Made by a program: the position numbers and the translations under genes
Notes under the pieces: generated by a model
What the model saw: only the letters and a program-made list of their open reading frames with translations
What the model was told of the DNA's origin: nothing
Database searches by the model: none
Source of the DNA: a bacterium
GTDB taxonomy: Bacteria > UBA8248 > JACPRG01 > G963555815
Reading direction: 5' to 3'
Length of the DNA stretch: 64,000 nucleotides
Assembly: GCA_965218795.1 (NCBI GenBank)
Contig: OZ244653.1
Coordinates: 1,440,001 to 1,504,000 of the forward strand
Shown here: positions 1 to 64,000 of the stretch, in pieces
Position numbering within the stretch: position 1 is the first letter of the stretch
Layout of the letters: the number at the start of each line of letters is the position of its first letter

Positions 1-80
1 CCTCCGGTTGGGTGTGGAGGGACCCACGCCCATCTGAATAAGAACCCGCGGAGGATGCACCTCGGCGAGGCTCTGTATCC

Positions 81-479
81 TCAACTGTAATGTCCCTGCC
101 CAATCACAATGCCGGTTTCCATCATGGGCTCGTCGATCCGGTTGTACTTGACGTTGTGATCCACCCCGGCGGGAATCCAGATGGCCGTGGTCTTGGTGAA
201 GGTATAGAGTTCGTCGTTGAGAGGCACCTCGACCTCGAATGTGTCCTCTGCACCGACGAACATCAAGAGCTGCGGCTTCGGGTGGTGGTGAATCTCACAC
301 GTGGGATTGGGCTCGGGAAGTTTGGTTCGCCAAAAGACATCACAGAATGCCTCGGCCTCGGGAACCAACTCCGAGCTCATGTAGATGCGAAAAGGCTCCT
401 CTTTGGGCTCTCCGTGGTAGAGGTAGTCGGTGATAATTTTCGGCTCGTCGACGATGTACTTTTCATATTTGCGGGCCAC
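81..479 (-). CDS. Cupin-domain protein (132 aa)
   Basis: Cupin motifs CEIHHHPKPQLLMF and WIPAGVDHN; AAGGAGG RBS upstream of GTG start; co-oriented downstream of hydantoinase B. Confidence 0.8.
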   Translation of the reverse strand: MARKYEKYIVDEPKIITDYLYHGEPKEEPFRIYMSSELVPEAEAFCDVFWRTKLPEPNPTCEIHHHPKPQLLMFVGAEDTFEVEVPLNDELYTFTKTTAIWIPAGVDHNVKYNRIDEPMMETGIVIGQGHYS

Positions 480-582
480 CGTTCAACCCTCCTTATTGAA
501 GTGCAGGGAGCAGACATGTGATGCAACCGAATTGACAAGGCGAGTTCAAGGAAAAGTTTGCGGTCGTTTGAATAACGATTTT

Positions 583-2865
583 CTAGTCGGTTCCCAGCCT
601 CTTGTCCCAAACGGGTTCGCTGCTGGCAAGGACGACCTCGTTTTCGATAAGCGTCGAACACCCAGGACAGATGTACTCGCGAAAGACGACTTCTTCGTCG
701 ATAAAGATTTTCGGATCGACGATTAACGGATTGGCGTCCTCAATGGGACGGTCCTTTCGGACTGCATGATTCTTGTAGTTTTCACTTGCCGGGCCGAGAA
801 CGTGACTACACTTTCTACAAACGACTTGTTTCTTTCCATCCATAGCGAGGTGGTGATCGAGCTGCTGCAAGTCATCACTTTCCGAGGCATTCTGACCCTT
901 TGGTTTCATCTGTGCCCCATTGACTCTTTCATTCCGAATGCGGTCACGCTCTTTTTCTGTTGCCTCCAGGTCAAGCCTTCCGTCTTGGATAACAACCCCG
1001 TAGAACTTGCGGGCCGCGTCGACGGAGACTTTGTCGTTCACGACATCCCCGTAGACCCTTTCCGGAGAGCGGTCAATCGGGTCTCCGAAGCCTCCGCCCC
1101 CGCTCCATGTATGCTCGAAAACATCGGCTTCATGTTCCAAGACCTCGAATTTCTGAGGGAGGTATTCAAGCTCGCCCTTGAGTTGCGACATATCGGCGGG
1201 GAGCTCGCCCCGCTTGAACCATTCCGCAATATCCGAACTGCGGAGCATCTTGTACATCGCGGTATTGGCGGGATATCCGCCGTCAATGCCCAGCGCCGTC
1301 GGGAAGGCTCCCCCAAAAGTGGCGAGGACGAGCTGAATCGGACGACCTTCCGTATCATGCGGAATCCAGCAGGCGGTGGCGCCCATCCCTCCCCGAAACT
1401 CACCCGGTCCGCCTGAATCGGTTGTCTCACGCCGGAAGAGATAGAGAATGGGATAGAAGCCTTCATTGGTTTCTACATTCGGACACTGGCCGGTAATGGC
1501 CGCCATCAACCCCGCTGTGTCAACGCCATCCGCAAAGCTTCGCGCACCCCATCCACCGGCCATGCAGTCCATAATCATGGTGACGAAGGATCGCTTGTTG
1601 TTGTCCAGGCCGGAGGCGATCACTGTCGTCCAAGAACCCACACAGCCGGCGAGCAGTCGATCTTGGAGAGCGGGAACGCTCGAGAGCATTTTGGCAATGC
1701 AGATGTTGGCCGCGTTTGTCGCCGACCACGTTCCACTGATCGATCCCATCGAGACGCCGTGAGGGAATTCGGCGTTGATGATCGTCCCGACCGGCGTATT
1801 GAACTTGAGGGCGCGGTGCAGGCCTCCAAGCGCCCAGGGGATATCGTAGCAGAGCTGGGGCAGGAGGGCGACCATGGACCCTCCAACAGCACCTGCACAG
1901 GTCGAGTTGATCATGCCCACGTTGGGATCCGTTCCCGTAAAGTCAAATTCGAGCTCGTCGCCCCGTTTCCTCACGGTGAGCACGGTTTTGTAGACTCCGC
2001 GGTCCTCGGTCTTGGCCACCTCTTGATACGTTTCACAACACCAAGTGCCGTCGGGGATTTGGCGCAGCCTTTCCCGGAAGCGTTCCTCGGCGTAGTCCAT
2101 CTGTTTTTTCATGACGGACTTGATCGTTGTTGCGCCATACCGCTCCACGAGCTCGAGCATTCGCTGCTTTGCAACGTTGTTGGAGGCGATGTGGGCGCGC
2201 AGATCGAGACCGACGAGAGCCGGCGCGCGCGAGCGGCGGAGGTATACGTCCTCGATGTCTTTTCGAATCTCCCCCCGCTCGACCATCTTAATCGGCGGAT
2301 AAGTCATCCCCTCGGCGAAGTGCTCCTCCGCGTCAATGCACCAAGAGCCGATGTTGACCCCGCCGAGGTCCACCTGATGTATGGTGGAGCCTGTCCAACA
2401 AAACAGCTCGTCGTCGACAAAGACGGGCGAGAGCATCGCAACGTCTTGCGGATGAAGCGCACCGACCCACGGGTCGTTGCAGAGAAACATGTCGTCCGGC
2501 TCGATCCCGGGATTTTCGCTCCGGTGCTCTACCGTCCACTTGACCATAAAGTCCACGTTGGCCGCATGGGGGAGATAATAAGGGCCGATATTCACGATGT
2601 CGCCTATCTCATCGCAAAGCACCACGTTGAAGTCATTGGCGTCGGTGGCCACGGGCGAGCCGGATATCTTCTTCAGGGCCTGTCCCTGCTCATCGTTGAT
2701 CTGCCAAAGCTTGTGCGCCACGACCTCCAATGTAATCGGGTCAACCCGGTGATCCGGATCGTACGGAAAGAGTTTGAGTTTCGGAGAAATGACGATGTCC
2801 TCAGGGCGTTTCCCAATGGAGTGGAATCGTTCAGAGCCTGGAACTTTCAAAATCGTTTTCGCCAT
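583..2865 (-). CDS. Hydantoinase B/oxoprolinase family protein with C-terminal fused acetone-carboxylase gamma-like Zn domain
   Basis: DPITLEVV, SGSPVATDANDF, NDPWVGALHPQD, HQVDLGG, DSGGPGEFRGG, GGGGFGDPIDR motifs; C-terminal CRKC...REYICPGC. Confidence 0.93.
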   Translation of the reverse strand: MAKTILKVPGSERFHSIGKRPEDIVISPKLKLFPYDPDHRVDPITLEVVAHKLWQINDEQGQALKKISGSPVATDANDFNVVLCDEIGDIVNIGPYYLPHAANVDFMVKWTVEHRSENPGIEPDDMFLCNDPWVGALHPQDVAMLSPVFVDDELFCWTGSTIHQVDLGGVNIGSWCIDAEEHFAEGMTYPPIKMVERGEIRKDIEDVYLRRSRAPALVGLDLRAHIASNNVAKQRMLELVERYGATTIKSVMKKQMDYAEERFRERLRQIPDGTWCCETYQEVAKTEDRGVYKTVLTVRKRGDELEFDFTGTDPNVGMINSTCAGAVGGSMVALLPQLCYDIPWALGGLHRALKFNTPVGTIINAEFPHGVSMGSISGTWSATNAANICIAKMLSSVPALQDRLLAGCVGSWTTVIASGLDNNKRSFVTMIMDCMAGGWGARSFADGVDTAGLMAAITGQCPNVETNEGFYPILYLFRRETTDSGGPGEFRGGMGATACWIPHDTEGRPIQLVLATFGGAFPTALGIDGGYPANTAMYKMLRSSDIAEWFKRGELPADMSQLKGELEYLPQKFEVLEHEADVFEHTWSGGGGFGDPIDRSPERVYGDVVNDKVSVDAARKFYGVVIQDGRLDLEATEKERDRIRNERVNGAQMKPKGQNASESDDLQQLDHHLAMDGKKQVVCRKCSHVLGPASENYKNHAVRKDRPIEDANPLIVDPKIFIDEEVVFREYICPGCSTLIENEVVLASSEPVWDKRLGTD

Positions 2866-2878
2866 CTGGATGCCTCAC

Positions 2879-4951
2879 TCACCGAGTTGTTAGACGGACG
2901 TTGCCGTAGGCGTCGATCCGGGCATGCTGGCCGGGATGGATGAGTGCTGTTGTGGCCTCGAAACGGATGACCGCAGGCCCATCGAACTTCATCCCACGCC
3001 GAAGATCACTTCCGTAGATCGCTGTTTCCACCTCTTCTCCAAGTTCACGCCAAAAAAGCATTTCGCGTCCAGTGAGAGCCGCGGATGCGTCCGATTCTTC
3101 CTCATCTTGCTGTTCGATTCGAGCGTTTTGGATATGGGTTGTTCCGAGTACGCGATAGGTCACCACCTCAATTCCGGCCTCTCGGAATCCCGACCCTCTG
3201 CCAAAAACCGCTTCATAACGTCGTTCGAATTCCTCAAGAGCCTGGTCATGGAGACTGGGAGTGATTGTTCCGTTGGGGATCGGGGTGTCGACCTGATGCA
3301 CTTGACCTTTATACCGCAGCTCGAGAACTCGTTGGAGGGAGATGTCATCCGGCTTGGCGCCGGCTTTTGTCATATTTGCGGTCGCCTCTTCCTCAAGGGA
3401 CTGAAAGTGCTCGTTCATGACGTCTACATCAAAGGGCGCGAGAGCGAGATCCGAAACCTGGGTCACGGCTGTCAGATCCGAAACGGCAAGCCCCAATGCG
3501 GAAAAGGCGGACGCGATGTTGCCCAGGGGAAAGATAATCTCCTGGGCCCCCAGTTCACGCCCGAAGGCGCCGCCGTGGAGAGGGCCCGCTCCACCAAACC
3601 CGTAAACGACGAAGTCACGCGGGTCGTAACCTCGCTCAATCGTCATTTTTCGCATCAGGTCGGACATGTGATGATTGGCAATCTCAATGATCCCGGCCGC
3701 CGCGTCTCTGACGCTCATATCGAGCGGGTTTGCAATTTTTTCCTCGATGGCCTTGATGGCCAGTGATTTGTCAAGCTTGATCCGGCCTCCGAGAAAATAG
3801 TCGGGATCGATGTAGCCCAGGACGACATCGGCATCGGTCACCGTCGGACCCTCGCCCCCTTTTCCATAGCAAGCGGGACCCGGATCGGCGCCCGCGCTCT
3901 GAGGGCCGACCCGCAGACGCCCGAGATCAACCCAGGCGATGGAACCGCCCCCCGCACCGATGGATACGATGTCGATCGTAGGGACCAGGAGCGTGTATTG
4001 GTTCACAGTCGATGTCGAAGTGATAATGGGCTCTCCATCGACCACGAGACCCACATCGAAACTCGTCCCGCCGACATCAGCACAAATGATATTTCGATGG
4101 TTCAGTGAAGATCCGAGGAATCGGGACGCTACAACACCTCCAGCGGGTCCGGAGGCCAGAGTGTTGACGGAGCGGCGATCCACGTCCGCCGCCTGCATGA
4201 CGCCCCCCATCGACTGCATCACGAAAAGCGGCGCAGTCAAGCCACGGCCACCCAGGGCGCCCTCGAGCTCCTCGAGGTACCTTGACAGAAGAGGGGCAAT
4301 ATGGGCGTTGACCGCCGTCGTTGCCGAACGTTCGTATTCCTTGATGGCCGTGACGATCTCACTCGATATCGAGGCGTGGATGCCTGGGGCCTCTTCTTCG
4401 ATGATCTCCCGCATCCGTTGCTCATGGCTGCGGTTCTTGAAAGACCACAGAAAGCAGACCCCAATCGCCTCCACGCCTTCGTTCCGTAACGCTCTGACCG
4501 CCTGTCGCGCACTCTCCTCATTCAGCGGTACCACGACCGCTCCCTTGTAATCGATTCGCTCGTGGACCTCTTTGATTCGGGTCTTGGGAACGATGGGCTC
4601 GGGTTTGTCGGTGTACGAGTATTGCTTGAGCTCGGTCTCCGAGAATCCGGCGGACCGGCCGATGATGCGCATCATGGGAAGGGCGTCCCGATGTCCGGCG
4701 GTCGTGATGAAACCGATCTTTGCGCCGGAGCCAGTGATCATGGCATTCGTCGCCACCGTTGTCCCATGGTAAAAATAGTCCAAACCCTTCAAGATGCCGC
4801 GCCCCTGATCGACCGCCTCAACGACATCCATGACTCCTCGCGAGAAATTGGGAGGCGTCGAAGGGCGCTTCGCCACCTCGATCCTGCCCTCATCGTTCAG
4901 GTATACGAGATCGGTGAAGGTGCCGCCGGTGTCCACACCCATGGTGCTCAT
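2879..4951 (-). CDS. Hydantoinase A/oxoprolinase family ATP-binding subunit
   Basis: GVDTGGTFTD, HGTTVATNA, EYERSATT, SGPAGGV, DVGGTSFD, SIGAGGGS, GPQSAGADPGPACYG, FGGAGPLH. Confidence 0.95.
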   Translation of the reverse strand: MSTMGVDTGGTFTDLVYLNDEGRIEVAKRPSTPPNFSRGVMDVVEAVDQGRGILKGLDYFYHGTTVATNAMITGSGAKIGFITTAGHRDALPMMRIIGRSAGFSETELKQYSYTDKPEPIVPKTRIKEVHERIDYKGAVVVPLNEESARQAVRALRNEGVEAIGVCFLWSFKNRSHEQRMREIIEEEAPGIHASISSEIVTAIKEYERSATTAVNAHIAPLLSRYLEELEGALGGRGLTAPLFVMQSMGGVMQAADVDRRSVNTLASGPAGGVVASRFLGSSLNHRNIICADVGGTSFDVGLVVDGEPIITSTSTVNQYTLLVPTIDIVSIGAGGGSIAWVDLGRLRVGPQSAGADPGPACYGKGGEGPTVTDADVVLGYIDPDYFLGGRIKLDKSLAIKAIEEKIANPLDMSVRDAAAGIIEIANHHMSDLMRKMTIERGYDPRDFVVYGFGGAGPLHGGAFGRELGAQEIIFPLGNIASAFSALGLAVSDLTAVTQVSDLALAPFDVDVMNEHFQSLEEEATANMTKAGAKPDDISLQRVLELRYKGQVHQVDTPIPNGTITPSLHDQALEEFERRYEAVFGRGSGFREAGIEVVTYRVLGTTHIQNARIEQQDEEESDASAALTGREMLFWRELGEEVETAIYGSDLRRGMKFDGPAVIRFEATTALIHPGQHARIDAYGNVRLTTR

Positions 4952-4966
4952 TCATCTCCTCCACGG

Positions 4967-6769
4967 TCATTCGACTACGAGATCCACAAATTCGCACGTG
5001 TCCTCCGTGAGATAGGCCAAACCTTTGGTGGAAATCCGGTAATAGGGAATCGTCACGAGGGACACGAATTCGAGGTTCGTCTGAGGTGTTTCCAGTGTAC
5101 AGCCCATGTCGCGCCATGCCTTCAACAGGCTGTCCTGGGCCTTGAACACTTCGTCAAAAGGCAGGTCCGTCGCAAGACCGTTCAGCGGAGTCGGGAGGGA
5201 TGCCGCGACCTTTCCTTTTCGTAATGCGACAAACCCACCGTCCATCTTGATCGTCTCGTTCGCCGCCGCGGCCATGTCTTCATCAGAGGCGCCCACCAGC
5301 ACGATGTTCTGATTGAAAACATTCGCCGTTGTCCCGATGCACCCTTCTCGGAGGTTAAAGCCCTTCACAAAGGCGACGCCCATATCGCCGGTCCCCGAGA
5401 TTCGATCGATCATGCAGATCTTGTTAATGCCTCGGCCGGGGTCCGCCTGGATGGCCCCGTCCACGACCGACAGGGATTCGATCGACTCCGGGGTCTCGAG
5501 CGATCCGTCTCGCGTGGTGATGACGCGGACGTTGACCGTCGCCCCCGAGCCCCCGGGCGCGGCGACCCGGAAATCCTCCGGGCGCAAAACGCGATCGATG
5601 TTCATCGTTCCGTAGAGCCAGTCGGGATACTCCGGGTTTTTGAGCGGTTCCGTCAGCTTTCCGTCTTCCACCCATACCTTTCCGTTCGCCATGACCCTTG
5701 CGATCCGGAAATCCTCGAGATTTTCCACGAAAAGGATATCTGCGTAACGGCCGGGCGCAATCATTCCCATGTCATGGTTGACCCGGTAGAACTCCGCGGG
5801 CTGGATGGTGGACATCTGGATGGCCGTCATGGGCTCCAATCCGTTCCTGATCGCCACTCGAATGACATGATCCATTTGACCGCGTTCCAGCATCCAGTCG
5901 GGCGTGACGACATCGGTGCAGAGCTGGTAGGCGCGAGACGAGTGGCCATGCTTCGTCACCGCGGGGAGAACCTGACGGATGTCTTCGCAGGCGCTGCCTT
6001 CCCTGATCACGATGTACTGCCCCAGCTCCGCTTGTCTTTTGGCCTCTTCGTCGGATACGAGCTCGTGATTGTGCATGATGCCCGCGGCCGTCCAGGCGTT
6101 GGTGATTTTGTCATCGCTCATGCCGGCGGAATGGCCCTGGATCACCTTTCCTCGGCGGAGGCATCCCTCCATCAGGCGGAGCAGATCCCTATCGCGCAGT
6201 TCGCGCTTTAGCATCAACTCAGGGCTGATTTCCTCGATTCCCATGGTTTCCGGCCAATCGAGAGCATCCATCAGATCCTCGATGGTCGGCGCGTTCGGCG
6301 AGGGCGGGAAGCCGATGCCGCGGTTTTGGGTGTAGCACATGGTCGGAACGAGAAAGATGGGCTTGACCGGCGTGGCAAGGCACTCGTCCAAAAAGAACCT
6401 CGACGCCCGGATACCGTTCACAATCGCGTGTCCGTAAAATCCGTCTACGATCGCCGTCGAACCATGGAGCAGCCTGCAGGCGGCAAAGACCGTCGAATTC
6501 GTATAGGTGTGCCACTGGTGACAGTGGGGGTCGATCAAACCCGGGACCAGGAATTTCCCCTCCGCATCGATGACTTTCGTTTTCGAATCAACGGTGTAAT
6601 CGACATCCCCGATCGCAGCGATACGCTCTCCTTTGATCGCAACGCCATCGGAGTGGAGGGTTCCCGTATGCACGTTGACCACTTGGCCATGGGTAATCAC
6701 CGTGTCAGCCGGTTCATAGCCCATGGCCACGTCGATCAGCGCTTCGCGCTCAAGCCCGCCCTCGCTCAT
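4967..6769 (-). CDS. Adenine deaminase (AdeC)-family amidohydrolase, divergent active site
   Basis: LIDVAMGYEPADTVI N-terminus, PGLIDPHCH, QGHSAG, HNHE, IREGS, CTD, GMIAPGRYADI and the AdeC C-terminal domain (GGFVAL, LPTPLNGL, SLVTIP). Confidence 0.88.
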   Translation of the reverse strand: MSEGGLEREALIDVAMGYEPADTVITHGQVVNVHTGTLHSDGVAIKGERIAAIGDVDYTVDSKTKVIDAEGKFLVPGLIDPHCHQWHTYTNSTVFAACRLLHGSTAIVDGFYGHAIVNGIRASRFFLDECLATPVKPIFLVPTMCYTQNRGIGFPPSPNAPTIEDLMDALDWPETMGIEEISPELMLKRELRDRDLLRLMEGCLRRGKVIQGHSAGMSDDKITNAWTAAGIMHNHELVSDEEAKRQAELGQYIVIREGSACEDIRQVLPAVTKHGHSSRAYQLCTDVVTPDWMLERGQMDHVIRVAIRNGLEPMTAIQMSTIQPAEFYRVNHDMGMIAPGRYADILFVENLEDFRIARVMANGKVWVEDGKLTEPLKNPEYPDWLYGTMNIDRVLRPEDFRVAAPGGSGATVNVRVITTRDGSLETPESIESLSVVDGAIQADPGRGINKICMIDRISGTGDMGVAFVKGFNLREGCIGTTANVFNQNIVLVGASDEDMAAAANETIKMDGGFVALRKGKVAASLPTPLNGLATDLPFDEVFKAQDSLLKAWRDMGCTLETPQTNLEFVSLVTIPYYRISTKGLAYLTEDTCEFVDLVVE

Positions 6770-6849
6770 TTTCCACTCTCCTCACCCGACGCCTGAACAG
6801 AGCTTGTGATCAGGCTCACGAAGGACTCGGTATCCGAGAACCATAAGGA

Positions 6850-8349
6850 CTAAGCACCGCTCACGAGGCTTAGAACACGCTCTTTATTCGCCTCCTCCCG
6901 TCCCAGGGTTTCAAGGATCTCTCCGTCCCGCCAGATCAAAACGCGATCGCTCATTCCTATTATTTCGGACAATTCATGAGAGACGAAGATCACGCCCGCG
7001 CCATCCTTTGCCAGCTGGTTGACGAGTTTGTAAATCTCCACCTTGGCCCGGACGTCGATACCGCGGGTCGGCTCGTTGAAAATGAAGAGCCTTGATTTGG
7101 CGCTCAGCGCTCTTGCGATCATCACTTTCTGCTGGTTGCCGCCGCTCAGGTACCTGGACAGCGTATTCAACGACGGTGTCTTGATATCGAGTTGATCCCT
7201 GTACATCTGACTGTCTTCTGTTTGTTTTCGTACGGAGAGGAGACCGGTTACGGTATATCGATTCAAGGCCGCAAGCGTGGAGTTGTCTTTGACGGACATC
7301 GGCAAAATGAGCCCCTCGGATTTTCGGTCCGCGGGGAGATAAAAAATCCCCGCCCGGATAGCATCGAAGGGAGAATGAACCGTAAAGGGCTTTCCGAACA
7401 GTTCGATCTCCCCCCAAGGGCGTCTTCCCAATCCCAGGAGCGCCCGAGCGAACGCCTCGTTTCCCGAACCCAGAAGCCCGGCAAAGGATATGATTTCGCC
7501 CGCTCGCAACTCGAAGTTGACGTTTTGGAATCGACCGTCCGGATCGTTGCAGCCCCTGACCTTCAAGATGGGTTCCCCTTTCCGGATGTCCTGCTTCGGA
7601 AAGGGTTCTTGAATGTCCTCGCCGACCATCAGTCTGGGCAGCTCGTCAATCGATGTTTCGCCCAGATCAACCGTGGCAATGACCTGGCCATCCCTGAGGA
7701 TCGTCGCCCGATCCCCGACCCGCTTGACTTCTTCCAGATTGTGAGAGATGTAGATGATCCCGACACCCTCCCTCTTGAGGCCCAGAATGATGTCGAAAAG
7801 ACGCTCGACCTCCTTATCCGTCAAGGCCGCAGTGGGCTCATCCAAGACGAGGACCTTGGCCTCCAATGCCAGGGCCTTGGCGATCTCCACGACTTGCTGT
7901 TCGTGAACGCCGAGCTGCTCGACCCGTCGATTGACGTTCAGCTCGAATCCGAGGCGCTCGACGACGTCGCGCGCGCGCTGCCTGATCGCTTTCCAATCGA
8001 CAAGTCCGTTCGACGTGACGCTCATCCCCAGATGAATGTTTTCCGCCACGGTGAGTTGAGGGATCAGCATGAATTCTTGGTAAACGGTGCAGACCCCGAG
8101 GTCTTTCGCATGAATGGGAGAGCGGATCTGAGTAGGCTCTCCGTTCATGTATATCGTGCCGGTGTCCATGCGCTCGGCGCCCGAGAGAATCTTGATGAGC
8201 GTGGATTTGCCCGCTCCGTTCTCACCGAGGAGAACGTGAATCTCCGAGGCTCTCAATCCGAAACTGACCCCCTTGAGGGCATGGACCCCGGGAAAAGACT
8301 TGTCGATCTTTTCCATGAACAGCAGAGGGTCGCCGTTTCGTTCGCTCAC
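6850..8349 (-). CDS. CUT2 sugar/nucleoside ABC transporter ATP-binding protein (RbsA/MglA type, duplicated NBD)
   Basis: KSFPGVHAL, GENGAGKST, LDEPTAAL, DRKSEGL, LSGGNQQKV, NEPTRGIDV; GTG start at 8349 chosen by RBS (ORF track start 8385). Confidence 0.95.
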   Translation of the reverse strand: MSERNGDPLLFMEKIDKSFPGVHALKGVSFGLRASEIHVLLGENGAGKSTLIKILSGAERMDTGTIYMNGEPTQIRSPIHAKDLGVCTVYQEFMLIPQLTVAENIHLGMSVTSNGLVDWKAIRQRARDVVERLGFELNVNRRVEQLGVHEQQVVEIAKALALEAKVLVLDEPTAALTDKEVERLFDIILGLKREGVGIIYISHNLEEVKRVGDRATILRDGQVIATVDLGETSIDELPRLMVGEDIQEPFPKQDIRKGEPILKVRGCNDPDGRFQNVNFELRAGEIISFAGLLGSGNEAFARALLGLGRRPWGEIELFGKPFTVHSPFDAIRAGIFYLPADRKSEGLILPMSVKDNSTLAALNRYTVTGLLSVRKQTEDSQMYRDQLDIKTPSLNTLSRYLSGGNQQKVMIARALSAKSRLFIFNEPTRGIDVRAKVEIYKLVNQLAKDGAGVIFVSHELSEIIGMSDRVLIWRDGEILETLGREEANKERVLSLVSGA

Positions 8350-8505
8350 CGCTTCCTGCCCTCCCTGACCCTCACGGACGCACATGTCGGATACAGCCTC
8401 GCTGGGGAAGACCCCGCCGTTTCCATCGAACCGCCGCTCATTTGCCCCTCGCGCGCGTGAGCCGAGATCGCCTGGACGAATTTGCAGAATTGATTTGATC
8501 CGGAT

Positions 8506-8545
8506 GGCGCGAAGGCCCCGTCCCTTGGGACGGGGCCTTCGCGCC
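8506..8545. repeat. Perfect 19-bp inverted repeat between the binding-protein and ATPase genes (mRNA-stabilising hairpin or weak terminator)
   Basis: GGCGCGAAGGCCCCGTCCC-TT-GGGACGGGGCCTTCGCGCC, 9 bp downstream of the SBP stop; no U-tract on the transcribed (minus) strand. Confidence 0.8.
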
Positions 8546-8554
8546 GGGTTCGGC

Positions 8555-9682
8555 TTACTTGGTCAGTACGCTGCCGGGCCTCCAGCCCGGAGCGGCGAAA
8601 TCGATACCCACGAAATCGTCATATTGATTGACGTTTTCCGGCGTGTAGGTTCTGATGGGCACGAAAATCTTCTTCGGGACGGGGTTGCCTTCCAGGATGT
8701 GGACCAGCATATAAGTGGCGTACAATCCTTCAAGTGCCGCGCCCTCGCTGAGACCCCAAGCGAACCAACCTTGCTTGAGCAGCTTGATCGATTCCTCGTC
8801 CATATGAACGCCCGTGACCCCGATCTCCCCGGGCTTCTTTCCGGCAGCCCGCAGGGCGGAGATGGCGCCTTTGCACTGGAAGTCCGCCGTGCAAAAAACC
8901 AGGTTCATGTCCGGCCAGCGGGTCAAGGCGTCCTCGGTCAGGCGTTGCGCGATGGTCCGGTCCATCTCGTGGTACCGCTCGCCCAGGATCTTCATCCCGG
9001 GGGCGATCTTCTTGAGGGTCTCCTTGAAACCTTTCGCGCGCTGCTTGCCCCACTCGACGCCGGGAGGTCCGTTGAGCATGAATATCTTGGCATCCTTGGG
9101 CAGTCTCTCGGCGGCGAGCTTCGCCTGGATCACGCCGGTCTCGTAATCGTTGATCGTCGCTCCCGGGGCCTCTTTGTAAGAGGTCGGAATCAAGGCGCTG
9201 GTCGTCGGGATTCCCGCGTTCCAGGCCTTTTTGACCGGCACGGCCACAGCGGAGTAGTCGACCGCCGAGATCACCATCCCGTCCACTCTTCGAGCGATGA
9301 GGTCTTCGATGTCCGAGATCATCTGGCCAAGCTTCAAATATCCTCCCGCGGGACGCAGGTCCATCCTGACACCCATGTCCTTCGCCGCCAGGTAGGCCCC
9401 ATAGGCGACGGCAATCCAATAGGGGTCCCGAACGTGCGGGATCACCATGGCCAAGTGGTACTTTTTCGACGGTTTCGGCCTCCACCAGCCGGTGTCTTCC
9501 CCCTCACGGATCACCCATTCCCCCTTCGGCTCGGTTCCGTACAACTTCCGGTATTGCTCAACCGTCACGTTGCGGCCCATCTTCTTTTGAGCGAAGGCCT
9601 GCGGTGTGAACATCAGCCATGACGAAAGGATGAAACCCAGCGCGATGGCCAAGGTGCAACCCATGAGCAACTTGCCTTTCAT
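8555..9682 (-). CDS. Periplasmic substrate-binding protein, RbsB/TorT-like type I PBP
   Basis: Signal peptide ending PQAFA; IPHVRDPYWIAVAYG, AGGY, LNGPPGVEWGKQRAKGF; AAAGGAGG RBS before ATG at 9682. Confidence 0.9.
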   Translation of the reverse strand: MKGKLLMGCTLAIALGFILSSWLMFTPQAFAQKKMGRNVTVEQYRKLYGTEPKGEWVIREGEDTGWWRPKPSKKYHLAMVIPHVRDPYWIAVAYGAYLAAKDMGVRMDLRPAGGYLKLGQMISDIEDLIARRVDGMVISAVDYSAVAVPVKKAWNAGIPTTSALIPTSYKEAPGATINDYETGVIQAKLAAERLPKDAKIFMLNGPPGVEWGKQRAKGFKETLKKIAPGMKILGERYHEMDRTIAQRLTEDALTRWPDMNLVFCTADFQCKGAISALRAAGKKPGEIGVTGVHMDEESIKLLKQGWFAWGLSEGAALEGLYATYMLVHILEGNPVPKKIFVPIRTYTPENVNQYDDFVGIDFAAPGWRPGSVLTK

Positions 9683-9791
9683 GATCTTCCTCCTTTGTTT
9701 TGAAGAATCCTGACTACGACATCTGTACCCCAAGACCCTTGACCGTCACGGCGCTGAGAGCAGATAGAGAATTGAGGTAGGGTTTAGCTCT

Positions 9792-10793
9792 TTAAGCCTC
9801 ACTGCGATGCCGATATCGATCAACGACGATAGCGCCGATGATAATGATTCCAATAACGATCAACTGAACGAAGGATGAGACATTGTACAGGTTCAAACCG
9901 TTCTTGATGATAGAAAGAATCAATACCCCCAGAATGATCCCGAAGACCTTTCCCTCCCCCCCTCCAAAGGCGATCCCTCCAATGACAGCAGCCGCAATGG
10001 CGTCCAATTCGCGGCCCGTTCCCATATTGGGGGCGCCGATACCTCCCCGGGACGTCAGAACAGCCCCCGCGGCTCCGGCGAAAAGCCCACTGATCGCATA
10101 GGCGAGCGTAGTAACCGGGCGAATCTTGATTCCCGCAAGCCGGGCCGCCTCTCGATTGCCGCCCAAAGCGTACGTGTTTCGGCCCGTAGGGGTTCGCCTG
10201 AGGAATAGATACAGAACCGTAAACCCGAAAGCGCTGACAAAGAGCGCGAACGGGATCCGTCCCACGTAACCGTTTCCCAGGTATAACATGCTGTCGGGTA
10301 TGTTTCCGTGAAGAGGAATTCCATTGGTGACGTATAGCGCCAAGCCCCGGACGGTCGTCATCATGGCCAAGGTCACAACGAATGCATTCACGCTCCACAC
10401 GGAGATGATGATCCCGTTGGCGAGTCCGACCAGCCCCCCCACCAGGATGGCGGCAATGATTCCGGGAATGACACCCGCCACCCACACGGTTTGGACCATG
10501 CAAACACTGGTCAAAGCGATGACAGAGCCGACCGAGACGTCCACGCCTCCAGCAATGAGAACAACCGCCTGTCCACAGGCCAGCAGGGCCAGGGGCGCTG
10601 CCTGCCTCATGACATTCTGGATGTTGATCAAGGTGGCGAAACGCGGTTCAAGCAACGCAAAAACAATGACGAGAGCGACGAGAAAAATCAAGAGACCCCA
10701 CTGAAGCAGGATTTGCCCGATGCTCTGGGATGCATATCCAGCACGGGCCTCCACCATCCCCGCGGCGCTGGCGGGTGTCGGTTGTTGCGCCAT
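9792..10793 (-). CDS. CUT2 ABC transporter permease (RbsC-like)
   Basis: GGVDVSVGS, FVVTLAM, GRNTYALGGNREAARLAGI, ELDAIAAAVIGG; hydrophobic throughout. Confidence 0.95.
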   Translation of the reverse strand: MAQQPTPASAAGMVEARAGYASQSIGQILLQWGLLIFLVALVIVFALLEPRFATLINIQNVMRQAAPLALLACGQAVVLIAGGVDVSVGSVIALTSVCMVQTVWVAGVIPGIIAAILVGGLVGLANGIIISVWSVNAFVVTLAMMTTVRGLALYVTNGIPLHGNIPDSMLYLGNGYVGRIPFALFVSAFGFTVLYLFLRRTPTGRNTYALGGNREAARLAGIKIRPVTTLAYAISGLFAGAAGAVLTSRGGIGAPNMGTGRELDAIAAAVIGGIAFGGGEGKVFGIILGVLILSIIKNGLNLYNVSSFVQLIVIGIIIIGAIVVDRYRHRSEA

Positions 10794-10915
10794 CTTTAGA
10801 TTCCTTTCATCCCTTCACTTCCTCCCAGGAAGATCAGGAGTTGCCTGCTCGGGACACAAGGCGCAAAAATTCTCAAAGCTCGTTTGTGCGCTTGAGTTAT
10901 TAAGATTGGTAGTAA

Positions 10916-10944
10916 GCTATACTGAGTTTGGACTTTCATGTCAA
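10916..10944 (-). promoter_or_regulatory. sigma70-type promoter of the transport/catabolic operon
   Basis: Minus strand TTGACA-N17-TATAGC, about 120 bp upstream of the permease ATG. Confidence 0.7.
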
Positions 10945-11409
10945 GAGAATGTTGCTTCAGACTCTGTTGCGCCACGGATTCGGCCAGTCCGGAGAGTCTT
11001 TCAAAAGCTCTTGAGCGTATCGCAATCTCTAAGAATCAACGCGCTGGCATCAATAAACTCGAAGGGATCGCATGTTCGCCCATGCCATGAGACTTTCAAC
11101 CCGGTTTCCGGCCTTTTTCGTGACACTGGGGTCAGGACCGCCCGATTTGGAACCCGTTGAATCCCTCAGCGGAAAACCCCGCAGCACCACCCTCAAAGCG
11201 ACGGGCCTCCGACATGCCACCCTCGAGCCCTCGTCCCGATGCCGGGCCTTCTCTCAGGTCCGGTCGAAGCAAAGGCGTCTGGTGACAAATTCCCCGTGAT
11301 GAAGTCCGGTGGGCAACCAGGGTGACCGGGTGGACCAGTCAGGATGGACGGCACGGGTGCAGAAGGCTCACGGCCCTGCTTCACAGGTAAGGGGCAGGGA
11401 GGTGAATCA

Positions 11410-11582
11410 TGAGGACGGGGAGCGGTGGCGGCATTACCATCGGATCCAGCCCCGCAACTCCCTGGGTTATCGGCCTCCTGCTCCGCGGGCCATGAATCTC
11501 ACAGCTTCCAGGCATCCCTGGTTTCCGGTGATGGGGGAGCAGTGACGAACTCGAAAAGTGGTACAACATGAGGGGCAGGTCA
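11410..11582 (+). mobile_element. IS3-family remnant (transposase C-terminus plus right inverted repeat)
   Basis: Frame reads WRHYHRIQPRNSLGYRPPAP (IS3 integrase tail WRxxYNxxRPHSSLGYRPPAP); ends GTGGTACAACATGAGGGGCAGGTCA, an IS3/IS407-style IRR ending in CA. Confidence 0.65.
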
Positions 11583-11649
11583 GCCCGGATGTAGAAGCCG
11601 TGAGAGAGGCGGCTCATCGCCACCTCCCCCCGCTTTCAGGGGTTCCGAT

Positions 11650-13032
11650 TTGACGCAGCCTCCGCTTTCGATGATTTACGTTGCGTCTCACGGAGGGTTT
11701 CACCCGGAGCAGTACCCGTTGGGTGGGGGCGCCGCCGTTTCCCGGCAACTCATCGAGGCGTGGGGGGCGGACCCCGGAATCTCCCTTACGCTGCTTGCCC
11801 CGGGATTGCGGCCGCATGACCTTCCTGAGAACGTCCGGTACGTCCGCCTTCAAGTCCTCGAAGACAACGTCCACCCCGCCCAACTGGACCGAAGGGCTTA
11901 TACCCGCTTCTGCAGACGGTTCGAGGACTCCGCTACGTCATTTCTGGACTCCTTTCGGAAGCGGCCCCTCACCAACTCGTTCGCTGTACTGTGCAACGAC
12001 ATTTGTGAGGGGGTGGACTTCAAGCGGGTGGCCGCCATGGGGTTCCCGGTTACGACCATCTTCCACGTGGACGTCGCAGATTTCTTCTCGCGGATGTATC
12101 TCGGCTCGAATGGCCCTCCGGTGAAGCTGGTGAAGTTCTTCCGGTGGGTTTCAAAGGCCCATCTGTCCGGAAGTTGTCCGGACGTCTTACGGTTGGTCTT
12201 CGAGAAGCAGGCGGATTGTCTCCGACATTCTTCACGGATTGTCGTTCCGTCGGACGGCATGGTGCAGACGATAGCGCAGTGCTACGGGAACGAGATGGTT
12301 GAGAAGACGGCTGTTGTGCCCTGGGGCGGCTGGGAAGAGCCCGTATCAGAGTTAGAAGTCGAACAGGAAATGAAGAAGGCCGTCCGAGAGTTCGATCTGA
12401 ACGGGGAAACCACCGTACTGCTGACAATGAGCCGCATTTCTCCCGAGAAAGGCCTCGATCATCTCCTGAAGGCTCTCCGGCTTTGGGAGAAGAAAGCCAG
12501 CGAAGGAGATCAAACTCAATCGCCGAAACCGAAGGACATCCGGGTCCTCATTTGCGGGAGCGCGGCGTTTATGGGTGGTGAATCCTACGCGGCGAAGATC
12601 CGAAGGATGGCTTCGAGCCTGCAACGAATCCGGGTGGCGTTTCCAGGTCACGTCGGCGGAGCGAGAAAACGGGCCTTTTTTCGGGTTGCGGATCTGTTTG
12701 TCGTCCCGTCCCGACACGAGAGTTACGGCCTGACTCTGGTCGAAGCCCTCCGGCAGGGGGTGCCGGTGGTCTCCAGTGCAACCTGCGGGGCTCGTCACCT
12801 GGTGAACGAAAAATACGGCCGGACCATCTCCCTGGAGGGCAAAACCGGGACGGAGCGCCTCCTGAGGGCCATTCAGGATGTAACGGGAAAATCGGAAGTT
12901 TTGCGGTCGATGAAAAATGAGGCGCTCATTGCCGGCCGTGCCATGGACTTCACAACCGGCGCGGACACTCTCAAAGAAGTCATCGCCGGAACGATTGGGG
13001 AAGATCGAAACAAGCCCGGCAAACAGCGATAA
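11650..13032 (+). CDS. Glycosyltransferase family 4 (GT-B) protein
   Basis: PLGGGAAV N-terminal loop, VVPSDGM, SRISPEKGLDHLL, PSRHESYGLTLVEALRQGVPVV (EX7E); start may be ATG 11671. Confidence 0.9.
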   Translation: MTQPPLSMIYVASHGGFHPEQYPLGGGAAVSRQLIEAWGADPGISLTLLAPGLRPHDLPENVRYVRLQVLEDNVHPAQLDRRAYTRFCRRFEDSATSFLDSFRKRPLTNSFAVLCNDICEGVDFKRVAAMGFPVTTIFHVDVADFFSRMYLGSNGPPVKLVKFFRWVSKAHLSGSCPDVLRLVFEKQADCLRHSSRIVVPSDGMVQTIAQCYGNEMVEKTAVVPWGGWEEPVSELEVEQEMKKAVREFDLNGETTVLLTMSRISPEKGLDHLLKALRLWEKKASEGDQTQSPKPKDIRVLICGSAAFMGGESYAAKIRRMASSLQRIRVAFPGHVGGARKRAFFRVADLFVVPSRHESYGLTLVEALRQGVPVVSSATCGARHLVNEKYGRTISLEGKTGTERLLRAIQDVTGKSEVLRSMKNEALIAGRAMDFTTGADTLKEVIAGTIGEDRNKPGKQR

Positions 13033-13096
13033 ACAAGCGATCTACCGGAGTCGGCCTGCATCGGAAACAGGATGCATTGAATGTTGACCCGGTCGA

Positions 13097-13189
13097 TTAC
13101 TTCTTCTTTTTGTGGCGATTCCTCGACATAAGCTTTTTGTGCTTATGCTTGCGCATTTTCTTTCTGCGCTTCTTGACGACACTGCTCAT
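13097..13189 (-). CDS. AURKAIP1/COX24-domain small basic protein (bS22/mS38-like ribosomal protein), 30 aa
   Basis: Translated by hand: MSSVVKKRRKKMRKHKHKKLMSRNRHKKKK*, matching the family pattern MxSVxKKRRKxMxKxKHxKL; GAGGAG RBS upstream; too short for the ORF track. Confidence 0.88.
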   Translation of the reverse strand: MSSVVKKRRKKMRKHKHKKLMSRNRHKKKK

Positions 13190-13460
13190 CAACGAAACTC
13201 CTCAAGTCGGTCCCGTCCTTCGTAAGCGAATCTCTACCACTCGCTCTGGACCGGATGGAAGGATATGGGGGAAGTCCTCGCCCGGCGGGACAGACTCATT
13301 CCCTATCCGTTGGCGTCTGCAGGAATATAGTCAATGAGGCGCCCAAAAGCAAGAAAGGGAACAGATCGCGACAACCCTGCTGCAAAAACACGGCTTTTCT
13401 TTTCGAATCGACTTCCGTAACATGAATGACGTTCTTCAATCTCTTCGAAAGGAGGAATTC

Positions 13461-13925
13461 ATGGGAGACGTTCTGCACACCATTCGCTCGCGCGTAGAGA
13501 AAGACGCAGGCGTGGTTCGGCGAGCCTACATCGAAGATTTCCCCGAACCCGTCCGATTTGGCATGCATCCCGGAATCAAGGCGATCTACGGGGTCGAGAC
13601 CCCTGAGGATCTGCCGGCGACTCTCGACTACATCGTCACCGCCGTCGCCTCATGAATGACGGGCAACCTTGGAGGCGCGCTGGAGGCGCGCGGAATCCCG
13701 AGTCACCCGGACAAGCTTTCCGCGAAGGTCGAAGGGGACATCGAGCGGATAGACGGAAAGACGTACATCAGTCGAATCCGGGTTCATTACACCGTTAAAA
13801 TTCCTCAGGGCAAGCGAGAAGAGGCGGAACGCGCTTTGGAGGTCCATGAAAGCAAGTGCACCGCTTCCCAAAGCGTGAGGCGGGGCATCGAGATCGAATA
13901 CACCGGAGACATCATCGAGGAGTGA
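13461..13925 (+). CDS. OsmC/Ohr-family protein with in-frame TGA, probable selenocysteine (selenoprotein)
   Basis: ORFs 13422-13655 and 13656-13925 are the same frame separated only by TGA 13653-13655, in LDYIVTAVAS-U-MTGNLGGAL where OsmC has its catalytic Cys; second Cys in KCTASQSV; AGGAGG RBS before ATG 13461. Confidence 0.85.
13656..13705 (+). promoter_or_regulatory. Candidate bacterial SECIS element
   Basis: Upper stem GCGCGC(13675-80)/GCGCGC(13686-91) with a UGGAG loop starting 26 nt after the UGA; lower stem TGACGGG(13657-63)/CCCG-AG-TCA(13697-705). Confidence 0.65.
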
Positions 13926-14142
13926 TTCCTTATCGGGATGCGGCTTCTTGAACGGCCGTCCCGCCGAAACCTTCTCCATGACCTATTCCGACCTGGCGGT
14001 GGTAATCCCCGCCTGGTGTGGCGAGGCGGTCCCGGATAACGATATCCGCGGCCGCCTCCACCAAACACTGGCCGGAGGGGGTATGCCGTCGATCCTTCCG
14101 AAATTGCCGTCTCTCTTTCCCCCGCAACCCGCCCTATATTGC

Positions 14143-14250
14143 CTGGATTCCTGCCTGCGCAGGAATGACGAAACAGAGTCACGCAGGCCCCCCAACCCGA
14201 CATTCCCGCTGGCCTGCCCCCGAATGTCTTAGTCGGGGGCGGGAATTCAC
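14143..14250. repeat. Pair of REP/dRS3-like palindromes, the second with a nested hairpin
   Basis: CTGGATTCCTGCCTGCGCAGGAATGAC and GACATTCCCGC-[TGGCCTGCCCCCGAATGTCTTAGTCGGG]-GGCGGGAATTC; same family as the copies at 27.2-27.6 kb. Confidence 0.8.
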
Positions 14251-14275
14251 ATCAGCGGAAAACTCCACAACATCC

Positions 14276-15238
14276 TCAAAGCGGCGGACCCTTCAACCTG
14301 TCTTTCCCGCCCTCGACGGAAGCGTTCGAGGCCCGTAGAATCTTTTCCGCAATCAATTGGATGAACTTCGGGTGATCCCCGACCGTTTCCGCCCGGCGAA
14401 GCTCAACCCCGACCTCCTGTGCAATCTCCACCGCCTCTACGTCAAGGTCAAAGAGGACCTCCATATGGTCGCAGAGAAAGCCGATCGGCACCAGGGCAAT
14501 GTCTTTGACGCCTTGCTCCGCGGCCCCACGAATCACCGCTTCGACATCCGGCTCCAGCCATGGCTCGCTGGGACTGCCGCTTCGACTCTGATAGCCCGTT
14601 GTCCATTCTTTCACCCCGAGCGATTCCGCGACCGCGGCGGAAGACTCCCGGAATTCCTCCGCATAGCGTGAAAGCCTGGCCATTCCGGTAGGAATCGAAT
14701 GGGCTGTAAATACCAACAACGCCTTCTCCCTCCGGGTCGGATCGAGTGTATCCATCACCTCTCGAACCCGGCCGGCGGCGGCTTCGATAAAAAGCGGATC
14801 ATCGTGCCATCCATCAAGATAACTTACCCGAGGAGCGGCCTCTCTCAAGGGCTGGAGGCCCTCCCGGACGGAGGCCTGGTAGGCCCCCCAACTGGCTTTT
14901 GCCCGGTGGGGGGCCATGATCACCCCCAAGACGTTCCGGATGCCCTGTTCGGACATCTCCTGAAGAACGTCGGCAATGAAGGGATGCCAATTTCGCATGC
15001 CGACATATACAGGGACAGAATGTCCTGACTCCTCCAACTTGACCTTCAATGCCTCCGCCTGCCGGACCGTCAGTTCGTTGAAGGGTGAATAACCCCCGCA
15101 GACTTCATAATGATGTTCCACTTCATCGATTCTGCCAGGGGGCACCTTGCGATTCCTGAGAACCGTCTCCAGAAACGGGCGGACCTCCTCGCGTTGGGTC
15201 GGCCCGCCGAACCCTATCAGAAGAATTCCGTCGTACAC
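14276..15238 (-). CDS. hemH: Ferrochelatase
   Basis: GILLIGFGGP, GGYSPFNE, GMRNWHPFI, FTAHSIP, YQSRSG..PWLEPD, PIGFLCDHMEVLFDLD. Confidence 0.96.
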   Translation of the reverse strand: MYDGILLIGFGGPTQREEVRPFLETVLRNRKVPPGRIDEVEHHYEVCGGYSPFNELTVRQAEALKVKLEESGHSVPVYVGMRNWHPFIADVLQEMSEQGIRNVLGVIMAPHRAKASWGAYQASVREGLQPLREAAPRVSYLDGWHDDPLFIEAAAGRVREVMDTLDPTRREKALLVFTAHSIPTGMARLSRYAEEFRESSAAVAESLGVKEWTTGYQSRSGSPSEPWLEPDVEAVIRGAAEQGVKDIALVPIGFLCDHMEVLFDLDVEAVEIAQEVGVELRRAETVGDHPKFIQLIAEKILRASNASVEGGKDRLKGPPL

Positions 15239-15243
15239 GCTCT

Positions 15244-16365
15244 TTATTCCCGGCTGCTCATCTCATGAACCATGTCGATGAGGGCGATGACGTTGTCCAC
15301 CGGGGTGTCCGGCAGAATACCGTGCCCCAGGTTGAAGATGTGTCCTTCCCTGCCGCTGGCCTGCCGGAGGACGCGTCCGGCGCGCTCCCGAATGAGATCG
15401 TGATCGGCCAGAAGGACGACCGGGTCGAGATTTCCCTGCACCGCCACATCTCCGAGCGTTTCCCATGCGGCGTCCAGCTCCGTCCGAAAATCAACGCCGA
15501 TGACGTCTCCGCCCGCCTCTTTCATTTGGTCCAGGAACATTCCGGTGCCCGTTCCAAAATGGATGACCGGCGCGCCCGGCGTCAATCCGCGAATCAGGTC
15601 CCGGGAGTGAGGCATGACGTACTCGGCGTAATCCGAAGGAGACAGGCACCCCACCCAGCTATCGAAAATCTGAACCGCCTGGGCGCCGGCGGAAATTTGC
15701 CCGTTCAGGTAATCGACCAATCCGCGGACAAGTTTGTCCATGAGGACGCGCCATGCGCCGGGGTCTCGATACATCAATCCCTTCGTGCGCGCATAATTTT
15801 TGGACCCGCTTCCCTCGACGGCATAGGAGGCCAGGGTGAACGGCGCCCCCGCAAACCCGATGAGCGGTACATTCGGGGGCAACTCTGTCCGGCATCGGCG
15901 AACAGCTTCGAAGACAAAGGAGAGCGATTCTCCGGGATTGATCTCAGTCAGGCGGTCCACGTCGGCGGCTTCCCGGACCGGGTTCCGAATCACCGGCCCG
16001 TCTCCCTTCGTGTATTCCAACTGAAGGCCCATAGGTTCCAGAATCGGAAGCAGATCGGAGAACAGGATTGCCGCATCAGCCCCTATCTTCACAGCCGCGT
16101 GGACGGTGACTTCCGATGCCAGCTCGGGGTTCTTGCACAGGTCCAGAAAGGATGTCTTGTCGCGGATCTCCCGGTATTTCTTCATGTACCGGCCGGCCTG
16201 GCGCATGAGCCAGACGGGCGTATAGGGGGTTTTCTCCCGCCGGCAGGCCTTGAGAAAGGGCGAATCATTCAATTCGGGCGCAAGGTGCAAGGGCTCCGAA
16301 CTCAATGCGGACCTCAGACCGATGGAGTTCTCGGAAATGACAGGGTTTTTATCCGGAACAGACAT
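15244..16365 (-). CDS. hemE: Uroporphyrinogen decarboxylase
   Basis: [53 protein letters not shown]; start ATG 16365 (ORF track 16485). Confidence 0.97.
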
Positions 16366-16581
16366 TGCCCGGCGTGACTCCCCATCACCGTAACATGATT
16401 GTGCGAAGACGCGGGCGTCCCAACCCTCCACAACCCCGGCGCGCCGGACGCGCCAACACAGAGCAAGCGGTCGGACTTCACCCATTCGAGCGAAAAATCA
16501 TTCGACCCGAAGAAGTGTCTCTTCCCGAGTCAACGATATAAATAGTGATTTTGCATCAGGTTGCCACCTGGAGATTCGAGG

Positions 16582-18693
16582 ATGCGAGCCTGGCCTGGAA
16601 GGCCCAATCCACTGGGCGCCACATGGGACGGCGTAGGCGTCAACTTCGCGATCTTCTCGAAGAACGGCGAAGGGGTGGAACTGTGCCTGTTCGACGGGGA
16701 ATCCGGCGAGGAAACCGATCGCATCGAAATTTCCGAGCGGGATCAGGACATCTGGCACGCCTATTTGCCGGACGTCCGGTCCGGTCGGCTTTACGGTTAC
16801 CGGGTCCACGGTCCGTTCTCTCCGGACCGGGGTCACCGCTTCAACCCGGCCAAGCTCCTGTTGGATCCCTACGCAAAGGCCCTGGCCGGACCCATACAAT
16901 GGAATGATATCCTCTGCGGGCATACCCCCGGAGGACCGGACGCCGACCTCGTCCCCGACCCTCGGGACAGCGCCGCCCATTTGCCCAAGTGCGTGGTGAT
17001 CGATTCGACCTTCGAATGGGGGGACGACCGGCCGCCGAGAATTCCCTGGGGCCAAACCGTGATCTACGAGTGCCACGTCAGGGGTCTCACTGTCCGGCAT
17101 CCGGGGGTTCCGCGCGAAACCCGGGGGACATTCCTCGGTCTGGCTTCAGAACCTGTCATTGACCATCTTCTTTCGCTGGGCGTGACGGCGGTCGAGCTCC
17201 TGCCCGTCCATCAGCACACCATCAATCAAGCCCTGGCTGAACGAGGCCTGACGAATTACTGGGGGTACAGCACGATCGGGTTCTTCGCGCCGGACATCCG
17301 CTTCGCGACCGGAGGGCCGGGCAGGCAGACGACCGAGTTCAAATCCCTGGTCAAATCCCTTCATCAGGCGGGCCTGGAGGTTATCCTCGACGTGGTCTAC
17401 AACCACACGGGGGAGGAAGGACACCTCGGGCCGACCTTGAGCTTTCGAGGGATTGACAACGCCGCCTACTACCGTCTGCATCCCGATAACCCCCGCTTCC
17501 ATGAAGACTTCACAGGCTGCGGGAACAGCCTGAACACCATGGAGCCCCGGACGATGCAGCTCGTGATGGACAGTCTCCGTTACTGGGTGCAGGAGATGCA
17601 TGTCGACGGATTCCGGTTCGATCTGGCCCCCGCCCTGGCCCGCGGCCGGGACGGCTACGATACCGCCTCTCATTTTTTCTCGATCATCCGCCAGGACCCG
17701 ATCCTTTCCCAGATCAAGCTCATTGCCGAACCGTGGGACCTCGGCCGGGGAGGCTATCAGGCCGGCAATTTTCCAAGCGAATGGAGCGAATGGAACGGGA
17801 AGTACCGCGACACCATCCGGCGGTTTTGGCGAGGGGATGAGGGGCAACTGCCGGACCTGGCCTACCGTCTTTCAGGGAGCAGCGATCTCTACGCCCCGGA
17901 CGACCGGCGGCCCCACGCCTCCGTCAACTTCGTCACTTGCCATGACGGATTTTCGCTGTCCGACCTGGTCAGCTACGAACGGAAGCACAACGAAGCCAAC
18001 GGGGAGGAAAATCGCGACGGGACGGATAACAACTTGAGCCGAAACTGGGGAGCGGAAGGTCCGACCGAATCCATTTCGATCATCGAGACCCGGGCCCGGA
18101 TGATGAGAAACTTCTTTGGAATTCTTGCGTTTTCGCAAGGTGTCCCGATGTTCTCTCATGGGGATGAATTCGCCCGGAGTCAATGCGGCAACAACAACTC
18201 GTACTGCCAGGATAACGATTTATCCTGGGTCAACTGGAAGCTGGACCCGCCCCAAAGAGAACTGGCTGAATTTGTGGGAAAGGTTCTCGAAATACGAAGG
18301 CAAAACCCCATTTTCAGACGTCGGAGCCACTTTCGCGGCGAGTTCTTCAATGGCGGCGGGGTGAAGGATGTCACCTGGGTTCGGCCAGACGGACGTGAAA
18401 TGACCGATTCGGATTGGCGAAATCCCCACATTCGGGTCTTGGGCATGCTCATCCACGGCGGCGCGGCGGACGAAACCGACACGCGCGGCCGGACCCTCAC
18501 GGGTGATACGCTGCTGCTCTTGTTGAACGGAGGGGACCGCTCCAGGCATTTCACGCTGCCGCTTCTTCCCGATCCCGGAATCTGGAGCGAGGAGGTCAAT
18601 ACGGTCCGGGCGGGCCGAAGGGCCTTGAAGGGGAAACGGATCATTCTGCGGGCCCACTCCCTCATCCTGCTCAAATACGGCGGTGCGGCATGA
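16582..18693 (+). CDS. glgX: Glycogen debranching enzyme (isoamylase, GH13)
   Basis: WPGRPNPLGATWDG, NYWGY, DVVYNHT, DGFRFDLA, IAEPWD, NFVTCHDGF. Confidence 0.97.
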   Translation: MRAWPGRPNPLGATWDGVGVNFAIFSKNGEGVELCLFDGESGEETDRIEISERDQDIWHAYLPDVRSGRLYGYRVHGPFSPDRGHRFNPAKLLLDPYAKALAGPIQWNDILCGHTPGGPDADLVPDPRDSAAHLPKCVVIDSTFEWGDDRPPRIPWGQTVIYECHVRGLTVRHPGVPRETRGTFLGLASEPVIDHLLSLGVTAVELLPVHQHTINQALAERGLTNYWGYSTIGFFAPDIRFATGGPGRQTTEFKSLVKSLHQAGLEVILDVVYNHTGEEGHLGPTLSFRGIDNAAYYRLHPDNPRFHEDFTGCGNSLNTMEPRTMQLVMDSLRYWVQEMHVDGFRFDLAPALARGRDGYDTASHFFSIIRQDPILSQIKLIAEPWDLGRGGYQAGNFPSEWSEWNGKYRDTIRRFWRGDEGQLPDLAYRLSGSSDLYAPDDRRPHASVNFVTCHDGFSLSDLVSYERKHNEANGEENRDGTDNNLSRNWGAEGPTESISIIETRARMMRNFFGILAFSQGVPMFSHGDEFARSQCGNNNSYCQDNDLSWVNWKLDPPQRELAEFVGKVLEIRRQNPIFRRRSHFRGEFFNGGGVKDVTWVRPDGREMTDSDWRNPHIRVLGMLIHGGAADETDTRGRTLTGDTLLLLLNGGDRSRHFTLPLLPDPGIWSEEVNTVRAGRRALKGKRIILRAHSLILLKYGGAA

Positions 18694-20930
18694 TTCCCGC
18701 CCCGGACCCCCGGGGAGAGGCTTCGCCCTCTTGCCCTTTGCCCTCAGTCGCCCCGGTGGAACAGGCGCGTTTCATCAACGGGGACCACTCCGATCCTCAC
18801 GGCATTCTGGGCGCTCATCCCGCGGAAATGGGCGGATGCTCCGGCGCGGTCATCCGGGTCTTTCATCCGCAGGCGGACGCCGTGGAAGGCCTGCCCCTGG
18901 GCGGGGGGCGAATTCGGCTTCATCGTATCGGGGAAGACGGACTCTTCGAAGGCTTTGCGCCGGACCTGAGCCCTCCCTTCGACTACCGGCTTCGCTTCCG
19001 ACTGCCGGGTGGAGAGGTCTGGGAGCAGGATGATCCATACCGGTTCCCCCCCAGCACCGGAGAGCTCGACCTCCATCTGTTCACCGAGGGGAAACACAAA
19101 CGGTTATGGGATCATATGGGGGCCCATCCCCGAGCCATCGGCGGTGTGGCAGGGGTCGCCTTCGCCGTCTGGGCGCCGAACGCCCGGCGGGTCAGTGTGG
19201 TAGGCGACTTTTGCCAATGGGACGGGCGCCGCCTCCCCATGCGATCGATAGGGGGCATGGGCGTATTCGAGCTTTTTGTGCCGGATCTTTCGCCTGGCGG
19301 ATTCTATAAGTACGAAATCAAATCCCGGGACGGCAAGATTCGACTTAAAACGGACCCATTCGCATTTTTCATGGAGAGAGCGCCCGGAACGGCATCCGTC
19401 GTATTCGAATCCGATTACGAATGGGGCGATGGGCAGTGGGTCTCAAACCGGCGGACGATCAATTGGGCGAAGGAGCCGCTGGCGATCTACGAAGCCCACC
19501 TGGAATCCTGGGACCGTGTCGCGGAGGAAGGCCGCCGACTCCTCAACTACCGGGAAATGGCGGCGCGAATCGTCTCTCATGTCAAACGCCTGGGGTTTAC
19601 CCACATCGAGCTGCTTCCGATTGCCGCCCATCCCTTCTCGGGCTCCTGGGGTTATCAGGTCACCGGCTATTATGCGCCGACGGCGCGACATGGGACGCCC
19701 GACGATTTTCGATTTTTTGTGGACCATTGCCACCAGAACGGAATCGGCGTGATCCTCGATTGGGTTCCGGCCCACTTCCCCAAAGACGACTTTGCGCTGG
19801 CAAGGTTCGACGGAACGGCCTTGTACGAGCACGAGGATCCCCTCCTGGGGCAACATCCCGATTGGGGGACGTACATCTTCAATTACGGCCGGAATGAGGT
19901 CCGGAACTTCCTCATCGCGAACGCGCTGTACTGGCTGGATGAATTCCACGTGGACGGTCTTCGGGTGGATGCCGTGACCTCGATGCTCTACCTCGATTAC
20001 AGCCGGAAAGAGGGCGAGTGGCGCCCGAACCGGTTCGGAGGGCGAGAGAACCTGGAAGCCGTGGATTTCCTGAAGGAGCTGAATGAGACCATAGGCGCCG
20101 TGTATCCGGGATGTATTTCCATCGCCGAGGAATCGACCGCCTGGCCCGGCGTGACCCGGCCCGTCGGGGAGGGAGGGCTCGGATTCACGTTCAAGTGGAA
20201 CCTGGGCTGGATGCACGATACGCTCCACTATTTCTCCAAGGATCCGGTCCACCGGCGCTACCACCATGACCGGATCACATTTGCCATGCTGTACGAATAC
20301 GGCGAGCGTTTCGTCATGCCCCTTTCCCACGACGAAGTCGTCCACGGGAAAGGATCGCTTCTGGAGAAGATGCCGGGCGATTCCTGGCAACGGTTCGCCA
20401 ATCTCAGGCTGCTCCTGACGTACCAGTACACTCGCCCGGGCAAGAGCCTTCTTTTCATGGGAACGGAGCTGGCGCCGGAGGAAGAATGGAACCATGACGC
20501 CGGTCTGGATTGGGGCTTGCTGAAAGATCCGTCAAGGGCGGCCTTTTCCCGTTTTATCGAGGTTCTCGGCCGGACCTACAGGGAGCTCCCCGCATTCTGG
20601 ATGCTGGACCATGTTCCGGAAGGTTTTCAGTGGATCGACTGCCAGGACCGTGAAAACTCGGTCTTCTCTTACATCCGGCGCGCCGAAGGCGAGACCCTGC
20701 TCGTTGTCCTCAATTTGACACCGGCGCCGCGCGACGCTTACCGCATCGGCGCCCCCCTTCCCGGGCGGTACGTCCAGCTGCTATCGACGGACGACCCGGC
20801 CTTTGGCGGAAGCGGGTATGAAACCCGCCCCGATGTGGGTACCGATCCTCAGGGCTGGCACGGATTTCCGCAATCGCTGGAATTGACTCTCCCGCCCCTC
20901 AGCGGTCTTATCCTTTCCCGCGCGCCCTGA
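18690..20930 (+). CDS. glgB: 1,4-alpha-glucan branching enzyme
   Basis: FAVWAPNARRVSVVGDF, SWGYQVTGYYAP, DWVPAHFP, DGLRVDAV, IAEEST, PLSHDEVVHGK; ATGA overlap with glgX. Confidence 0.97.
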   Translation: MIPAPDPRGEASPSCPLPSVAPVEQARFINGDHSDPHGILGAHPAEMGGCSGAVIRVFHPQADAVEGLPLGGGRIRLHRIGEDGLFEGFAPDLSPPFDYRLRFRLPGGEVWEQDDPYRFPPSTGELDLHLFTEGKHKRLWDHMGAHPRAIGGVAGVAFAVWAPNARRVSVVGDFCQWDGRRLPMRSIGGMGVFELFVPDLSPGGFYKYEIKSRDGKIRLKTDPFAFFMERAPGTASVVFESDYEWGDGQWVSNRRTINWAKEPLAIYEAHLESWDRVAEEGRRLLNYREMAARIVSHVKRLGFTHIELLPIAAHPFSGSWGYQVTGYYAPTARHGTPDDFRFFVDHCHQNGIGVILDWVPAHFPKDDFALARFDGTALYEHEDPLLGQHPDWGTYIFNYGRNEVRNFLIANALYWLDEFHVDGLRVDAVTSMLYLDYSRKEGEWRPNRFGGRENLEAVDFLKELNETIGAVYPGCISIAEESTAWPGVTRPVGEGGLGFTFKWNLGWMHDTLHYFSKDPVHRRYHHDRITFAMLYEYGERFVMPLSHDEVVHGKGSLLEKMPGDSWQRFANLRLLLTYQYTRPGKSLLFMGTELAPEEEWNHDAGLDWGLLKDPSRAAFSRFIEVLGRTYRELPAFWMLDHVPEGFQWIDCQDRENSVFSYIRRAEGETLLVVLNLTPAPRDAYRIGAPLPGRYVQLLSTDDPAFGGSGYETRPDVGTDPQGWHGFPQSLELTLPPLSGLILSRAP

Positions 20931-20931
20931 A

Positions 20932-23115
20932 GTGAGATCTGCACGCACAAACCTCGGAAGGCTCTCCCGACGCCTTGGAATCGTTGACGAATTCACGGAC
21001 ATCCTCGAGCGGCGGCGCCGCAAAACGTCCGATGAGACCCGGGTCGCCCTGTTGGCGGCAATGGGCTTCGACGGAACCAGCGAAAGAAAGGCGGCGGAGG
21101 CGCTCGCCGGACTGGAGCGGGAAGAGCGAACCCGAATCCTTCCGCCCGTTCTGGTTGCAAGACAAGGAGGCCGGGCGGCGGAACAAGCCGTTCTGAGGCT
21201 CCCGGACGAGTTTTCCGGCGCCTGCGGATGGCGTCTGGATCTCCGGAAAGAGGATGGAGAGACCTCCCGTCGGACGGGACGGATATCCAGGAGAGGCTCC
21301 TCCCGGACGGTATCCATTCCCCTCCCCCGCCGGTTAACGCCGGGATACCACTCCCTGCGCGTCGAAGTCTCCACCCCGGGACGCGGCGGCCAAAGCGCTG
21401 AGCAGACGCTGATCGTGACTCCGGGAAAATGCTTCACGCTTGAAGAGGCAACGAGAGGAAAGCGCGGGTTTGGGATCTGGGCGAACCTTTATTCGGTCCG
21501 GAGCCGGCGGGATTGGGGCGCGGGCGACCTGACCGACCTCGGCGCGTTGTGCAGGGAAGCGGCCCGGAACGGCGCCTGGTTCGTCGGCTTCAACCCGCTG
21601 CACGCCACCCGAAACCAGGGTCGCGACATCAGCCCCTACAGCCCGGTCAGCCGGATTTACCGGAATCCGTTGTACCTGGACCCGGAGACCATCCCCGAAT
21701 GGTCAGAAAGCGCCGAGGCCCGGCGGTTGTACTCGAGCCCGGGTTTCAATGGAAGGCTCGATACACTGCGCAGTCAAAAAGGCGTCGCGTATCAGCGCGT
21801 CATGGAATTGAAACTTCGAGTCCTGGAGGCGCTTTTCAGAACCTTCGAAAAGCGGCGCGGCGATGAGAGATCGCGAAGAGGAAAGCGATTCATGAGGTAT
21901 CTGGCGGCCGAGGGACGGAACCTGATCGACTTCGCGACCTTCTGCTCGATGGAAGAAACCTTACGCCGAAAGGGCTTTACCGCCGATTGGCGGGCTTGGC
22001 CTCCACAGTACCGTGACCCGCTGTCCCCCGAAGTTCGCCGGTTTCGTGAACGGCATGAACGCCGGATCCGGTTCTTTTGCTATTTACAGTTCGAGATGGA
22101 TCGACAACTGGAGCAGGTGAAGGAAAAGGCGCGCAAGGCAGGTCTGACGATCGGTCTCTTCCAGGATCTCGCGCTCGGCGTTTCCCCGAGTGGGAGCGAC
22201 GCCTGGTCCCGGCCTCGCCTTTTCGCCGGCGCCGCAAGGCTCGGCGCGCCTCCGGACAGTTATTCGAGGGCCGGCCAAAACTGGGACTTGCCGCCCGTCG
22301 ACCCCCGCCGCCTGAGGACGTGCAGGTACGGATACTGGAGGGACGTTCTGCGTTCAACGTTCGACCGCTCGGGAGCGGTTCGAATCGATCACATTATCGG
22401 GCTTCGTCACCAGTACTGGATCCCCGAGGGGCGTTCCCCGGTTGACGGAGCCTACGTGCGCCAGCCCGCAGACGATCTGCTGGGCATATTGGCCCTGGAG
22501 AGCCGTCGGCAAAAGGCGATCGTCATCGGGGAGGACCTGGGAACCGTTCCCCGGGGCCTCCAGTCCCTGCTGGCGCGATGGGGGATCATCTCGTCCCGTC
22601 TCCTTTATTTCGAACGGTCCCGCCGCGGCACGGTCAAACCGGCCGCCGGAATCACAAACCGGGCGCTCCTTTGCGTCCATAACCATGACTTGCCGCCGCT
22701 GGCCGGCTATTGGAGCGGAGCGGACCTCCGCCTTCGCGGAAAGTGCGGGCAATTTGAAACGGATGAGGCGCGGAGCGAAGCAGGAATCGACCGCCTGAAA
22801 TGGAAAAAAGCCCTTCTCAGGAGGCTTCGGGCCGAGGGGCTCTGGAGCGATGGATTGGATCCAAACAGTTCCGAGGACGTTTTAGCGGCGGTCCACAGCT
22901 TTCTTTGCAAGACCCGGGCGCCCATCATCGGGATTTCGCTCGATGATCTGGCCCGGGAGTCGTCGCCCGTCAACCTTCCGGGCGTTCCGCCGGAGCGGTA
23001 CGGAAACTGGTCCCGCAAAATGAGCCGACGCCTGACCGAGATCCTCCGGGACCCGTTCACGCGCAAGACATTCCGCGGCCTCCGCGAAAACCTTCAATCG
23101 GGGCAGCGGAAATGA
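20932..23115 (+). CDS. malQ: 4-alpha-glucanotransferase (amylomaltase, GH77)
   Basis: LYSVRS..WGAGD, SPYSPVSR, DLALGV, GAPPD...GQNW, RIDHIIG, IGEDLGTVP, HNHDLPP, VNLPG..NWSRK. Confidence 0.96.
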   Translation: MRSARTNLGRLSRRLGIVDEFTDILERRRRKTSDETRVALLAAMGFDGTSERKAAEALAGLEREERTRILPPVLVARQGGRAAEQAVLRLPDEFSGACGWRLDLRKEDGETSRRTGRISRRGSSRTVSIPLPRRLTPGYHSLRVEVSTPGRGGQSAEQTLIVTPGKCFTLEEATRGKRGFGIWANLYSVRSRRDWGAGDLTDLGALCREAARNGAWFVGFNPLHATRNQGRDISPYSPVSRIYRNPLYLDPETIPEWSESAEARRLYSSPGFNGRLDTLRSQKGVAYQRVMELKLRVLEALFRTFEKRRGDERSRRGKRFMRYLAAEGRNLIDFATFCSMEETLRRKGFTADWRAWPPQYRDPLSPEVRRFRERHERRIRFFCYLQFEMDRQLEQVKEKARKAGLTIGLFQDLALGVSPSGSDAWSRPRLFAGAARLGAPPDSYSRAGQNWDLPPVDPRRLRTCRYGYWRDVLRSTFDRSGAVRIDHIIGLRHQYWIPEGRSPVDGAYVRQPADDLLGILALESRRQKAIVIGEDLGTVPRGLQSLLARWGIISSRLLYFERSRRGTVKPAAGITNRALLCVHNHDLPPLAGYWSGADLRLRGKCGQFETDEARSEAGIDRLKWKKALLRRLRAEGLWSDGLDPNSSEDVLAAVHSFLCKTRAPIIGISLDDLARESSPVNLPGVPPERYGNWSRKMSRRLTEILRDPFTRKTFRGLRENLQSGQRK

Positions 23116-23337
23116 CTCCCCCCGGGCGCGCGGGTTTTCTCAAATGATCGACGCCCACGGGAAACGAAATACCGATGATTCGGAAACGGCGCATGGCCCC
23201 GGTCCCGGCTTTCCCGCGCCTCACGGCCGGACCCGCAAGTCACGTCCAAACCGGGATGGCGCAGGTTGCACTGGGCGGGATTCCGACCAGGGTCGGTACC
23301 GACCTGAAAGGCTCGAACGGCAGATGGGGGTTCCGGT

Positions 23338-25314
23338 TCAACGGGGCGCGCCCAGAGTCCCTACAAGCGCAACCGCCAGCCCAGCAGCGCGCCTTGCTCG
23401 GGAGGACCGGTCTCGCTTTCGCGGCGCTCGACCTCCAGGCACAGAGAGATCCCCGGGCCGATCGCCAGACGACTGCCCAGGCGCCAGCTTCGCGAGTCCC
23501 CGTCGGTCAGCGTCAGACCGACATAGGGCGTGACCAGACCATGCCCGCCGAGCGCGCCGAGACCATAGCCGATCTCCGCGTCCAGACGCGCCGCCCGTCC
23601 ACAACCGGTCCACCCCCCTCGACGCTTGACCGTATGAGGGCGCCAGCTGGATCGACAGACCGCGCCCCGCCGCGCCCGGACTCAGACGCAGCGCCCCGCC
23701 CACGCCCCAATCATCGTAGCCGCGCTCTCGGTGCGTCAGCAAAACGCGGCCGCTTCCCTCCACCGTCAGCCCCAGCGACGGATCGGAGAAGCGCAGGCGA
23801 CCGCCCGTCTCCATGCCGGCGCCCGTCTCGGCGTCGCCGGCGTCATGGCGCACCCCCAGTTCCAACGTGGGCGTCAGCCGCGCCCCCGAGGCCAGCGCGT
23901 GATCGTAGGAGCCCTCCAGGGCCAGACGCAGGCGCTGGGCGTTTACGTCCACCGCCGTCAGACCCGGCACGCCCGCCGACTCGATCCACATGGCGAAGGC
24001 GTCCGCCTTGGCGGCCAACGCGGCCTTGCCCAGCGACATCAACTCCTGGCGACCGCCCAGCGCGGCCATCCGCATCTTGATGTCCGTCTCGACCCGCCCG
24101 GCCTTGTCCTCCAGCTCCATGTCGCCCCACCCGAAGCCCGCGATGGCCCAGACGGTCAGCCCCTCCCGCGACGACAGGCGCGCATAGGGATGCACGCTCG
24201 TCAGCGTCGCGGTCGCCTCGCCCGCGCCGTTGGCGAGACCCCGGAAGCCCCCCTCGCCCTCGTTGCGGGACACCGCGAGACCCGTCAGCAAATGCTCCCA
24301 GGCGTAGTCGATGCCGATATGGCCCGAGAGCACGTCGCCGTCCAGAGAGAGATCGCCCTCCCGACCCTTGAAGCCGGCGATGCCGGCCCGGCCCCACACG
24401 CTCCAACCGCCGGAACCGTCGGCCAGGGCAAGCTCGATAGAGCTCCTCGCCAGGACCTCCCGCTCCGACGGCCCGTCCGACGGCCCGTCCGACGGCTCGC
24501 GCGACAGTGTGGGTTCCAGGGAAACCAGAGCTCCGATCCCCTCCCGCTCCGACGGCCCGCGCGACTCCGCCGCCCGCCCGGCCGCGCGCGGCCCGAATGA
24601 CGGCGCCAAAGGGATCGGCCGATCGGCGATCGTGATCCGGGTCGCGGCCGGCGATGGCGAGGCGTCGAAGCGCTCGCCGATCAGGTTCAGCGCGTTGTTC
24701 GCCGCCGTCCGCCCGAAACGCACCAGCCAGTGCTCCGCCACCCGGTGGCGCGCGGCGCCCTCCCTGTCCGTGACCCGGACCGTCACCGCGGCGGCGGATA
24801 CGCCGTCATAGCCGCCGCCGCTCGCTTCGTGGTCGATGACGACCGCCTCCCCGGTTATGTCGTCGTCCTCGACGCCGTGAACGGTGACCGTCTCCGACGT
24901 GTTCCAGTCGTCCGGAGTAAAGGTCAGGACCGCCGGCGACACCGATACCGCGCCGGGATCCCTGCTCGTCAGCCGGACCGTGACCTCGCCCGCGGGCATG
25001 AGCTCCAGCTTCATCGTGTAGGTCTTGCTGTCGCCCTCCCTCATCTTCAGCGTGCTCGGGACCAATATGGCCCAATTGACAACGACCATCCGAAAGTCCT
25101 GCCGGGCGCATGCGCCGCGGGGGTCGCACGCCTCCAGCCTGCCGGTCGTCTCGCCCGTCGAAAACCCGGTCATCGTCAACGGAGGGCTCGAGGTCTCGGC
25201 GGTGGCGATGGTGGGGTCGCTCACGTCCACCACGACGTAGGTCAGCGGGTCGCCGTCCGGGTCGTAGAAGTAGGGCGTGGAGTCGATCGTACGGGACGTG
25301 TCCACCAGCAGCAC
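23338..25314 (-). CDS. Autotransporter beta-barrel-containing fragment (part of the pseudogene)
   Basis: WLVRFGRTAA, WSVWGRAG, LTSVHPYAR, RLRLALEGS, LTPTLELGVRHDAGDAETGAG. Confidence 0.6.
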   Translation of the reverse strand: MLLVDTSRTIDSTPYFYDPDGDPLTYVVVDVSDPTIATAETSSPPLTMTGFSTGETTGRLEACDPRGACARQDFRMVVVNWAILVPSTLKMREGDSKTYTMKLELMPAGEVTVRLTSRDPGAVSVSPAVLTFTPDDWNTSETVTVHGVEDDDITGEAVVIDHEASGGGYDGVSAAAVTVRVTDREGAARHRVAEHWLVRFGRTAANNALNLIGERFDASPSPAATRITIADRPIPLAPSFGPRAAGRAAESRGPSEREGIGALVSLEPTLSREPSDGPSDGPSEREVLARSSIELALADGSGGWSVWGRAGIAGFKGREGDLSLDGDVLSGHIGIDYAWEHLLTGLAVSRNEGEGGFRGLANGAGEATATLTSVHPYARLSSREGLTVWAIAGFGWGDMELEDKAGRVETDIKMRMAALGGRQELMSLGKAALAAKADAFAMWIESAGVPGLTAVDVNAQRLRLALEGSYDHALASGARLTPTLELGVRHDAGDAETGAGMETGGRLRFSDPSLGLTVEGSGRVLLTHRERGYDDWGVGGALRLSPGAAGRGLSIQLAPSYGQASRGVDRLWTGGASGRGDRLWSRRARRAWSGHALCRSDADRRGLAKLAPGQSSGDRPGDLSVPGGRAPRKRDRSSRARRAAGLAVALVGTLGAPR

Positions 25315-26798
25315 TGCGGCAGGATATCGCCCACCGCCACAGGCGGCCTGTTGGCTCTGGCTTTGGAGCGGCCCCTGCCCCGTTCTTCGCCCGGACCTGC
25401 ACCTCGTAGGCGGTGTCGGTCTCCAGGCCGCTTATCGTGGTCGTGGTCGTCGTGCCGGTGAAGGGGTGCGGCGTCCACACGGTAGAACCCTGCTTCCGAT
25501 ACTGCACGTCGTAGTCGGTGATGGGCGACCCGGTGTTGACCGGCGGTCTCCACCGCACCCCCACGCTCGTCAAGGACGCCCCCGTCACCGACGGAGCGGC
25601 AGGCCTGCCGGGCACAACGCGTCGTTGTCCGTTATGGTCACCTCCGCGGTAGCACGGCCCACCAAGACCTGGCGGGACGTCGAGCCAGAGACCAAGGGCG
25701 CGCCCAGGGTTATCTGGAAGCTCTCCAGGTTCTCGTGATCTTGGTCGTCCAGGATGTTTATCTCGATGGTCGCCTCCGTCTGTCCGGGCGCGAAGGTGAC
25801 TGTGCCGGAGCTGGGTGAGTATTCGTGCCCCGACGCTCCGCCGCCCGAGTCGTCACCGGTGGTCCACGGCACATTGACCGTACCGTTCACGGACAAGGTG
25901 AGCCTGACCGGCAACTGCACGCTGGAACCCTCTGTCACCGAACCTTCCGGATCGTAGATGGAGACGAAGACCGGATCATCGTCGACGATCGTCCCGGTCC
26001 CGGCGACGATCCTGAACGCGCCTCCGGGTCTAAACTGTCCGTCAAAGTAACTCCAGGGCGCCACACCGGGCGAGACGCTGAGCCCCACCGTGAAGGTCTC
26101 ATCCGCTTCCGCGACCGCGTCCTGCGTGGTGGGCACCGTGAAGGTCTTGACCTCCCCGACCTTGCCTTCGAAGATGAGGGAGGCCGTGTTCGCGGTGTAG
26201 TCGGCGGCCGACAAGCCGGAGAAGGTCGGCGTCGCCGTGAACGTCAACATCCCGCCCTCGTCCACGCGCGCGTCCGAAACCGTTATGGTCGCCTGGTCGT
26301 CGTTGCGCATTTTGATGAACAGATATAGTACAGCACCGGGGGCGTAGAAATTCATTTTATATTCTTCGTCATGCTCCACCACGTCGTCCTCGACGCTTTG
26401 CAACGTCACGGTATGTTGCTCGTCCTTCCGGCTGAAGACGAAGCTCGTATCTATGGCCTTAAATTCGGTACTCTCGGCCCCGACGCAACACTCACCATAT
26501 CTAGGCGAGCCTAGCTTGGTCTTCACCCGGCCAGTCATATAGGTTCGGTCACATCTCCTGTCCGCGTGATGGTGACGGTTTGCGATGAGCCTTCCGGGGT
26601 CGTAAAGGTTTCTACTCTCCACCCTCCGCCACTTTCCGAATAGGCGCCGACGCTCGTCGGAAGCGCCGCCAGGGCGGCCGCCCCGATCAGGAAAACCGCC
26701 ACCGTACTGCGGGCGGCCTTGACGAAGGCATCGAGACCCTGAAGAGCGGACGCTGTGGCAGGCCAAAACGCTGAATGGCGCTTCCTGAGGAAGGGCAT
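23361..26798 (-). pseudogene. Frameshifted Calx-beta / FN3 / Ig-like passenger plus autotransporter beta-barrel adhesin gene
   Basis: Pieces in different frames: signal peptide (26798-26540), Calx-beta repeats (26540-25615), FN3 (PGRPAAP..PITDYDVQYR..YEVQVRAKN), NRPPVAVG, YFYDPDGDPLTY, barrel; the true C-terminus EIGYG..VTPY..GWRLRL* is in yet another frame ending 23361. Confidence 0.85.
25585..26540 (-). CDS. Calx-beta domain fragment (part of the pseudogene)
   Basis: EDDVVEHDE, TQDAVAEADETFTVGL, GTIVDDD, SGTVTFAPGQTEATIEINILDDQDHENLESFQITL. Confidence 0.6.
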
Positions 26799-26865
26799 TG
26801 TTTGCTCCTTCGATGACTGGTTCTACTCATTGAGGATCAAGCCATGAGTTTCCTCTTACATTTAG

Positions 26866-26883
26866 ATGCAAGATCTGTGCCAA
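26866..26883 (-). promoter_or_regulatory. sigma54 (RpoN) -24/-12 promoter of the autotransporter gene
   Basis: Minus strand TTGGCACAGATCTTGCAT = TGGCAC-N5-TTGCA consensus, about 70 bp upstream of ATG 26798 (AAGGAG RBS). Confidence 0.8.
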
Positions 26884-26909
26884 AATATCCAGGAAGACCC
26901 TGAACCGTT

Positions 26910-27070
26910 TTCATTCAATCAGTTATGAGAAAACGCCCTGGATATCCGCATCGTCCGCAAGCGTTGCAAAATGTAACGGCCGGGGGCCGATCGGAAGGCC
27001 GGGACAGGAAACCAAATCGTTTGATTACAATGGGTTATGTGATAGCAGGAGGGAATTCGCATTTTGCGAT
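26910..27070. promoter_or_regulatory. Candidate enhancer-binding-protein sites and IHF sites upstream of the sigma54 promoter
   Basis: Palindromes GTTGCA-AAA-TGTAAC (26963-77) and TCGCA-TTT-TGCGA (27057-69); IHF-like AATCAGTTAT (26917) and AAATCGTTTGATTA (27014). Confidence 0.5.
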
Positions 27071-27110
27071 ACGAACGGCATTCTGCGACGGGCGGCGCGG
27101 TTCAAGGCTG

Positions 27111-27670
27111 GACGGGCCGCGAGAGAAGGACCTGAACGCGCACCTGAAGACGCCTCGTCACGCGGCCCATGTTCTGTCATTCCTGCGGAAGCAGGAATCC
27201 AGGGGGCTGGCTGGCAGGCTGCAACAGGAATCCAGGCAACACGAGACGGGCCGCGAGAGAAGGACCTGAACGCGCGCCTGAAGACGCCTCGTCAAGACGC
27301 CTCGTCAAGCGATCCTTTTCCTGGATTCCTGCTTCCGCAGGAATGACAGGCTGTTGTACGGGGGCCTCGTTTGTCATTCCCGCTGGCCTGCCCCCGAATG
27401 TCTTCGTCGGGGGACAGAGAGGGAGGAGCCGCGGCAACGGCGGAGAAGAAGGTGAAGATGACCGTTTACGCATCTTGCTTGCGACTTCCTCTCTGGATTC
27501 CTGCTGGAGCCTGTCCTCGAAGGCTTTTATCGGGGGCGGGAATGACCGGGTTGGAGGTCACGCGGCCCATGTTCGTCATTCCCGCGAAAGCGGGAATCGC
27601 AGGCAGCGCGCGGGACGGGCTGCGAGAGAAGGGCCTGAAAGCGTACCTGAAGACGCCTCGCCAAGACGCC
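27111..27670. repeat. Mosaic of REP/dRS3-like palindromes and a thrice-repeated 50-bp spacer
   Basis: Exact 30-bp inverted pair 27174-27203/27320-27349; further copies at 27373, 27493 and 27575 (ATTCCC-N8-GGGAAT); GACGGGCCGCGAGAGAAGGACCTGAACGCGCACCTGAAGACGCCTCGTCA variants at 27111, 27245 and 27614. Confidence 0.88.
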
Positions 27671-27671
27671 T

Positions 27672-27774
27672 CGTCGAGTTCTACAACAGCGAGCGTCCTC
27701 ATCAGGGCGGCCGCCCCATCGACACGGTCAGGAAGTTTATCCAACCTGTGCGGAATAAAGCCTGGTCATACACA
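27672..27774 (+). mobile_element. IS481-family transposase C-terminal remnant with right end
   Basis: VEFYNSERPHQG-GRPIDTV (IS481 tail YNxERPHQGYRNMGRRPIDT with an internal deletion); terminates in ..TCATACACA (IS481 ends in ACA). Confidence 0.55.
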
Positions 27775-27951
27775 CTTGCCATTCAGTCTTCCTGCCGGTC
27801 ATTCCCGAAAACGAAAGGCTCTGCACAGCGCGTTGCGCCGGGCGTGAGAGAGTCAGCCGGCTCCATGTGTTCGAGGCGCTCGTTTACATCTTCTCAAATT
27901 GTGCTAACTTAATGCTTTTCATCTCCTTGAGCGTATCTCACGAATCCAGGG

Positions 27952-29292
27952 ATGAGAAATGTCTCTCTGGTTCGGAGAGTTGTCTTGAAGCGTTCCACCC
28001 ACCTCCTGGAATCCATCAAAGCCCGCAAGATTCGCTCCGCGGTGATTGGTGCGGGCTACGTCGGCCTGCCCCTCGCGGTTGAATTCGCCACAGCCGGGTA
28101 CGATGTCACAATCATTGATGTCGATCAGTCCAAGGTCCGCCGGGTCAACCGGGGAGAAAGTTACATCCAAGACGTTCCCAGTGAGGCGCTGCGCCGGGCC
28201 GTCAAAGCCGGGAACCTTCACGCGACCAGCGATTACGAGATCATCAAAGAGGTGAATACGGTCAACATTTGCGTACCCACCCCATTACGAAAAACGAAGG
28301 ACCCGGATCTGTCCTGCATTGTGGATGCGACCGAGAGAATCCGGGACCATTTGCGCCCCGGCATGCTCGTCATCCTGGAGAGCACGACCTATCCCGGGAC
28401 GACGGATGAGATCGTACTGCCTATCCTTGAAGAGACCGGACTCCGGGCAGGCAGGGATTTTCACCTGGCCTTTTCGCCGGAACGGGTCGATCCCGGAAAC
28501 CCGGATTTCTCGACCCGGAACATCCCCAAAGTGGTTGGAGGGATAACGCACGAGTGCGGAAAACTCGCCAGTGCGCTCTATCGGAACTGTATCGACGAGG
28601 TGGTTCCGGTCTCCTCCACGCGGGTGGCGGAGCTTGTGAAGCTGCTGGAGAATACCTTCCGCAGCGTGAATATCGGCCTCGTCAACGAGATGGCGCTCCT
28701 TTGCAATAACCTGAATATTGACGTTTGGGAGGTCATTGACGCCGCAGGCACCAAGCCCTTCGGCTTTATGCCCTTCTACCCGGGCCCTGGATTGGGCGGA
28801 CACTGTATCCCCGTCGATCCCTTCTACCTCTCCTGGAAGGCGAAGATGAACGGGTTCGAGGCCCGGTTCATCGAGCTGGCCGGCATGGTCAATTCGCAGA
28901 TGCCGAGCTTTGTCGTCCAGAGGGTCGCCGACGCGCTGAATCAGCGGCGAAAGAGCATTCGAGGCTCCCGGATCCACGCCTTGGGCGTGACTTATAAGAG
29001 AGATACCGACGACACGCGCGAGTCTCCGGCCCTGGATGTCCTGACGTTGCTGGAGGAGAAGGGCGCACGCCTTTCCTACACGGATCCCTACGTTTCGGAG
29101 ATTTGCGTGCGGGACAAACGGATCAAGGGCATTTCAGCCCGGGCCTCCGTCTTGCGGGGGGCGGACTGCGTCATATTGCTGACCGACCACAAGTCCTTCG
29201 AGCCGCGCGAGATCGTCAAGCACGCGAAACTCATCGTTGATACGCGCAACGCAATGAAGAATGTGAAAAGCCGGAAGATCGTCAAGCTCTGA
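27952..29292 (+). CDS. Nucleotide-sugar dehydrogenase, UDP-GlcNAc 6-dehydrogenase (WbpA/TviB-like)
   Basis: GAGYVGLPLA, ICVPTP, ESTTYPGTT, FSPERVDPG, KLLENTFRSVNI, GPGLGGHCIPVDP, DTRESPA. Confidence 0.93.
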   Translation: MRNVSLVRRVVLKRSTHLLESIKARKIRSAVIGAGYVGLPLAVEFATAGYDVTIIDVDQSKVRRVNRGESYIQDVPSEALRRAVKAGNLHATSDYEIIKEVNTVNICVPTPLRKTKDPDLSCIVDATERIRDHLRPGMLVILESTTYPGTTDEIVLPILEETGLRAGRDFHLAFSPERVDPGNPDFSTRNIPKVVGGITHECGKLASALYRNCIDEVVPVSSTRVAELVKLLENTFRSVNIGLVNEMALLCNNLNIDVWEVIDAAGTKPFGFMPFYPGPGLGGHCIPVDPFYLSWKAKMNGFEARFIELAGMVNSQMPSFVVQRVADALNQRRKSIRGSRIHALGVTYKRDTDDTRESPALDVLTLLEEKGARLSYTDPYVSEICVRDKRIKGISARASVLRGADCVILLTDHKSFEPREIVKHAKLIVDTRNAMKNVKSRKIVKL

Positions 29293-29348
29293 CGGTTTTC
29301 ATCCCCACATCATGGGAAAAGCCGCTTCACGGCCTTGAAAGGACAGGG

Positions 29349-30320
29349 ATGACCATTCACCTCGTGACCGGGGGTGCCGGCTTCATCGGGTCGCATCTGA
29401 CGCACCGCCTCGTTGAGCAAGGGGACCGGGTTCGGGTACTGGACAACCTGACGACCGGCTCCGCGGGCAGCTTGGCGGCCGTCCGAGACCGCGTCGAGTT
29501 CGTTGAGGGGGACATTCAGGATTCGGCCGTTGTGGCCCGAGCGGTCGATGGCGTCGAGTGCGTCTTTCATCTGGCCGCCTTGCCGTCTATCCAGCGATCG
29601 ATTCGATTTCCATTAGAATCGGAAAGCGTCAACGCCTTGGGGACGCTCCGGATTCTGGAGGCGGCACGGGAAACCGGGGTGAGACGTGTCGTTTACGCGT
29701 CGTCCTCCTCAGTGTATGGCGCTACCTCCACGCTGCCCAAGCGGGAGGACCAGACACTCAACCCGATCTCGCCGTATGCGGTCAGCAAGCTCACCGGGGA
29801 GCGGTACTGTCAGATCTATCACGCCCTTCACGGACTGGAGACGGTGAGTCTCCGCTATTTCAACGTGTTCGGGCCCCGCCAGGAACCCGACTCTCCCTAT
29901 GCGGCCGTTATCCCCCTGTTCATTCAATCATTATTCAGCGGACGGCGGCCCAGGGTCTTCGGCGACGGAGAGCAAACGCGCGACTTCACATACGTTTCCA
30001 ATGCGGTCGACGCGAACTTGCGCGCTGCGTCGGCCGCGGGCGCGCCGGGCAGGGTGTTCAACGTGGCATGTCAGCAAAGGACCTCACTCAACGAGCTGCT
30101 CCGGATCATCGGTGACATTTGCGGCGTCTCTCCGCAGGCGGAATACGGTGACTCGCGGGCGGGCGATGTTCGCGATTCCCTGGCCGATATCGGACAGGCG
30201 CGCGAGGTGCTGGGATACGCCCCGGCCACAACGCTGGTTCAGGGGCTGGAGGAGACTTGCGAATGGTATCGGGGGGAGCGGCTCAATCGGCCCGCCGGTG
30301 CGTCCCTGCATTCGCCTTGA
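29349..30320 (+). CDS. NAD-dependent epimerase/dehydratase (WbpP/TviC-like UDP-HexNAc C4 epimerase)
   Basis: VTGGAGFIGSH, ASSSSVYG, PISPYAVSK (YxxxK), LRYFNVFGPRQ, GDGEQTRDFTYV. Confidence 0.93.
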   Translation: MTIHLVTGGAGFIGSHLTHRLVEQGDRVRVLDNLTTGSAGSLAAVRDRVEFVEGDIQDSAVVARAVDGVECVFHLAALPSIQRSIRFPLESESVNALGTLRILEAARETGVRRVVYASSSSVYGATSTLPKREDQTLNPISPYAVSKLTGERYCQIYHALHGLETVSLRYFNVFGPRQEPDSPYAAVIPLFIQSLFSGRRPRVFGDGEQTRDFTYVSNAVDANLRAASAAGAPGRVFNVACQQRTSLNELLRIIGDICGVSPQAEYGDSRAGDVRDSLADIGQAREVLGYAPATTLVQGLEETCEWYRGERLNRPAGASLHSP

Positions 30321-30344
30321 CAATTGTCCTCCCCGGAGTAAATT
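30317..30344 (+). promoter_or_regulatory. sigma70 promoter of rplM-rpsI
   Basis: TTGACA-N16-TAAATT about 55 bp upstream of rplM. Confidence 0.6.
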
Positions 30345-30399
30345 AGCACTTTCATTCTATCGGTTCGTCCGATGGCACTTGTGACGGAGCCTGGAAATA

Positions 30400-30858
30400 A
30401 TGCCGCAAAAAACGATGTCCTTACGAAAGGAGGACGCCCTACGCGACCGGAAATGGTACTTGGCGGACGCAGACGGTCAGGTGCTCGGCCGGCTGGCCAC
30501 CCGCGTGGCGACCGTTCTTCGCGGTAAACACAAGCCGACGTTTACACCCCACGTCGATGGAGGGGACCACGTCATCATCGTAAACGCGGAGAAAATTGTT
30601 CTCACAGGGAAAAAGCGGACCGACAAACTTTATTACCGTCACTCCGGCTATCCCGGGGGGATTAAGGTCGAGACGGCGGAAGAGATGCTGCAAAACCACC
30701 CCGATCGCGTCATCCGAAACGCTGTCAAGGGAATGCTCCCCAAGAACCCGCTGGGCAGGGGGATGCTCAAGAAGCTTCGCGTGTATGCTGGTCCGGATCA
30801 CCAACATGAGGCCCAGCAGCCCCAACCTCTGGAACTAGGCAAGAGAGCCAATGGCTGA
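30400..30858 (+). CDS. rplM: 50S ribosomal protein L13
   Basis: [51 protein letters not shown]. Confidence 0.99.
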
Positions 30859-31240
30859 TCGCATTTACGCTACCGGAAAACGCAAATCCGCAATTGCGCG
30901 GGTATGGCTGAGTCCCGGACAGGGACGGATCCTCGTCAATCAGCGTCCCGCCGAGGAATACTTTACCCGCGAAAGCGCCCGGATGGCCCTCAAAACGGTT
31001 TTCGAGGCTACGGAAACCTGGGGTCAGTTCGACGCCTACATCACCGTCCGGGGCGGGGGACAGTCAGGACAGGCCGGAGCGATCCGCCACGGGATCGCCA
31101 AAGCGCTGGTCGAGTCGGACCCAAATCTCCGGGTCCCTCTGAAACGGGCCGGCCACCTGACCCGCGATGCACGCGTCAAAGAGCGGAAGAAGTATGGCTT
31201 GCGTTCCGCACGGGCGCGCTTCCAATTCTCCAAGCGATAA
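30851..31240 (+). CDS. rpsI: 30S ribosomal protein S9
   Basis: [51 protein letters not shown]. Confidence 0.99.
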
Positions 31241-31317
31241 GAACAGAGGCCGTTCCTGCGCTCTCTGCGTGATGTGGAACGGTTGATGGATCACCCGCCA
31301 CAGAGGACGGTGGAGGA

Positions 31318-32358
31318 ATGCTGCGCATTTCCCTAGCAGGCGCCACGGGGTACGCGGGCAGTGAACTCCTGCGCATTCTGGCCGCCCACCCCGAAGTCGA
31401 AATCGTGCGCTTGACGTCGGAGACATTCGCCGGGCGAACCCTTTCGGACGTCATGCCGGCCTTCCGACAGGTGATCGACGCTGAACTGGCGCCCCTGGAC
31501 CCCGACCAAGTCGGAGACGGGGCAGACCTGGTCTTCACTGCCCTCCCCCACCGGACTGCCATGCAGTCCGTTCCCGGAATTTTAGCGGCGGGAAATCGAG
31601 TGGTGGATTTCAGCGCGGATTACCGCATCCAGGACCCGTCCATCTATGCCGCCTGGTACGGGACGGACCACATCGATCCCGATCATCTGGGCGAGGCCGT
31701 GTACGGACTGCCCGAGCTTTATCGGAACCGGATTCGGGGGGCGCGGCTGGTGGCCAATCCGGGTTGCTACCCCACGGGCGCCATTCTGGCCCTGGCCCCG
31801 TTGCTTCGGGATCGGTTGATCGACCCCGATTCCATCATCGTCGATTCCAAATCCGGAGTGTCCGGAGCGGGGAGACAAGCCAAGGCCGAGTATTCGTATT
31901 GCGAGATCAACGAGAGCGTGAAGGCCTACTCCATCGCCGTTCATCGTCATACGCCGGAAATCGAGCAGGAACTGTCGGCCTCAGCGGGGAAAACGGTGAT
32001 CGTGAACTTCACCCCCCACCTGATCCCGATGAGCCGGGGGATCCTCACCACTTGTTATGCGTCGCTCAACAGCGGAGTCGGATCCGAGAGACTGGGGGAG
32101 TCCTTCCAGCGCGCGTATGGGGAGGAAGCATTCGTCCGGCTCATGCCCGAGGGACACGTCCCCACGACCGGGCAAGTGTGGGGCTCGAACTTTACTGATC
32201 TCGGATTCGTTCCGGATGAACGGACCGGGCGGGTCGTCGTGGTCACGGCCCTGGACAACCTCACCAAAGGTGCGGCGGGCGCAGCGGTGCAGAACATGAA
32301 TGTGATGGCCGGATTCCCGGAAACCACCGCCCTGTCGCCCTCCGGGATTCCCGTATGA
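31318..32358 (+). CDS. argC: N-acetyl-gamma-glutamyl-phosphate reductase
   Basis: GATGYAG, ALPH, DFSADYR, YGLPE, ANPGCYPT, SGVSGAG, HRHTPEI, DNLTKGAAGAAVQNMN. Confidence 0.98.
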   Translation: MLRISLAGATGYAGSELLRILAAHPEVEIVRLTSETFAGRTLSDVMPAFRQVIDAELAPLDPDQVGDGADLVFTALPHRTAMQSVPGILAAGNRVVDFSADYRIQDPSIYAAWYGTDHIDPDHLGEAVYGLPELYRNRIRGARLVANPGCYPTGAILALAPLLRDRLIDPDSIIVDSKSGVSGAGRQAKAEYSYCEINESVKAYSIAVHRHTPEIEQELSASAGKTVIVNFTPHLIPMSRGILTTCYASLNSGVGSERLGESFQRAYGEEAFVRLMPEGHVPTTGQVWGSNFTDLGFVPDERTGRVVVVTALDNLTKGAAGAAVQNMNVMAGFPETTALSPSGIPV

Positions 32359-33602
32359 ATACGACGAAGAAACCGGCCCTCCGTCCGGTGGCCGGAGGGG
32401 TTGCAGCCCCAAAAGGATTCATGGCATCGGGCGTCCGGGCCGGCATCAAGAGCGACAAGCCGGACTTGGCTCTGCTCTTCTCTCAGCAAGAGGCATCCGT
32501 TGCGGGCGTGTTCACGACCAACCGGTTGGCCGCCGCGCCTGTGCTGCTGTGCCGGGAACGGGTAATGGCCGGAAAGGCGCGCGCGGTGGTCGTCAACAGC
32601 GGAAACGCCAACGCCTGTACCGGGGAGGAGGGCATGCAGGATGCTCTGGCCATGGCTCAGCGGACGGCGGAAGCCCTGGGGCTGACCGACGACGCGCAGA
32701 TCCTCGTCGCCTCGACCGGAATCATCGGCCACCGGCTTCCCATGGCCAAGATTCACGGCGCCATCCCGGCGGCGGTGGCCGCTTTGACCGAAGACGGAGG
32801 GGATGCGGCGGCCGAGGCCATCCTGACGACGGACCTTGTCCCCAAGTCAGCGGCAGTCGAGACGGAGACGTCGGGAGGTATCGTCAGAGTCGGAGCGATG
32901 GCCAAGGGTTCGGGCATGATCCGTCCCCGCCTGACGGGGCCCGGCGCGTCTCCGCCCCATGCGACCATGCTGGCCTTCATCACCACGGACGCCCAATTCT
33001 CGCCCGGGGAATTGCAGCCAATGCTGGAGGAGGCCGCCGCCGCCTCATTCAACTGCATCACCGTGGACGGAGAGACCAGCACCAACGACAGCGTCATCCT
33101 GCTGGCCAACGGCGCATCCGGCGTGAGGCCTTCTTCGCCGTCGGACAAGACGGCCGTCGAAGACGCCGTTCATGCCGTATGTCTTGAAATGGCGCACGCC
33201 ATCGTGAAGGACGGCGAGGGCGCTACGAAGTTCGTGACGGTTTGCGTGAGGGGTGGAAAGACCAAGGCGGATGCCGAACGGGCCGCCTTCGCCGTCGCGG
33301 AATCGAACCTCGTCAAGACCGCGTTGTTTGGAAGCGACCCGAATTGGGGCCGTATCATTTCCGCGGCCGGCGCCTCCGGCGCCTCCTTGAACCCGGAATC
33401 GCTCCGAATCTCTCTGAACGGCATAGACGTCTTCGACCGGGGAAAACCGGAAGGAGACGGAGTGAAGGCGCTGGCGGAAGGACTCCCGGGCCCCGAAGCT
33501 CGAATCGAGATGGATTTGGGCGCGGGGGAGGAACAGGCGATTGTCTGGACTTCGGACCTCAGCTATGAGTACGTCCGTATCAATGCCGAGTACCATACGT
33601 AG
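32355..33602 (+). CDS. argJ: Bifunctional ornithine acetyltransferase/N-acetylglutamate synthase
   Basis: NSGNANACTG, STGIIG, AKGSGMI, ATML, DGETSTND, DGEGATK, DPNWGRI, YVRINAEYHT. Confidence 0.98.
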   Translation: MNTTKKPALRPVAGGVAAPKGFMASGVRAGIKSDKPDLALLFSQQEASVAGVFTTNRLAAAPVLLCRERVMAGKARAVVVNSGNANACTGEEGMQDALAMAQRTAEALGLTDDAQILVASTGIIGHRLPMAKIHGAIPAAVAALTEDGGDAAAEAILTTDLVPKSAAVETETSGGIVRVGAMAKGSGMIRPRLTGPGASPPHATMLAFITTDAQFSPGELQPMLEEAAAASFNCITVDGETSTNDSVILLANGASGVRPSSPSDKTAVEDAVHAVCLEMAHAIVKDGEGATKFVTVCVRGGKTKADAERAAFAVAESNLVKTALFGSDPNWGRIISAAGASGASLNPESLRISLNGIDVFDRGKPEGDGVKALAEGLPGPEARIEMDLGAGEEQAIVWTSDLSYEYVRINAEYHT

Positions 33603-33674
33603 CCACCGGAACCGAAGCGGCCAGGACCTCTCGCAAAGCCAGGAATCCCGAAGGATTGGGGGCGAAAATTAAGG

Positions 33675-33704
33675 TTGCCCGCAAACCTTGGGGAGACCTA
33701 TAAT
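33675..33704 (+). promoter_or_regulatory. sigma70 promoter of the rpsB-tsf operon
   Basis: TTGCCC-N18-TATAAT about 80 bp upstream of rpsB. Confidence 0.5.
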
Positions 33705-33786
33705 GCTGAGAATGATGTAATACTCTCGAGAAGTATATATGTAGGGGTTCTTTCATGTATCCTGAAGCAAGGGAGGTGAGAGTCTT

Positions 33787-34701
33787 GTGCCTAATGTAAC
33801 TTTGAAGAGCCTGTTGGAAGCCGGATCCCACTTTGGCCACCAAACCAAACGCTGGAACCCGAAGATGAGACCCTACATCTTCGGCTCACGAAACGGCGTC
33901 TATATCATAGACTTGCTGAAAACGGTTGAAAAGATTAAGGAAGCCAGCGAGTTCTTGGAGGGCGTGGGCTCTTCTTCCGGACAGGTTCTCTTTGTGGGCA
34001 CAAAAAAACAGGCGCAAATCCCAATCGAGGAAGAGGCTCAGCGATGCGGTATGCCTTATGTCACCAAACGGTGGCTGGGCGGGACGTTGACCAACTTTTC
34101 CACTATCAAGTCCCGGGTCAATCGCCTGAAAGAGCTTTTGCAAATCGATCAGGCCGACGGCGCGGGCGGGCAGCTCACCCAGGGAAAGAAGAAAAAGGAA
34201 ATTCTCCGGCTGGGCCGGGAGCGCGAGCGTCTCGAAAAGTACCTCAAGGGCATCCTGGAAATGAACCAGCTGCCGAAAGCCGTCTTCGTCATCGATCCCA
34301 CCAAGGAGGCCATCGCGGTCCGTGAAGCCAGGAAAATGAAGATTCCCGTCCTCGCGGTCGTCGACACCAACTGCGATCCCGAGGGCCTGGACTTCGTACT
34401 GCCGGGCAATGACGACGCCATCCGGGCCATCCGTCTGTTCTCTTCCAGCGTGGCCGATGCCATCCTCGAGGGAAAAGCCATACGGAAAGACGAACCCGCC
34501 ATCGAGGAAGCCATGGAAGCCGCGGCAAAAGCGGCCGAGTCCGGACCCTCTGCGAAAGCTGAGAAACCATCGGCCGTCGTCGGGGGAACGGAACCCCCTT
34601 CGGTCGCCTCCGAGCCTGAAGCGCCGGTCCCCGCCGCTCCTGAACCCGAGGACCCGGTCTCCGACAAGTCCGCCGATCCGGCCGAACAACTCAAGGAATA
34701 A
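33787..34701 (+). CDS. rpsB: 30S ribosomal protein S2 with Pro/Ala/Glu-rich C-terminal extension
   Basis: [52 protein letters not shown]. Confidence 0.99.
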
Positions 34702-34787
34702 TCAGACGACCTGCGGGTCTCACTACGTAGAATCGACCTTCCGCAGGCACGAACCCGACGACCCATGCAGCCAAAGGAAGTGTAAGA

Positions 34788-35441
34788 ATGGATATCCCTG
34801 CCACACGGGTGAAAGAGCTCCGCGAAAAGACGGGCGCGGGGATGATGGATTGCAAGACCGCCCTGGTTGAAACCGGAGGGAATCTCGAAAAGGCCGTGGA
34901 TTTTCTCCGACAGAAGGGTCTGGCCGACGCCGGCAAGAAATCCGGGCGAAGCGCGACGGAGGGCCTGGTCCACTCCTACATCCACGCCGGGGGCAAAATA
35001 GGCGTTCTGATCGAAGTCAACTGCGAGACGGACTTCGTTGCTCGAACCGACCAGTTCCAGGAGTTAGTCAAGGAGCTGGCGATGCAGGTCGCAGCGGCGA
35101 ATCCCCTGTGCGTCAACCGGGAGGACCTGCCGGCCGAGGTTCTGGAGCGCGAGCGCGAGGTCTACAGGGCTCAGGCCCTCGAAACCGGAAAGCCCGAAAA
35201 CGTTCTGAACAAGATTGTCGAAGGCAAAATCGGCAAGTACTACCGGGACGTCGTGCTGATGGAGCAGGCATTCATTAAGGATCCTGACAAAGACGTCCAG
35301 ACCCTCGTCAAGGAGAAAATCGCCGAATTGGGCGAGAATGTTTCCATCCGGCGCTTTACGCGGTACCAGGTCGGAGAAGGGCTCGAGAGGGAAGAAAAAG
35401 ATCTTGCGCAGGAAGTGCAAGAACAGATTGCCAATGCCTGA
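34788..35441 (+). CDS. tsf: Elongation factor Ts (short form)
   Basis: VKELREKTGAGMMDCK, EVNCETDFVA, LGENVSIRRF. Confidence 0.99.
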   Translation: MDIPATRVKELREKTGAGMMDCKTALVETGGNLEKAVDFLRQKGLADAGKKSGRSATEGLVHSYIHAGGKIGVLIEVNCETDFVARTDQFQELVKELAMQVAAANPLCVNREDLPAEVLEREREVYRAQALETGKPENVLNKIVEGKIGKYYRDVVLMEQAFIKDPDKDVQTLVKEKIAELGENVSIRRFTRYQVGEGLEREEKDLAQEVQEQIANA

Positions 35442-35495
35442 TTTCTCCGGCCGGCCGATGCACGATTCGGGTGCCCCCCCGCGCGGAGAACGAAT

Positions 35496-36245
35496 TTGAG
35501 CCGGCCGGCTGAAGCTGCGGAAACCGTCACGCCCGCCTACCGCAGAATCCTGCTCAAGCTGAGCGGCGAGGCCCTCATGGGCACACAACCTTCGGGCATC
35601 GAATCCTCGATTCTCCAGGACATCGCGCACCAACTTCAGGAAATCCAGTCCCTGGGCATCCAGGTTGGCGTCGTGATCGGCGGCGGCAATCTCTTTCGCG
35701 GGGTCGCAGGCGCCGAGGAGGGGATGGACCGCGTGACGGCCGATCAGATCGGGATGCTGGCCACCATCATGAACGGCCTGGCCCTTCAGGACGCCCTCGA
35801 ATCGCACGGTTTGGTCACACGCGTCATGTCGGCGATTTCGGTCCATCAGTTCACCGAGCCCTACATCCGCCGCCGCGCACTCCGCCACCTGGAGAAAGGA
35901 CGAGTCTTGATCTTCGTCGGGGGAACCGGTAATCCTTACTTCACGACGGATACCACAGCGGCGCTCCGCGCGGTGGAAATCGGCGCCGACGTCATCGTCA
36001 AGGCCACCAAGGTGGACGGGATTTATACGAACGACCCTGAGATTCGGGTCGATGCGGAGAAACTGGACGTTGTCAACTACCAGGAAGTGCTGCAGCGGGG
36101 ACTTCGTGTCATGGACGCGACCGCCATATCGCTCTGCATGGAAAATCATCTACCCATTGTGATTTTCGACCTCCGCGAATCCGGAAATCTGAAGCGGCTG
36201 GTCATGGGCGAACCGGTTGGATCGGTCGTGCAGGATGACAAGTGA
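35496..36245 (+). CDS. pyrH: UMP kinase
   Basis: YRRILLKLSGEAL, GGGNLFRG, GTGNPYFTTD, KATKVDG, VMDATA. Confidence 0.98.
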   Translation: MSRPAEAAETVTPAYRRILLKLSGEALMGTQPSGIESSILQDIAHQLQEIQSLGIQVGVVIGGGNLFRGVAGAEEGMDRVTADQIGMLATIMNGLALQDALESHGLVTRVMSAISVHQFTEPYIRRRALRHLEKGRVLIFVGGTGNPYFTTDTTAALRAVEIGADVIVKATKVDGIYTNDPEIRVDAEKLDVVNYQEVLQRGLRVMDATAISLCMENHLPIVIFDLRESGNLKRLVMGEPVGSVVQDDK

Positions 36246-36802
36246 TGATTGACGATGTTCTCCAAGACGTCAATCAGAATATGCAGGCCGCCATCGAGTC
36301 CCTGAAGAAGGAGTACGGGACGATTCGGACCGGCAGGGCCACCACCGCTTTGCTGGACGGTGTCATCGTCGACTACCACGGAGCCCAGACGCAGCTCAAG
36401 CAGCTTGCCAGTCTCTCCGTTCCGGAAAGCCGCCTGATTGTCGTCCAGCCCTGGGACAAATCCATCGTGAGAGAGGTCGAAAAGTCCATTCAGCGCTCCA
36501 ACATGGGCCTGAACCCGGTGAGCGACGGCAAGGTGATTCGGATTCCGGTACCTCCGCTGACCGAGGAACGGCGCCGGGAATTGGTCAAAGTGGTCAAGAA
36601 GGCCGCTGAGGAGCATCGGGTGTCCATCCGGAACGCCCGGCGGGATGGCAACGATTTCCTGAAACAGTTGGAGAAGGAAAAGGAGATCAGCGAAGATGAC
36701 AACCACCGGGGTCAGGAAAAGATTCAGAAGCTGACCGACCAATTGATCAAGGACCTCGATGAGGTCGCGGCCCAGAAGGAAAAGGAAGTGATGGAGGATT
36801 GA
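36242..36802 (+). CDS. frr: Ribosome recycling factor
   Basis: IRTGRA, VDYHG, QPWD, PPLTEERRRELVK, IRNARRD. Confidence 0.98.
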   Translation: MMIDDVLQDVNQNMQAAIESLKKEYGTIRTGRATTALLDGVIVDYHGAQTQLKQLASLSVPESRLIVVQPWDKSIVREVEKSIQRSNMGLNPVSDGKVIRIPVPPLTEERRRELVKVVKKAAEEHRVSIRNARRDGNDFLKQLEKEKEISEDDNHRGQEKIQKLTDQLIKDLDEVAAQKEKEVMED

Positions 36803-36857
36803 CCCTCCGAAGCCCTTGAGACTTCCCGCCGAAACGACGTCATAAAGGCAGCATCCC

Positions 36858-37616
36858 GTGTCCGCCGAAGATCTCTTGGCACAAATCGATTTGAACCAAC
36901 TCCCCCGCCACATCACTATCATCATGGATGGAAACGGCCGGTGGGCCCGGAAGCGCAGTCTCCCGCGAATCGCCGGGCACCGCGAAGGCGTGCGGTCCGT
37001 GGATGAAATCGTCACGGCGTGCCGCGAGATCGGCGTCGGGGCAGTCACCCTCTACGCATTTTCCGAGGAAAACTGGAGCCGTCCCTCGCTGGAGATCCGC
37101 GCCCTGTGGGAAATTCTACGGGAGTTTCTTCGAAAAGAGATCGACCGAATGATGCGCGAGAACATCCGGTTCAAGACGATTGGCGCCGTCGAGAATCTCC
37201 CCGGCAGCGCCCAGCGACTGATCGGCGAATCCGAGCGCCGAACCGCTGAGAACGACGGTATGGTCCTCACCCTGGCCCTGAGCTACGGCTCCCGCCAGGA
37301 GATCATCCGTGCCGCTCAGGCCGTTGCCGAAGCGGTAAAGCGCGATGATCTGGAGGCCGAAGACATCCCCCGGGTGTTCGACCAATATCTGTACACGGCC
37401 GACATTCCCGACCCGGATCTTTTGATCCGCACGAGCGGAGAAATCCGGATCAGCAATTTCCTTCTCTGGCAGATAGCCTACACGGAGCTGTACTTCACGG
37501 ACATCCACTGGCCGGACTTTCGCAAGCCCGAACTCTACCGAGCCATCCTCGAGTATCAGCGTCGGGAGCGCCGGTTCGGCCAGACGCAAGAGCAAACCAC
37601 CCGACAGAAAGGCTGA
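36858..37616 (+). CDS. uppS: Undecaprenyl diphosphate synthase (isoprenyl transferase)
   Basis: HITIIMDGNGRWA, YAFSEENWSRP, LSYGSRQEI, PDLLIRTSGE.RISNFLLWQ. Confidence 0.98.
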   Translation: MSAEDLLAQIDLNQLPRHITIIMDGNGRWARKRSLPRIAGHREGVRSVDEIVTACREIGVGAVTLYAFSEENWSRPSLEIRALWEILREFLRKEIDRMMRENIRFKTIGAVENLPGSAQRLIGESERRTAENDGMVLTLALSYGSRQEIIRAAQAVAEAVKRDDLEAEDIPRVFDQYLYTADIPDPDLLIRTSGEIRISNFLLWQIAYTELYFTDIHWPDFRKPELYRAILEYQRRERRFGQTQEQTTRQKG

Positions 37617-37619
37617 GGC

Positions 37620-38426
37620 GTGGCCCGCGTTCTGAGCGCTGTGGTTGCGCTTCCCCCGCTGATCCTGCTGATCCGGCTCGGCCCTTCCCTCTACTTTTCC
37701 ATACTGATTGCGGCCGCCGCGGCGCTTGGAGCGTGGGAGTTCTTTCGCATTGCCCAGGCGCCGGGAAAACCCGCAGCCTGGATCCTGGGATCGGCGCTTG
37801 CCGCCGGGCTGGTCTTTGGGGGTCAGCTCGAGCCCCCACTTCTTCCCGTGCTGGTCGTCTGGGCGGCTCTTCTGTTATTCTTCTCCTCGGCCTTCTGGCT
37901 CCCCACAGGTGCATGGCCGGCCCCCCGAGGGTGGAGCGGAGGGGCCGTCGGGACTCTGTTCGTGGGAGCGACCTTCGGCTCTCTGGCGCTGCTCCGAAAC
38001 TTCGGAGGCGAATCGGAAGGCTGGCGGTGGGTGTTTTTCCTTCTGCTCGTTGTCTGGGGAGGCGACACGGGCGCTTACTATGGGGGCCGCGCCCTCGGGA
38101 AACGGCCGTTAAGCCCTCGACTGAGTCCCCAAAAAACCATTGAAGGCGCCGTCGCGGGTTTGACTGCCGGAGTGGCTGGAGGTCTTCTGGCCTGGACGTG
38201 GTTCTTGCCGTCTGAAACACCCGTATGGGAGACTGGCTGGATATCCCTGCTATTGGGCGTCGCCGGGCTCCTGGGGGACTTGGCCGAGTCCGCCATGAAG
38301 CGGTCCGGCGGCATCAAGGACGCGGGCGGGGTCATCCCGGGCCACGGCGGACTTCTCGATCGCCTCGACGGCGTGACGTTCGCGGGACCGGTTCTTTACG
38401 TTTATCTTGTGTGGACGACTACGTGA
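37620..38426 (+). CDS. cdsA: Phosphatidate cytidylyltransferase
   Basis: DTGAYYGG, SPQKTIEG, GDLAESAMKR..IKD.G..IPGHGGLLDRLD. Confidence 0.96.
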   Translation: MARVLSAVVALPPLILLIRLGPSLYFSILIAAAAALGAWEFFRIAQAPGKPAAWILGSALAAGLVFGGQLEPPLLPVLVVWAALLLFFSSAFWLPTGAWPAPRGWSGGAVGTLFVGATFGSLALLRNFGGESEGWRWVFFLLLVVWGGDTGAYYGGRALGKRPLSPRLSPQKTIEGAVAGLTAGVAGGLLAWTWFLPSETPVWETGWISLLLGVAGLLGDLAESAMKRSGGIKDAGGVIPGHGGLLDRLDGVTFAGPVLYVYLVWTTT

Positions 38427-38442
38427 GGAGGGATCCGCGCGC

Positions 38443-39639
38443 ATGAAATCCGATGGCCCCGCCGGTCGAAACCGGATCGTCATCCTCGGGTCCACCGGCT
38501 CTATTGGAAGAAGCGCCCTGGACATCGTTCGGCACCATCGCGACGTGCTGGAAGTGGTGGGACTGGCCGGACGGCAGAACGTGAATCGGCTCGAAGAGCA
38601 GGCCCGGGAATTCCGTCCTCTCGTGGTCGCCGTCCATGATCGGAAGGCCGCCGGAGCGCTGAAAGACCGCCTCGGCGATCTGGACATCGACGTCTGGGAA
38701 GGCCCCGAGGGGCTGGAACGCATTGCTCGCCTGCCCGAGGCGGACTTGGCGCTGACAGCCGTGGAAGGGGTGGCCGGACTTTTGCCGACGATGGCCGCTG
38801 TGGAGGCGGGAAAGATCGTTGCCCTCGCCAACAAGGAGCCGCTTGTCGCGGCAGGCGAGCTGGTGGTTCGGCAAGCCGGGCAATCCGGCGCCCAGCTCCT
38901 GCCCGTTGACAGCGAGCACAACGCCATTTATCAGGCATTGAAGGGGCACCGGCCCGAAGACGTCCGCCGCCTCATCCTGACTGCTTCAGGCGGCCCGTTC
39001 CGAGATCACACCCAGGGGCAGATGAAAAACGTCACGCGTGAAGAGGCTCTCAAACATCCCAACTGGGACATGGGTCCCAAGATCACCATCGATTCCGCGA
39101 CCATGATGAACAAGGGCCTGGAAATTATCGAGGCGCACTGGCTTTTCGGCGTTCCCGCCGACTGCATTGAAGTGATGATCCATCGCGAGAGCATCGTCCA
39201 TTCGCTGGTCGAGTACGTAGACGGATCGTTCATCGGCCAACTCGGTCCGCCGGATATGAGAGTCCCGATTTCCTATGCGCTACGCTACCCCAAGCGCCTG
39301 GAGGCCCATTTCCCTTGCCTGGACCTCGTCAAGACAGGACAACTCTCCTTCTCCGCGCCCGACACCGACCGCTTCCCCTGCCTCCGCCTCTCCCGCGAAG
39401 CCCTGAACATCGGAGGAACGATGCCCGCCGTTATGAATGCGGCCAACGAGAAGGCGGTGGAATATTTCCTGGGGGATGAAATCTCCTTCCAGCGGATTCC
39501 CGAACTGATCGAAGGAATCATGGAAGCCCACAAACCCGGCCCGAACATCGAGTTGGAAGCCATCCAGCGGGCGGATGAGTGGGCCCGTGAGGAAGCCGGC
39601 AAGTGCCTGGCCAAGTGGAATGACCGAGGGCAGAACTAG
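38443..39639 (+). CDS. dxr: 1-deoxy-D-xylulose-5-phosphate reductoisomerase
   Basis: LGSTGSIG, LANKE, PVDSEH, LTASGGPF, HPNWDMGPKITIDSATMMNKGLE, NAANE. Confidence 0.98.
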   Translation: MKSDGPAGRNRIVILGSTGSIGRSALDIVRHHRDVLEVVGLAGRQNVNRLEEQAREFRPLVVAVHDRKAAGALKDRLGDLDIDVWEGPEGLERIARLPEADLALTAVEGVAGLLPTMAAVEAGKIVALANKEPLVAAGELVVRQAGQSGAQLLPVDSEHNAIYQALKGHRPEDVRRLILTASGGPFRDHTQGQMKNVTREEALKHPNWDMGPKITIDSATMMNKGLEIIEAHWLFGVPADCIEVMIHRESIVHSLVEYVDGSFIGQLGPPDMRVPISYALRYPKRLEAHFPCLDLVKTGQLSFSAPDTDRFPCLRLSREALNIGGTMPAVMNAANEKAVEYFLGDEISFQRIPELIEGIMEAHKPGPNIELEAIQRADEWAREEAGKCLAKWNDRGQN

Positions 39640-40117
39640 TCCGGAAGGTCCGGGACGCTGGGCTGCCGTCAGCCGCGGGATCGGTTGGGCGTTGGCCGCC
39701 GGCGCGGGCACGGGACTGATTCCAAGACTGCCCGGGACGGCCGCAAGCCTGCTGGCGCTGGGCCTGTTCGTCTATCTGCCCTACCCCGGCGACACGAGCT
39801 ACCTGCTGGTGATTCTCGTCCTGTTCTTCGCCGGCATCCCACTGTGCGCCTGGGCCGAAAGACAATCCGGCAGGCGGGACGATCAACGAATCGTCTGGGA
39901 CGAGATGGTTGGCATGTGGGTGGCCCTGTATGCCCTTCCTCCCCTGGGCTACCTCCACCTCATTGCCTTCTGCCTCTTTCGGGTTTTCGATATCTGGAAG
40001 CCCTTCGGCGAACCAGGCCAGCGGGGATTCGGTATCATGTTGGACGACTTGCTGGCGGGGGTGTGCGCGAACATCTGTCTCCAGATCCTCCTCTGGCTTG
40101 CCGGGGCCTTCCTGTGA
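39620..40117 (+). CDS. pgpA: Phosphatidylglycerophosphatase A
   Basis: PGTAASL, DDQRIVWDEMVG, FRVFDIWKP, GIMLDDLLAG. Confidence 0.93.
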   Translation: MTEGRTSPEGPGRWAAVSRGIGWALAAGAGTGLIPRLPGTAASLLALGLFVYLPYPGDTSYLLVILVLFFAGIPLCAWAERQSGRRDDQRIVWDEMVGMWVALYALPPLGYLHLIAFCLFRVFDIWKPFGEPGQRGFGIMLDDLLAGVCANICLQILLWLAGAFL

Positions 40118-40133
40118 ACTGGAGACTCCTTCA

Positions 40134-40649
40134 ATGACCTATCGGGACAAACCTCCGTTGGAGGAATTCATTGGCCGCCTCCTTCTCGATCGGGGATGGA
40201 CGCTGGCGACGGCGGAATCCTGCACAGGCGGGGGGATCGGTGCCCGGATTACGGCCGTATCGGGAAGCTCGGCATACTACCTGGGCGGCGTCATCGCCTA
40301 CCACAACAACGTGAAGGAGAAGCGCCTCGGAGTATCCATCGAGACGCTGGAGACCGTCGGAGCCGTAAGCCGCGAGACTGCCGAGCAGATGGCGCGCGGG
40401 GCCAGGGATATAGGGGGCGCATCGGTCGGGCTCTCCGTCACGGGTATCGCCGGACCCACCGGCGGGACGGAGGAAAAGCCCGTGGGGACGGTGTATATCG
40501 GCGCCGCTTCCGACCGAGGGACGGAAGTCCGGCATTTCGTGTTTGCCGGAGACCGGCAATCCGTGCGGTCTCAAAGTGAGGACGCGGCTCTCGCTCTGCT
40601 GCGCGATCATCTGAGCCAGGGGTCCCCCTCCGAGACCGGCGATGGATGA
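40134..40649 (+). CDS. CinA C-terminal domain / nicotinamide-nucleotide amidase (PncC) family
   Basis: ATAESCTGG, GSSAYY.GG..AYHN..K, GAVS.ETA..MA.G, SVTGIAGP.GG..KPVGTV; ATG 40134 with GGAG RBS. Confidence 0.93.
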   Translation: MTYRDKPPLEEFIGRLLLDRGWTLATAESCTGGGIGARITAVSGSSAYYLGGVIAYHNNVKEKRLGVSIETLETVGAVSRETAEQMARGARDIGGASVGLSVTGIAGPTGGTEEKPVGTVYIGAASDRGTEVRHFVFAGDRQSVRSQSEDAALALLRDHLSQGSPSETGDG

Positions 40650-41280
40650 AGACTTCGCAAGCCGGACGCCCGAGGAAAAGACCAAGCGGTGCTTCGTGGC
40701 CGTTCCGCTGCCGGAGGAGGTTCGCCGCCAAGCCGACGCGATTCAGCAATCTCTGCGGAGGATATCGTCCCTGAAGGGCATCCGCTGGACCCGGAGCGAG
40801 GGGCTTCACATCACACTGAAGTTTCTGGGCGGAGTCCCGGTGGAGGATATCGTCTACATCGCCCAGCAGCTCTCGATTGTGGCCCAGGGATGCTGGCCCA
40901 CGTGGATTCGATTGGACCGGCTGGGCGTCTTCCCCAGCCCCCGGAGACCCCGTATCTTCTGGTGGGGGACCGACCCCGACATCGTGCCGTCCGAATTCCA
41001 GGCCATCCATTTTCACGTCCAGGAGGCCTTACACCTTTTGGGTTACGAAAAAGAGAACCGGCCGTTCCACCCTCACGTCACGCTCGGACGCATCCAGGGA
41101 GGCGTGAACCCCGTCCACTTGGACGAGGCCATGAAAGACCCCGGCGCTCCGATGGACGCCGGGTTCCCCATCGATCGGTTTGACCTGATGGAAAGCCGCC
41201 TTCATCCGGCGGGGGCGATCCATGAGTCCCTGGCCGAAATCCATATCGAGCCCGAACGGCCGGAAGAACAGCCCCCGTGA
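40642..41280 (+). CDS. thpR: RNA 2',3'-cyclic phosphodiesterase (2H phosphoesterase)
   Basis: RCFVAV and two HxT motifs (LHITLKFLG, FHPHVTLGR). Confidence 0.93.
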   Translation: MDEDFASRTPEEKTKRCFVAVPLPEEVRRQADAIQQSLRRISSLKGIRWTRSEGLHITLKFLGGVPVEDIVYIAQQLSIVAQGCWPTWIRLDRLGVFPSPRRPRIFWWGTDPDIVPSEFQAIHFHVQEALHLLGYEKENRPFHPHVTLGRIQGGVNPVHLDEAMKDPGAPMDAGFPIDRFDLMESRLHPAGAIHESLAEIHIEPERPEEQPP

Positions 41281-41430
41281 AGAAATCCTCCGGCGGGGAA
41301 ACCAGCAGCGAAGAGGCTCCATCCGACCGCGCCGTCGGTGTATTGCGAACGCATGGCCGCGGTGCTAGCATGTGACGAAACCCAGTATTTCCAATGATTT
41401 GTGAACCCTTCCTCCGGAGATATCAATCCG

Positions 41431-42072
41431 ATGGAAAAGACAGATGCCGGGCCGGTCGAGATTCGGAAAGTGCGCGTGGGAGACTTTGGAAACAACATCT
41501 ACGTCCTGGTCTGCAAGGCGACCGGAGACAGCGTAATCGTGGACGCCTCTTTCGAGGCGAATCAGATCCTCGCCGCCGCGGAGGGGACGAACGTCAAGTA
41601 CATCCTCATGACGCATTGTCACTCCGATCACGTCCAGGCGCTGGATGAATTGAGGGAGGCGACCGGCGCGCCGGTGGGAATCCCGCCCGCCGAGGCCAAA
41701 GAATTCGGGATCATGGGTGATTTTGATATCCATGAAGGCGATACGATCCAATTCGGCGAGTGCCAGGTCGAGGCCTTCCTGGCCGGGCCGGGGCATTCCC
41801 CGGCGGGCACGGCCTTCCTCATGCCGGGTCACTGCATTATCGGCGACGCCGTCTTTCCTGGAGGCCCCGGGCGCACGAACGGCCCGAAAGAATTTGAAGC
41901 CCTCGTGGAGAACATTCAAAAGCGGGTATACACCCTCCCCGATGAGACCATGCTTTATCCGGGGCACGGGGACAATACCACCGTAGGCGATTCAAAGAAG
42001 GAATACGCAGTCTTCGCCGGGAAGGAGCGAAGCGAAACGCCGCACGGGGACGTCCTCTGGCTCGAAGCCTGA
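41431..42072 (+). CDS. Metallo-beta-lactamase-fold hydrolase (glyoxalase II-like)
   Basis: THCHSDHV (HxHxDH), PGHSP, GDAVFPGGPG, LYPGHG. Confidence 0.92.
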   Translation: MEKTDAGPVEIRKVRVGDFGNNIYVLVCKATGDSVIVDASFEANQILAAAEGTNVKYILMTHCHSDHVQALDELREATGAPVGIPPAEAKEFGIMGDFDIHEGDTIQFGECQVEAFLAGPGHSPAGTAFLMPGHCIIGDAVFPGGPGRTNGPKEFEALVENIQKRVYTLPDETMLYPGHGDNTTVGDSKKEYAVFAGKERSETPHGDVLWLEA

Positions 42073-42089
42073 CGGAGTCGATTGTATCC

Positions 42090-42518
42090 ATGTCCGAACC
42101 GACGAACGGACATCCCGTTCTCGACCCGGCCGAACCCGCCGTCCATGGAAATCAGGAGGCCCATTGGCTGTACGTGGGCGAGCCGCCCGTCTATGCGCCT
42201 CTCTCCCCTTGGACAAAATTTCAGGGCGGGGGGTTTTACGTGATGCTGTTTACGATCTTCGGGATCTGTTGGACGATTCTATGCGGCGCGGGCATCTATT
42301 ACGGGATGCGGAACGTCGCAATCGCGAACTCCATCGGATTTTGGGACGCGGTTCAGCTCCGCGCGGGAACGGGCCTCTGGCTCTGGATTCAGGTCTGGCT
42401 GTATCCGGTGATGGGCACCCAGCTTGCGTCGGTCCTCATCCGTCTCTATTACAGGAAGAAGGGCAAGCCGCTGCATCAGAGCATCCGCCCCGGACGCATA
42501 GAATCCGCCGAGCCGTAG
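42090..42518 (+). CDS. Hypothetical membrane protein (2 TM)
   Basis: Follows the MBL gene by 17 bp with a GGAG RBS; two hydrophobic helices followed by a basic tail; no family recognised. Confidence 0.65.
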   Translation: MSEPTNGHPVLDPAEPAVHGNQEAHWLYVGEPPVYAPLSPWTKFQGGGFYVMLFTIFGICWTILCGAGIYYGMRNVAIANSIGFWDAVQLRAGTGLWLWIQVWLYPVMGTQLASVLIRLYYRKKGKPLHQSIRPGRIESAEP

Positions 42519-42531
42519 ACGATGGTCTGGG

Positions 42532-42816
42532 TTGTGTGGATTTTGGAGAATTCAGTTGCCGCGAAGGGAAAAACGCCCGGTCTTGGGGCACCTGTTCTGG
42601 GGACTGATGACCCTACTCTCCGTCGGGCTGATGATGTCCGGCATCGGCCCGATCGAGCTGATCGGCGACGGCCTCCTCGCACTTTGTCTCATCAAGGCGG
42701 GATTAAAGATTCACGGTCACGTCATCGGCGGGGGACCCCGCCGGCGCCTTCGCTTCGGCGCAAGAGCGGGAACGGAGCCGGCGCCCCCCAAGAGCGAGCC
42801 CTCACCCGGCGCCTGA
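42532..42816 (+). CDS. Hypothetical small membrane protein
   Basis: Two hydrophobic segments (LGHLFWGLMTLLSVGLMMS; LIGDGLLALCLIKAGL); start uncertain. Confidence 0.4.
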   Translation: MCGFWRIQLPRREKRPVLGHLFWGLMTLLSVGLMMSGIGPIELIGDGLLALCLIKAGLKIHGHVIGGGPRRRLRFGARAGTEPAPPKSEPSPGA

Positions 42817-42885
42817 CGCGCCGTCGTCCGTCCAATCCGCCATGCCCTCCCATCCGCACGTCAACGCCCGGGAGAATCCATCCGC

Positions 42886-43158
42886 ATGATCGGATGTCTG
42901 GTGCTCATCGGATTGCTCTTCAGTGCGGCCATCGGCAAGAGGCCGGGTGCATTGATATACCTGCTGCTGGTCGCGCTCTACATCGGCCTGCGGAACTGGT
43001 CGCACCGCGCTCAGGCGCCCGAGGTGGAGGAAGGTGAGTCGCTGGAGGGCTATGAGAGCGAGGCCGACTGGCGCCGCGCGAAGCGAATCGAGGGCCGGCT
43101 GGCCTGGTCGGGCGTGGTGATCCTCACGATCTCTCTCTATTTCTATTTTTCAGACTGA
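42886..43158 (+). CDS. Hypothetical small membrane protein (3 TM)
   Basis: GGAG RBS; hydrophobic N-terminal hairpin, acidic loop, C-terminal TM. Confidence 0.55.
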   Translation: MIGCLVLIGLLFSAAIGKRPGALIYLLLVALYIGLRNWSHRAQAPEVEEGESLEGYESEADWRRAKRIEGRLAWSGVVILTISLYFYFSD

Positions 43159-43598
43159 CGTGTTCCCGGAGGATTTCGGGGCGTCCGATCGCCATCCAGC
43201 TCCGCCCGCATGGCCTCCTCGATGTCAGGCGGGAGCCGTTCCGGCCGCATCTTGTCGTTGAGATGGGCCAGGACGGTGAACCCCTCGGCGACGACCTTCC
43301 CCCTCGCATCGCGGGCGGTATAGTCCACGCGAAACCGGGTTCGGCGAACCTCGCCGATTCGCGCCTCCACGTAAACCTTGTCGTCGTAACCCACGGCCGC
43401 CAGATGCCGGCAGCCGGATTCGATGATGGGCAGGCGGGACCCGCGCGACTCCAATGCCCGGTAGGAATAACCCAGCATCTTGCTGAACAGGTCTGTTCGG
43501 GCTACTTCGAACCAGACGAGGTAGACCGAATGATGGGCTACGCCCATCTGATCGGTCTCGGCGTAGCGGACCGTAATCTCCGACACGTGGGGAGGCAA
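43143..43598 (-). CDS. Acyl-CoA thioesterase, YbgC/FadM (4HBT) family
   Basis: VRYAETDQMGVAHHSVYLVWFEVART hot-dog motif. Confidence 0.93.
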   Translation of the reverse strand: MPPHVSEITVRYAETDQMGVAHHSVYLVWFEVARTDLFSKMLGYSYRALESRGSRLPIIESGCRHLAAVGYDDKVYVEARIGEVRRTRFRVDYTARDARGKVVAEGFTVLAHLNDKMRPERLPPDIEEAMRAELDGDRTPRNPPGTRQSEK

Positions 43599-43608
43599 CC
43601 GGATTCCC

Positions 43609-44967
43609 CTAAAGAAGCATGGCGGAAGCCGTGGAGAAGTAGATGAGGGCGCTCACGATGTCGATGGTCGTCGACACGAAAGGCTGGGTGGCCACGGCCG
43701 GGTCGATGTTGATCCAGGAAAACAGCAGCGGCACTATGACGGACCAGACCGCGGCGGCGATGATCCCGAACAGGATCGCCAAGGCCGCTATCGGTCCCAG
43801 CCAGGGGTGGCTGGAATAAAGAAGGTACGTAATCCCGCCCAGCAGAATGGAGATGGCGAGGCCGAGCAGGAGCCCGACCTGGAGCTGTTTCCAGATGATC
43901 TGTACCCACTGCTTGGGGTTCAGCCGGCCCGTCGCCAGCCCTCGCACCAGAACCGCGACGGACTGATTGCCGACAATCCCGCCCATGCCCAGAATCACGG
44001 GCATCATGGCGGCCAGATAGACCTGATTGTTGATCAGCCCCGCAAATCGGGCGATGACCTGCGCCGTCACCAGGCCGGCGCCCAGCCCCACCAGGAGCCA
44101 CGGCAGCCGGTAGCCCGCCACGCGGAAGGCGGACCGGGTCAGGATTTCATCGTCGGTCGTACCGGCCATTTTCAGGATGTCTTCCGTAGCCTCCGCCCGG
44201 ATCACGTCGATGACGTCATCGACGGTCACGATCCCCAACAAGCGATTCTCCTGATCCACAACGGGGAGGGCTAACAGGTCGTACCGGGAGACGAGCCGGG
44301 CGACCTCTTCCTGGTCGGTATCAGTGTATACCCGGTACACCTCTTCCCTCGCCAGGCCCTTCAGTGTGGCGTCCGGCGAGGCCAAGAGAAGCTGGCGAAG
44401 GGAGAGGACCCCTTCGAGGTGATTGTCGTCGTCCACAACGTAGATATAGAAAACGGTTTCCGCTTCACTCTCTTTGCGAACGCTGGTGATCGCCTCGGCG
44501 GCCGACATGCCTTCGGGCAGGGACAGGCAATGGGGGGTCATGATCCCCCCGGCAGTCTCTTCGCCGTATTGGAGCAGGTCGGTCACCGGCTCCGCCACGG
44601 GCGCTTGGAGGATCTCCAGGATGGACTTCGCCTTCTCGTCGGACAGCCGGCCGATGAGATCGGTGACATCGTCGGCCTCCATCTCCTGAAAGAGAGCCGC
44701 CGCGTCCTTCGGCTCCATCGGCTCCAGGAGTTCGTGGGCCGTCTGGTCGTCGCACTCGCTCAGGACCTGCGCGGCCCGCACACCGTCATCGATCAGCCGG
44801 AAGGTGGCCAGCTTCTCGTCTCCCGCCATGTGGAGGAGCATCTGGGCGAGATCGGCCGCGTGGAGCTTGTCGAGGAGGTTCTTGGCGTGCCCCATCGCTC
44901 CGCGGCGCATCAGGCGGCGAAAGGAATCCTGCACCAGATGAAGTTTTTGTTCCTGACTCTGAACCAT
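43609..44967 (-). CDS. mgtE: Magnesium transporter MgtE
   Basis: MgtE_N, EETAGGIMT, CBS pair, GIVTVDDVIDV, RLPWL, GMGGIVGNQS, IDPAVATQPFVSTTIDI. Confidence 0.96.
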   Translation of the reverse strand: MVQSQEQKLHLVQDSFRRLMRRGAMGHAKNLLDKLHAADLAQMLLHMAGDEKLATFRLIDDGVRAAQVLSECDDQTAHELLEPMEPKDAAALFQEMEADDVTDLIGRLSDEKAKSILEILQAPVAEPVTDLLQYGEETAGGIMTPHCLSLPEGMSAAEAITSVRKESEAETVFYIYVVDDDNHLEGVLSLRQLLLASPDATLKGLAREEVYRVYTDTDQEEVARLVSRYDLLALPVVDQENRLLGIVTVDDVIDVIRAEATEDILKMAGTTDDEILTRSAFRVAGYRLPWLLVGLGAGLVTAQVIARFAGLINNQVYLAAMMPVILGMGGIVGNQSVAVLVRGLATGRLNPKQWVQIIWKQLQVGLLLGLAISILLGGITYLLYSSHPWLGPIAALAILFGIIAAAVWSVIVPLLFSWINIDPAVATQPFVSTTIDIVSALIYFSTASAMLL

Positions 44968-45322
44968 CGGTCAATACCCTTCCGTGAGCACGCGTCCGCC
45001 AACCGCGCGGCTGCGAGCGGGGCATTATCTATCGCGGAAGCGTCCGACTGTCAAACCGTCCCGGGCGCCTACCCTCCGGGCCAATCCCGGCCGTCCACCA
45101 CCGCGAGTCGCCGTCCACGACTCGGGCGCCAAGTGATTCAGATTACCAGATGGAGAGTGAGGCCCGGAGGGGGGGATGAAAGAATTCACAAGACTGACAC
45201 GATTGAAAAGTCGCGGTCCTCTGGGCCGAATCGGCAGGTGTCGGGCTCAGCGGAGGCCGGATTTCGAACACCGGGAGGGAATCCCGGAAAGGGGCGGTCA
45301 ATCCGCGGCCGGGCCCGGCGTC

Positions 45323-46168
45323 TTATGTCTTGAGGGCTTCGAATACCTGCCGTGCAACGCTCGGAAGCATAATCATCGAGAGGTGTCCCGTCCCGTCGAT
45401 CAGGACCTTCCGGACCGCCGGGACGTCCCAGCCGCCCGCCGATTCCTCCGGCGCCATGGCATCGAAAGAAGAGAAGATATCGGTTGCATCCAGATCGATC
45501 GGGTCATCTCCCAGCCATTGAAGAAAGCTGCTTTCCGGCTTCATATCCAGCCCGCAATCCCCCCAGGTAAACGCCCAAAAAGGAATCCCGCGGTGCGGCG
45601 TTGCCAGAGCGACGAGGTGCGCCACCCGGATATCCGAGCGGGCATCCCGGCGCGCCTGGGCCACGCAGGCCCGGGCGATCAATCCGCCCATGCTGTGCCC
45701 GACCAAATCCACGGCGTCCGCCCCGGTTTCCTCCAGCACATCCAGAATCACGCCGGTCAACTGGGCGGCAAAACCCCGAATGTCCGACCTGACGGGAGTG
45801 AAAGTAGGCATGACCACTGTGGACCGGCCCATCGTGCGGAGCCAGAAGGCGAGGACGGCCATCGTCCATCCCCGCATGGAATAGCCATGGCAAAGAATGA
45901 CGGGGCGATCGCCCTGACGCGAAGTGGAGGGCAGCGTTTTCTTCTGGGCCAAAATGCGCCGTATCTGCGTCCATACCCAATCGGCCATCCAGAGCACAAC
46001 CATCACGAGCGTCGAAAGCGATTCGATGAGGTAGCCGCGGACGCCGGGCCAAGTCACTTGATAGAACCGCCTTTCCCAATCCGCCTTCCTCCCCTTTTCA
46101 TAAAGGCGGAATGCGCAGAGCAGCAGATTGTACGCGAGAATGAAAAGGATCAAGAGCCAAAAGAGCAT
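45323..46168 (-). CDS. Membrane-anchored alpha/beta hydrolase (lipase/esterase)
   Basis: N-terminal TMs, PVILCHGY, VDLVGHSMGG nucleophile elbow, ATPHRG, SSFD, GTGHLSM. Confidence 0.88.
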   Translation of the reverse strand: MLFWLLILFILAYNLLLCAFRLYEKGRKADWERRFYQVTWPGVRGYLIESLSTLVMVVLWMADWVWTQIRRILAQKKTLPSTSRQGDRPVILCHGYSMRGWTMAVLAFWLRTMGRSTVVMPTFTPVRSDIRGFAAQLTGVILDVLEETGADAVDLVGHSMGGLIARACVAQARRDARSDIRVAHLVALATPHRGIPFWAFTWGDCGLDMKPESSFLQWLGDDPIDLDATDIFSSFDAMAPEESAGGWDVPAVRKVLIDGTGHLSMIMLPSVARQVFEALKT

Positions 46169-46177
46169 CAGCTTCGC

Positions 46178-47329
46178 CTATCCCGTCAAAGAGGGGCGCG
46201 GCCCCCCCTCGGTGTTGTCGATCTTCCGAGCGGCTGCAAACCGGTCCAGGAAACGGCGCCGAGCGATCCCCAACTCCACGAGCCGCACCACCAGGTCCGG
46301 ATAGGCGAGTCCGGCCGCTTCCCATAACTTGGAATATACGCTCGTCGCCGTAAAGCCGGGGATGGTGTTCAACTCGTTCAAATAGATTTTCGGAGGATCC
46401 GGTTGCGTTTCCACCAGAAAATCCACGCGGGCCATTCCGTCGATGTCCATGGCCCGATAGGCCCGAAGGGCCAGTGCCCGAAGGTCAGCCGCCAGAGGTT
46501 CCTCGACGTCCGCCGGGATCACAATGTCCGTAGCGCCCTGGGTGTACTTCCGCTCGTAATCGTACCAGCCCTCACGCGGACAGATTTCCGCCAGGGGATC
46601 CGCCGCCTCCGGCGCGTCCCGGAGTCCGTCTCCGGTGGAATTGCCGAGCACCGCGCACTCCACCTCCCGCCCTTCGATAGCTCGTTCCGCCAAGACCCGC
46701 CGATGGAACCGGAAGGCCGTTTCGACGGCGGCGTCCAGATCGCCCTCATGGTCCACCCGGCTGATGCCAACGCTGCTACCCAGGGCCGCCGGCTTCACGA
46801 ACAGGGGAGGCGAAAGCGAGGCGGCTTCCAGCGTTCGACGGACAGCCGCCGGGTCGTCCCGGTGCGTCTCCCACCGGAGCGCCGCCCATTCGACCATCGG
46901 AAGGCCCTCGGCCTCGCAGACCACCTTGGTCAGCTCTTTATCCATCCCGACGGCCGAGGAGGCGACCCCCGCGCCAACGAAGGGGATCTCCGCCAGATCG
47001 AGAATGCCCTGGAGGGAGCCATCTTCTCCGCCGGGTCCGTGGATGACGGGAAAAGCCGCGTCGAACTCGTGCAGCGTCCCTCTTTCGGCGTCCACCAGGA
47101 CGGGGGGGCCGGGTTCCGCGCGCAGATCCACGCGCGCGCCGGTTTCCGGCGCGTCTTCCGGCGAATCCAGAAGAACCCACGTTCCCTCGACCGTGATCAG
47201 GACGGGGAGAAACTGGATCTCTTCCGGTTTGACCGAACGGGCGATGGAGGCTGCGGAGGCCAGCGAGACTCGGTGCTCGGCCGACCGGCCGCCGAATATG
47301 AGCGCGACGCGTCGAACGGCTTGGGTCAT
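46178..47329 (-). CDS. ddl: D-alanine--D-alanine ligase
   Basis: FGGRSAEHRVSLASA, HGPGGEDGSLQG, MDK, FVKPA..GSSVGI, GREVEC, YDYERKY, ARVDF, NELNTIPGFT. Confidence 0.96.
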   Translation of the reverse strand: MTQAVRRVALIFGGRSAEHRVSLASAASIARSVKPEEIQFLPVLITVEGTWVLLDSPEDAPETGARVDLRAEPGPPVLVDAERGTLHEFDAAFPVIHGPGGEDGSLQGILDLAEIPFVGAGVASSAVGMDKELTKVVCEAEGLPMVEWAALRWETHRDDPAAVRRTLEAASLSPPLFVKPAALGSSVGISRVDHEGDLDAAVETAFRFHRRVLAERAIEGREVECAVLGNSTGDGLRDAPEAADPLAEICPREGWYDYERKYTQGATDIVIPADVEEPLAADLRALALRAYRAMDIDGMARVDFLVETQPDPPKIYLNELNTIPGFTATSVYSKLWEAAGLAYPDLVVRLVELGIARRRFLDRFAAARKIDNTEGGPRPSLTG

Positions 47330-48096
47330 CCCTGAAGACTTCGGAATGCGGAGCAGAGGTCGGCCATGCCCTTGGAGATGATTCCCGTGCCGTTGGCGGC
47401 CAACATCCTGGCCCCCTTGGTCATCCATTTCTCCGCGGTGGCCGGGTCGTTGGCGAGAATGGCCGGTATCTTTCCGGCGTTCACCGTAGCTTCGAAAATC
47501 CGGTCGATAGCCTGCTCCACTTCCGGGTGGGCGAGCTGACCGGGAAATCCGAGGTTCATGCTCAGGTCCGTCGGCCCGACGAAGATGACATCGATCAGCG
47601 GAACCGAAGCGATGCCGTCCACCTCATCGATGGCCTGCCGGGTTTCCACCTGGACGCAAACGAGGGTCTCCTCCTTGGCCGCCGCCAGGTACTCGCCGGG
47701 TTTCCACAGGCCGTAATGGGCCGCCCGGATGGAGAAGGCGATGCCCCGGACTCCGTCGGGGGGATAGTGGGCCGCTGCTGCCGCGCGCTCCCCCTCTTCC
47801 TTCGAGTTCACCTGCGGGATGAGGACGCCCGAAGCCCCGGCATCCAGGGCGCGAAGAATGTTTGTCCGCTCCGAGGAGGTCACGCGGACGACGGCTTCGG
47901 TTCCGGTTGCCTCCGCGGCCCGGACCATACTGACCGCGCTCTCCGTATGCCCGGGGCCGTGTTCGGTATCGGCAAAGAAATAGTCAAACCCGGCCCAGCC
48001 GGCGATCTCCGCCAGCGGGGTCGAAGGGATGCCCAGGAAAACGCCGAAGACGGTTTCCCCTTCGCGCAATCGCGATTTCAAACAATGTGTGGGCAC
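47326..48096 (-). CDS. HpcH/HpaI class II pyruvate aldolase family protein
   Basis: AGFDY..DTEHG, RALDAGA.GVLIPQV, YPPDGVRG, QVET, FVGPTDLS; stop overlaps the ddl start (ATGA). Confidence 0.93.
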   Translation of the reverse strand: MPTHCLKSRLREGETVFGVFLGIPSTPLAEIAGWAGFDYFFADTEHGPGHTESAVSMVRAAEATGTEAVVRVTSSERTNILRALDAGASGVLIPQVNSKEEGERAAAAAHYPPDGVRGIAFSIRAAHYGLWKPGEYLAAAKEETLVCVQVETRQAIDEVDGIASVPLIDVIFVGPTDLSMNLGFPGQLAHPEVEQAIDRIFEATVNAGKIPAILANDPATAEKWMTKGARMLAANGTGIISKGMADLCSAFRSLQG

Positions 48097-48127
48097 GGAA
48101 CAACCTCATCCATCTCGGGGACGGTGC

Positions 48128-48706
48128 TTATTTCAGAAGACGGGACATGAATTTGAACTCGTCGGTGCCCGCGACTCGCAGAACGTCGAAGACCACCGTT
48201 TCCGTCGACGTGATCACGGCGCCGGCTTTCTCCATCAGCCGCAACCCGGTTTCCCAGTTCTCCTTCGTTCTGGAGCAAACGGCATCCGCGGGGACGTGAA
48301 CGTTCCACCCCTGATCCAGCAGGTCGCTAACGGATTGAAAGACGCAGACATGGGTTTCGCATCCGGTTACTACAATCTCGCCGGGATCCGCATCTGGCAG
48401 CCAGTCTGCAATTCTCTCTCCGCCGCAGCAACTGAACGAAATCTTCTCCATCGGCTCAAAGTCCGGCATGGACTCGACAATTTCAGGGATCGTTCGTCCG
48501 AGCCCCTTGGGATATTGCTCTGTCGCGATGGCGCGAATCCCCATGCGCCCGGCGAGCGAGAGCAGGATACCGATGTTTTTGATCGTCCGCTCACGGGCCT
48601 CTTCGGGCATGGCGGTCATCAAACGTTCCTGCATATCGACGACCAACAGGATGGTCCCATCCGCCGCCACCCGAACCTGGGGGCTGCCGTGATCTTCATC
48701 GCTCAT
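48128..48706 (-). CDS. Isochorismatase-family cysteine hydrolase (YcaC-related)
   Basis: LLVVDMQERL, TEQYPKGLG.T, EKISFSC, GCETHVCVFQ, DAVCSR. Confidence 0.93.
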   Translation of the reverse strand: MSDEDHGSPQVRVAADGTILLVVDMQERLMTAMPEEARERTIKNIGILLSLAGRMGIRAIATEQYPKGLGRTIPEIVESMPDFEPMEKISFSCCGGERIADWLPDADPGEIVVTGCETHVCVFQSVSDLLDQGWNVHVPADAVCSRTKENWETGLRLMEKAGAVITSTETVVFDVLRVAGTDEFKFMSRLLK

Positions 48707-48938
48707 GGACGCTCCTGACCCTGGGTGTGCGGCCCGGTTCCCGGAGACGTTTCCACCGGAGAAGTTGCGGCGGATTCTAGCATAGGGACCCAAGGCTCTC
48801 AAGGACCCCCCGCTCAATGGGACTCGATTGACTTCAACGGAGGCACTCCCTAGGATAAAAAACCATTTCACGAGAAACCGCCCACTTGAGAATCCGGTGC
48901 CGGATTCAGCCCTTTTCGTTCTCGGAGGTAGTCAGGAC

Positions 48939-49934
48939 ATGGCCTCAGACCGTCCGAAGGTGGTGCTGACGGATTACGTATGGGAATCGTTGGAGCCGGA
49001 GGAAAAGCTCTTCGCCTCGCTGGGCGCCGACTTCATTGCCATTCAATGCAAAAGCCGGGAGGAGCTGCTGGACGCAGCCGCAGGGGCGCAGGTTCTGCTC
49101 AACACCTACTTCGCCCCGCTGGATCGCTCGCTATTCGAGACCCTTCCCGCGCTGAAGATGATCGCCCGGTACGGCATCGGGGTGGACACCATCGATCTCG
49201 AGGCAGCGACCGACCATGGGATCATCGTCACCAATAACCCCACGTATTGCCTGGACGAAGTCGCCGAGCATACGATGGCCCTGCTCCTCGCTTTGGCCCG
49301 CAGGGTAGCCGTCTACGACCGTGACGTGCGCCGCGGCGTCTGGGACGTGGAAGCGGCCAAACCCATCCGCCGAATCAGTGGAAAAACCTTGGGCTCGGTG
49401 GGTTTCGGCAATATCGCCAGGAAGGTGGCAAAACGGGCGCGGGGATTCGAGATGCGGGTTCTGTATTACGACCCGTTCGTCCCCGCGGAGGCGGGTGCGA
49501 AGGAAGGCGCGGAGTCCGTTTCGCTGGAAACGCTGCTGTCCGATTCAGATTTTGTGACCATCCATGCGCCCCTCATCCCGGAAACACGGCACATGATTGG
49601 TGAGGCCCAGCTCCGGATGATGAAACCGACCGCATTCCTTGTCAATTGCGCGAGGGGACCGCTCGTCGAAGACGCGGCCCTGGAGAAGGCCGTCTCAGAG
49701 GGATGGATCGCGGGGGCCGGTCTGGACGTTCTGGAGGCCGAGCCGCCTCTGTCCCCGGATCACCCTCTGCTGCATGCCTCCCAAAATATCGTTACGCCCC
49801 ATTCCGGCTGGTATTCGGAGGAATCGCTGGTCGGACTTCACGAAGGGGCCCCGGCCGAAGTGGCCCGCTTCCTCCAGGGCGAGCGCCCCGTCAACGTAGT
49901 CAACCCGAAGGTCCTTGAAAAGGTCGGCCTCTGA
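48939..49934 (+). CDS. D-isomer-specific 2-hydroxyacid dehydrogenase (CtBP-like)
   Basis: RYGIGVDTID, NPTYCLDEVAEH, GSVGFGNIA, HAPL, VNCARG, LDVLE.EP, TPHSGWYS. Confidence 0.94.
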   Translation: MASDRPKVVLTDYVWESLEPEEKLFASLGADFIAIQCKSREELLDAAAGAQVLLNTYFAPLDRSLFETLPALKMIARYGIGVDTIDLEAATDHGIIVTNNPTYCLDEVAEHTMALLLALARRVAVYDRDVRRGVWDVEAAKPIRRISGKTLGSVGFGNIARKVAKRARGFEMRVLYYDPFVPAEAGAKEGAESVSLETLLSDSDFVTIHAPLIPETRHMIGEAQLRMMKPTAFLVNCARGPLVEDAALEKAVSEGWIAGAGLDVLEAEPPLSPDHPLLHASQNIVTPHSGWYSEESLVGLHEGAPAEVARFLQGERPVNVVNPKVLEKVGL

Positions 49935-49970
49935 GCCGGTTGGGGTCGGCGCTGTTCAGGGAACGAGTGG

Positions 49971-50204
49971 TCAGTCGGCAACCACGCAGGTTAACGTCCG
50001 GCTGACCCCCTCCAGGCCGCGGATTTTCTCCATGAGCACCCGCCCCAATTGCGTCATGTCATCCGCTTCCACCACAACCACCGCATCGTGAGGACCTGTG
50101 ACCGGTTGAGCCGACACCACGCCCTGGACCTCGGCAATCTGATTCACCACGGCCGAGGGCTTCGTCCCTCCGATGTCAACGAGGATATAGGCCTGAATCA
50201 CCAT
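49971..50204 (-). CDS. Stand-alone Lrp/AsnC ligand-binding (RAM) domain protein
   Basis: AYILV..., GVVSAQPVTGPHDAVVVVEA, KIRGLEGVSRTLTC; no HTH. Confidence 0.9.
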   Translation of the reverse strand: MVIQAYILVDIGGTKPSAVVNQIAEVQGVVSAQPVTGPHDAVVVVEADDMTQLGRVLMEKIRGLEGVSRTLTCVVAD

Positions 50205-50572
50205 GAACTCCCTCTCCCGCCCGTCCCGCGGAAATCCGCCCGCGCCGGCTTCGGCATCCGATTCGCTTCAATAACCCCTATCTAATTCCCCGGGGGGCTT
50301 CAGACCAGGGGAACCGACACCCCGGCCGAGCGTTTACCCGCCGATTTCCGGAGTCGCCCTCACCTGATGACGGCTTCTGCAAGGATGATTCGCCATGGGT
50401 TCCTTATTCCCGTTGGACGACCCGCCGCAAAAAAGTTCCCGGGCGCCGTTCCGCATCATAAGACGCTGGAAGCAATTATAGTATAGAATCCCTTGAACAT
50501 TCTCCCTTGACACTCAGGCGGGAGAAGCGCATCCACTCGGAAAAACACGAAGACTGACGACCAGGTGAACCG

Positions 50573-53275
50573 ATGAAAGGACTTTGCCGAATGGCTTTGT
50601 ACGGGATGATCGCGGCCGGCGTGCCCGCGAATTCAGCAACCGCGGCGGGCGCGGAGCGCGGGTTGAACGTTACGCGGCACATCCTGGAAAACGGCCTGAC
50701 CGTGATCCTGGAAGAAAACCACGCTTCGCCGGTGGTCGCCTTCAATGTATGGGTCAAGGCGGGGAGCGGCGACGAGCGGGATGAGGAATCGGGCTTGGCG
50801 CACGTTCTGGAACATATGGTGTTCAAGGGAACCGAGCGCCGCAAGGTCGGACAAATCGCCCAGGAGATCGAAGGGGCCGGCGGGGACATCAACGCCTTTA
50901 CCTCCTTCGATCAGACCGTGTACCACATTGTCCTGGCAAGTCGATTCTTCGACACCGGCCTCGACATTGTGGCCGATGCCGTCCGGAACTCCGCTTTCGA
51001 CCCCGAAGAACTCGAGAAAGAGTTGGAAGTCGTCCTGGAGGAAGTGAGACGCGGCGAGGACATTCCCTCCCGCCGGTTGTCCCAGGCCCTGTTTGCTGAA
51101 GCCTACCGGACCCATCCGTATCGAAGACCCGTGATCGGGACGACCGCGACGATTCGAACCTTCAAGCGTCCGGACATCATGGATTTCTTCAGGAAATGGT
51201 ATCGGCCCGGCAATATGGCCCTCGTCGTGGCCGGTGACTTCCGGACGGAGGAAGCGCTCCCGAAGATTCGATCGGTCTTCGAGAGCTGGCCCGCCCGCTC
51301 CCTCCCGGAGAGGCCGCGGACGCCCGAGCCGGCGCAGGACCGGATGCGCGTCGTCCTGCTGAAGGACAATGTCCAGGAGGCGCACCTGAACATCGCTTTT
51401 CACATTTCCGATCTGAAGCACGAAGACACCTATACCCTGGATGTCCTTGCCCTCATCGCCGGGCAGGGAGAGAGCAGCAGGCTGTACCGGCGGGTGAAGG
51501 ATCAGGAGGGGCTCGTCCATACCGTCTATTCTTCTTCCTATACGCCGAAGGACCCGGGTCTGCTTGTTGCAGGAGCCGTTTTGGAGCCAGCGAAAGCGCC
51601 CGCTGCGATCGAAGCCATCCTTCGGGAGCTGTATGCGCTGAAGTCGGCGCCCCCCTCACCGCAGGAGTTGAAGAAAGCCAAACTCAACATCGAGGCGGAT
51701 TTCATCTTCCGGAAGGAAACTGTTCAGGGGCAGGCACAGGGTCTGGGATATTTCGAGACGGTGGCCGGCAATCTGGATTTCGAGCGGCATTATGTCGAAA
51801 AAATCCTGGCCCTGACATCACGGGACATCCAGAAGGCGGCCGAAAAATACTTTCGCCCGGAAAACCTGACCCTGGCCCTTCTGGTACCGAACGGAACGTC
51901 GGAAACAATGGATGCGACTGCGATCAGGAAAGCGGCCGAGGCGGCGGAGAGCGGTGGAACGAATTCAGTCGCCCAGGGGGATGGAAATCCCGATTCCGCC
52001 TCGGCTGTAGCGCCCCCCGGCGGCCGTGCGGGCGTTGAAGTCCATCGAGAAATCCTTCCTAACGGCGCTACGCTCATTGTCAAGGAGAATCCCGCGGTCC
52101 CGACCGTCGCGATCCGGGCCGTGTACCTGGGCGGAACCCGTTTCGAAACCGAAAAACAAAATGGAATCAACAACCTTATCGCCGACATGATGACGCGGGG
52201 GACCGAGCGCCTTGATGCGCCGGCGTTCGCCACCCGGGTCGATTCCATGGCGGCGAGCATTTCGGGCTCCTCGGGCCGAAACAGTCTGGGTGTGACGGCC
52301 GAAGGCCTTTCACGATTTTTTGATCCGCTGCTGGATTTGCTGGGCGAGGTGATCCATGAACCGGCCTTCGACCCGGAGGAGATCGAGAAGTCCAGGCAGG
52401 ACATCCTCGCGGAAATCAAACGCGAGTACGACAACCTCTCCCAATCCGCGTTCAAGCTGTTTTTCCGAAAGCTCTACGGGGCGCACCCATTTGCCCTGCC
52501 CGTGAACGGCACCTCCGAATCGGTGACCGGGTTGACGCGGGAGGATATGGTCTCCTACTATCGCGGGTTGGCCGTCCCGGATAATCTCGTGCTCACCGTG
52601 GTGGGCGATGTGCGAACCGATTACGTAGTCCGTCGCGTCCAAGAGGTATTCGGCCGACCCGCCGAAGGGAAGATCGCACTCCCCGATCCCCCCGATCCAT
52701 CCCCGCCGTCGGCTCCGATCAGGGAGGTCGTTCACCGCGATAAAAAGCAAGCCCATATCGCCTACGGCTTCCTCGGCACGACGCTGAAGGATTCGGACCG
52801 TTATCTTCTTGAAATCCTCAACGCGGTGCTGTCGGGCCAGGGGGGACGGCTGTTCCTCGAACTTCGGGACCGGCAGAGTCTGGCCTACGCGATCTCCTCC
52901 TTCCACTTTGAAAGTCTGGAACCCGGCGCTCTTGGCGTGTACATCGCCACCGCCCCGGATAAGGTGGAAACGGCCCTGGCCGGGATTCGGCGCGAGTTGG
53001 ATAAAATCCGCTCGACCCCCATCTCGGTGGAGGAATTGGAGAGGGCCAAGAAATATATCATCGGGGGATACGAGATCGACCTCCAGCGGAACGCCTCCCA
53101 GGCGGCCGATATGGGATTCAACGAGCGGTACGGGCTAGGATGGGACGAGTACAGGCGATTTCCGGAGCGCATCAGCGCCGTCACTCGTGAGGACGTCCTC
53201 CGTGTGGCTCAAAAGTACATCCGCCCGGATGCGCCCGTCATCGGCATGATCGCGCCCGAGACCAACGCCCCCTGA
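50573..53275 (+). CDS. M16 (pitrilysin/insulinase) zinc peptidase, fused two-half form
   Basis: LENGLTVIL, GLAHVLEHMVFKGT (HxxEH), NAFTSFD; second half LPNG..RLF.ELRDRQSLAY lacks HxxEH. Confidence 0.95.
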   Translation: MKGLCRMALYGMIAAGVPANSATAAGAERGLNVTRHILENGLTVILEENHASPVVAFNVWVKAGSGDERDEESGLAHVLEHMVFKGTERRKVGQIAQEIEGAGGDINAFTSFDQTVYHIVLASRFFDTGLDIVADAVRNSAFDPEELEKELEVVLEEVRRGEDIPSRRLSQALFAEAYRTHPYRRPVIGTTATIRTFKRPDIMDFFRKWYRPGNMALVVAGDFRTEEALPKIRSVFESWPARSLPERPRTPEPAQDRMRVVLLKDNVQEAHLNIAFHISDLKHEDTYTLDVLALIAGQGESSRLYRRVKDQEGLVHTVYSSSYTPKDPGLLVAGAVLEPAKAPAAIEAILRELYALKSAPPSPQELKKAKLNIEADFIFRKETVQGQAQGLGYFETVAGNLDFERHYVEKILALTSRDIQKAAEKYFRPENLTLALLVPNGTSETMDATAIRKAAEAAESGGTNSVAQGDGNPDSASAVAPPGGRAGVEVHREILPNGATLIVKENPAVPTVAIRAVYLGGTRFETEKQNGINNLIADMMTRGTERLDAPAFATRVDSMAASISGSSGRNSLGVTAEGLSRFFDPLLDLLGEVIHEPAFDPEEIEKSRQDILAEIKREYDNLSQSAFKLFFRKLYGAHPFALPVNGTSESVTGLTREDMVSYYRGLAVPDNLVLTVVGDVRTDYVVRRVQEVFGRPAEGKIALPDPPDPSPPSAPIREVVHRDKKQAHIAYGFLGTTLKDSDRYLLEILNAVLSGQGGRLFLELRDRQSLAYAISSFHFESLEPGALGVYIATAPDKVETALAGIRRELDKIRSTPISVEELERAKKYIIGGYEIDLQRNASQAADMGFNERYGLGWDEYRRFPERISAVTREDVLRVAQKYIRPDAPVIGMIAPETNAP

Positions 53276-53331
53276 GAACGCGGAGAAGCGGCGCCGGCCC
53301 AACGATGCGAACCGGGCCGCGGGACATCGCC

Positions 53332-53937
53332 ATGATCCTGATGATCGACAACTACGATTCGTTCACGTACAACCTCGTCCAGTACCTGGCCGAGATGGGC
53401 GGGGACGTCGCCGTGCGAAGGAACGACACGCTGTCGGTGGACGATGTGCGGGCGTTGAACCCGGAGCTCATCATGATATCGCCCGGGCCCGGAAGGCCGG
53501 AGAAGGCGGGCATCTGCGTGGATCTAATCCGGGAGATGAGAGGAAACATCCCAATCTTCGGAGTGTGTCTGGGGCATCAGGCCATCGGGCTCGCCTACGG
53601 CGCGCGCGTGGTTCAGGCTTCGAACATCATGCACGGCAAGACCTCTGAGATACGCCACGACGGCAGCGGTGCTTTCGCCGGTCTCCCGGACTCGTTTGTT
53701 GCAACCCGATATCACTCCCTGCTCGTGGACCCGGACAGCCTGCCGCCGGATCTTCAGATTCACGCACGTACGGATCAGGGGGAAATCATGGGGATGCGAA
53801 CCGAAGACGGGATGGTGGAAGGGGTCCAGTTTCATCCGGAGTCTATCCTGACGGCGGAAGGTAAACACTTGCTGAAAAACGTCTTGACCCGGATGGGGGG
53901 ATCTATCGAATCGGCGGATCGCGGGCCGGCTGTCTGA
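53332..53937 (+). CDS. trpG: Anthranilate/aminodeoxychorismate synthase glutamine amidotransferase subunit
   Basis: MIDNYDSFTYN, SPGPG, GVCLGHQ, HGKTS, RYHSL, QFHPES; near trpD-trpC (could also serve as PabA). Confidence 0.93.
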   Translation: MILMIDNYDSFTYNLVQYLAEMGGDVAVRRNDTLSVDDVRALNPELIMISPGPGRPEKAGICVDLIREMRGNIPIFGVCLGHQAIGLAYGARVVQASNIMHGKTSEIRHDGSGAFAGLPDSFVATRYHSLLVDPDSLPPDLQIHARTDQGEIMGMRTEDGMVEGVQFHPESILTAEGKHLLKNVLTRMGGSIESADRGPAV

Positions 53938-54066
53938 GCGCCAGCCGGTGGGTGTGGAATCAACAGGATACTGCAAGAGCTGGTCCATGATGGACCGGCC
54001 TTGCAGTATCCGTAATTGAATGGACAGGCTGCCGGAGTCCGGACAGGGCGGCTGCCGGCGAGCCGG

Positions 54067-54348
54067 TCAACCCATTTGCGACCGCTTGGATGCCTTGAGC
54101 GGGTTGAGCTTATGCTCGGCGACGACCTTCTTGCGGTCCACGTGGGACGCGAAGTTGCATACGCCCATAGCCCATTTGCCGGCCGGACCCGGGTAGATCT
54201 GGCAGCAATTTCCCCCAGGGAATTCCACAGTAAACTTGCAACCTTCACATTCCGATACAATGTTGTAACATTCGCCCCCGTTGAAGGTACAGCCTGCGCC
54301 CACCATAAAGGAACAATCGACGCCTTCGCGAACTGTTGTGCAAATCAT
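54067..54348 (-). CDS. PxxKW-family cysteine-rich protein
   Basis: MICTTVREGVDCSFM..GCTFNGGEC..IV..CEGC..C..YP.PAGKW..G.CNFASH..KLNPLKASKR; AAGGA RBS. Confidence 0.85.
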   Translation of the reverse strand: MICTTVREGVDCSFMVGAGCTFNGGECYNIVSECEGCKFTVEFPGGNCCQIYPGPAGKWAMGVCNFASHVDRKKVVAEHKLNPLKASKRSQMG

Positions 54349-54481
54349 TTTCGTATCCTTTCCCAATCCATTTTCAGGGTCTCTGCCGGACCCGCCATTG
54401 CCAAAAAAAATCCCGCGCCGTTTGGAGCGTCGATGATGTCGTACCAAGGTGCACAACCAAACAGCGCGGAAAAACGAGCAA

Positions 54482-54509
54482 AACATATACCCGGAACAGC
54501 CTCTGTCAA
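54482..54509 (-). promoter_or_regulatory. sigma70 promoter of the PxxKW gene
   Basis: Minus strand TTGACA-N16-TATGTT. Confidence 0.45.
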
Positions 54510-54696
54510 GGTCAAATTCCAATTGGAGGGGGAAAAGTCACAAATCATTTGAATTTGAATCACGGCAGCGGGTCCAACCCGAGCTTATCGGGAAACTGGC
54601 GGAGGCAGTATTTGCTCACTAGGAAACGGTGTGTTAGTGAAATAGGCGAGCCGGGCCATGGAAACCCTTTTTCGGATTGCGCGGAGCGATTCCAAA

Positions 54697-55641
54697 ATGA
54701 AATGGCTGGATGGAAAAGGGAGGATCGGCGGCGTACTGAATATCTTTGATATGACGGTTCTTGTTCTGGTCGTCTGGCTGATTGCCTATTATTCCTTCCT
54801 TGCGCCCGAGTTACTCCCGCCCGATCAGGATGCAATCGCCGATACCCGACCGACTGCGGATGAGAAGGAGGCCAAAGGGTCGCAAGGTATCGTTACGGAC
54901 GTTCAGTTCGTGTTCCCTGATCTCGAATTGCAGGTCGTCCACCGGATCAAGGCCGGTCTGAAAGACACCAGCCATCCGGGCACGACCGCTGAAATTACGG
55001 AGGTGCTCGCGGTCGACAAGGCGGTCAAGATCGTGGAATTCGGCAGGGGACTACTGTTGACGCAAGCACCTGGAGACAAATGGCAGGTTCGCGTCCGGAT
55101 GAAGATTAGGGGACTCAGAAGGGGAAAGACATTCTATTACAAATCAAAGCCTCTGGTTCGGGAGAGCTCCTATACGTTCGTCACCCCCGAGATGACACTC
55201 GTCGGAGAAGCCCTTCGGCTGGATGACAGGTTTGCGAAGAGGTTCATGCCTTTGAGAAAGCGCCTCCAATTTCGGGGCCACAGCTGGATTGTGGATAAGC
55301 GTCTGGCGGAGATGGTGAAGGTAGGGGATCCCGCATCACCCCTGGGCAGCATCCAGACGCGGTTATTGCGAGTTGAAATCAAGAAGATCCTGAGCAACCG
55401 CGAGGTTCATCCAATGGAGATTGACGTCGGCGGGGGGGGGTGGTCCTGGGACGTCTCCTTCCATCGATTGGAACTCATCCTGGAATGCGTTTGCGCTTAC
55501 GACGACGAAAAAGGCTATTATTATGGCAGGCAGAAAATTCGTGTGGGAGACGCCTTTATTTTCGAGTCCGGACTCTACCGGCTCCCACTTGTCATTCAAG
55601 CCATCGAAATTTTTCCGCCGAAGGTTCGACCTGCGGGTTAG
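54697..55641 (+). CDS. DUF4330-like membrane-anchored protein, probably two tandem domains
   Basis: N-terminus MKWLDGKGRIGGVLNIFDMTVLVLVVWL resembles DUF4330; repeated FYYKSKPL / YYYGRQKIRVG domain ends. Confidence 0.65.
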   Translation: MKWLDGKGRIGGVLNIFDMTVLVLVVWLIAYYSFLAPELLPPDQDAIADTRPTADEKEAKGSQGIVTDVQFVFPDLELQVVHRIKAGLKDTSHPGTTAEITEVLAVDKAVKIVEFGRGLLLTQAPGDKWQVRVRMKIRGLRRGKTFYYKSKPLVRESSYTFVTPEMTLVGEALRLDDRFAKRFMPLRKRLQFRGHSWIVDKRLAEMVKVGDPASPLGSIQTRLLRVEIKKILSNREVHPMEIDVGGGGWSWDVSFHRLELILECVCAYDDEKGYYYGRQKIRVGDAFIFESGLYRLPLVIQAIEIFPPKVRPAG

Positions 55642-55661
55642 GCTTGTGGGCAGAGAGATCC

Positions 55662-56699
55662 ATGATTAAGGAAGTTTTGACAAAAGTCGTGGAGGGGCGC
55701 GACCTCACCATAGATGAGGCCGAGAATGCCATGGACGAAATCATGTGCGGGCTGTGCACGCCGGCTCAGATATCCGCCTACATGACAGCCTTACGCATGA
55801 AAGGGGAAACGGCCGACGAGATCACGGGAAGCGCCCGGGCCATGAGGGCCAAGGCCACCCCGATTCATACGAAGCACGGGTTGGTGGTCGACACTGCGGG
55901 AACGGGCGGCGACGACGCTCACACCTTCAACATCTCCACCACGGCGGCGTTCGTCGCCGCCGGGGCCGGCGTTCCTATGGCCAAACACGGAAACCGGGCG
56001 GTCTCCAGCCATTGTGGCAGCGCCGACCTGCTGGCTGCGCTGGGCGTCAACATTGAAATCCCTCCCGAGGCGGTGGGTCAATGTCTGGACGAATGCGGCT
56101 TCGCGTTCCTGTTCGCCCCTGCGCTGCATGCCTCGATGAAGCACGCCGTCGGCCCCCGGAGGGAGATCGGACTGCGAAGCATCTTTAACGTTATGGGCCC
56201 CCTCACCAACCCGGCCGGCGCCCGGGGGCAGATCATCGGCGTCTACGACGGTGGCCTGACCGAGTTGATGGCCAACGTCCTCAACAATTTGGGAGTCTAC
56301 CGGGCCGTCGTGGTCCACGGGTCGGACGGGCTCGACGAAATCACACTCTCCGGACCGACCCGGGTCTCGGAGGTGCGGGACGGGAAGGTCACCACCACTG
56401 ACATCACCCCCGAGGACCTGAGAATCGACTCGCACCCTATCGACGCCTGCAGGGTTTCCTCTCTGGAGGACAACGTACGGACGACCCTCATGGTCTTGAA
56501 CGGACGGACGGGACCCGCCCGGGACATCGTCCTCCTCAACGCCGCCGCGGCCATCTATGTCGGGGGCAAGTCCGATTCCATCCGGGAAGCGGTCCCTCTG
56601 GCCATCCAGTCCATCGATTCCGGGGAAGCCCTCAAAAAGCTCGAAGACTTGAAAAGGTTTACCCAGATTCCCGACGACTCGGATGAGGAAACCTCCTGA
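55662..56699 (+). CDS. trpD: Anthranilate phosphoribosyltransferase
   Basis: KGET.DEI, DTAGTGGD..TFNIST, KHGNRAVSS.CGSAD, FNVMGPLTNP, GLDEI. Confidence 0.98.
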   Translation: MIKEVLTKVVEGRDLTIDEAENAMDEIMCGLCTPAQISAYMTALRMKGETADEITGSARAMRAKATPIHTKHGLVVDTAGTGGDDAHTFNISTTAAFVAAGAGVPMAKHGNRAVSSHCGSADLLAALGVNIEIPPEAVGQCLDECGFAFLFAPALHASMKHAVGPRREIGLRSIFNVMGPLTNPAGARGQIIGVYDGGLTELMANVLNNLGVYRAVVVHGSDGLDEITLSGPTRVSEVRDGKVTTTDITPEDLRIDSHPIDACRVSSLEDNVRTTLMVLNGRTGPARDIVLLNAAAAIYVGGKSDSIREAVPLAIQSIDSGEALKKLEDLKRFTQIPDDSDEETS

Positions 56700-57534
56700 T
56701 CCGGGAATGAGCCTCCCTGATTCCTCCCCGCGGCCCATGGACGGCCGAACCATCCTGGAAGAGATCGTGGACTCCGTCCGCGCGGAACTCGAACAGGAGA
56801 AGGATCGGGTCCCTATAGCGGAGATTCGGGGAAAGGCGCTGGACGCGACGCCTGCCCGAGACTTCAAAGGAGCGCTTGAGAGCCGCGGCGGAGACATCCG
56901 GATCATCGCCGAGGCGAAACGAGCGTCCCCTTCCGCCGGCCTGATCGCCGAATCCTATGACCCGGTCGCGCTGGCCCGCGCCTACGAAGCGGGCGGAGCC
57001 GCCGCCCTGTCCGTCTTGACGGAGCCTCGATACTTCCAGGGCGGCCTGGATCACCTCGCCGCGGTTCGAGAGGCCGTATCGATCCCTCTCCTCCGGAAGG
57101 ATTTCACCGTCGATCCCTATCAGGTATTCCAGGCCAGGGCGGCCGGGGCCGATGCGGTCCTGCTCATCGTCCGGTGCCTCGATGACGGGGAAATCCAGAC
57201 CCTGCAGGCGCTCGCCCATGATCTCGGGATGGCCGCGCTCGTGGAAGCGCATACCGGCGAGGAGGTGGAGCGGGCGGCGGCCTGCGGCGCGGCGATCATC
57301 GGAGTCAACAACAGGAATCTGGCCGATTTTCACACCGATACCGAAACCTCCCTCCACCTAATCTCTGGAATTCCAGAAGACTGCATCCAAGTGGCGGAAA
57401 GCGGAATCCATTCGCGTTCTGACATCGAGAATTTGCAGGCGGGAGGCTTCCGCTGCTTTCTCGTGGGTGAGGCCCTGATGCGCGCATCGGACGCTGCCGA
57501 GAAGCTTCGCGAGCTTCGCGGCGTTCAGCGTTGA
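56683..57534 (+). CDS. trpC: Indole-3-glycerol phosphate synthase
   Basis: IAEAKRASPS.G, LSVLTE..YFQG, LRKDF, GADAVLLI, GVNNRNL, AESGI, LVGEALM. Confidence 0.98.
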   Translation: MRKPPDPGMSLPDSSPRPMDGRTILEEIVDSVRAELEQEKDRVPIAEIRGKALDATPARDFKGALESRGGDIRIIAEAKRASPSAGLIAESYDPVALARAYEAGGAAALSVLTEPRYFQGGLDHLAAVREAVSIPLLRKDFTVDPYQVFQARAAGADAVLLIVRCLDDGEIQTLQALAHDLGMAALVEAHTGEEVERAAACGAAIIGVNNRNLADFHTDTETSLHLISGIPEDCIQVAESGIHSRSDIENLQAGGFRCFLVGEALMRASDAAEKLRELRGVQR

Positions 57535-57671
57535 GCTCCAACGAATGTCACAGGAATAAATTTCGACAATTCCGGTTCACGGAAATATGGAGGCGTTCTG
57601 ACTTCGGCCCCTTCGGATGGGGGCTCCCGCACAGGCCGAACGCCGCTTCCCAAAACAAGAGGAATGGAAAG

Positions 57672-58244
57672 ATGGTATTCAGAAAGGTTTGGGTGCTTGC
57701 CTTGGGCTTCTCCGTGGTCCTGGCGGCCCTGGGCGGATCCGCAACGGTCGCGCAGACGACCATTCAGAACGGGAAGAAGGTATCAGCGAACGCGCCGAAG
57801 CTGGTCCTCCTCAATGGACCGGAACGCATCATTCCCGGCTGGAGCCTGCCCGTCTATGTCTCGGTCAAAGCCGGAGAGTCGAACCTCAAGGAGATTGTCT
57901 GGAGCTTCGAGAGTCCACCCTATGGAGAGGCGGCCTTTGGCCATTACCGGATCAAGAAAGGCGAAGAGAGGGAGGTCACCGGGCAGTTCAGGGTGAGCAC
58001 CTTTGATGCCATCCGGCGCGGAACCCTTTCCAACTTTCATCACCTCTACGTCTATATCACGATCTGGGGCCGGGACGTGGACGAGCGAATCAGCGAAATG
58101 GGCGAGTTCACCCTGACCCTGGATCTCCAGGGGCCGGAGACCTTCCCGCCTCCGAATTCCAACATGGATTTTTCGAAGAGGCTCGGAACCATCGAAGGCC
58201 GGATCATTCCGCCCGTGAGCGACGGGAGCCGCATTTCGAACTGA
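57672..58244 (+). CDS. Hypothetical exported protein
   Basis: Clear signal peptide MVFRKVWVLALGFSVVLAALGGSATVA; beta-strand-rich mature part; followed by a terminator. Confidence 0.7.
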   Translation: MVFRKVWVLALGFSVVLAALGGSATVAQTTIQNGKKVSANAPKLVLLNGPERIIPGWSLPVYVSVKAGESNLKEIVWSFESPPYGEAAFGHYRIKKGEEREVTGQFRVSTFDAIRRGTLSNFHHLYVYITIWGRDVDERISEMGEFTLTLDLQGPETFPPPNSNMDFSKRLGTIEGRIIPPVSDGSRISN

Positions 58245-58290
58245 TCGAGAGCCTGCGGGTTTCAACGTCGTTCCGTTCGAGTCTGAATTC

Positions 58291-58325
58291 AAGAAGGGCC
58301 GCGCCACAGGGACGCGGCCTTTTTT
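58291..58325. terminator. Rho-independent terminator between convergent genes
   Basis: GGCCGCG-CCACAGGGA-CGCGGCC followed by TTTTTT; AAGAA on the 5' side. Confidence 0.75.
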
Positions 58326-58362
58326 ACGGATCCCCGAATTGTCGAACGCCTCAACCCCGCAT

Positions 58363-59472
58363 TCAGGCGTCCAGAAACTCGAACGGCTCTCCGGCAAAAT
58401 TCCGGAAGACGATGTGGCCGTCTTGGCCCCCCTCCCGATACTCCGGAACCAACGGGACCTTGCCCCCGCCGCCCGGCAGATCGATTGCGAACCTGGGGAC
58501 GGCGTAGCCCGAGGTGTGGCCGATCAGACCCTTCATCAGAGCGATCCCCTTCCGGAGCGGCGTGCGAAATTGGACCGTGCCCTCGATCTGATCGCACTGA
58601 AAAAGGTAGTACGGCCGAACCCTGATCTCCAGCAACCGGTGAAAGAGCCCCTTGAGCGTTTCGACGTCGTCGTTGATCCCGGCCAATAGTACGCTCTGAC
58701 CGCCGACGGGGATCCCCGCGTCGGCCAGCATCAGGCAGGCTCGCCGCACCTCGGCAGCGAGCTCCTTTGGATGCACGACGTGCAGACTCACGTAGAGGGG
58801 ATGAAGCTTCCGCAGGCCCCGGACGAGGTCTCGCGTCACCCGCTGCGGCAGCGTCACGGGCGCGCGCGTCCCAATACGGAGGATCTCCACGTGGGGAATG
58901 GAGCGCAGTCTTCCCAGCAGGCCGAGAAGACGGTCGTCGGAAAGGGTCAGCGGATCCCCGCCGGACACCAGGACGTCCCGAATCGCCGGCTGGGACGCAA
59001 TGTAACCCAGACCCTGTTCCCACTGCTCAGAGGTGACGGCGGAATCAGGCCGGCCCACCATCCGCTTGCGGTTGCAGTACCTGCAGTAGGACGAACAGAC
59101 GTTGGAGGCGAGAAAGAGAACCCGGTCCGGATAGCGGTGGATCACGGCGGGCACCGGTGACAAGTCTTCCTCACCGAGCGGATCGCCAAAGTCCGCAGGC
59201 GAAGGCAGGGACTCTTCAATCCTCGCGACGAACTGCCGCCGCAGGGGGCAGTCCGGGTCCTCCCGGTCCATCAGGCTCGCGAAGTAGGGCGTCAAGCCGG
59301 ACACGAATCCCCCCTCCTTCTCGGAGAGGGCAATCCCCTCCTCTTCTGCCCGTGAGAGCCGGAACCAGGGACGGAAGTCCTCCAGCCGCGTCATCCGGTT
59401 CTTCATTTGCCAGCGCCAGTCGTCCCATTGCTTCTTCGTCGCGCCGAACCGCCGCCATGGCCGGTGATGCAT
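58363..59472 (-). CDS. kamA: KamA-family radical SAM/PLP lysine 2,3-aminomutase
   Basis: WDDWRWQ, LRRQ, HRYPDRVL, CSSYCRYC, SGGDPL, RIGTR, QSVLL.GIND, RPYYLFQCD, SGYAVP, DLPGGGGK. Confidence 0.9.
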   Translation of the reverse strand: MHHRPWRRFGATKKQWDDWRWQMKNRMTRLEDFRPWFRLSRAEEEGIALSEKEGGFVSGLTPYFASLMDREDPDCPLRRQFVARIEESLPSPADFGDPLGEEDLSPVPAVIHRYPDRVLFLASNVCSSYCRYCNRKRMVGRPDSAVTSEQWEQGLGYIASQPAIRDVLVSGGDPLTLSDDRLLGLLGRLRSIPHVEILRIGTRAPVTLPQRVTRDLVRGLRKLHPLYVSLHVVHPKELAAEVRRACLMLADAGIPVGGQSVLLAGINDDVETLKGLFHRLLEIRVRPYYLFQCDQIEGTVQFRTPLRKGIALMKGLIGHTSGYAVPRFAIDLPGGGGKVPLVPEYREGGQDGHIVFRNFAGEPFEFLDA

Positions 59473-59689
59473 TTCACGGTCCCCGATCACTTGCTTTTCC
59501 AAAGGACGGATCCTCCTCTCCTCTTCCTGATCCTCTCCATAGTAACCGACTCCTTCGGAAGATCGAAAACGGCCGAACATGCTAGACTGATGACAGAATC
59601 AAAAAATCCATTCTGAACCGCAAGCCTCGATCCCGCAGCGGGTCGGAGGCGCGCCCGGCTCCACTCATCTTGTTGGAGGATTCACCCCC

Positions 59690-60670
59690 TTGAAAGCCAT
59701 CCGCGTGCATCAGTTCGGCGGTGCCGAAAATCTCATTTACGAAGAGGCTCCCGACCCCTCACCGGGCGAAGGGGATATCCTGATTCAGGTCAAAGCCGCC
59801 GGCGTCAACCCCATTGACCTCGCCATCCGGTCGGGCAAACACCCCGCCGCCGCCATGATGAACCTTCCCTACGTCCCGGGCGTGGATGCGGCGGGAATCG
59901 TCGAAGCCGTCGGCCCCGGCGTCACCGGCTTCGAGGCGGGCGATGAGGTCTTTGGAAGGGGGATCGGCGGGAGCTATTGCGAACGGACGAAGATTGCGGC
60001 CCAGGAGGCCGGCCGCAAGCCCGACGGGTTCTCCTTCGAAGAGGCGGCGGGGATCCCCATCGTCTTCATGACGGCCTGGCATGCCCTGTTCAACAAGGCG
60101 AACATTCAGCCGGGCGAGACCGTCCTCGTCCAGGCGGGCGGCGGAGGCGTGGGCACCGCAGCCATTCAGCTGGCCAAATGGAAGGGCGCAAACGTCATCA
60201 CGACCGTGGGCTCGAAGGAAAAGGCGGACCGGGCCAAAGGCCTCGGCGCCGACCATACCGTCCACTACAAGGAGACCCCCTTTGACGAGGAGGTCAAGCG
60301 TTTGACCGACGGCGAGGGCGCGGACGTCATCATTGAAACCGTCGCGGCGGACAACCTCCCCCTGGATATATCGGCCCTTCGGCTTCGCGGCCGCATTGTC
60401 GTCATCGGAAACGGGACCGGCAAGGGCCCGGAGGCGACCCTTCCCGTCGGCCCCGCGCTGTTCAAAGACCTTCGGCTCCTTTCGATGACCCTGATGAATG
60501 CGGGCGCGGAAGCGCCGGATATCGTCCGCGGTCTGGAACGGGCCTTCACCGAAGGAAACGTCAAACCACAGGCATCGGCATCCTTCCCATTGAAGGAGGC
60601 GGCTCAGGCTCAGGAAACCCTGATGAGCGGCCGGTTTTTCGGGAAGATTACTCTCTCTCCCATTGAATAG
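59690..60670 (+). CDS. NADPH:quinone reductase (zeta-crystallin/MDR family)
   Basis: KAIRVHQFGG, AGVNPID, PYVPGVDAAG, TAWHAL, GETVLVQAGGGGVG. Confidence 0.94.
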   Translation: MKAIRVHQFGGAENLIYEEAPDPSPGEGDILIQVKAAGVNPIDLAIRSGKHPAAAMMNLPYVPGVDAAGIVEAVGPGVTGFEAGDEVFGRGIGGSYCERTKIAAQEAGRKPDGFSFEEAAGIPIVFMTAWHALFNKANIQPGETVLVQAGGGGVGTAAIQLAKWKGANVITTVGSKEKADRAKGLGADHTVHYKETPFDEEVKRLTDGEGADVIIETVAADNLPLDISALRLRGRIVVIGNGTGKGPEATLPVGPALFKDLRLLSMTLMNAGAEAPDIVRGLERAFTEGNVKPQASASFPLKEAAQAQETLMSGRFFGKITLSPIE

Positions 60671-60709
60671 AGGACCGGTCCGGAGCCTTTCCGTCTCCGA
60701 ATCACACCC

Positions 60710-60883
60710 CTGCTGATCAGGGAGGCGGAGTTTGGGCGCATGGCCGCGCTCAAGGGCGGAATGATCGCCTCCACTCCCCTTGAGGGGGTGATGGGCGGAC
60801 TGAACCTCGTCAACGTCGAGACCCAATATGACGTCGAGGGGCTGAGATCCGCCAACCGGATGTTCGGCCCGGACGGTCGCTGA
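60710..60883 (+). pseudogene. C-terminal fragment of a 6-phosphofructokinase (PfkA family)
   Basis: Translated by hand: LLIREAEFGRMAALKGGMIASTPLEGVMGGLNLVNVETQYDVE..*, resembling the PFK C-terminus (FGxMVALxxGxIxxVPLxxV); no upstream coding part. Confidence 0.5.
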
Positions 60884-61063
60884 TCAGGATGTGGTAACCC
60901 GCCCGGCCAGTATCTCGCTTCACGCCCTGAGCAGCCGAAAACATATGCAAAGCCGGGCAATGCTTTCCGGCGTATCTCCCCTGAGTACGGCGCGGGGGTA
61001 GAATCGTGCCGAGGAAGAGATTCTTTCCCGGCCCTTATTGTCCGCTCACAGGGAGGAAAAACC

Positions 61064-61255
61064 ATGGATGGATGGACCAAAGCGGCCCTTTGGCTGATTG
61101 CCCTCGCGTTGTGGGGACTTCTGCTCCGGCCCCTTGTACTGCCGGAAAGCGTAAGCGCGGCCCGCGAAAAACTGGAGGTCAACATCGCCGAGGTCGGCGG
61201 CGCGAGGTTGAATTTCAACGGCCCCATACCGGTCGTAGCGGTTCAACCCAGATAG
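61064..61255 (+). CDS. Small exported/membrane-anchored protein (63 aa)
   Basis: Strong GGGAGG RBS; D.WTK..LW.IALAL hydrophobic N-terminus, then VNIAEVGG..GPIPV. Confidence 0.65.
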   Translation: MDGWTKAALWLIALALWGLLLRPLVLPESVSAAREKLEVNIAEVGGARLNFNGPIPVVAVQPR

Positions 61256-61330
61256 AGACGGGAAGCATCCTGAATTCTCCGTAGTCTGCCGGCATCCCCG
61301 GCAAGCGAATCCATTGACAAGGGAAGTCGA

Positions 61331-61590
61331 ATGGCGAAGACCAATGCGTTGACCGAGGAAAGCGTCGCAGGTCCTGGACAGCGATACGGCCTACTTCGAG
61401 TCCGGCGGCGGCCCCATCATCTTCATTCATGGCAATCCGATCCGCGCCTGCCTGTGGCGGAACGTTATTCCGCATATCGAAGGTCTCGGCCGCGTCCTCG
61501 CTCCGGACCGCATGGGGATGGGAAATTTCGGGAGGATGCCGAGCGGAATCTACCAGTACCTGGAGCATGCCGCTACCTGGATGCCTGCCC
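61331..61590 (+). pseudogene. N-terminal remnant of a haloalkane dehalogenase (DhaA/LinB family)
   Basis: Shifted frame reads TAYFESGGGPIIFIHGNPIRACLWRNVIPHIEGLGRVLAPDRMGMGN, then Y..LEH..YLDA; frameshifted and truncated before the nucleophile. Confidence 0.75.
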
Positions 61591-61683
61591 CTCTGCCGGC
61601 TCAACCAGAACAGAAAGACGGGTCAAACAGGACGCTGGCGGCATGACCGATCATCCGGAATACACCTTCACTCGGCCGCCTAA

Positions 61684-61709
61684 CTGTCCAAGATAGTGGG
61701 ACCACCTCA
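61684..61709 (+). mobile_element. Isolated IS3-family right inverted repeat
   Basis: CTGTCCAAGATAGTGGGACCACCTCA resembles IS3-family IRR ends (CTGTCC..GGGACCACCTCA); lies just downstream of the truncated dehalogenase. Confidence 0.45.
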
Positions 61710-61712
61710 CAG

Positions 61713-62579
61713 CTACGCCTGGACGAGCTCCCGGTAAGAAGGCTCGTGGTCGGGCCGCAGGCCGTGTCTTTTCATCCAGTCCGCCGCCCATTTGAATTCC
61801 TTCTCGGTATAAGCGTCGGGATAGACGTACGTGAGGCGCCGCAGACTCATGTCCTCGACCGAGAACTCCCCCCGAAGGTCGTCGGGAACGTCGCGCAGGA
61901 GGTAAGCCGCGTAGGTCCTGATGTCCCGATTGATCTCGTCCACCGCCCGCCGCAGCGCCCGGTACAGGGCCTCCCGGCTTTCCTTTCCGTAGTCCTCTGC
62001 GGTGTAGAGCAGACCCCGGTATTTTGTTTCAACCAGAATACGGCATCCCCGCGTTTCCGCCAGACTGATGAACGGCTCCATCAGATTCACGGCATCGACT
62101 TCTCCGGAGAGCAAAGCCCGGGTGCGGATGGCCGGTCCTCCGACGTGGTTGAGGACGATCTCATCGTCGGGCACATGCCCTTCCAGCATCTTGACCGCCG
62201 TGTAGTGAGAGCCGGTCTGGTCCTGAATGGCGACGGGGACGCCGGCCAAGTCGTCCGGCCGGTGATAAGGGGCGTCGCCCCGGACGCAAATCGCCATGGA
62301 CGTCACGCTCTCGCGCTTGCCCAGGATCAATCCGCCCCGCTCCCCGTCGGCAGCCCGCTTGATGACGCCCCACTCGCACTTGTTGTAGGCCTCGAGGCCT
62401 CCCGCCTCGTAATCGAGCGTCACGGGCCGCTCGAAGACCGGCGCGGGCTCCAGCGCGGGATCGGGCTCCCAAACCTCCACCTCAATCCCATCCTCCTTGA
62501 AATAACCCTTCTCAACGGCCACGTCCCAGGGAAGGGTGAATACCGTTCCTTCATTCGTGAAACGAATCTTGACAGCCAT
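61713..62579 (-). CDS. ABC-type substrate-binding protein, NMT1/THI5/SsuA family (no obvious signal peptide)
   Basis: LPWDVAVEKGYFKEDGIEVE, DDLAGVPVAI..TGSHY, ALLSGEVDAVNLMEPF; ATG 62579 with GGAG RBS. Confidence 0.85.
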   Translation of the reverse strand: MAVKIRFTNEGTVFTLPWDVAVEKGYFKEDGIEVEVWEPDPALEPAPVFERPVTLDYEAGGLEAYNKCEWGVIKRAADGERGGLILGKRESVTSMAICVRGDAPYHRPDDLAGVPVAIQDQTGSHYTAVKMLEGHVPDDEIVLNHVGGPAIRTRALLSGEVDAVNLMEPFISLAETRGCRILVETKYRGLLYTAEDYGKESREALYRALRRAVDEINRDIRTYAAYLLRDVPDDLRGEFSVEDMSLRRLTYVYPDAYTEKEFKWAADWMKRHGLRPDHEPSYRELVQA

Positions 62580-62988
62580 TCGCGCGTCTCCCAACCAGCT
62601 TCCTCGAAACCTTCCTCGTCCACTCGATCGCCCGCCCAGACCCGAACCGGCGCCGAACGGGCGAAAACTCATCATTCACAAATATGCGCCAGCGCATCTG
62701 CAGGAAATTATAACCGATTCCGGTTTTCATTTGGATCACAGGCCGGACAGGAACCGGCCGTCAGCCCGCCCGGAGGATTCTGTACCGCGCAGCGCCGGCC
62801 GCGCGCCCCTGTGCCCGGCGGCAATTGCTCGAAAGTCCCCGTGTCCGTTTATCCGTTCGGTAACGGGGGACTCATCTTGCAAGAGATGACACGTTGGAAG
62901 GTGAAGCGGCGTTCATGTGAGGATACGGCTGTCAACGAGAAGCGCGGCGGGGCCTGAACGACCCCGCCGCGGAAGCTGTCGTGATCAA

Positions 62989-63999
62989 CTAATAGAGTTG
63001 CGCTTTGAAGCCATACTTGATGCCCAGGCTGAGAGTATTGACCGTTTCCTTCCCCGGATTCTCGAAATCTTCCCGCAGATATTCAGCAAACACTCCCACA
63101 TTGCTCGTCAACGCCTTGAACAGCGTGAGATTCTGGCCGACCACTCCGGTTGAACCAGCACCGTCTACATCGTCATCATAGGCAAAAAAAGCCGCGAGGC
63201 CGGTGTAGCCGTTGCCGAAAGAGTAGGAAGCCAGCAAATCCAGCGTGTACTGCTCTTGATCCTCTGCATTCTCAGGGTCACGGACAATATTCTGGTAAGT
63301 AAAAGCAAGGTAGAGATCATCGGTCACATCCCAACTGCCACCGACGCCGAAATAGTCACGCTCAACTGTTTCACCCTCAGCTCGCAGGTAGGATACACCG
63401 AGATAAGCAGGCCCATAGCGGTAGCCTACGCCAAAAGACGCCGCATCCACGTGTCTTGGAGCTTTGGTACCGGTCGGCTTGCCGTCTACATCCATCACTG
63501 ATTCGTCGGATGGATTATGCCGATGCTCCCGCGGATCGTCTTTGCCGGCCGTCTTGCCGTTCACCTTCACGCCCATACCCACCTTGAAACCACCAATATT
63601 GTGGGCGTAGCTGATCTGGTTGTCGGTATAATACGGACCATCTTGAATATAGCCAAAGGGGCTGTTGAAGTTGTAGAAAACGTCGACCACGCCCGCAACA
63701 ATGCTGTAGTGCGGATCATACTGCGTGCCGATGAGGACGCTACCGTAGTCGGAGCTTTTCAAGCCTACATAAGCCAGTTTTCTCCTGCCAAGGTCGCCTT
63801 CATCATTGATGTTGACAGCCCATACACCCCTGAGCACCGCGGTGAGGGTATCGGTCACTTTGACATCCGCGGCGATACCGATCTTCGACCCCACATCGTA
63901 AACGTCCGTGGACGAGCCCTCCATTCCCACCCAGCGGTGGGAGTCAGCGTCACGATAGGTCAACGACGGCCAAAACGTACCGTCAAGATAGACATTGGC
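62989..63999 (-). CDS. Gram-negative general porin (5'-truncated by the window end)
   Basis: DVGSKIG, RKLAYVGLKSSDYGSVLIG.Q, NQISY, amphipathic beta strands, SLGIKYGF near the C-terminus; frame stays open to the window edge. Confidence 0.88.
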   Translation of the reverse strand, partial: ANVYLDGTFWPSLTYRDADSHRWVGMEGSSTDVYDVGSKIGIAADVKVTDTLTAVLRGVWAVNINDEGDLGRRKLAYVGLKSSDYGSVLIGTQYDPHYSIVAGVVDVFYNFNSPFGYIQDGPYYTDNQISYAHNIGGFKVGMGVKVNGKTAGKDDPREHRHNPSDESVMDVDGKPTGTKAPRHVDAASFGVGYRYGPAYLGVSYLRAEGETVERDYFGVGGSWDVTDDLYLAFTYQNIVRDPENAEDQEQYTLDLLASYSFGNGYTGLAAFFAYDDDVDGAGSTGVVGQNLTLFKALTSNVGVFAEYLREDFENPGKETVNTLSLGIKYGFKAQLY

Positions 64000-64000
64000 A

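Follow-up and report, generated by a model that had tools for sequence, protein, structure and literature searches.

A seven-gene block of foreign origin as a candidate module for catabolism of a polar, carbohydrate-like nitrogen compound

Introduction

CUT2 monosaccharide importers such as Rbs, Ara and Xyl are each built from a single permease of the BPD_transp_2 family, a single Peripla_BP_4 binding protein and a single ATPase with two domains. The adenine deaminase Atu4426 (PDB 3nqb) and the N6-methyladenine/adenosine deaminase YerA (Bsu06560) share an Amidohydro_1 plus Adenine_deam_C architecture, and His263 and Asp290 of atuADE would clash with ribose, according to an excerpt of PMC8643624. 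HyuA and HyuB domain sets characterize ATP-dependent lactamases (CapAB, N-methylhydantoinase and the 2-oxoindoleacetate-type gamma-lactamase IaaCE), and in the ketone carboxylases Acx and Apc, genes arranged as alpha-beta-gamma encode an alpha subunit that binds ATP, its beta partner and a Cys4 Zn gamma element. The excerpted text of PMC5214803 treats gamma as the mark of a ketone carboxylase: Acx and Apc contain it, every Hyd complex lacks it, and CapAB, N-methylhydantoinase and IaaCE are described without it; the same text places gamma far from the active site and considers it probably structural.

HyuA/B lactamases adjoining ABC importers have a precedent in passages of PMC6733357: in Ti-plasmid opine-lactam regions, a polar lactam derived from a sugar or amino acid is imported and opened with ATP. 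Compared by description, these regions differ from the locus analyzed here in using other importer families, and those passages report no gamma domain for them. IaaCE, named in excerpts of PMC8453981 and PMC5214803, offers a precedent for a lactamase acting after a hydroxylase. Here we analyze a locus within a 64,000-nt stretch of contig OZ244653.1 (the window) in which importer, AdeC-like and HyuA/HyuB-gamma genes stand together. DNA near-identical to this genome occurs in sequencing runs labelled sponge metagenome.

Results and discussion

Gene content and the importer

ORF coordinates and Pfam profiles place seven co-oriented open reading frames on the minus strand at positions 81-10793, which agrees with the gene content and orientation given in the earlier note. 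Each encoded protein belongs to a known family, and none reaches a curated NCBIfam equivalog cut-off. Together with the recurrence of the gene order elsewhere (see below), this upholds the earlier description of an uncharacterized uptake-plus-catabolism set whose parts depart from their family prototypes.

Like Rbs, Ara and Xyl, the importer comprises a CUT2-type permease (333 aa, 9792..10793, minus strand; BPD_transp_2, 133 bits), a periplasmic binding protein (392-aa ORF, 8555..9733, minus strand; Peripla_BP_4, 146 bits) and an ATPase with two nucleotide-binding domains (511 aa, 6850..8385, minus strand; two ABC_tran stretches). Unlike them, it misses every equivalog cut-off: the permease scores 229.5 bits with AraH and 210.7 bits with RbsC, each under its own threshold, and the ATPase scores 476-486 bits with the xylose, arabinose and ribose ATPase models, again under all thresholds. 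The binding protein, which also differs from its Rbs, Ara and Xyl counterparts in having ~40 extra aa after the signal peptide, had been called TorT-like. The NCBIfam TorT model does match (95.5 bits), but its cut-off is 200, and matches to solved structures are led by 2ioy, a ribose-binding protein (94.8 bits), and 4yhs (94.3 bits), with TorT at 47.8 bits. The signal-peptide-like stretch begins at internal Met 18, and the true start therefore probably lies at 9682. By every model the importer is of the sugar type.

A divergent AdeC-family enzyme

The fourth gene encodes a 600-aa AdeC-family binuclear-metal amidohydrolase (4967..6769, minus strand; Adenine_deam_C 144.8 bits, Amidohydro_1 70.6 bits) with the domain architecture of Atu4426 and YerA. 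Alignment to 3nqb (~204 bits) revealed that all six ligands of the binuclear site (HxH, E, H, H, D) are kept, and that Y, G, V and F stand in for the four ligands of the third-metal site. The claim that this protein lacks conserved AdeC motifs thus holds for the third-metal site but not for the binuclear center. The enzyme scores 310 bits with TIGR01178 (cut-off 472.5), while a separate, canonical adenine deaminase gene at position 129613 of the genome scores 613.6 bits, and the AdeC-like protein represents a divergent subfamily distinct from the genome's own adenine deaminase. In its pocket, Ala and Val align with atuADE His263 and Asp290, small residues as in Bsu06560; together with the published ribose clash, these residues hint that the substrate is larger than adenine.

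These differences bear on the simplest account, in which a normal adenine deaminase adjoins a ribose importer for ordinary purine salvage. Family assignments taken alone, and the intact binuclear site, would fit it. The sub-threshold TIGR01178 score beside a canonical gene, the altered third-metal site and pocket, an RbsB score of 71.8 bits (cut-off 337) for the binding protein and the position of the AdeC-like gene between importer and HyuAB genes together make it highly improbable.

Orthologues of the AdeC-like protein (75-81% identical) occur at 29 loci. Unlike Atu4426 and YerA, the subfamily is conserved at this level across phyla, and its genes travel with dehydrogenases and sugar-type importers rather than purine genes. 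About 14 of the 29 loci represent a different operon that lacks HyuAB and instead carries GFO/IDH/MocA, two luciferase-like monooxygenases, an ADC-like protein and a class-III aminotransferase; in all, the gene occupies at least four different neighborhoods. It is also present in only three of the ten genomes that hold HyuB-gamma orthologues. The AdeC-like gene therefore looks accessory, dispensable for the core module described below and mostly housed in another operon, and for this reason the AdeC-like and HyuAB enzymes may not share a substrate. A native paralogue (41-42% identical) shares an operon with genes for an SDR and a CUT2 importer, and this operon is conserved between this genome and another family of the phylum, so the link between AdeC-like genes and sugar-type importers is recurrent.

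The HyuA/HyuB-gamma enzyme

The predicted alpha subunit is a HyuA-type, ATP-binding protein from the family that unites hydantoinases and ketone carboxylases (690 aa, 2879..4951, minus strand; Hydant_A_N, Hydantoinase_A and Hydant_A_C). It is followed by a 760-aa HyuB-type beta subunit (583..2865, minus strand) in which Hydantoinase_B (378.6 bits, residues 42-596) continues, as a fusion, into a gamma-type Cys4 Zn domain (Acetone_carb_G, 41.5 bits, residues 673-747, approximately positions 625-849), with CxxC...CxxC visible in the translation. The Zn gamma domain had been proposed before and is confirmed here; it also weakens the accompanying proposal of ATP-dependent ring opening, given that the excerpt of PMC5214803 ties gamma to ketone carboxylases and not to hydantoinases. 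Orthologues are annotated in their sources only as 'N-methylhydantoinase B' or 'hydantoinase B family'.

The enzyme might instead use ATP to carboxylate a ketone or other enolizable carbonyl, much as acetone or acetophenone carboxylase does, and so convert the imported compound, or a carbonyl product of the AdeC-like enzyme or an SDR, into a beta-keto acid bound for central metabolism. In addition to the gamma domain, the beta part argues for this possibility: at ~650 aa it is ~70 aa longer than Hyd-beta and closer to Apc-beta by the length criterion in the excerpt of PMC5214803, and ApcD is its best match among both NCBIfam models (218 bits, versus 202 for CapB) and PDB entries (195 bits, versus 181 for caprolactamase beta and 106 for Acx alpha). 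Gamma is either fused or encoded by a separate 105-aa gene in the orthologues, and actinobacterial orthologues (L037) with the separate gene have an alpha-beta-gamma order like acxABC. SDR and HisD-like dehydrogenases, frequent partners of these loci, could generate carbonyls, and the other operon of the AdeC-like gene contains an acetoacetate-decarboxylase-family gene, whose chemistry is the reverse.

The alpha subunit, in contrast, favors the lactamases. It scores 578.8 bits with CapA and 414.7 bits with ApcC, and among PDB entries N-methylhydantoinase (7hk5, 406.7 bits) and caprolactamase alpha (6yra, 396.1 bits) rank above Apc (386.9 bits) and Acx (330.7 bits). All carboxylase models are missed by a wide margin (cut-offs of 1500 bits for ApcC and ApcD); the 1000-bit cut-offs of CapA and CapB are missed as well. 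Unlike Acx and Apc, the cluster has gamma fused to beta, lacks alpha-prime and epsilon subunits, and sits beside an ABC importer and C-N hydrolases rather than a CoA ligase; RidA and further amidohydrolases as partners suit C-N chemistry better, and the probably structural role of gamma in the excerpt of PMC5214803 also counts against a carboxylase. We consider carboxylation a rather unlikely reading of the locus.

Recurrence, partners and foreign origin

The order permease, binding protein, ATPase, AdeC-like, HyuA, HyuB-gamma recurs unchanged in one Hyphomicrobiales MAG (L001/L030) at 69-81% identity. At two other loci (L033 and L035), the same importer is joined directly to HyuA and HyuB-gamma in the absence of the AdeC-like gene; permease orthologues at these three sites are 76-81% identical, and binding-protein orthologues (L030, L033, L035) 74-76%. 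Elsewhere, the AdeC-like gene directly follows a second, 41% identical HyuA/HyuB-gamma subfamily (L029) or lies 5 kb from HyuAB genes (L036, 61% identical). The six-gene order in another phylum and these pairings support the earlier view of a gene set, but the set does not always include the AdeC-like gene.

Such variation raises the possibility of a mosaic with no single shared substrate, in which a CUT2 and HyuAB-gamma module for a sugar-like compound has been combined with an unrelated AdeC-like gene beside equally unrelated native Mo-enzyme genes. Consistent with this, the importer joins HyuA directly at L033 and L035, one MAG holds the AdeC-like and HyuB-gamma orthologues on different contigs (L027, L035), the AdeC-like gene has its several neighborhoods, and the Mo-enzyme block is older than the insertion (see below). 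However, the six-gene order is held across phyla, the AdeC-like/HyuA and HyuA/HyuB spacers are tight (15 and 13 nt), the AdeC-like gene adjoins HyuAB-gamma in three arrangements involving two HyuAB subfamilies, and at L033 another amidohydrolase stands right after HyuB-gamma, as though the role must be filled. A mosaic thus seems distinctly improbable.

Across 13 sources, partners of HyuAB-gamma orthologues were RidA (9), LacI (5), SDR (5), HisD-like proteins (4) and a luciferase-like monooxygenase (2); one locus also has a TPP enzyme and a xylose-isomerase-like barrel. The core conserved elsewhere consists of the CUT2 importer, HyuA, HyuB-gamma and RidA, often with LacI, HisD-like and SDR genes. 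RidA, the most constant of these partners, is absent from the cluster in the window, which weighs against the pathway proposed below; its presence elsewhere is in keeping with ring opening that yields an enamine or imine. An N-methylated purine, suggested earlier as substrate, is weakened by this company, which points equally to a sugar- or cyclitol-like nitrogen compound.

The earlier note had also likened the locus to the creatinine route, in which a deaminated cyclic amidine yields a hydantoin that is opened with ATP (creatinine to N-methylhydantoin to N-carbamoylsarcosine). The HyuA match to solved N-methylhydantoinase is in keeping with it, an excerpt of PMC8546597 names creatinine as a host-derived nutrient in the sponge-symbiont literature, and in a relative (G006) genes for an M24 peptidase, an amidase and GCV_T-SHMT stand close to the AdeC-like orthologue. 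That relative, however, has no HyuB-gamma orthologue (best match 40%), N-methylhydantoinases are described without gamma in the excerpt of PMC5214803, and the importer as well as the LacI, HisD-like and SDR partners are of the carbohydrate type. The downstream enzymes it would need, from the N-carbamoyl-amino-acid amidase and sarcosine oxidase/dehydrogenase families, were not found in the cluster or at orthologous loci, and we regard this route as very unlikely.

HyuB-gamma orthologues 75-87% identical occur at ten loci in Alphaproteobacteria and Actinobacteria, whereas within the genome's own small phylum the best match in 50 other genomes is 43% identical (the genome's own paralogue, 44%), and an AdeC-like orthologue is found in only one of those 50 (75%). 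GC content of the seven genes is 0.544-0.589, lower than that of the genome (0.605) and of the adjoining native genes (0.611-0.644). A relative (G002) has the FrhB-FAD-FeS-Mo block in synteny at 75-85% identity, and none of the cluster's genes is present within 11.6 kb upstream. Together, these data indicate that the seven-gene block is foreign to this genome, was horizontally acquired and was inserted upstream of a native FrhB-FAD-FeS-Mo molybdoenzyme operon that predates it.

Proposed pathway, cupin and Mo subunit

The best reading of the module is catabolism of a polar, carbohydrate-like nitrogen compound. We propose tentatively, as a reading that falls somewhat short of probable, that the acquired genes act as follows. 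The CUT2 importer would take up a small polar, carbohydrate-like compound carrying a ring nitrogen; candidates are lactams of sugars or cyclitols, iminosugars, nucleoside-like compounds and polar N-heterocycles. The AdeC-family enzyme, with its intact binuclear center, would hydrolyze an exocyclic or amidine C-N bond, releasing ammonia or an amine and leaving a carbonyl (lactam or ketone). For the alpha/beta-gamma enzyme we favor hydrolysis of the ring C-N bond, which seems about evenly balanced, over carboxylation of a neighboring carbon, which seems rather less likely. Finally, a small metal cupin and an adjacent solo Mo-hydroxylase subunit may act on the product.

The cupin is the 132-aa product of the last gene (81..479, minus strand). 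It has no Pfam match at threshold (Cupin_2, 15.4 bits; cut-off 27.2), but its AlphaFold model (pLDDT 82.2, pTM 0.75) gave 135 Foldseek matches in the PDB at E<=1e-3, the best being small cupins (7eqk, 4.7e-6, MarH), which supports the earlier assignment as a cupin, here a small monocupin. Its probable metal site comprises H64, H66, Q70 and H108. The family is tiny, with 17 clusters in a collection of 5.8 billion proteins, and a 62% identical homologue lies near HyuAB-gamma at L037.

The solo Mo-subunit gene lies adjacent, left of the window, and belongs to the insert. The operon had been expected to continue in that direction; it does so by this one gene, but beyond it lies the pre-existing native operon. 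The subunit gene duplicates (76%) a form-II CoxL-type gene found across the phylum, and its product scores 776 bits with the glyceraldehyde dehydrogenase alpha model (cut-off 790), so its substrate may be an aldehyde and not a heterocycle. At L001, too, the last gene encodes a solo large subunit of the XDH family (42% identical).

Borders and RNA features

An IS3 scar had been suspected at the 5' border. Region 10794-11649 (856 bp) occurs only once in the genome, neither of its two ORFs carries a transposase domain, and none of the genome's 66 rve and 87 HTH_Tnp_1 matches falls between 1.425 and 1.455 Mb; the scar is thus not supported. The sigma70 promoter proposed ahead of the permease can be read directly in the sequence as a promoter-like motif at 10916..10944 (minus strand; -35 TTGACA, 10944-10939; 17-nt spacer; -10 TATAGC, 10921-10916), ~120 nt upstream of the start codon, but it falls below the criteria of a consensus scan because the final base of its -10 hexamer is not T. 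That scan of positions 1-11700 returned two sites, neither upstream of the permease, versus 4.5 +/- 1.9 in shuffled sequences.

RNAfold predicts an 18-bp GC-rich hairpin at 8506..8545 (minus strand), directly 3' of the binding-protein stop codon, that is strong and has no U tract; the whole 169-nt gap between the binding-protein and ATPase genes folds at -85 kcal/mol. The hairpin is possibly an intra-operon RNA stabilizer or attenuator. RNA-library contigs 99-100% identical to the locus map onto the binding-protein gene.

A seven-gene cassette of known enzyme families

The cluster consists of seven minus-strand genes, beginning with a permease (BPD_transp_2; 10793-9792), a periplasmic binding protein (Peripla_BP_4; 9733-8555), and an ATPase with two ABC domains (8385-6850). 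These are followed by genes for an AdeC-like protein (Amidohydro_1 and Adenine_deam_C; 6769-4967), HyuA (Hydant_A_N, Hydantoinase_A, and Hydant_A_C; 4951-2879), HyuB-gamma (Hydantoinase_B at residues 42-596 and Acetone_carb_G at residues 673-747; 2865-583), and a 132-aa open reading frame with a cupin fold (479-81). The first six assignments are Pfam matches, and the last protein matches no Pfam family at threshold. In gene order, the spacers measure 58, 169, 80, 15, 13, and 103 nt. All parts belong to known families, and none fits the curated definition of a characterized member; all NCBIfam equivalog scores fell well short of their cut-offs. This inventory largely agrees with what an earlier note on this DNA had observed, apart from an insertion sequence (IS) scar and a TorT likeness, and its interpretation as a new operon for uptake and catabolism of an N-heterocycle is partly supported. 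The cluster is an orphan, transferable, and well-delimited catabolic cassette drawn from known enzyme families, which is no surprise in itself; its main interest lies in a gamma-bearing HyuAB clade that is repeatedly paired with a divergent AdeC-like amidohydrolase.

The 132-aa protein is predicted to belong to the cupin superfamily, with a double-stranded beta-helix and His-rich metal motifs (structure model pLDDT, 82.2). Comparison with the PDB gave 135 matches at E ≤ 1e-3, which were small monocupins (best match 7eqk, 4.7e-6; TM ≤ 0.64), and H64, H66, Q70, and H108 are conserved in a 13-sequence alignment of the family. Its Cupin_2 score was 15.4 bits versus a threshold of 27.2, and the family is tiny, with 17 clusters among 5.8 billion proteins.

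The cassette was acquired and is stable in close relatives

Orthologs of HyuB-gamma that are 75-87% identical occur at 10 loci in Alphaproteobacteria, Gaiellaceae, Solirubrobacteraceae, and Conexibacter. In the 51-genome phylum set, the closest match outside the source genome reaches 43% identity, and the source genome's own paralog 44%. The AdeC-like protein has orthologs of 75-81% identity at 29 loci, mostly in Alphaproteobacteria MAGs, and within the phylum set in just one of the 50 other genomes (a same-family relative, 75%). RpoB of the source is 52-61% identical to that of the 80 loci kept from the species collection, which span many phyla and so gave no taxonomic placement. The GC content of the seven genes is 0.544-0.589 versus a genome mean of 0.605. 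Near-identical DNA was found in many public runs, four of them labeled sponge metagenome, and a 22.9-kb contig of ~95% identity is collinear from a second molybdenum (Mo) subunit gene on the left flank to the permease. The distant orthologs, the phylum matches of at most 44% for HyuB-gamma, the GC content, and the collinear contig together indicate that the cluster was acquired and is stable in close relatives.

The earlier note had placed an IS3 scar at the 5' border, and this did not hold up. A genome-wide search found a single copy of the 856 bp that separate the permease from its neighbor, a search of the ORFs in this stretch found no transposase domain, and none of the genome's rve or HTH_Tnp_1 matches lies within 1.425-1.455 Mb. 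We therefore reject an IS3-family remnant, since the border has neither an rve or HTH_Tnp_1 remnant nor DNA repeated elsewhere in an IS-rich genome. The source genome has 66 rve and 87 HTH_Tnp_1 matches and several IS families in 6-7 identical copies, none of them at the cluster. The gene across the 856-bp gap is divergent from the cluster and encodes a family-4 glycosyltransferase (Glycos_transf_1, 86.6 bits; 11650-13032, plus strand).

A sigma70 promoter had also been proposed upstream of the permease. The promoter-like motif exists, since TTGACA (10944-10939) and TATAGC (10921-10916), separated by 17 nt, can be read on the minus strand; a consensus promoter scan of 1-11700 did not list it, returning 2 sites, fewer than the 4.5 ± 1.9 in shuffled sequence. 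Directly 3' of the binding-protein stop codon, within the 169-nt spacer, lies a perfect 18-bp GC hairpin that lacks a U tract (8506-8545, minus strand). All four runs compared with the region consisted of assembled contigs, and an RNA library may contain DNA. Among the matches listed, RNA-library contigs (one study, two runs) fell on the binding protein, the binding-protein/permease junction, the ATPase, and the AdeC-like gene (one contig), and also, in the left flank, on the second Mo subunit, its junction with the 2Fe-2S subunit, and the FAD subunit. None of those listed (32 of 255 pieces) fell on HyuA, HyuB-gamma, the cupin, or the solo Mo subunit gene next to it, and absent cover proves nothing. 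Contigs on the binding-protein gene were listed more often than on downstream genes, a count that cannot rank expression.

The importer is of the sugar type

The importer has the CUT2 architecture, with a BPD_transp_2 permease, a Peripla_BP_4 binding protein, and a fused double ABC ATPase of ~500 aa. The binding protein had been called TorT-like, and this likeness is not a specific one: it scored 95.5 and 64.7 bits on the TorT models (cut-offs, 200 and 310), and among solved structures it is nearer to the ribose-binding proteins 2ioy and 4yhs (94.8 and 94.3 bits) than to TorT 3o1h (47.8 bits). We thus reject a specific likeness to the TorT sensor. On the RbsB model, the binding protein scored 72 bits versus a cut-off of 337, and its gene sits inside the ABC operon rather than beside torS. 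By every measure, the cluster importer is of the sugar type.

The AdeC-like enzyme keeps the binuclear center and lacks the third metal site

The AdeC-like protein shares with adenine deaminase AdeC the ligands of the binuclear center and the C-terminal Adenine_deam_C domain (144.8 bits), and differs from it in the third metal site and in its TIGR01178 (ade) score of 310.3-310.5 bits, below the cut-off of 472.5. When it is aligned to the adenine deaminase 3nqb (HMMER, 204 bits), all six binuclear ligands (HxH, the bridging Glu, His, His, and Asp) are kept, whereas the four ligands of the third site are replaced by Tyr, Gly, Val, and Phe. We take the third-site ligands of Atu4426 to be His122, Glu123, His477, and Asp478; the 3nqb ligand numbering agrees with a check against the chain index. 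The claim that this enzyme lacks conserved AdeC motifs is thus correct for the third metal site and incorrect for the binuclear one. The source genome holds four AdeC-family genes, of which one scores above the adenine deaminase cut-off (613.6 bits) and the cluster's scores lowest (310.3). According to PMC8643624, ribose would clash with His263 and Asp290 of the Agrobacterium adenine deaminase, and the nucleoside-accepting Bsu06560 has Ile and Gly at these positions. The aligned residues of the AdeC-like protein are Ala and Val. An ESM Atlas query with the AdeC-like protein returned only "adenine deaminase" clusters and no fresh lead.

HyuAB-gamma combines lactamase-like and carboxylase-like parts

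HyuA and HyuB-gamma are encoded as an adjacent Hydantoinase_A-Hydantoinase_B pair with a 13-nt gap, as are hydA and hydB of the Hyd alpha-beta lactamases, and the cluster enzyme differs from these in its fused gamma element. The gamma-type domain is genuine, as the earlier note had read it: the Acetone_carb_G match coincides with a CxxC...CxxC pattern visible in the translation. A Cys4 gamma element encoded after beta is a trait shared with the ketone carboxylases Acx and Apc. Apc, however, has alpha-prime and epsilon subunits, and the cluster contains neither a second HyuA-like (alpha-prime) gene nor an epsilon gene; scores for ApcC, ApcD, and ApcB were 414.7, 218.2, and 22.6 bits versus cut-offs of 1500, 1500, and 250. 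Those for CapA (NF050156) and CapB (NF050157) were 578.8 and 201.7 bits versus 1000 each, and the beta part spans ~650 aa versus ~720 aa for Acx beta. Fused forms (~759 aa, with PF08882) account for 18 of the 46 closest HyuB proteins in a large collection and unfused forms (~650 aa) for the other 28, and at one other locus (L037), beta is followed by a gamma gene of its own, 105 aa long. The source genome has 10 HyuB-type genes, most of which extend into the gamma domain, and same-family relatives have up to 12.

PMC5214803 takes as the defining trait of the family that a carbonyl is activated to a phosphoenol or phosphoimidate, describes Hyd lactamases as two-subunit enzymes, and places the gamma subunit, which is probably structural, in Acx and Apc and never in Hyd; there, no consensus motif separating carboxylases from hydrolases could be made to work. 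The supplementary trees of that paper might already contain gamma-bearing clades outside Acx and Apc. Judged by sequence, the alpha subunit looks lactamase-like, with CapA and N-methylhydantoinase as its best matches, and the beta-gamma part looks carboxylase-like. Given this mixture, we estimate an even chance that the putative ATP-dependent step is a ring-opening hydrolysis. Carboxylation, to which the beta-gamma part points, would be a distinctly less probable outcome, and a reaction other than these two is less probable again. A literature search of main texts found no paper on the HyuB-gamma fusion or on the cluster's gene combination; in PMC13677872, the terms "fused", "fusion", "clade", and "lactamase" are absent.

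The gene combination recurs in part

The order permease-binding protein-ATPase-AdeC-like-HyuA-HyuB-gamma recurs at 69-81% identity in one Hyphomicrobiales MAG (locus L001, identical to L030). Its downstream neighbors encode a luciferase-like monooxygenase, RidA (two genes), and an XDH-family large subunit that stands alone and is 42% identical to the source's; upstream, in divergent orientation, are HisD-like, SDR, cyclase-family, and ACAD-like genes. HyuA adjoins HyuB-gamma at all 10 HyuB-gamma loci. At two loci (L033 and L035), the orthologous importer abuts HyuA with no AdeC-like gene between them, and three others (L031, L034, and L039) carry other CUT2 sets. The position directly after HyuB-gamma is taken by another amidohydrolase at L033, and by a TPP enzyme and a xylose-isomerase-like barrel at L035. 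In a comparison of 13 sources, the partners of HyuB-gamma were RidA (9), LacI (5), SDR (5), HisD-like (4), and luciferase-like monooxygenase (2). Regulators and dehydrogenases of the carbohydrate style thus recur as partners, together with C-N-cleaving and imine-handling enzymes.

Seen from the AdeC-like side, orthologous HyuAB lies beside the gene at L001 alone among the 29 loci. A HyuA/HyuB-gamma pair of 41% identity is directly upstream of the AdeC-like gene at L029, and at L036 a 61% AdeC-like gene is 5 kb from HyuAB. About 14 of the 29 loci share another operon, which holds GFO/IDH/MocA, two luciferase-like monooxygenases, acetoacetate-decarboxylase-family and class-III aminotransferase genes, and a CUT1 importer. 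AdeC-like orthologs occur in 3 of the 10 genomes with HyuB-gamma orthologs. When 27 other genomes with the AdeC-like gene were searched, 22 had one HyuB-gamma-type gene of 41-43% identity, usually unlinked; these are kin MAGs, not independent ones. In a same-family relative (G006, contig 50; L136 7524-17806), the AdeC-like ortholog (75%) is convergent with genes for an amidase, an SDR, an M24 peptidase, an Fe-alcohol dehydrogenase, and a GCV_T-SHMT fusion, a third distinct neighborhood for this enzyme.

The source genome also encodes a native AdeC-like paralog of 41-42% identity, whose operon adds an SDR and the three parts of a CUT2 importer, namely permease, binding protein, and ATPase (2187473-2189230 plus the four genes after it; L140 9260-15948). 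Besides the source genome, another genus in the phylum has kept this operon, in 17 of 23 genomes (for example, L139 in G013), and it may be the better model for the role of AdeC-like enzymes beside sugar-type importers.

Possible substrates and pathway

The most economical reading is that the sugar-type importer would take up a polar, carbohydrate-like compound with a ring nitrogen. The AdeC-like enzyme would then remove an amino or amidine nitrogen hydrolytically, and the alpha/beta-gamma enzyme would activate the resulting carbonyl in an ATP-dependent step. The creatinine/N-methylhydantoin pathway, whose logic the earlier note had invoked, differs in its downstream amidase and sarcosine oxidation: neither an N-carbamoylsarcosine amidase nor a sarcosine-oxidizing enzyme is among the families in the cluster or flanks. 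A modified purine or another aromatic N-heterocycle is a possible substrate: the enlarged pocket of the AdeC-like enzyme, the occurrence of Mo subunits with both full-length cassette copies, and the sponge setting favor it, and none of the evidence singles it out.

A more specific proposal is that the AdeC-like and alpha/beta-gamma enzymes form an undescribed, oxygen-independent route of deamination followed by ring opening for a polar N-heterocycle or nucleoside-like compound that comes from the host (a modified sponge purine or pyrimidine, for instance), carried on a cassette passed between sponge-associated bacteria of different phyla. We consider this improbable as a whole. If the coupling of the two enzymes is real, two large orphan subfamilies would gain a first function: an AdeC-like clade conserved at 75-81% across phyla, and a HyuAB clade with gamma that occurs widely in Alphaproteobacteria and Actinobacteria under the sole annotation "N-methylhydantoinase B". 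The published rule by which a gamma subunit marks a carboxylase would also be put to the test, and a nitrogen-rich compound exchanged in sponge holobionts could come to light. The cassette merits inclusion in ligand and enzyme screens.

The left flank joins a native molybdenum hydroxylase operon

Beyond the cupin by 89 nt, on the same strand, lies a solo gene for a 782-aa Mo subunit of the XDH/CoxL type, which scored 776 bits on the glyceraldehyde dehydrogenase alpha model (cut-off, 790). It is a 76% duplicate of a gene present in 40 of the 50 other phylum-set genomes, where the counterparts examined stand in FeS-Mo-FAD order. Genes for an FrhB-like Fe-S protein, an FAD subunit, a 2Fe-2S subunit, and a second Mo subunit begin 633 nt further on. 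This group is syntenic in a same-family relative (G002) at 75-85% identity, with the same divergent enoyl-CoA hydratase, and none of the window's genes was found within 11.6 kb upstream of it there. The FrhB-FAD-FeS-Mo group is a native, older neighbor, and the solo Mo subunit alone adjoins the cluster; thus the operon, which had been suggested to continue leftward, reaches at most one gene past the window.

The protein that heads this XDH-type operon (1431912-1437009; L129 7912-13009) carries FrhB_FdhB_N/C and 4Fe-4S dicluster domains; Mo hydroxylases do not usually have such a coenzyme-F420-hydrogenase-beta-like Fe-S protein as their electron-transfer partner. The source genome has 8 CoxL/XDH-type large subunits at E ≤ 1e-150, and same-family relatives have up to 9. 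Farther left (1425099-1429819; L129 1099-5819) are a UbiD-family decarboxylase, an ORF of formate-tetrahydrofolate ligase size, and a reductive-dehalogenase-like Fe-S protein (TIGR02486, 113.9 bits; cut-off, 160). At L141 5577-5786 (genome ~1437377-1437586), a contig of ~95% identity from another sponge-metagenome run has 190 other letters in place of 208 nt; this stretch lies in the gap that separates the solo Mo subunit from the FrhB-like gene, where the insert meets the native operon.
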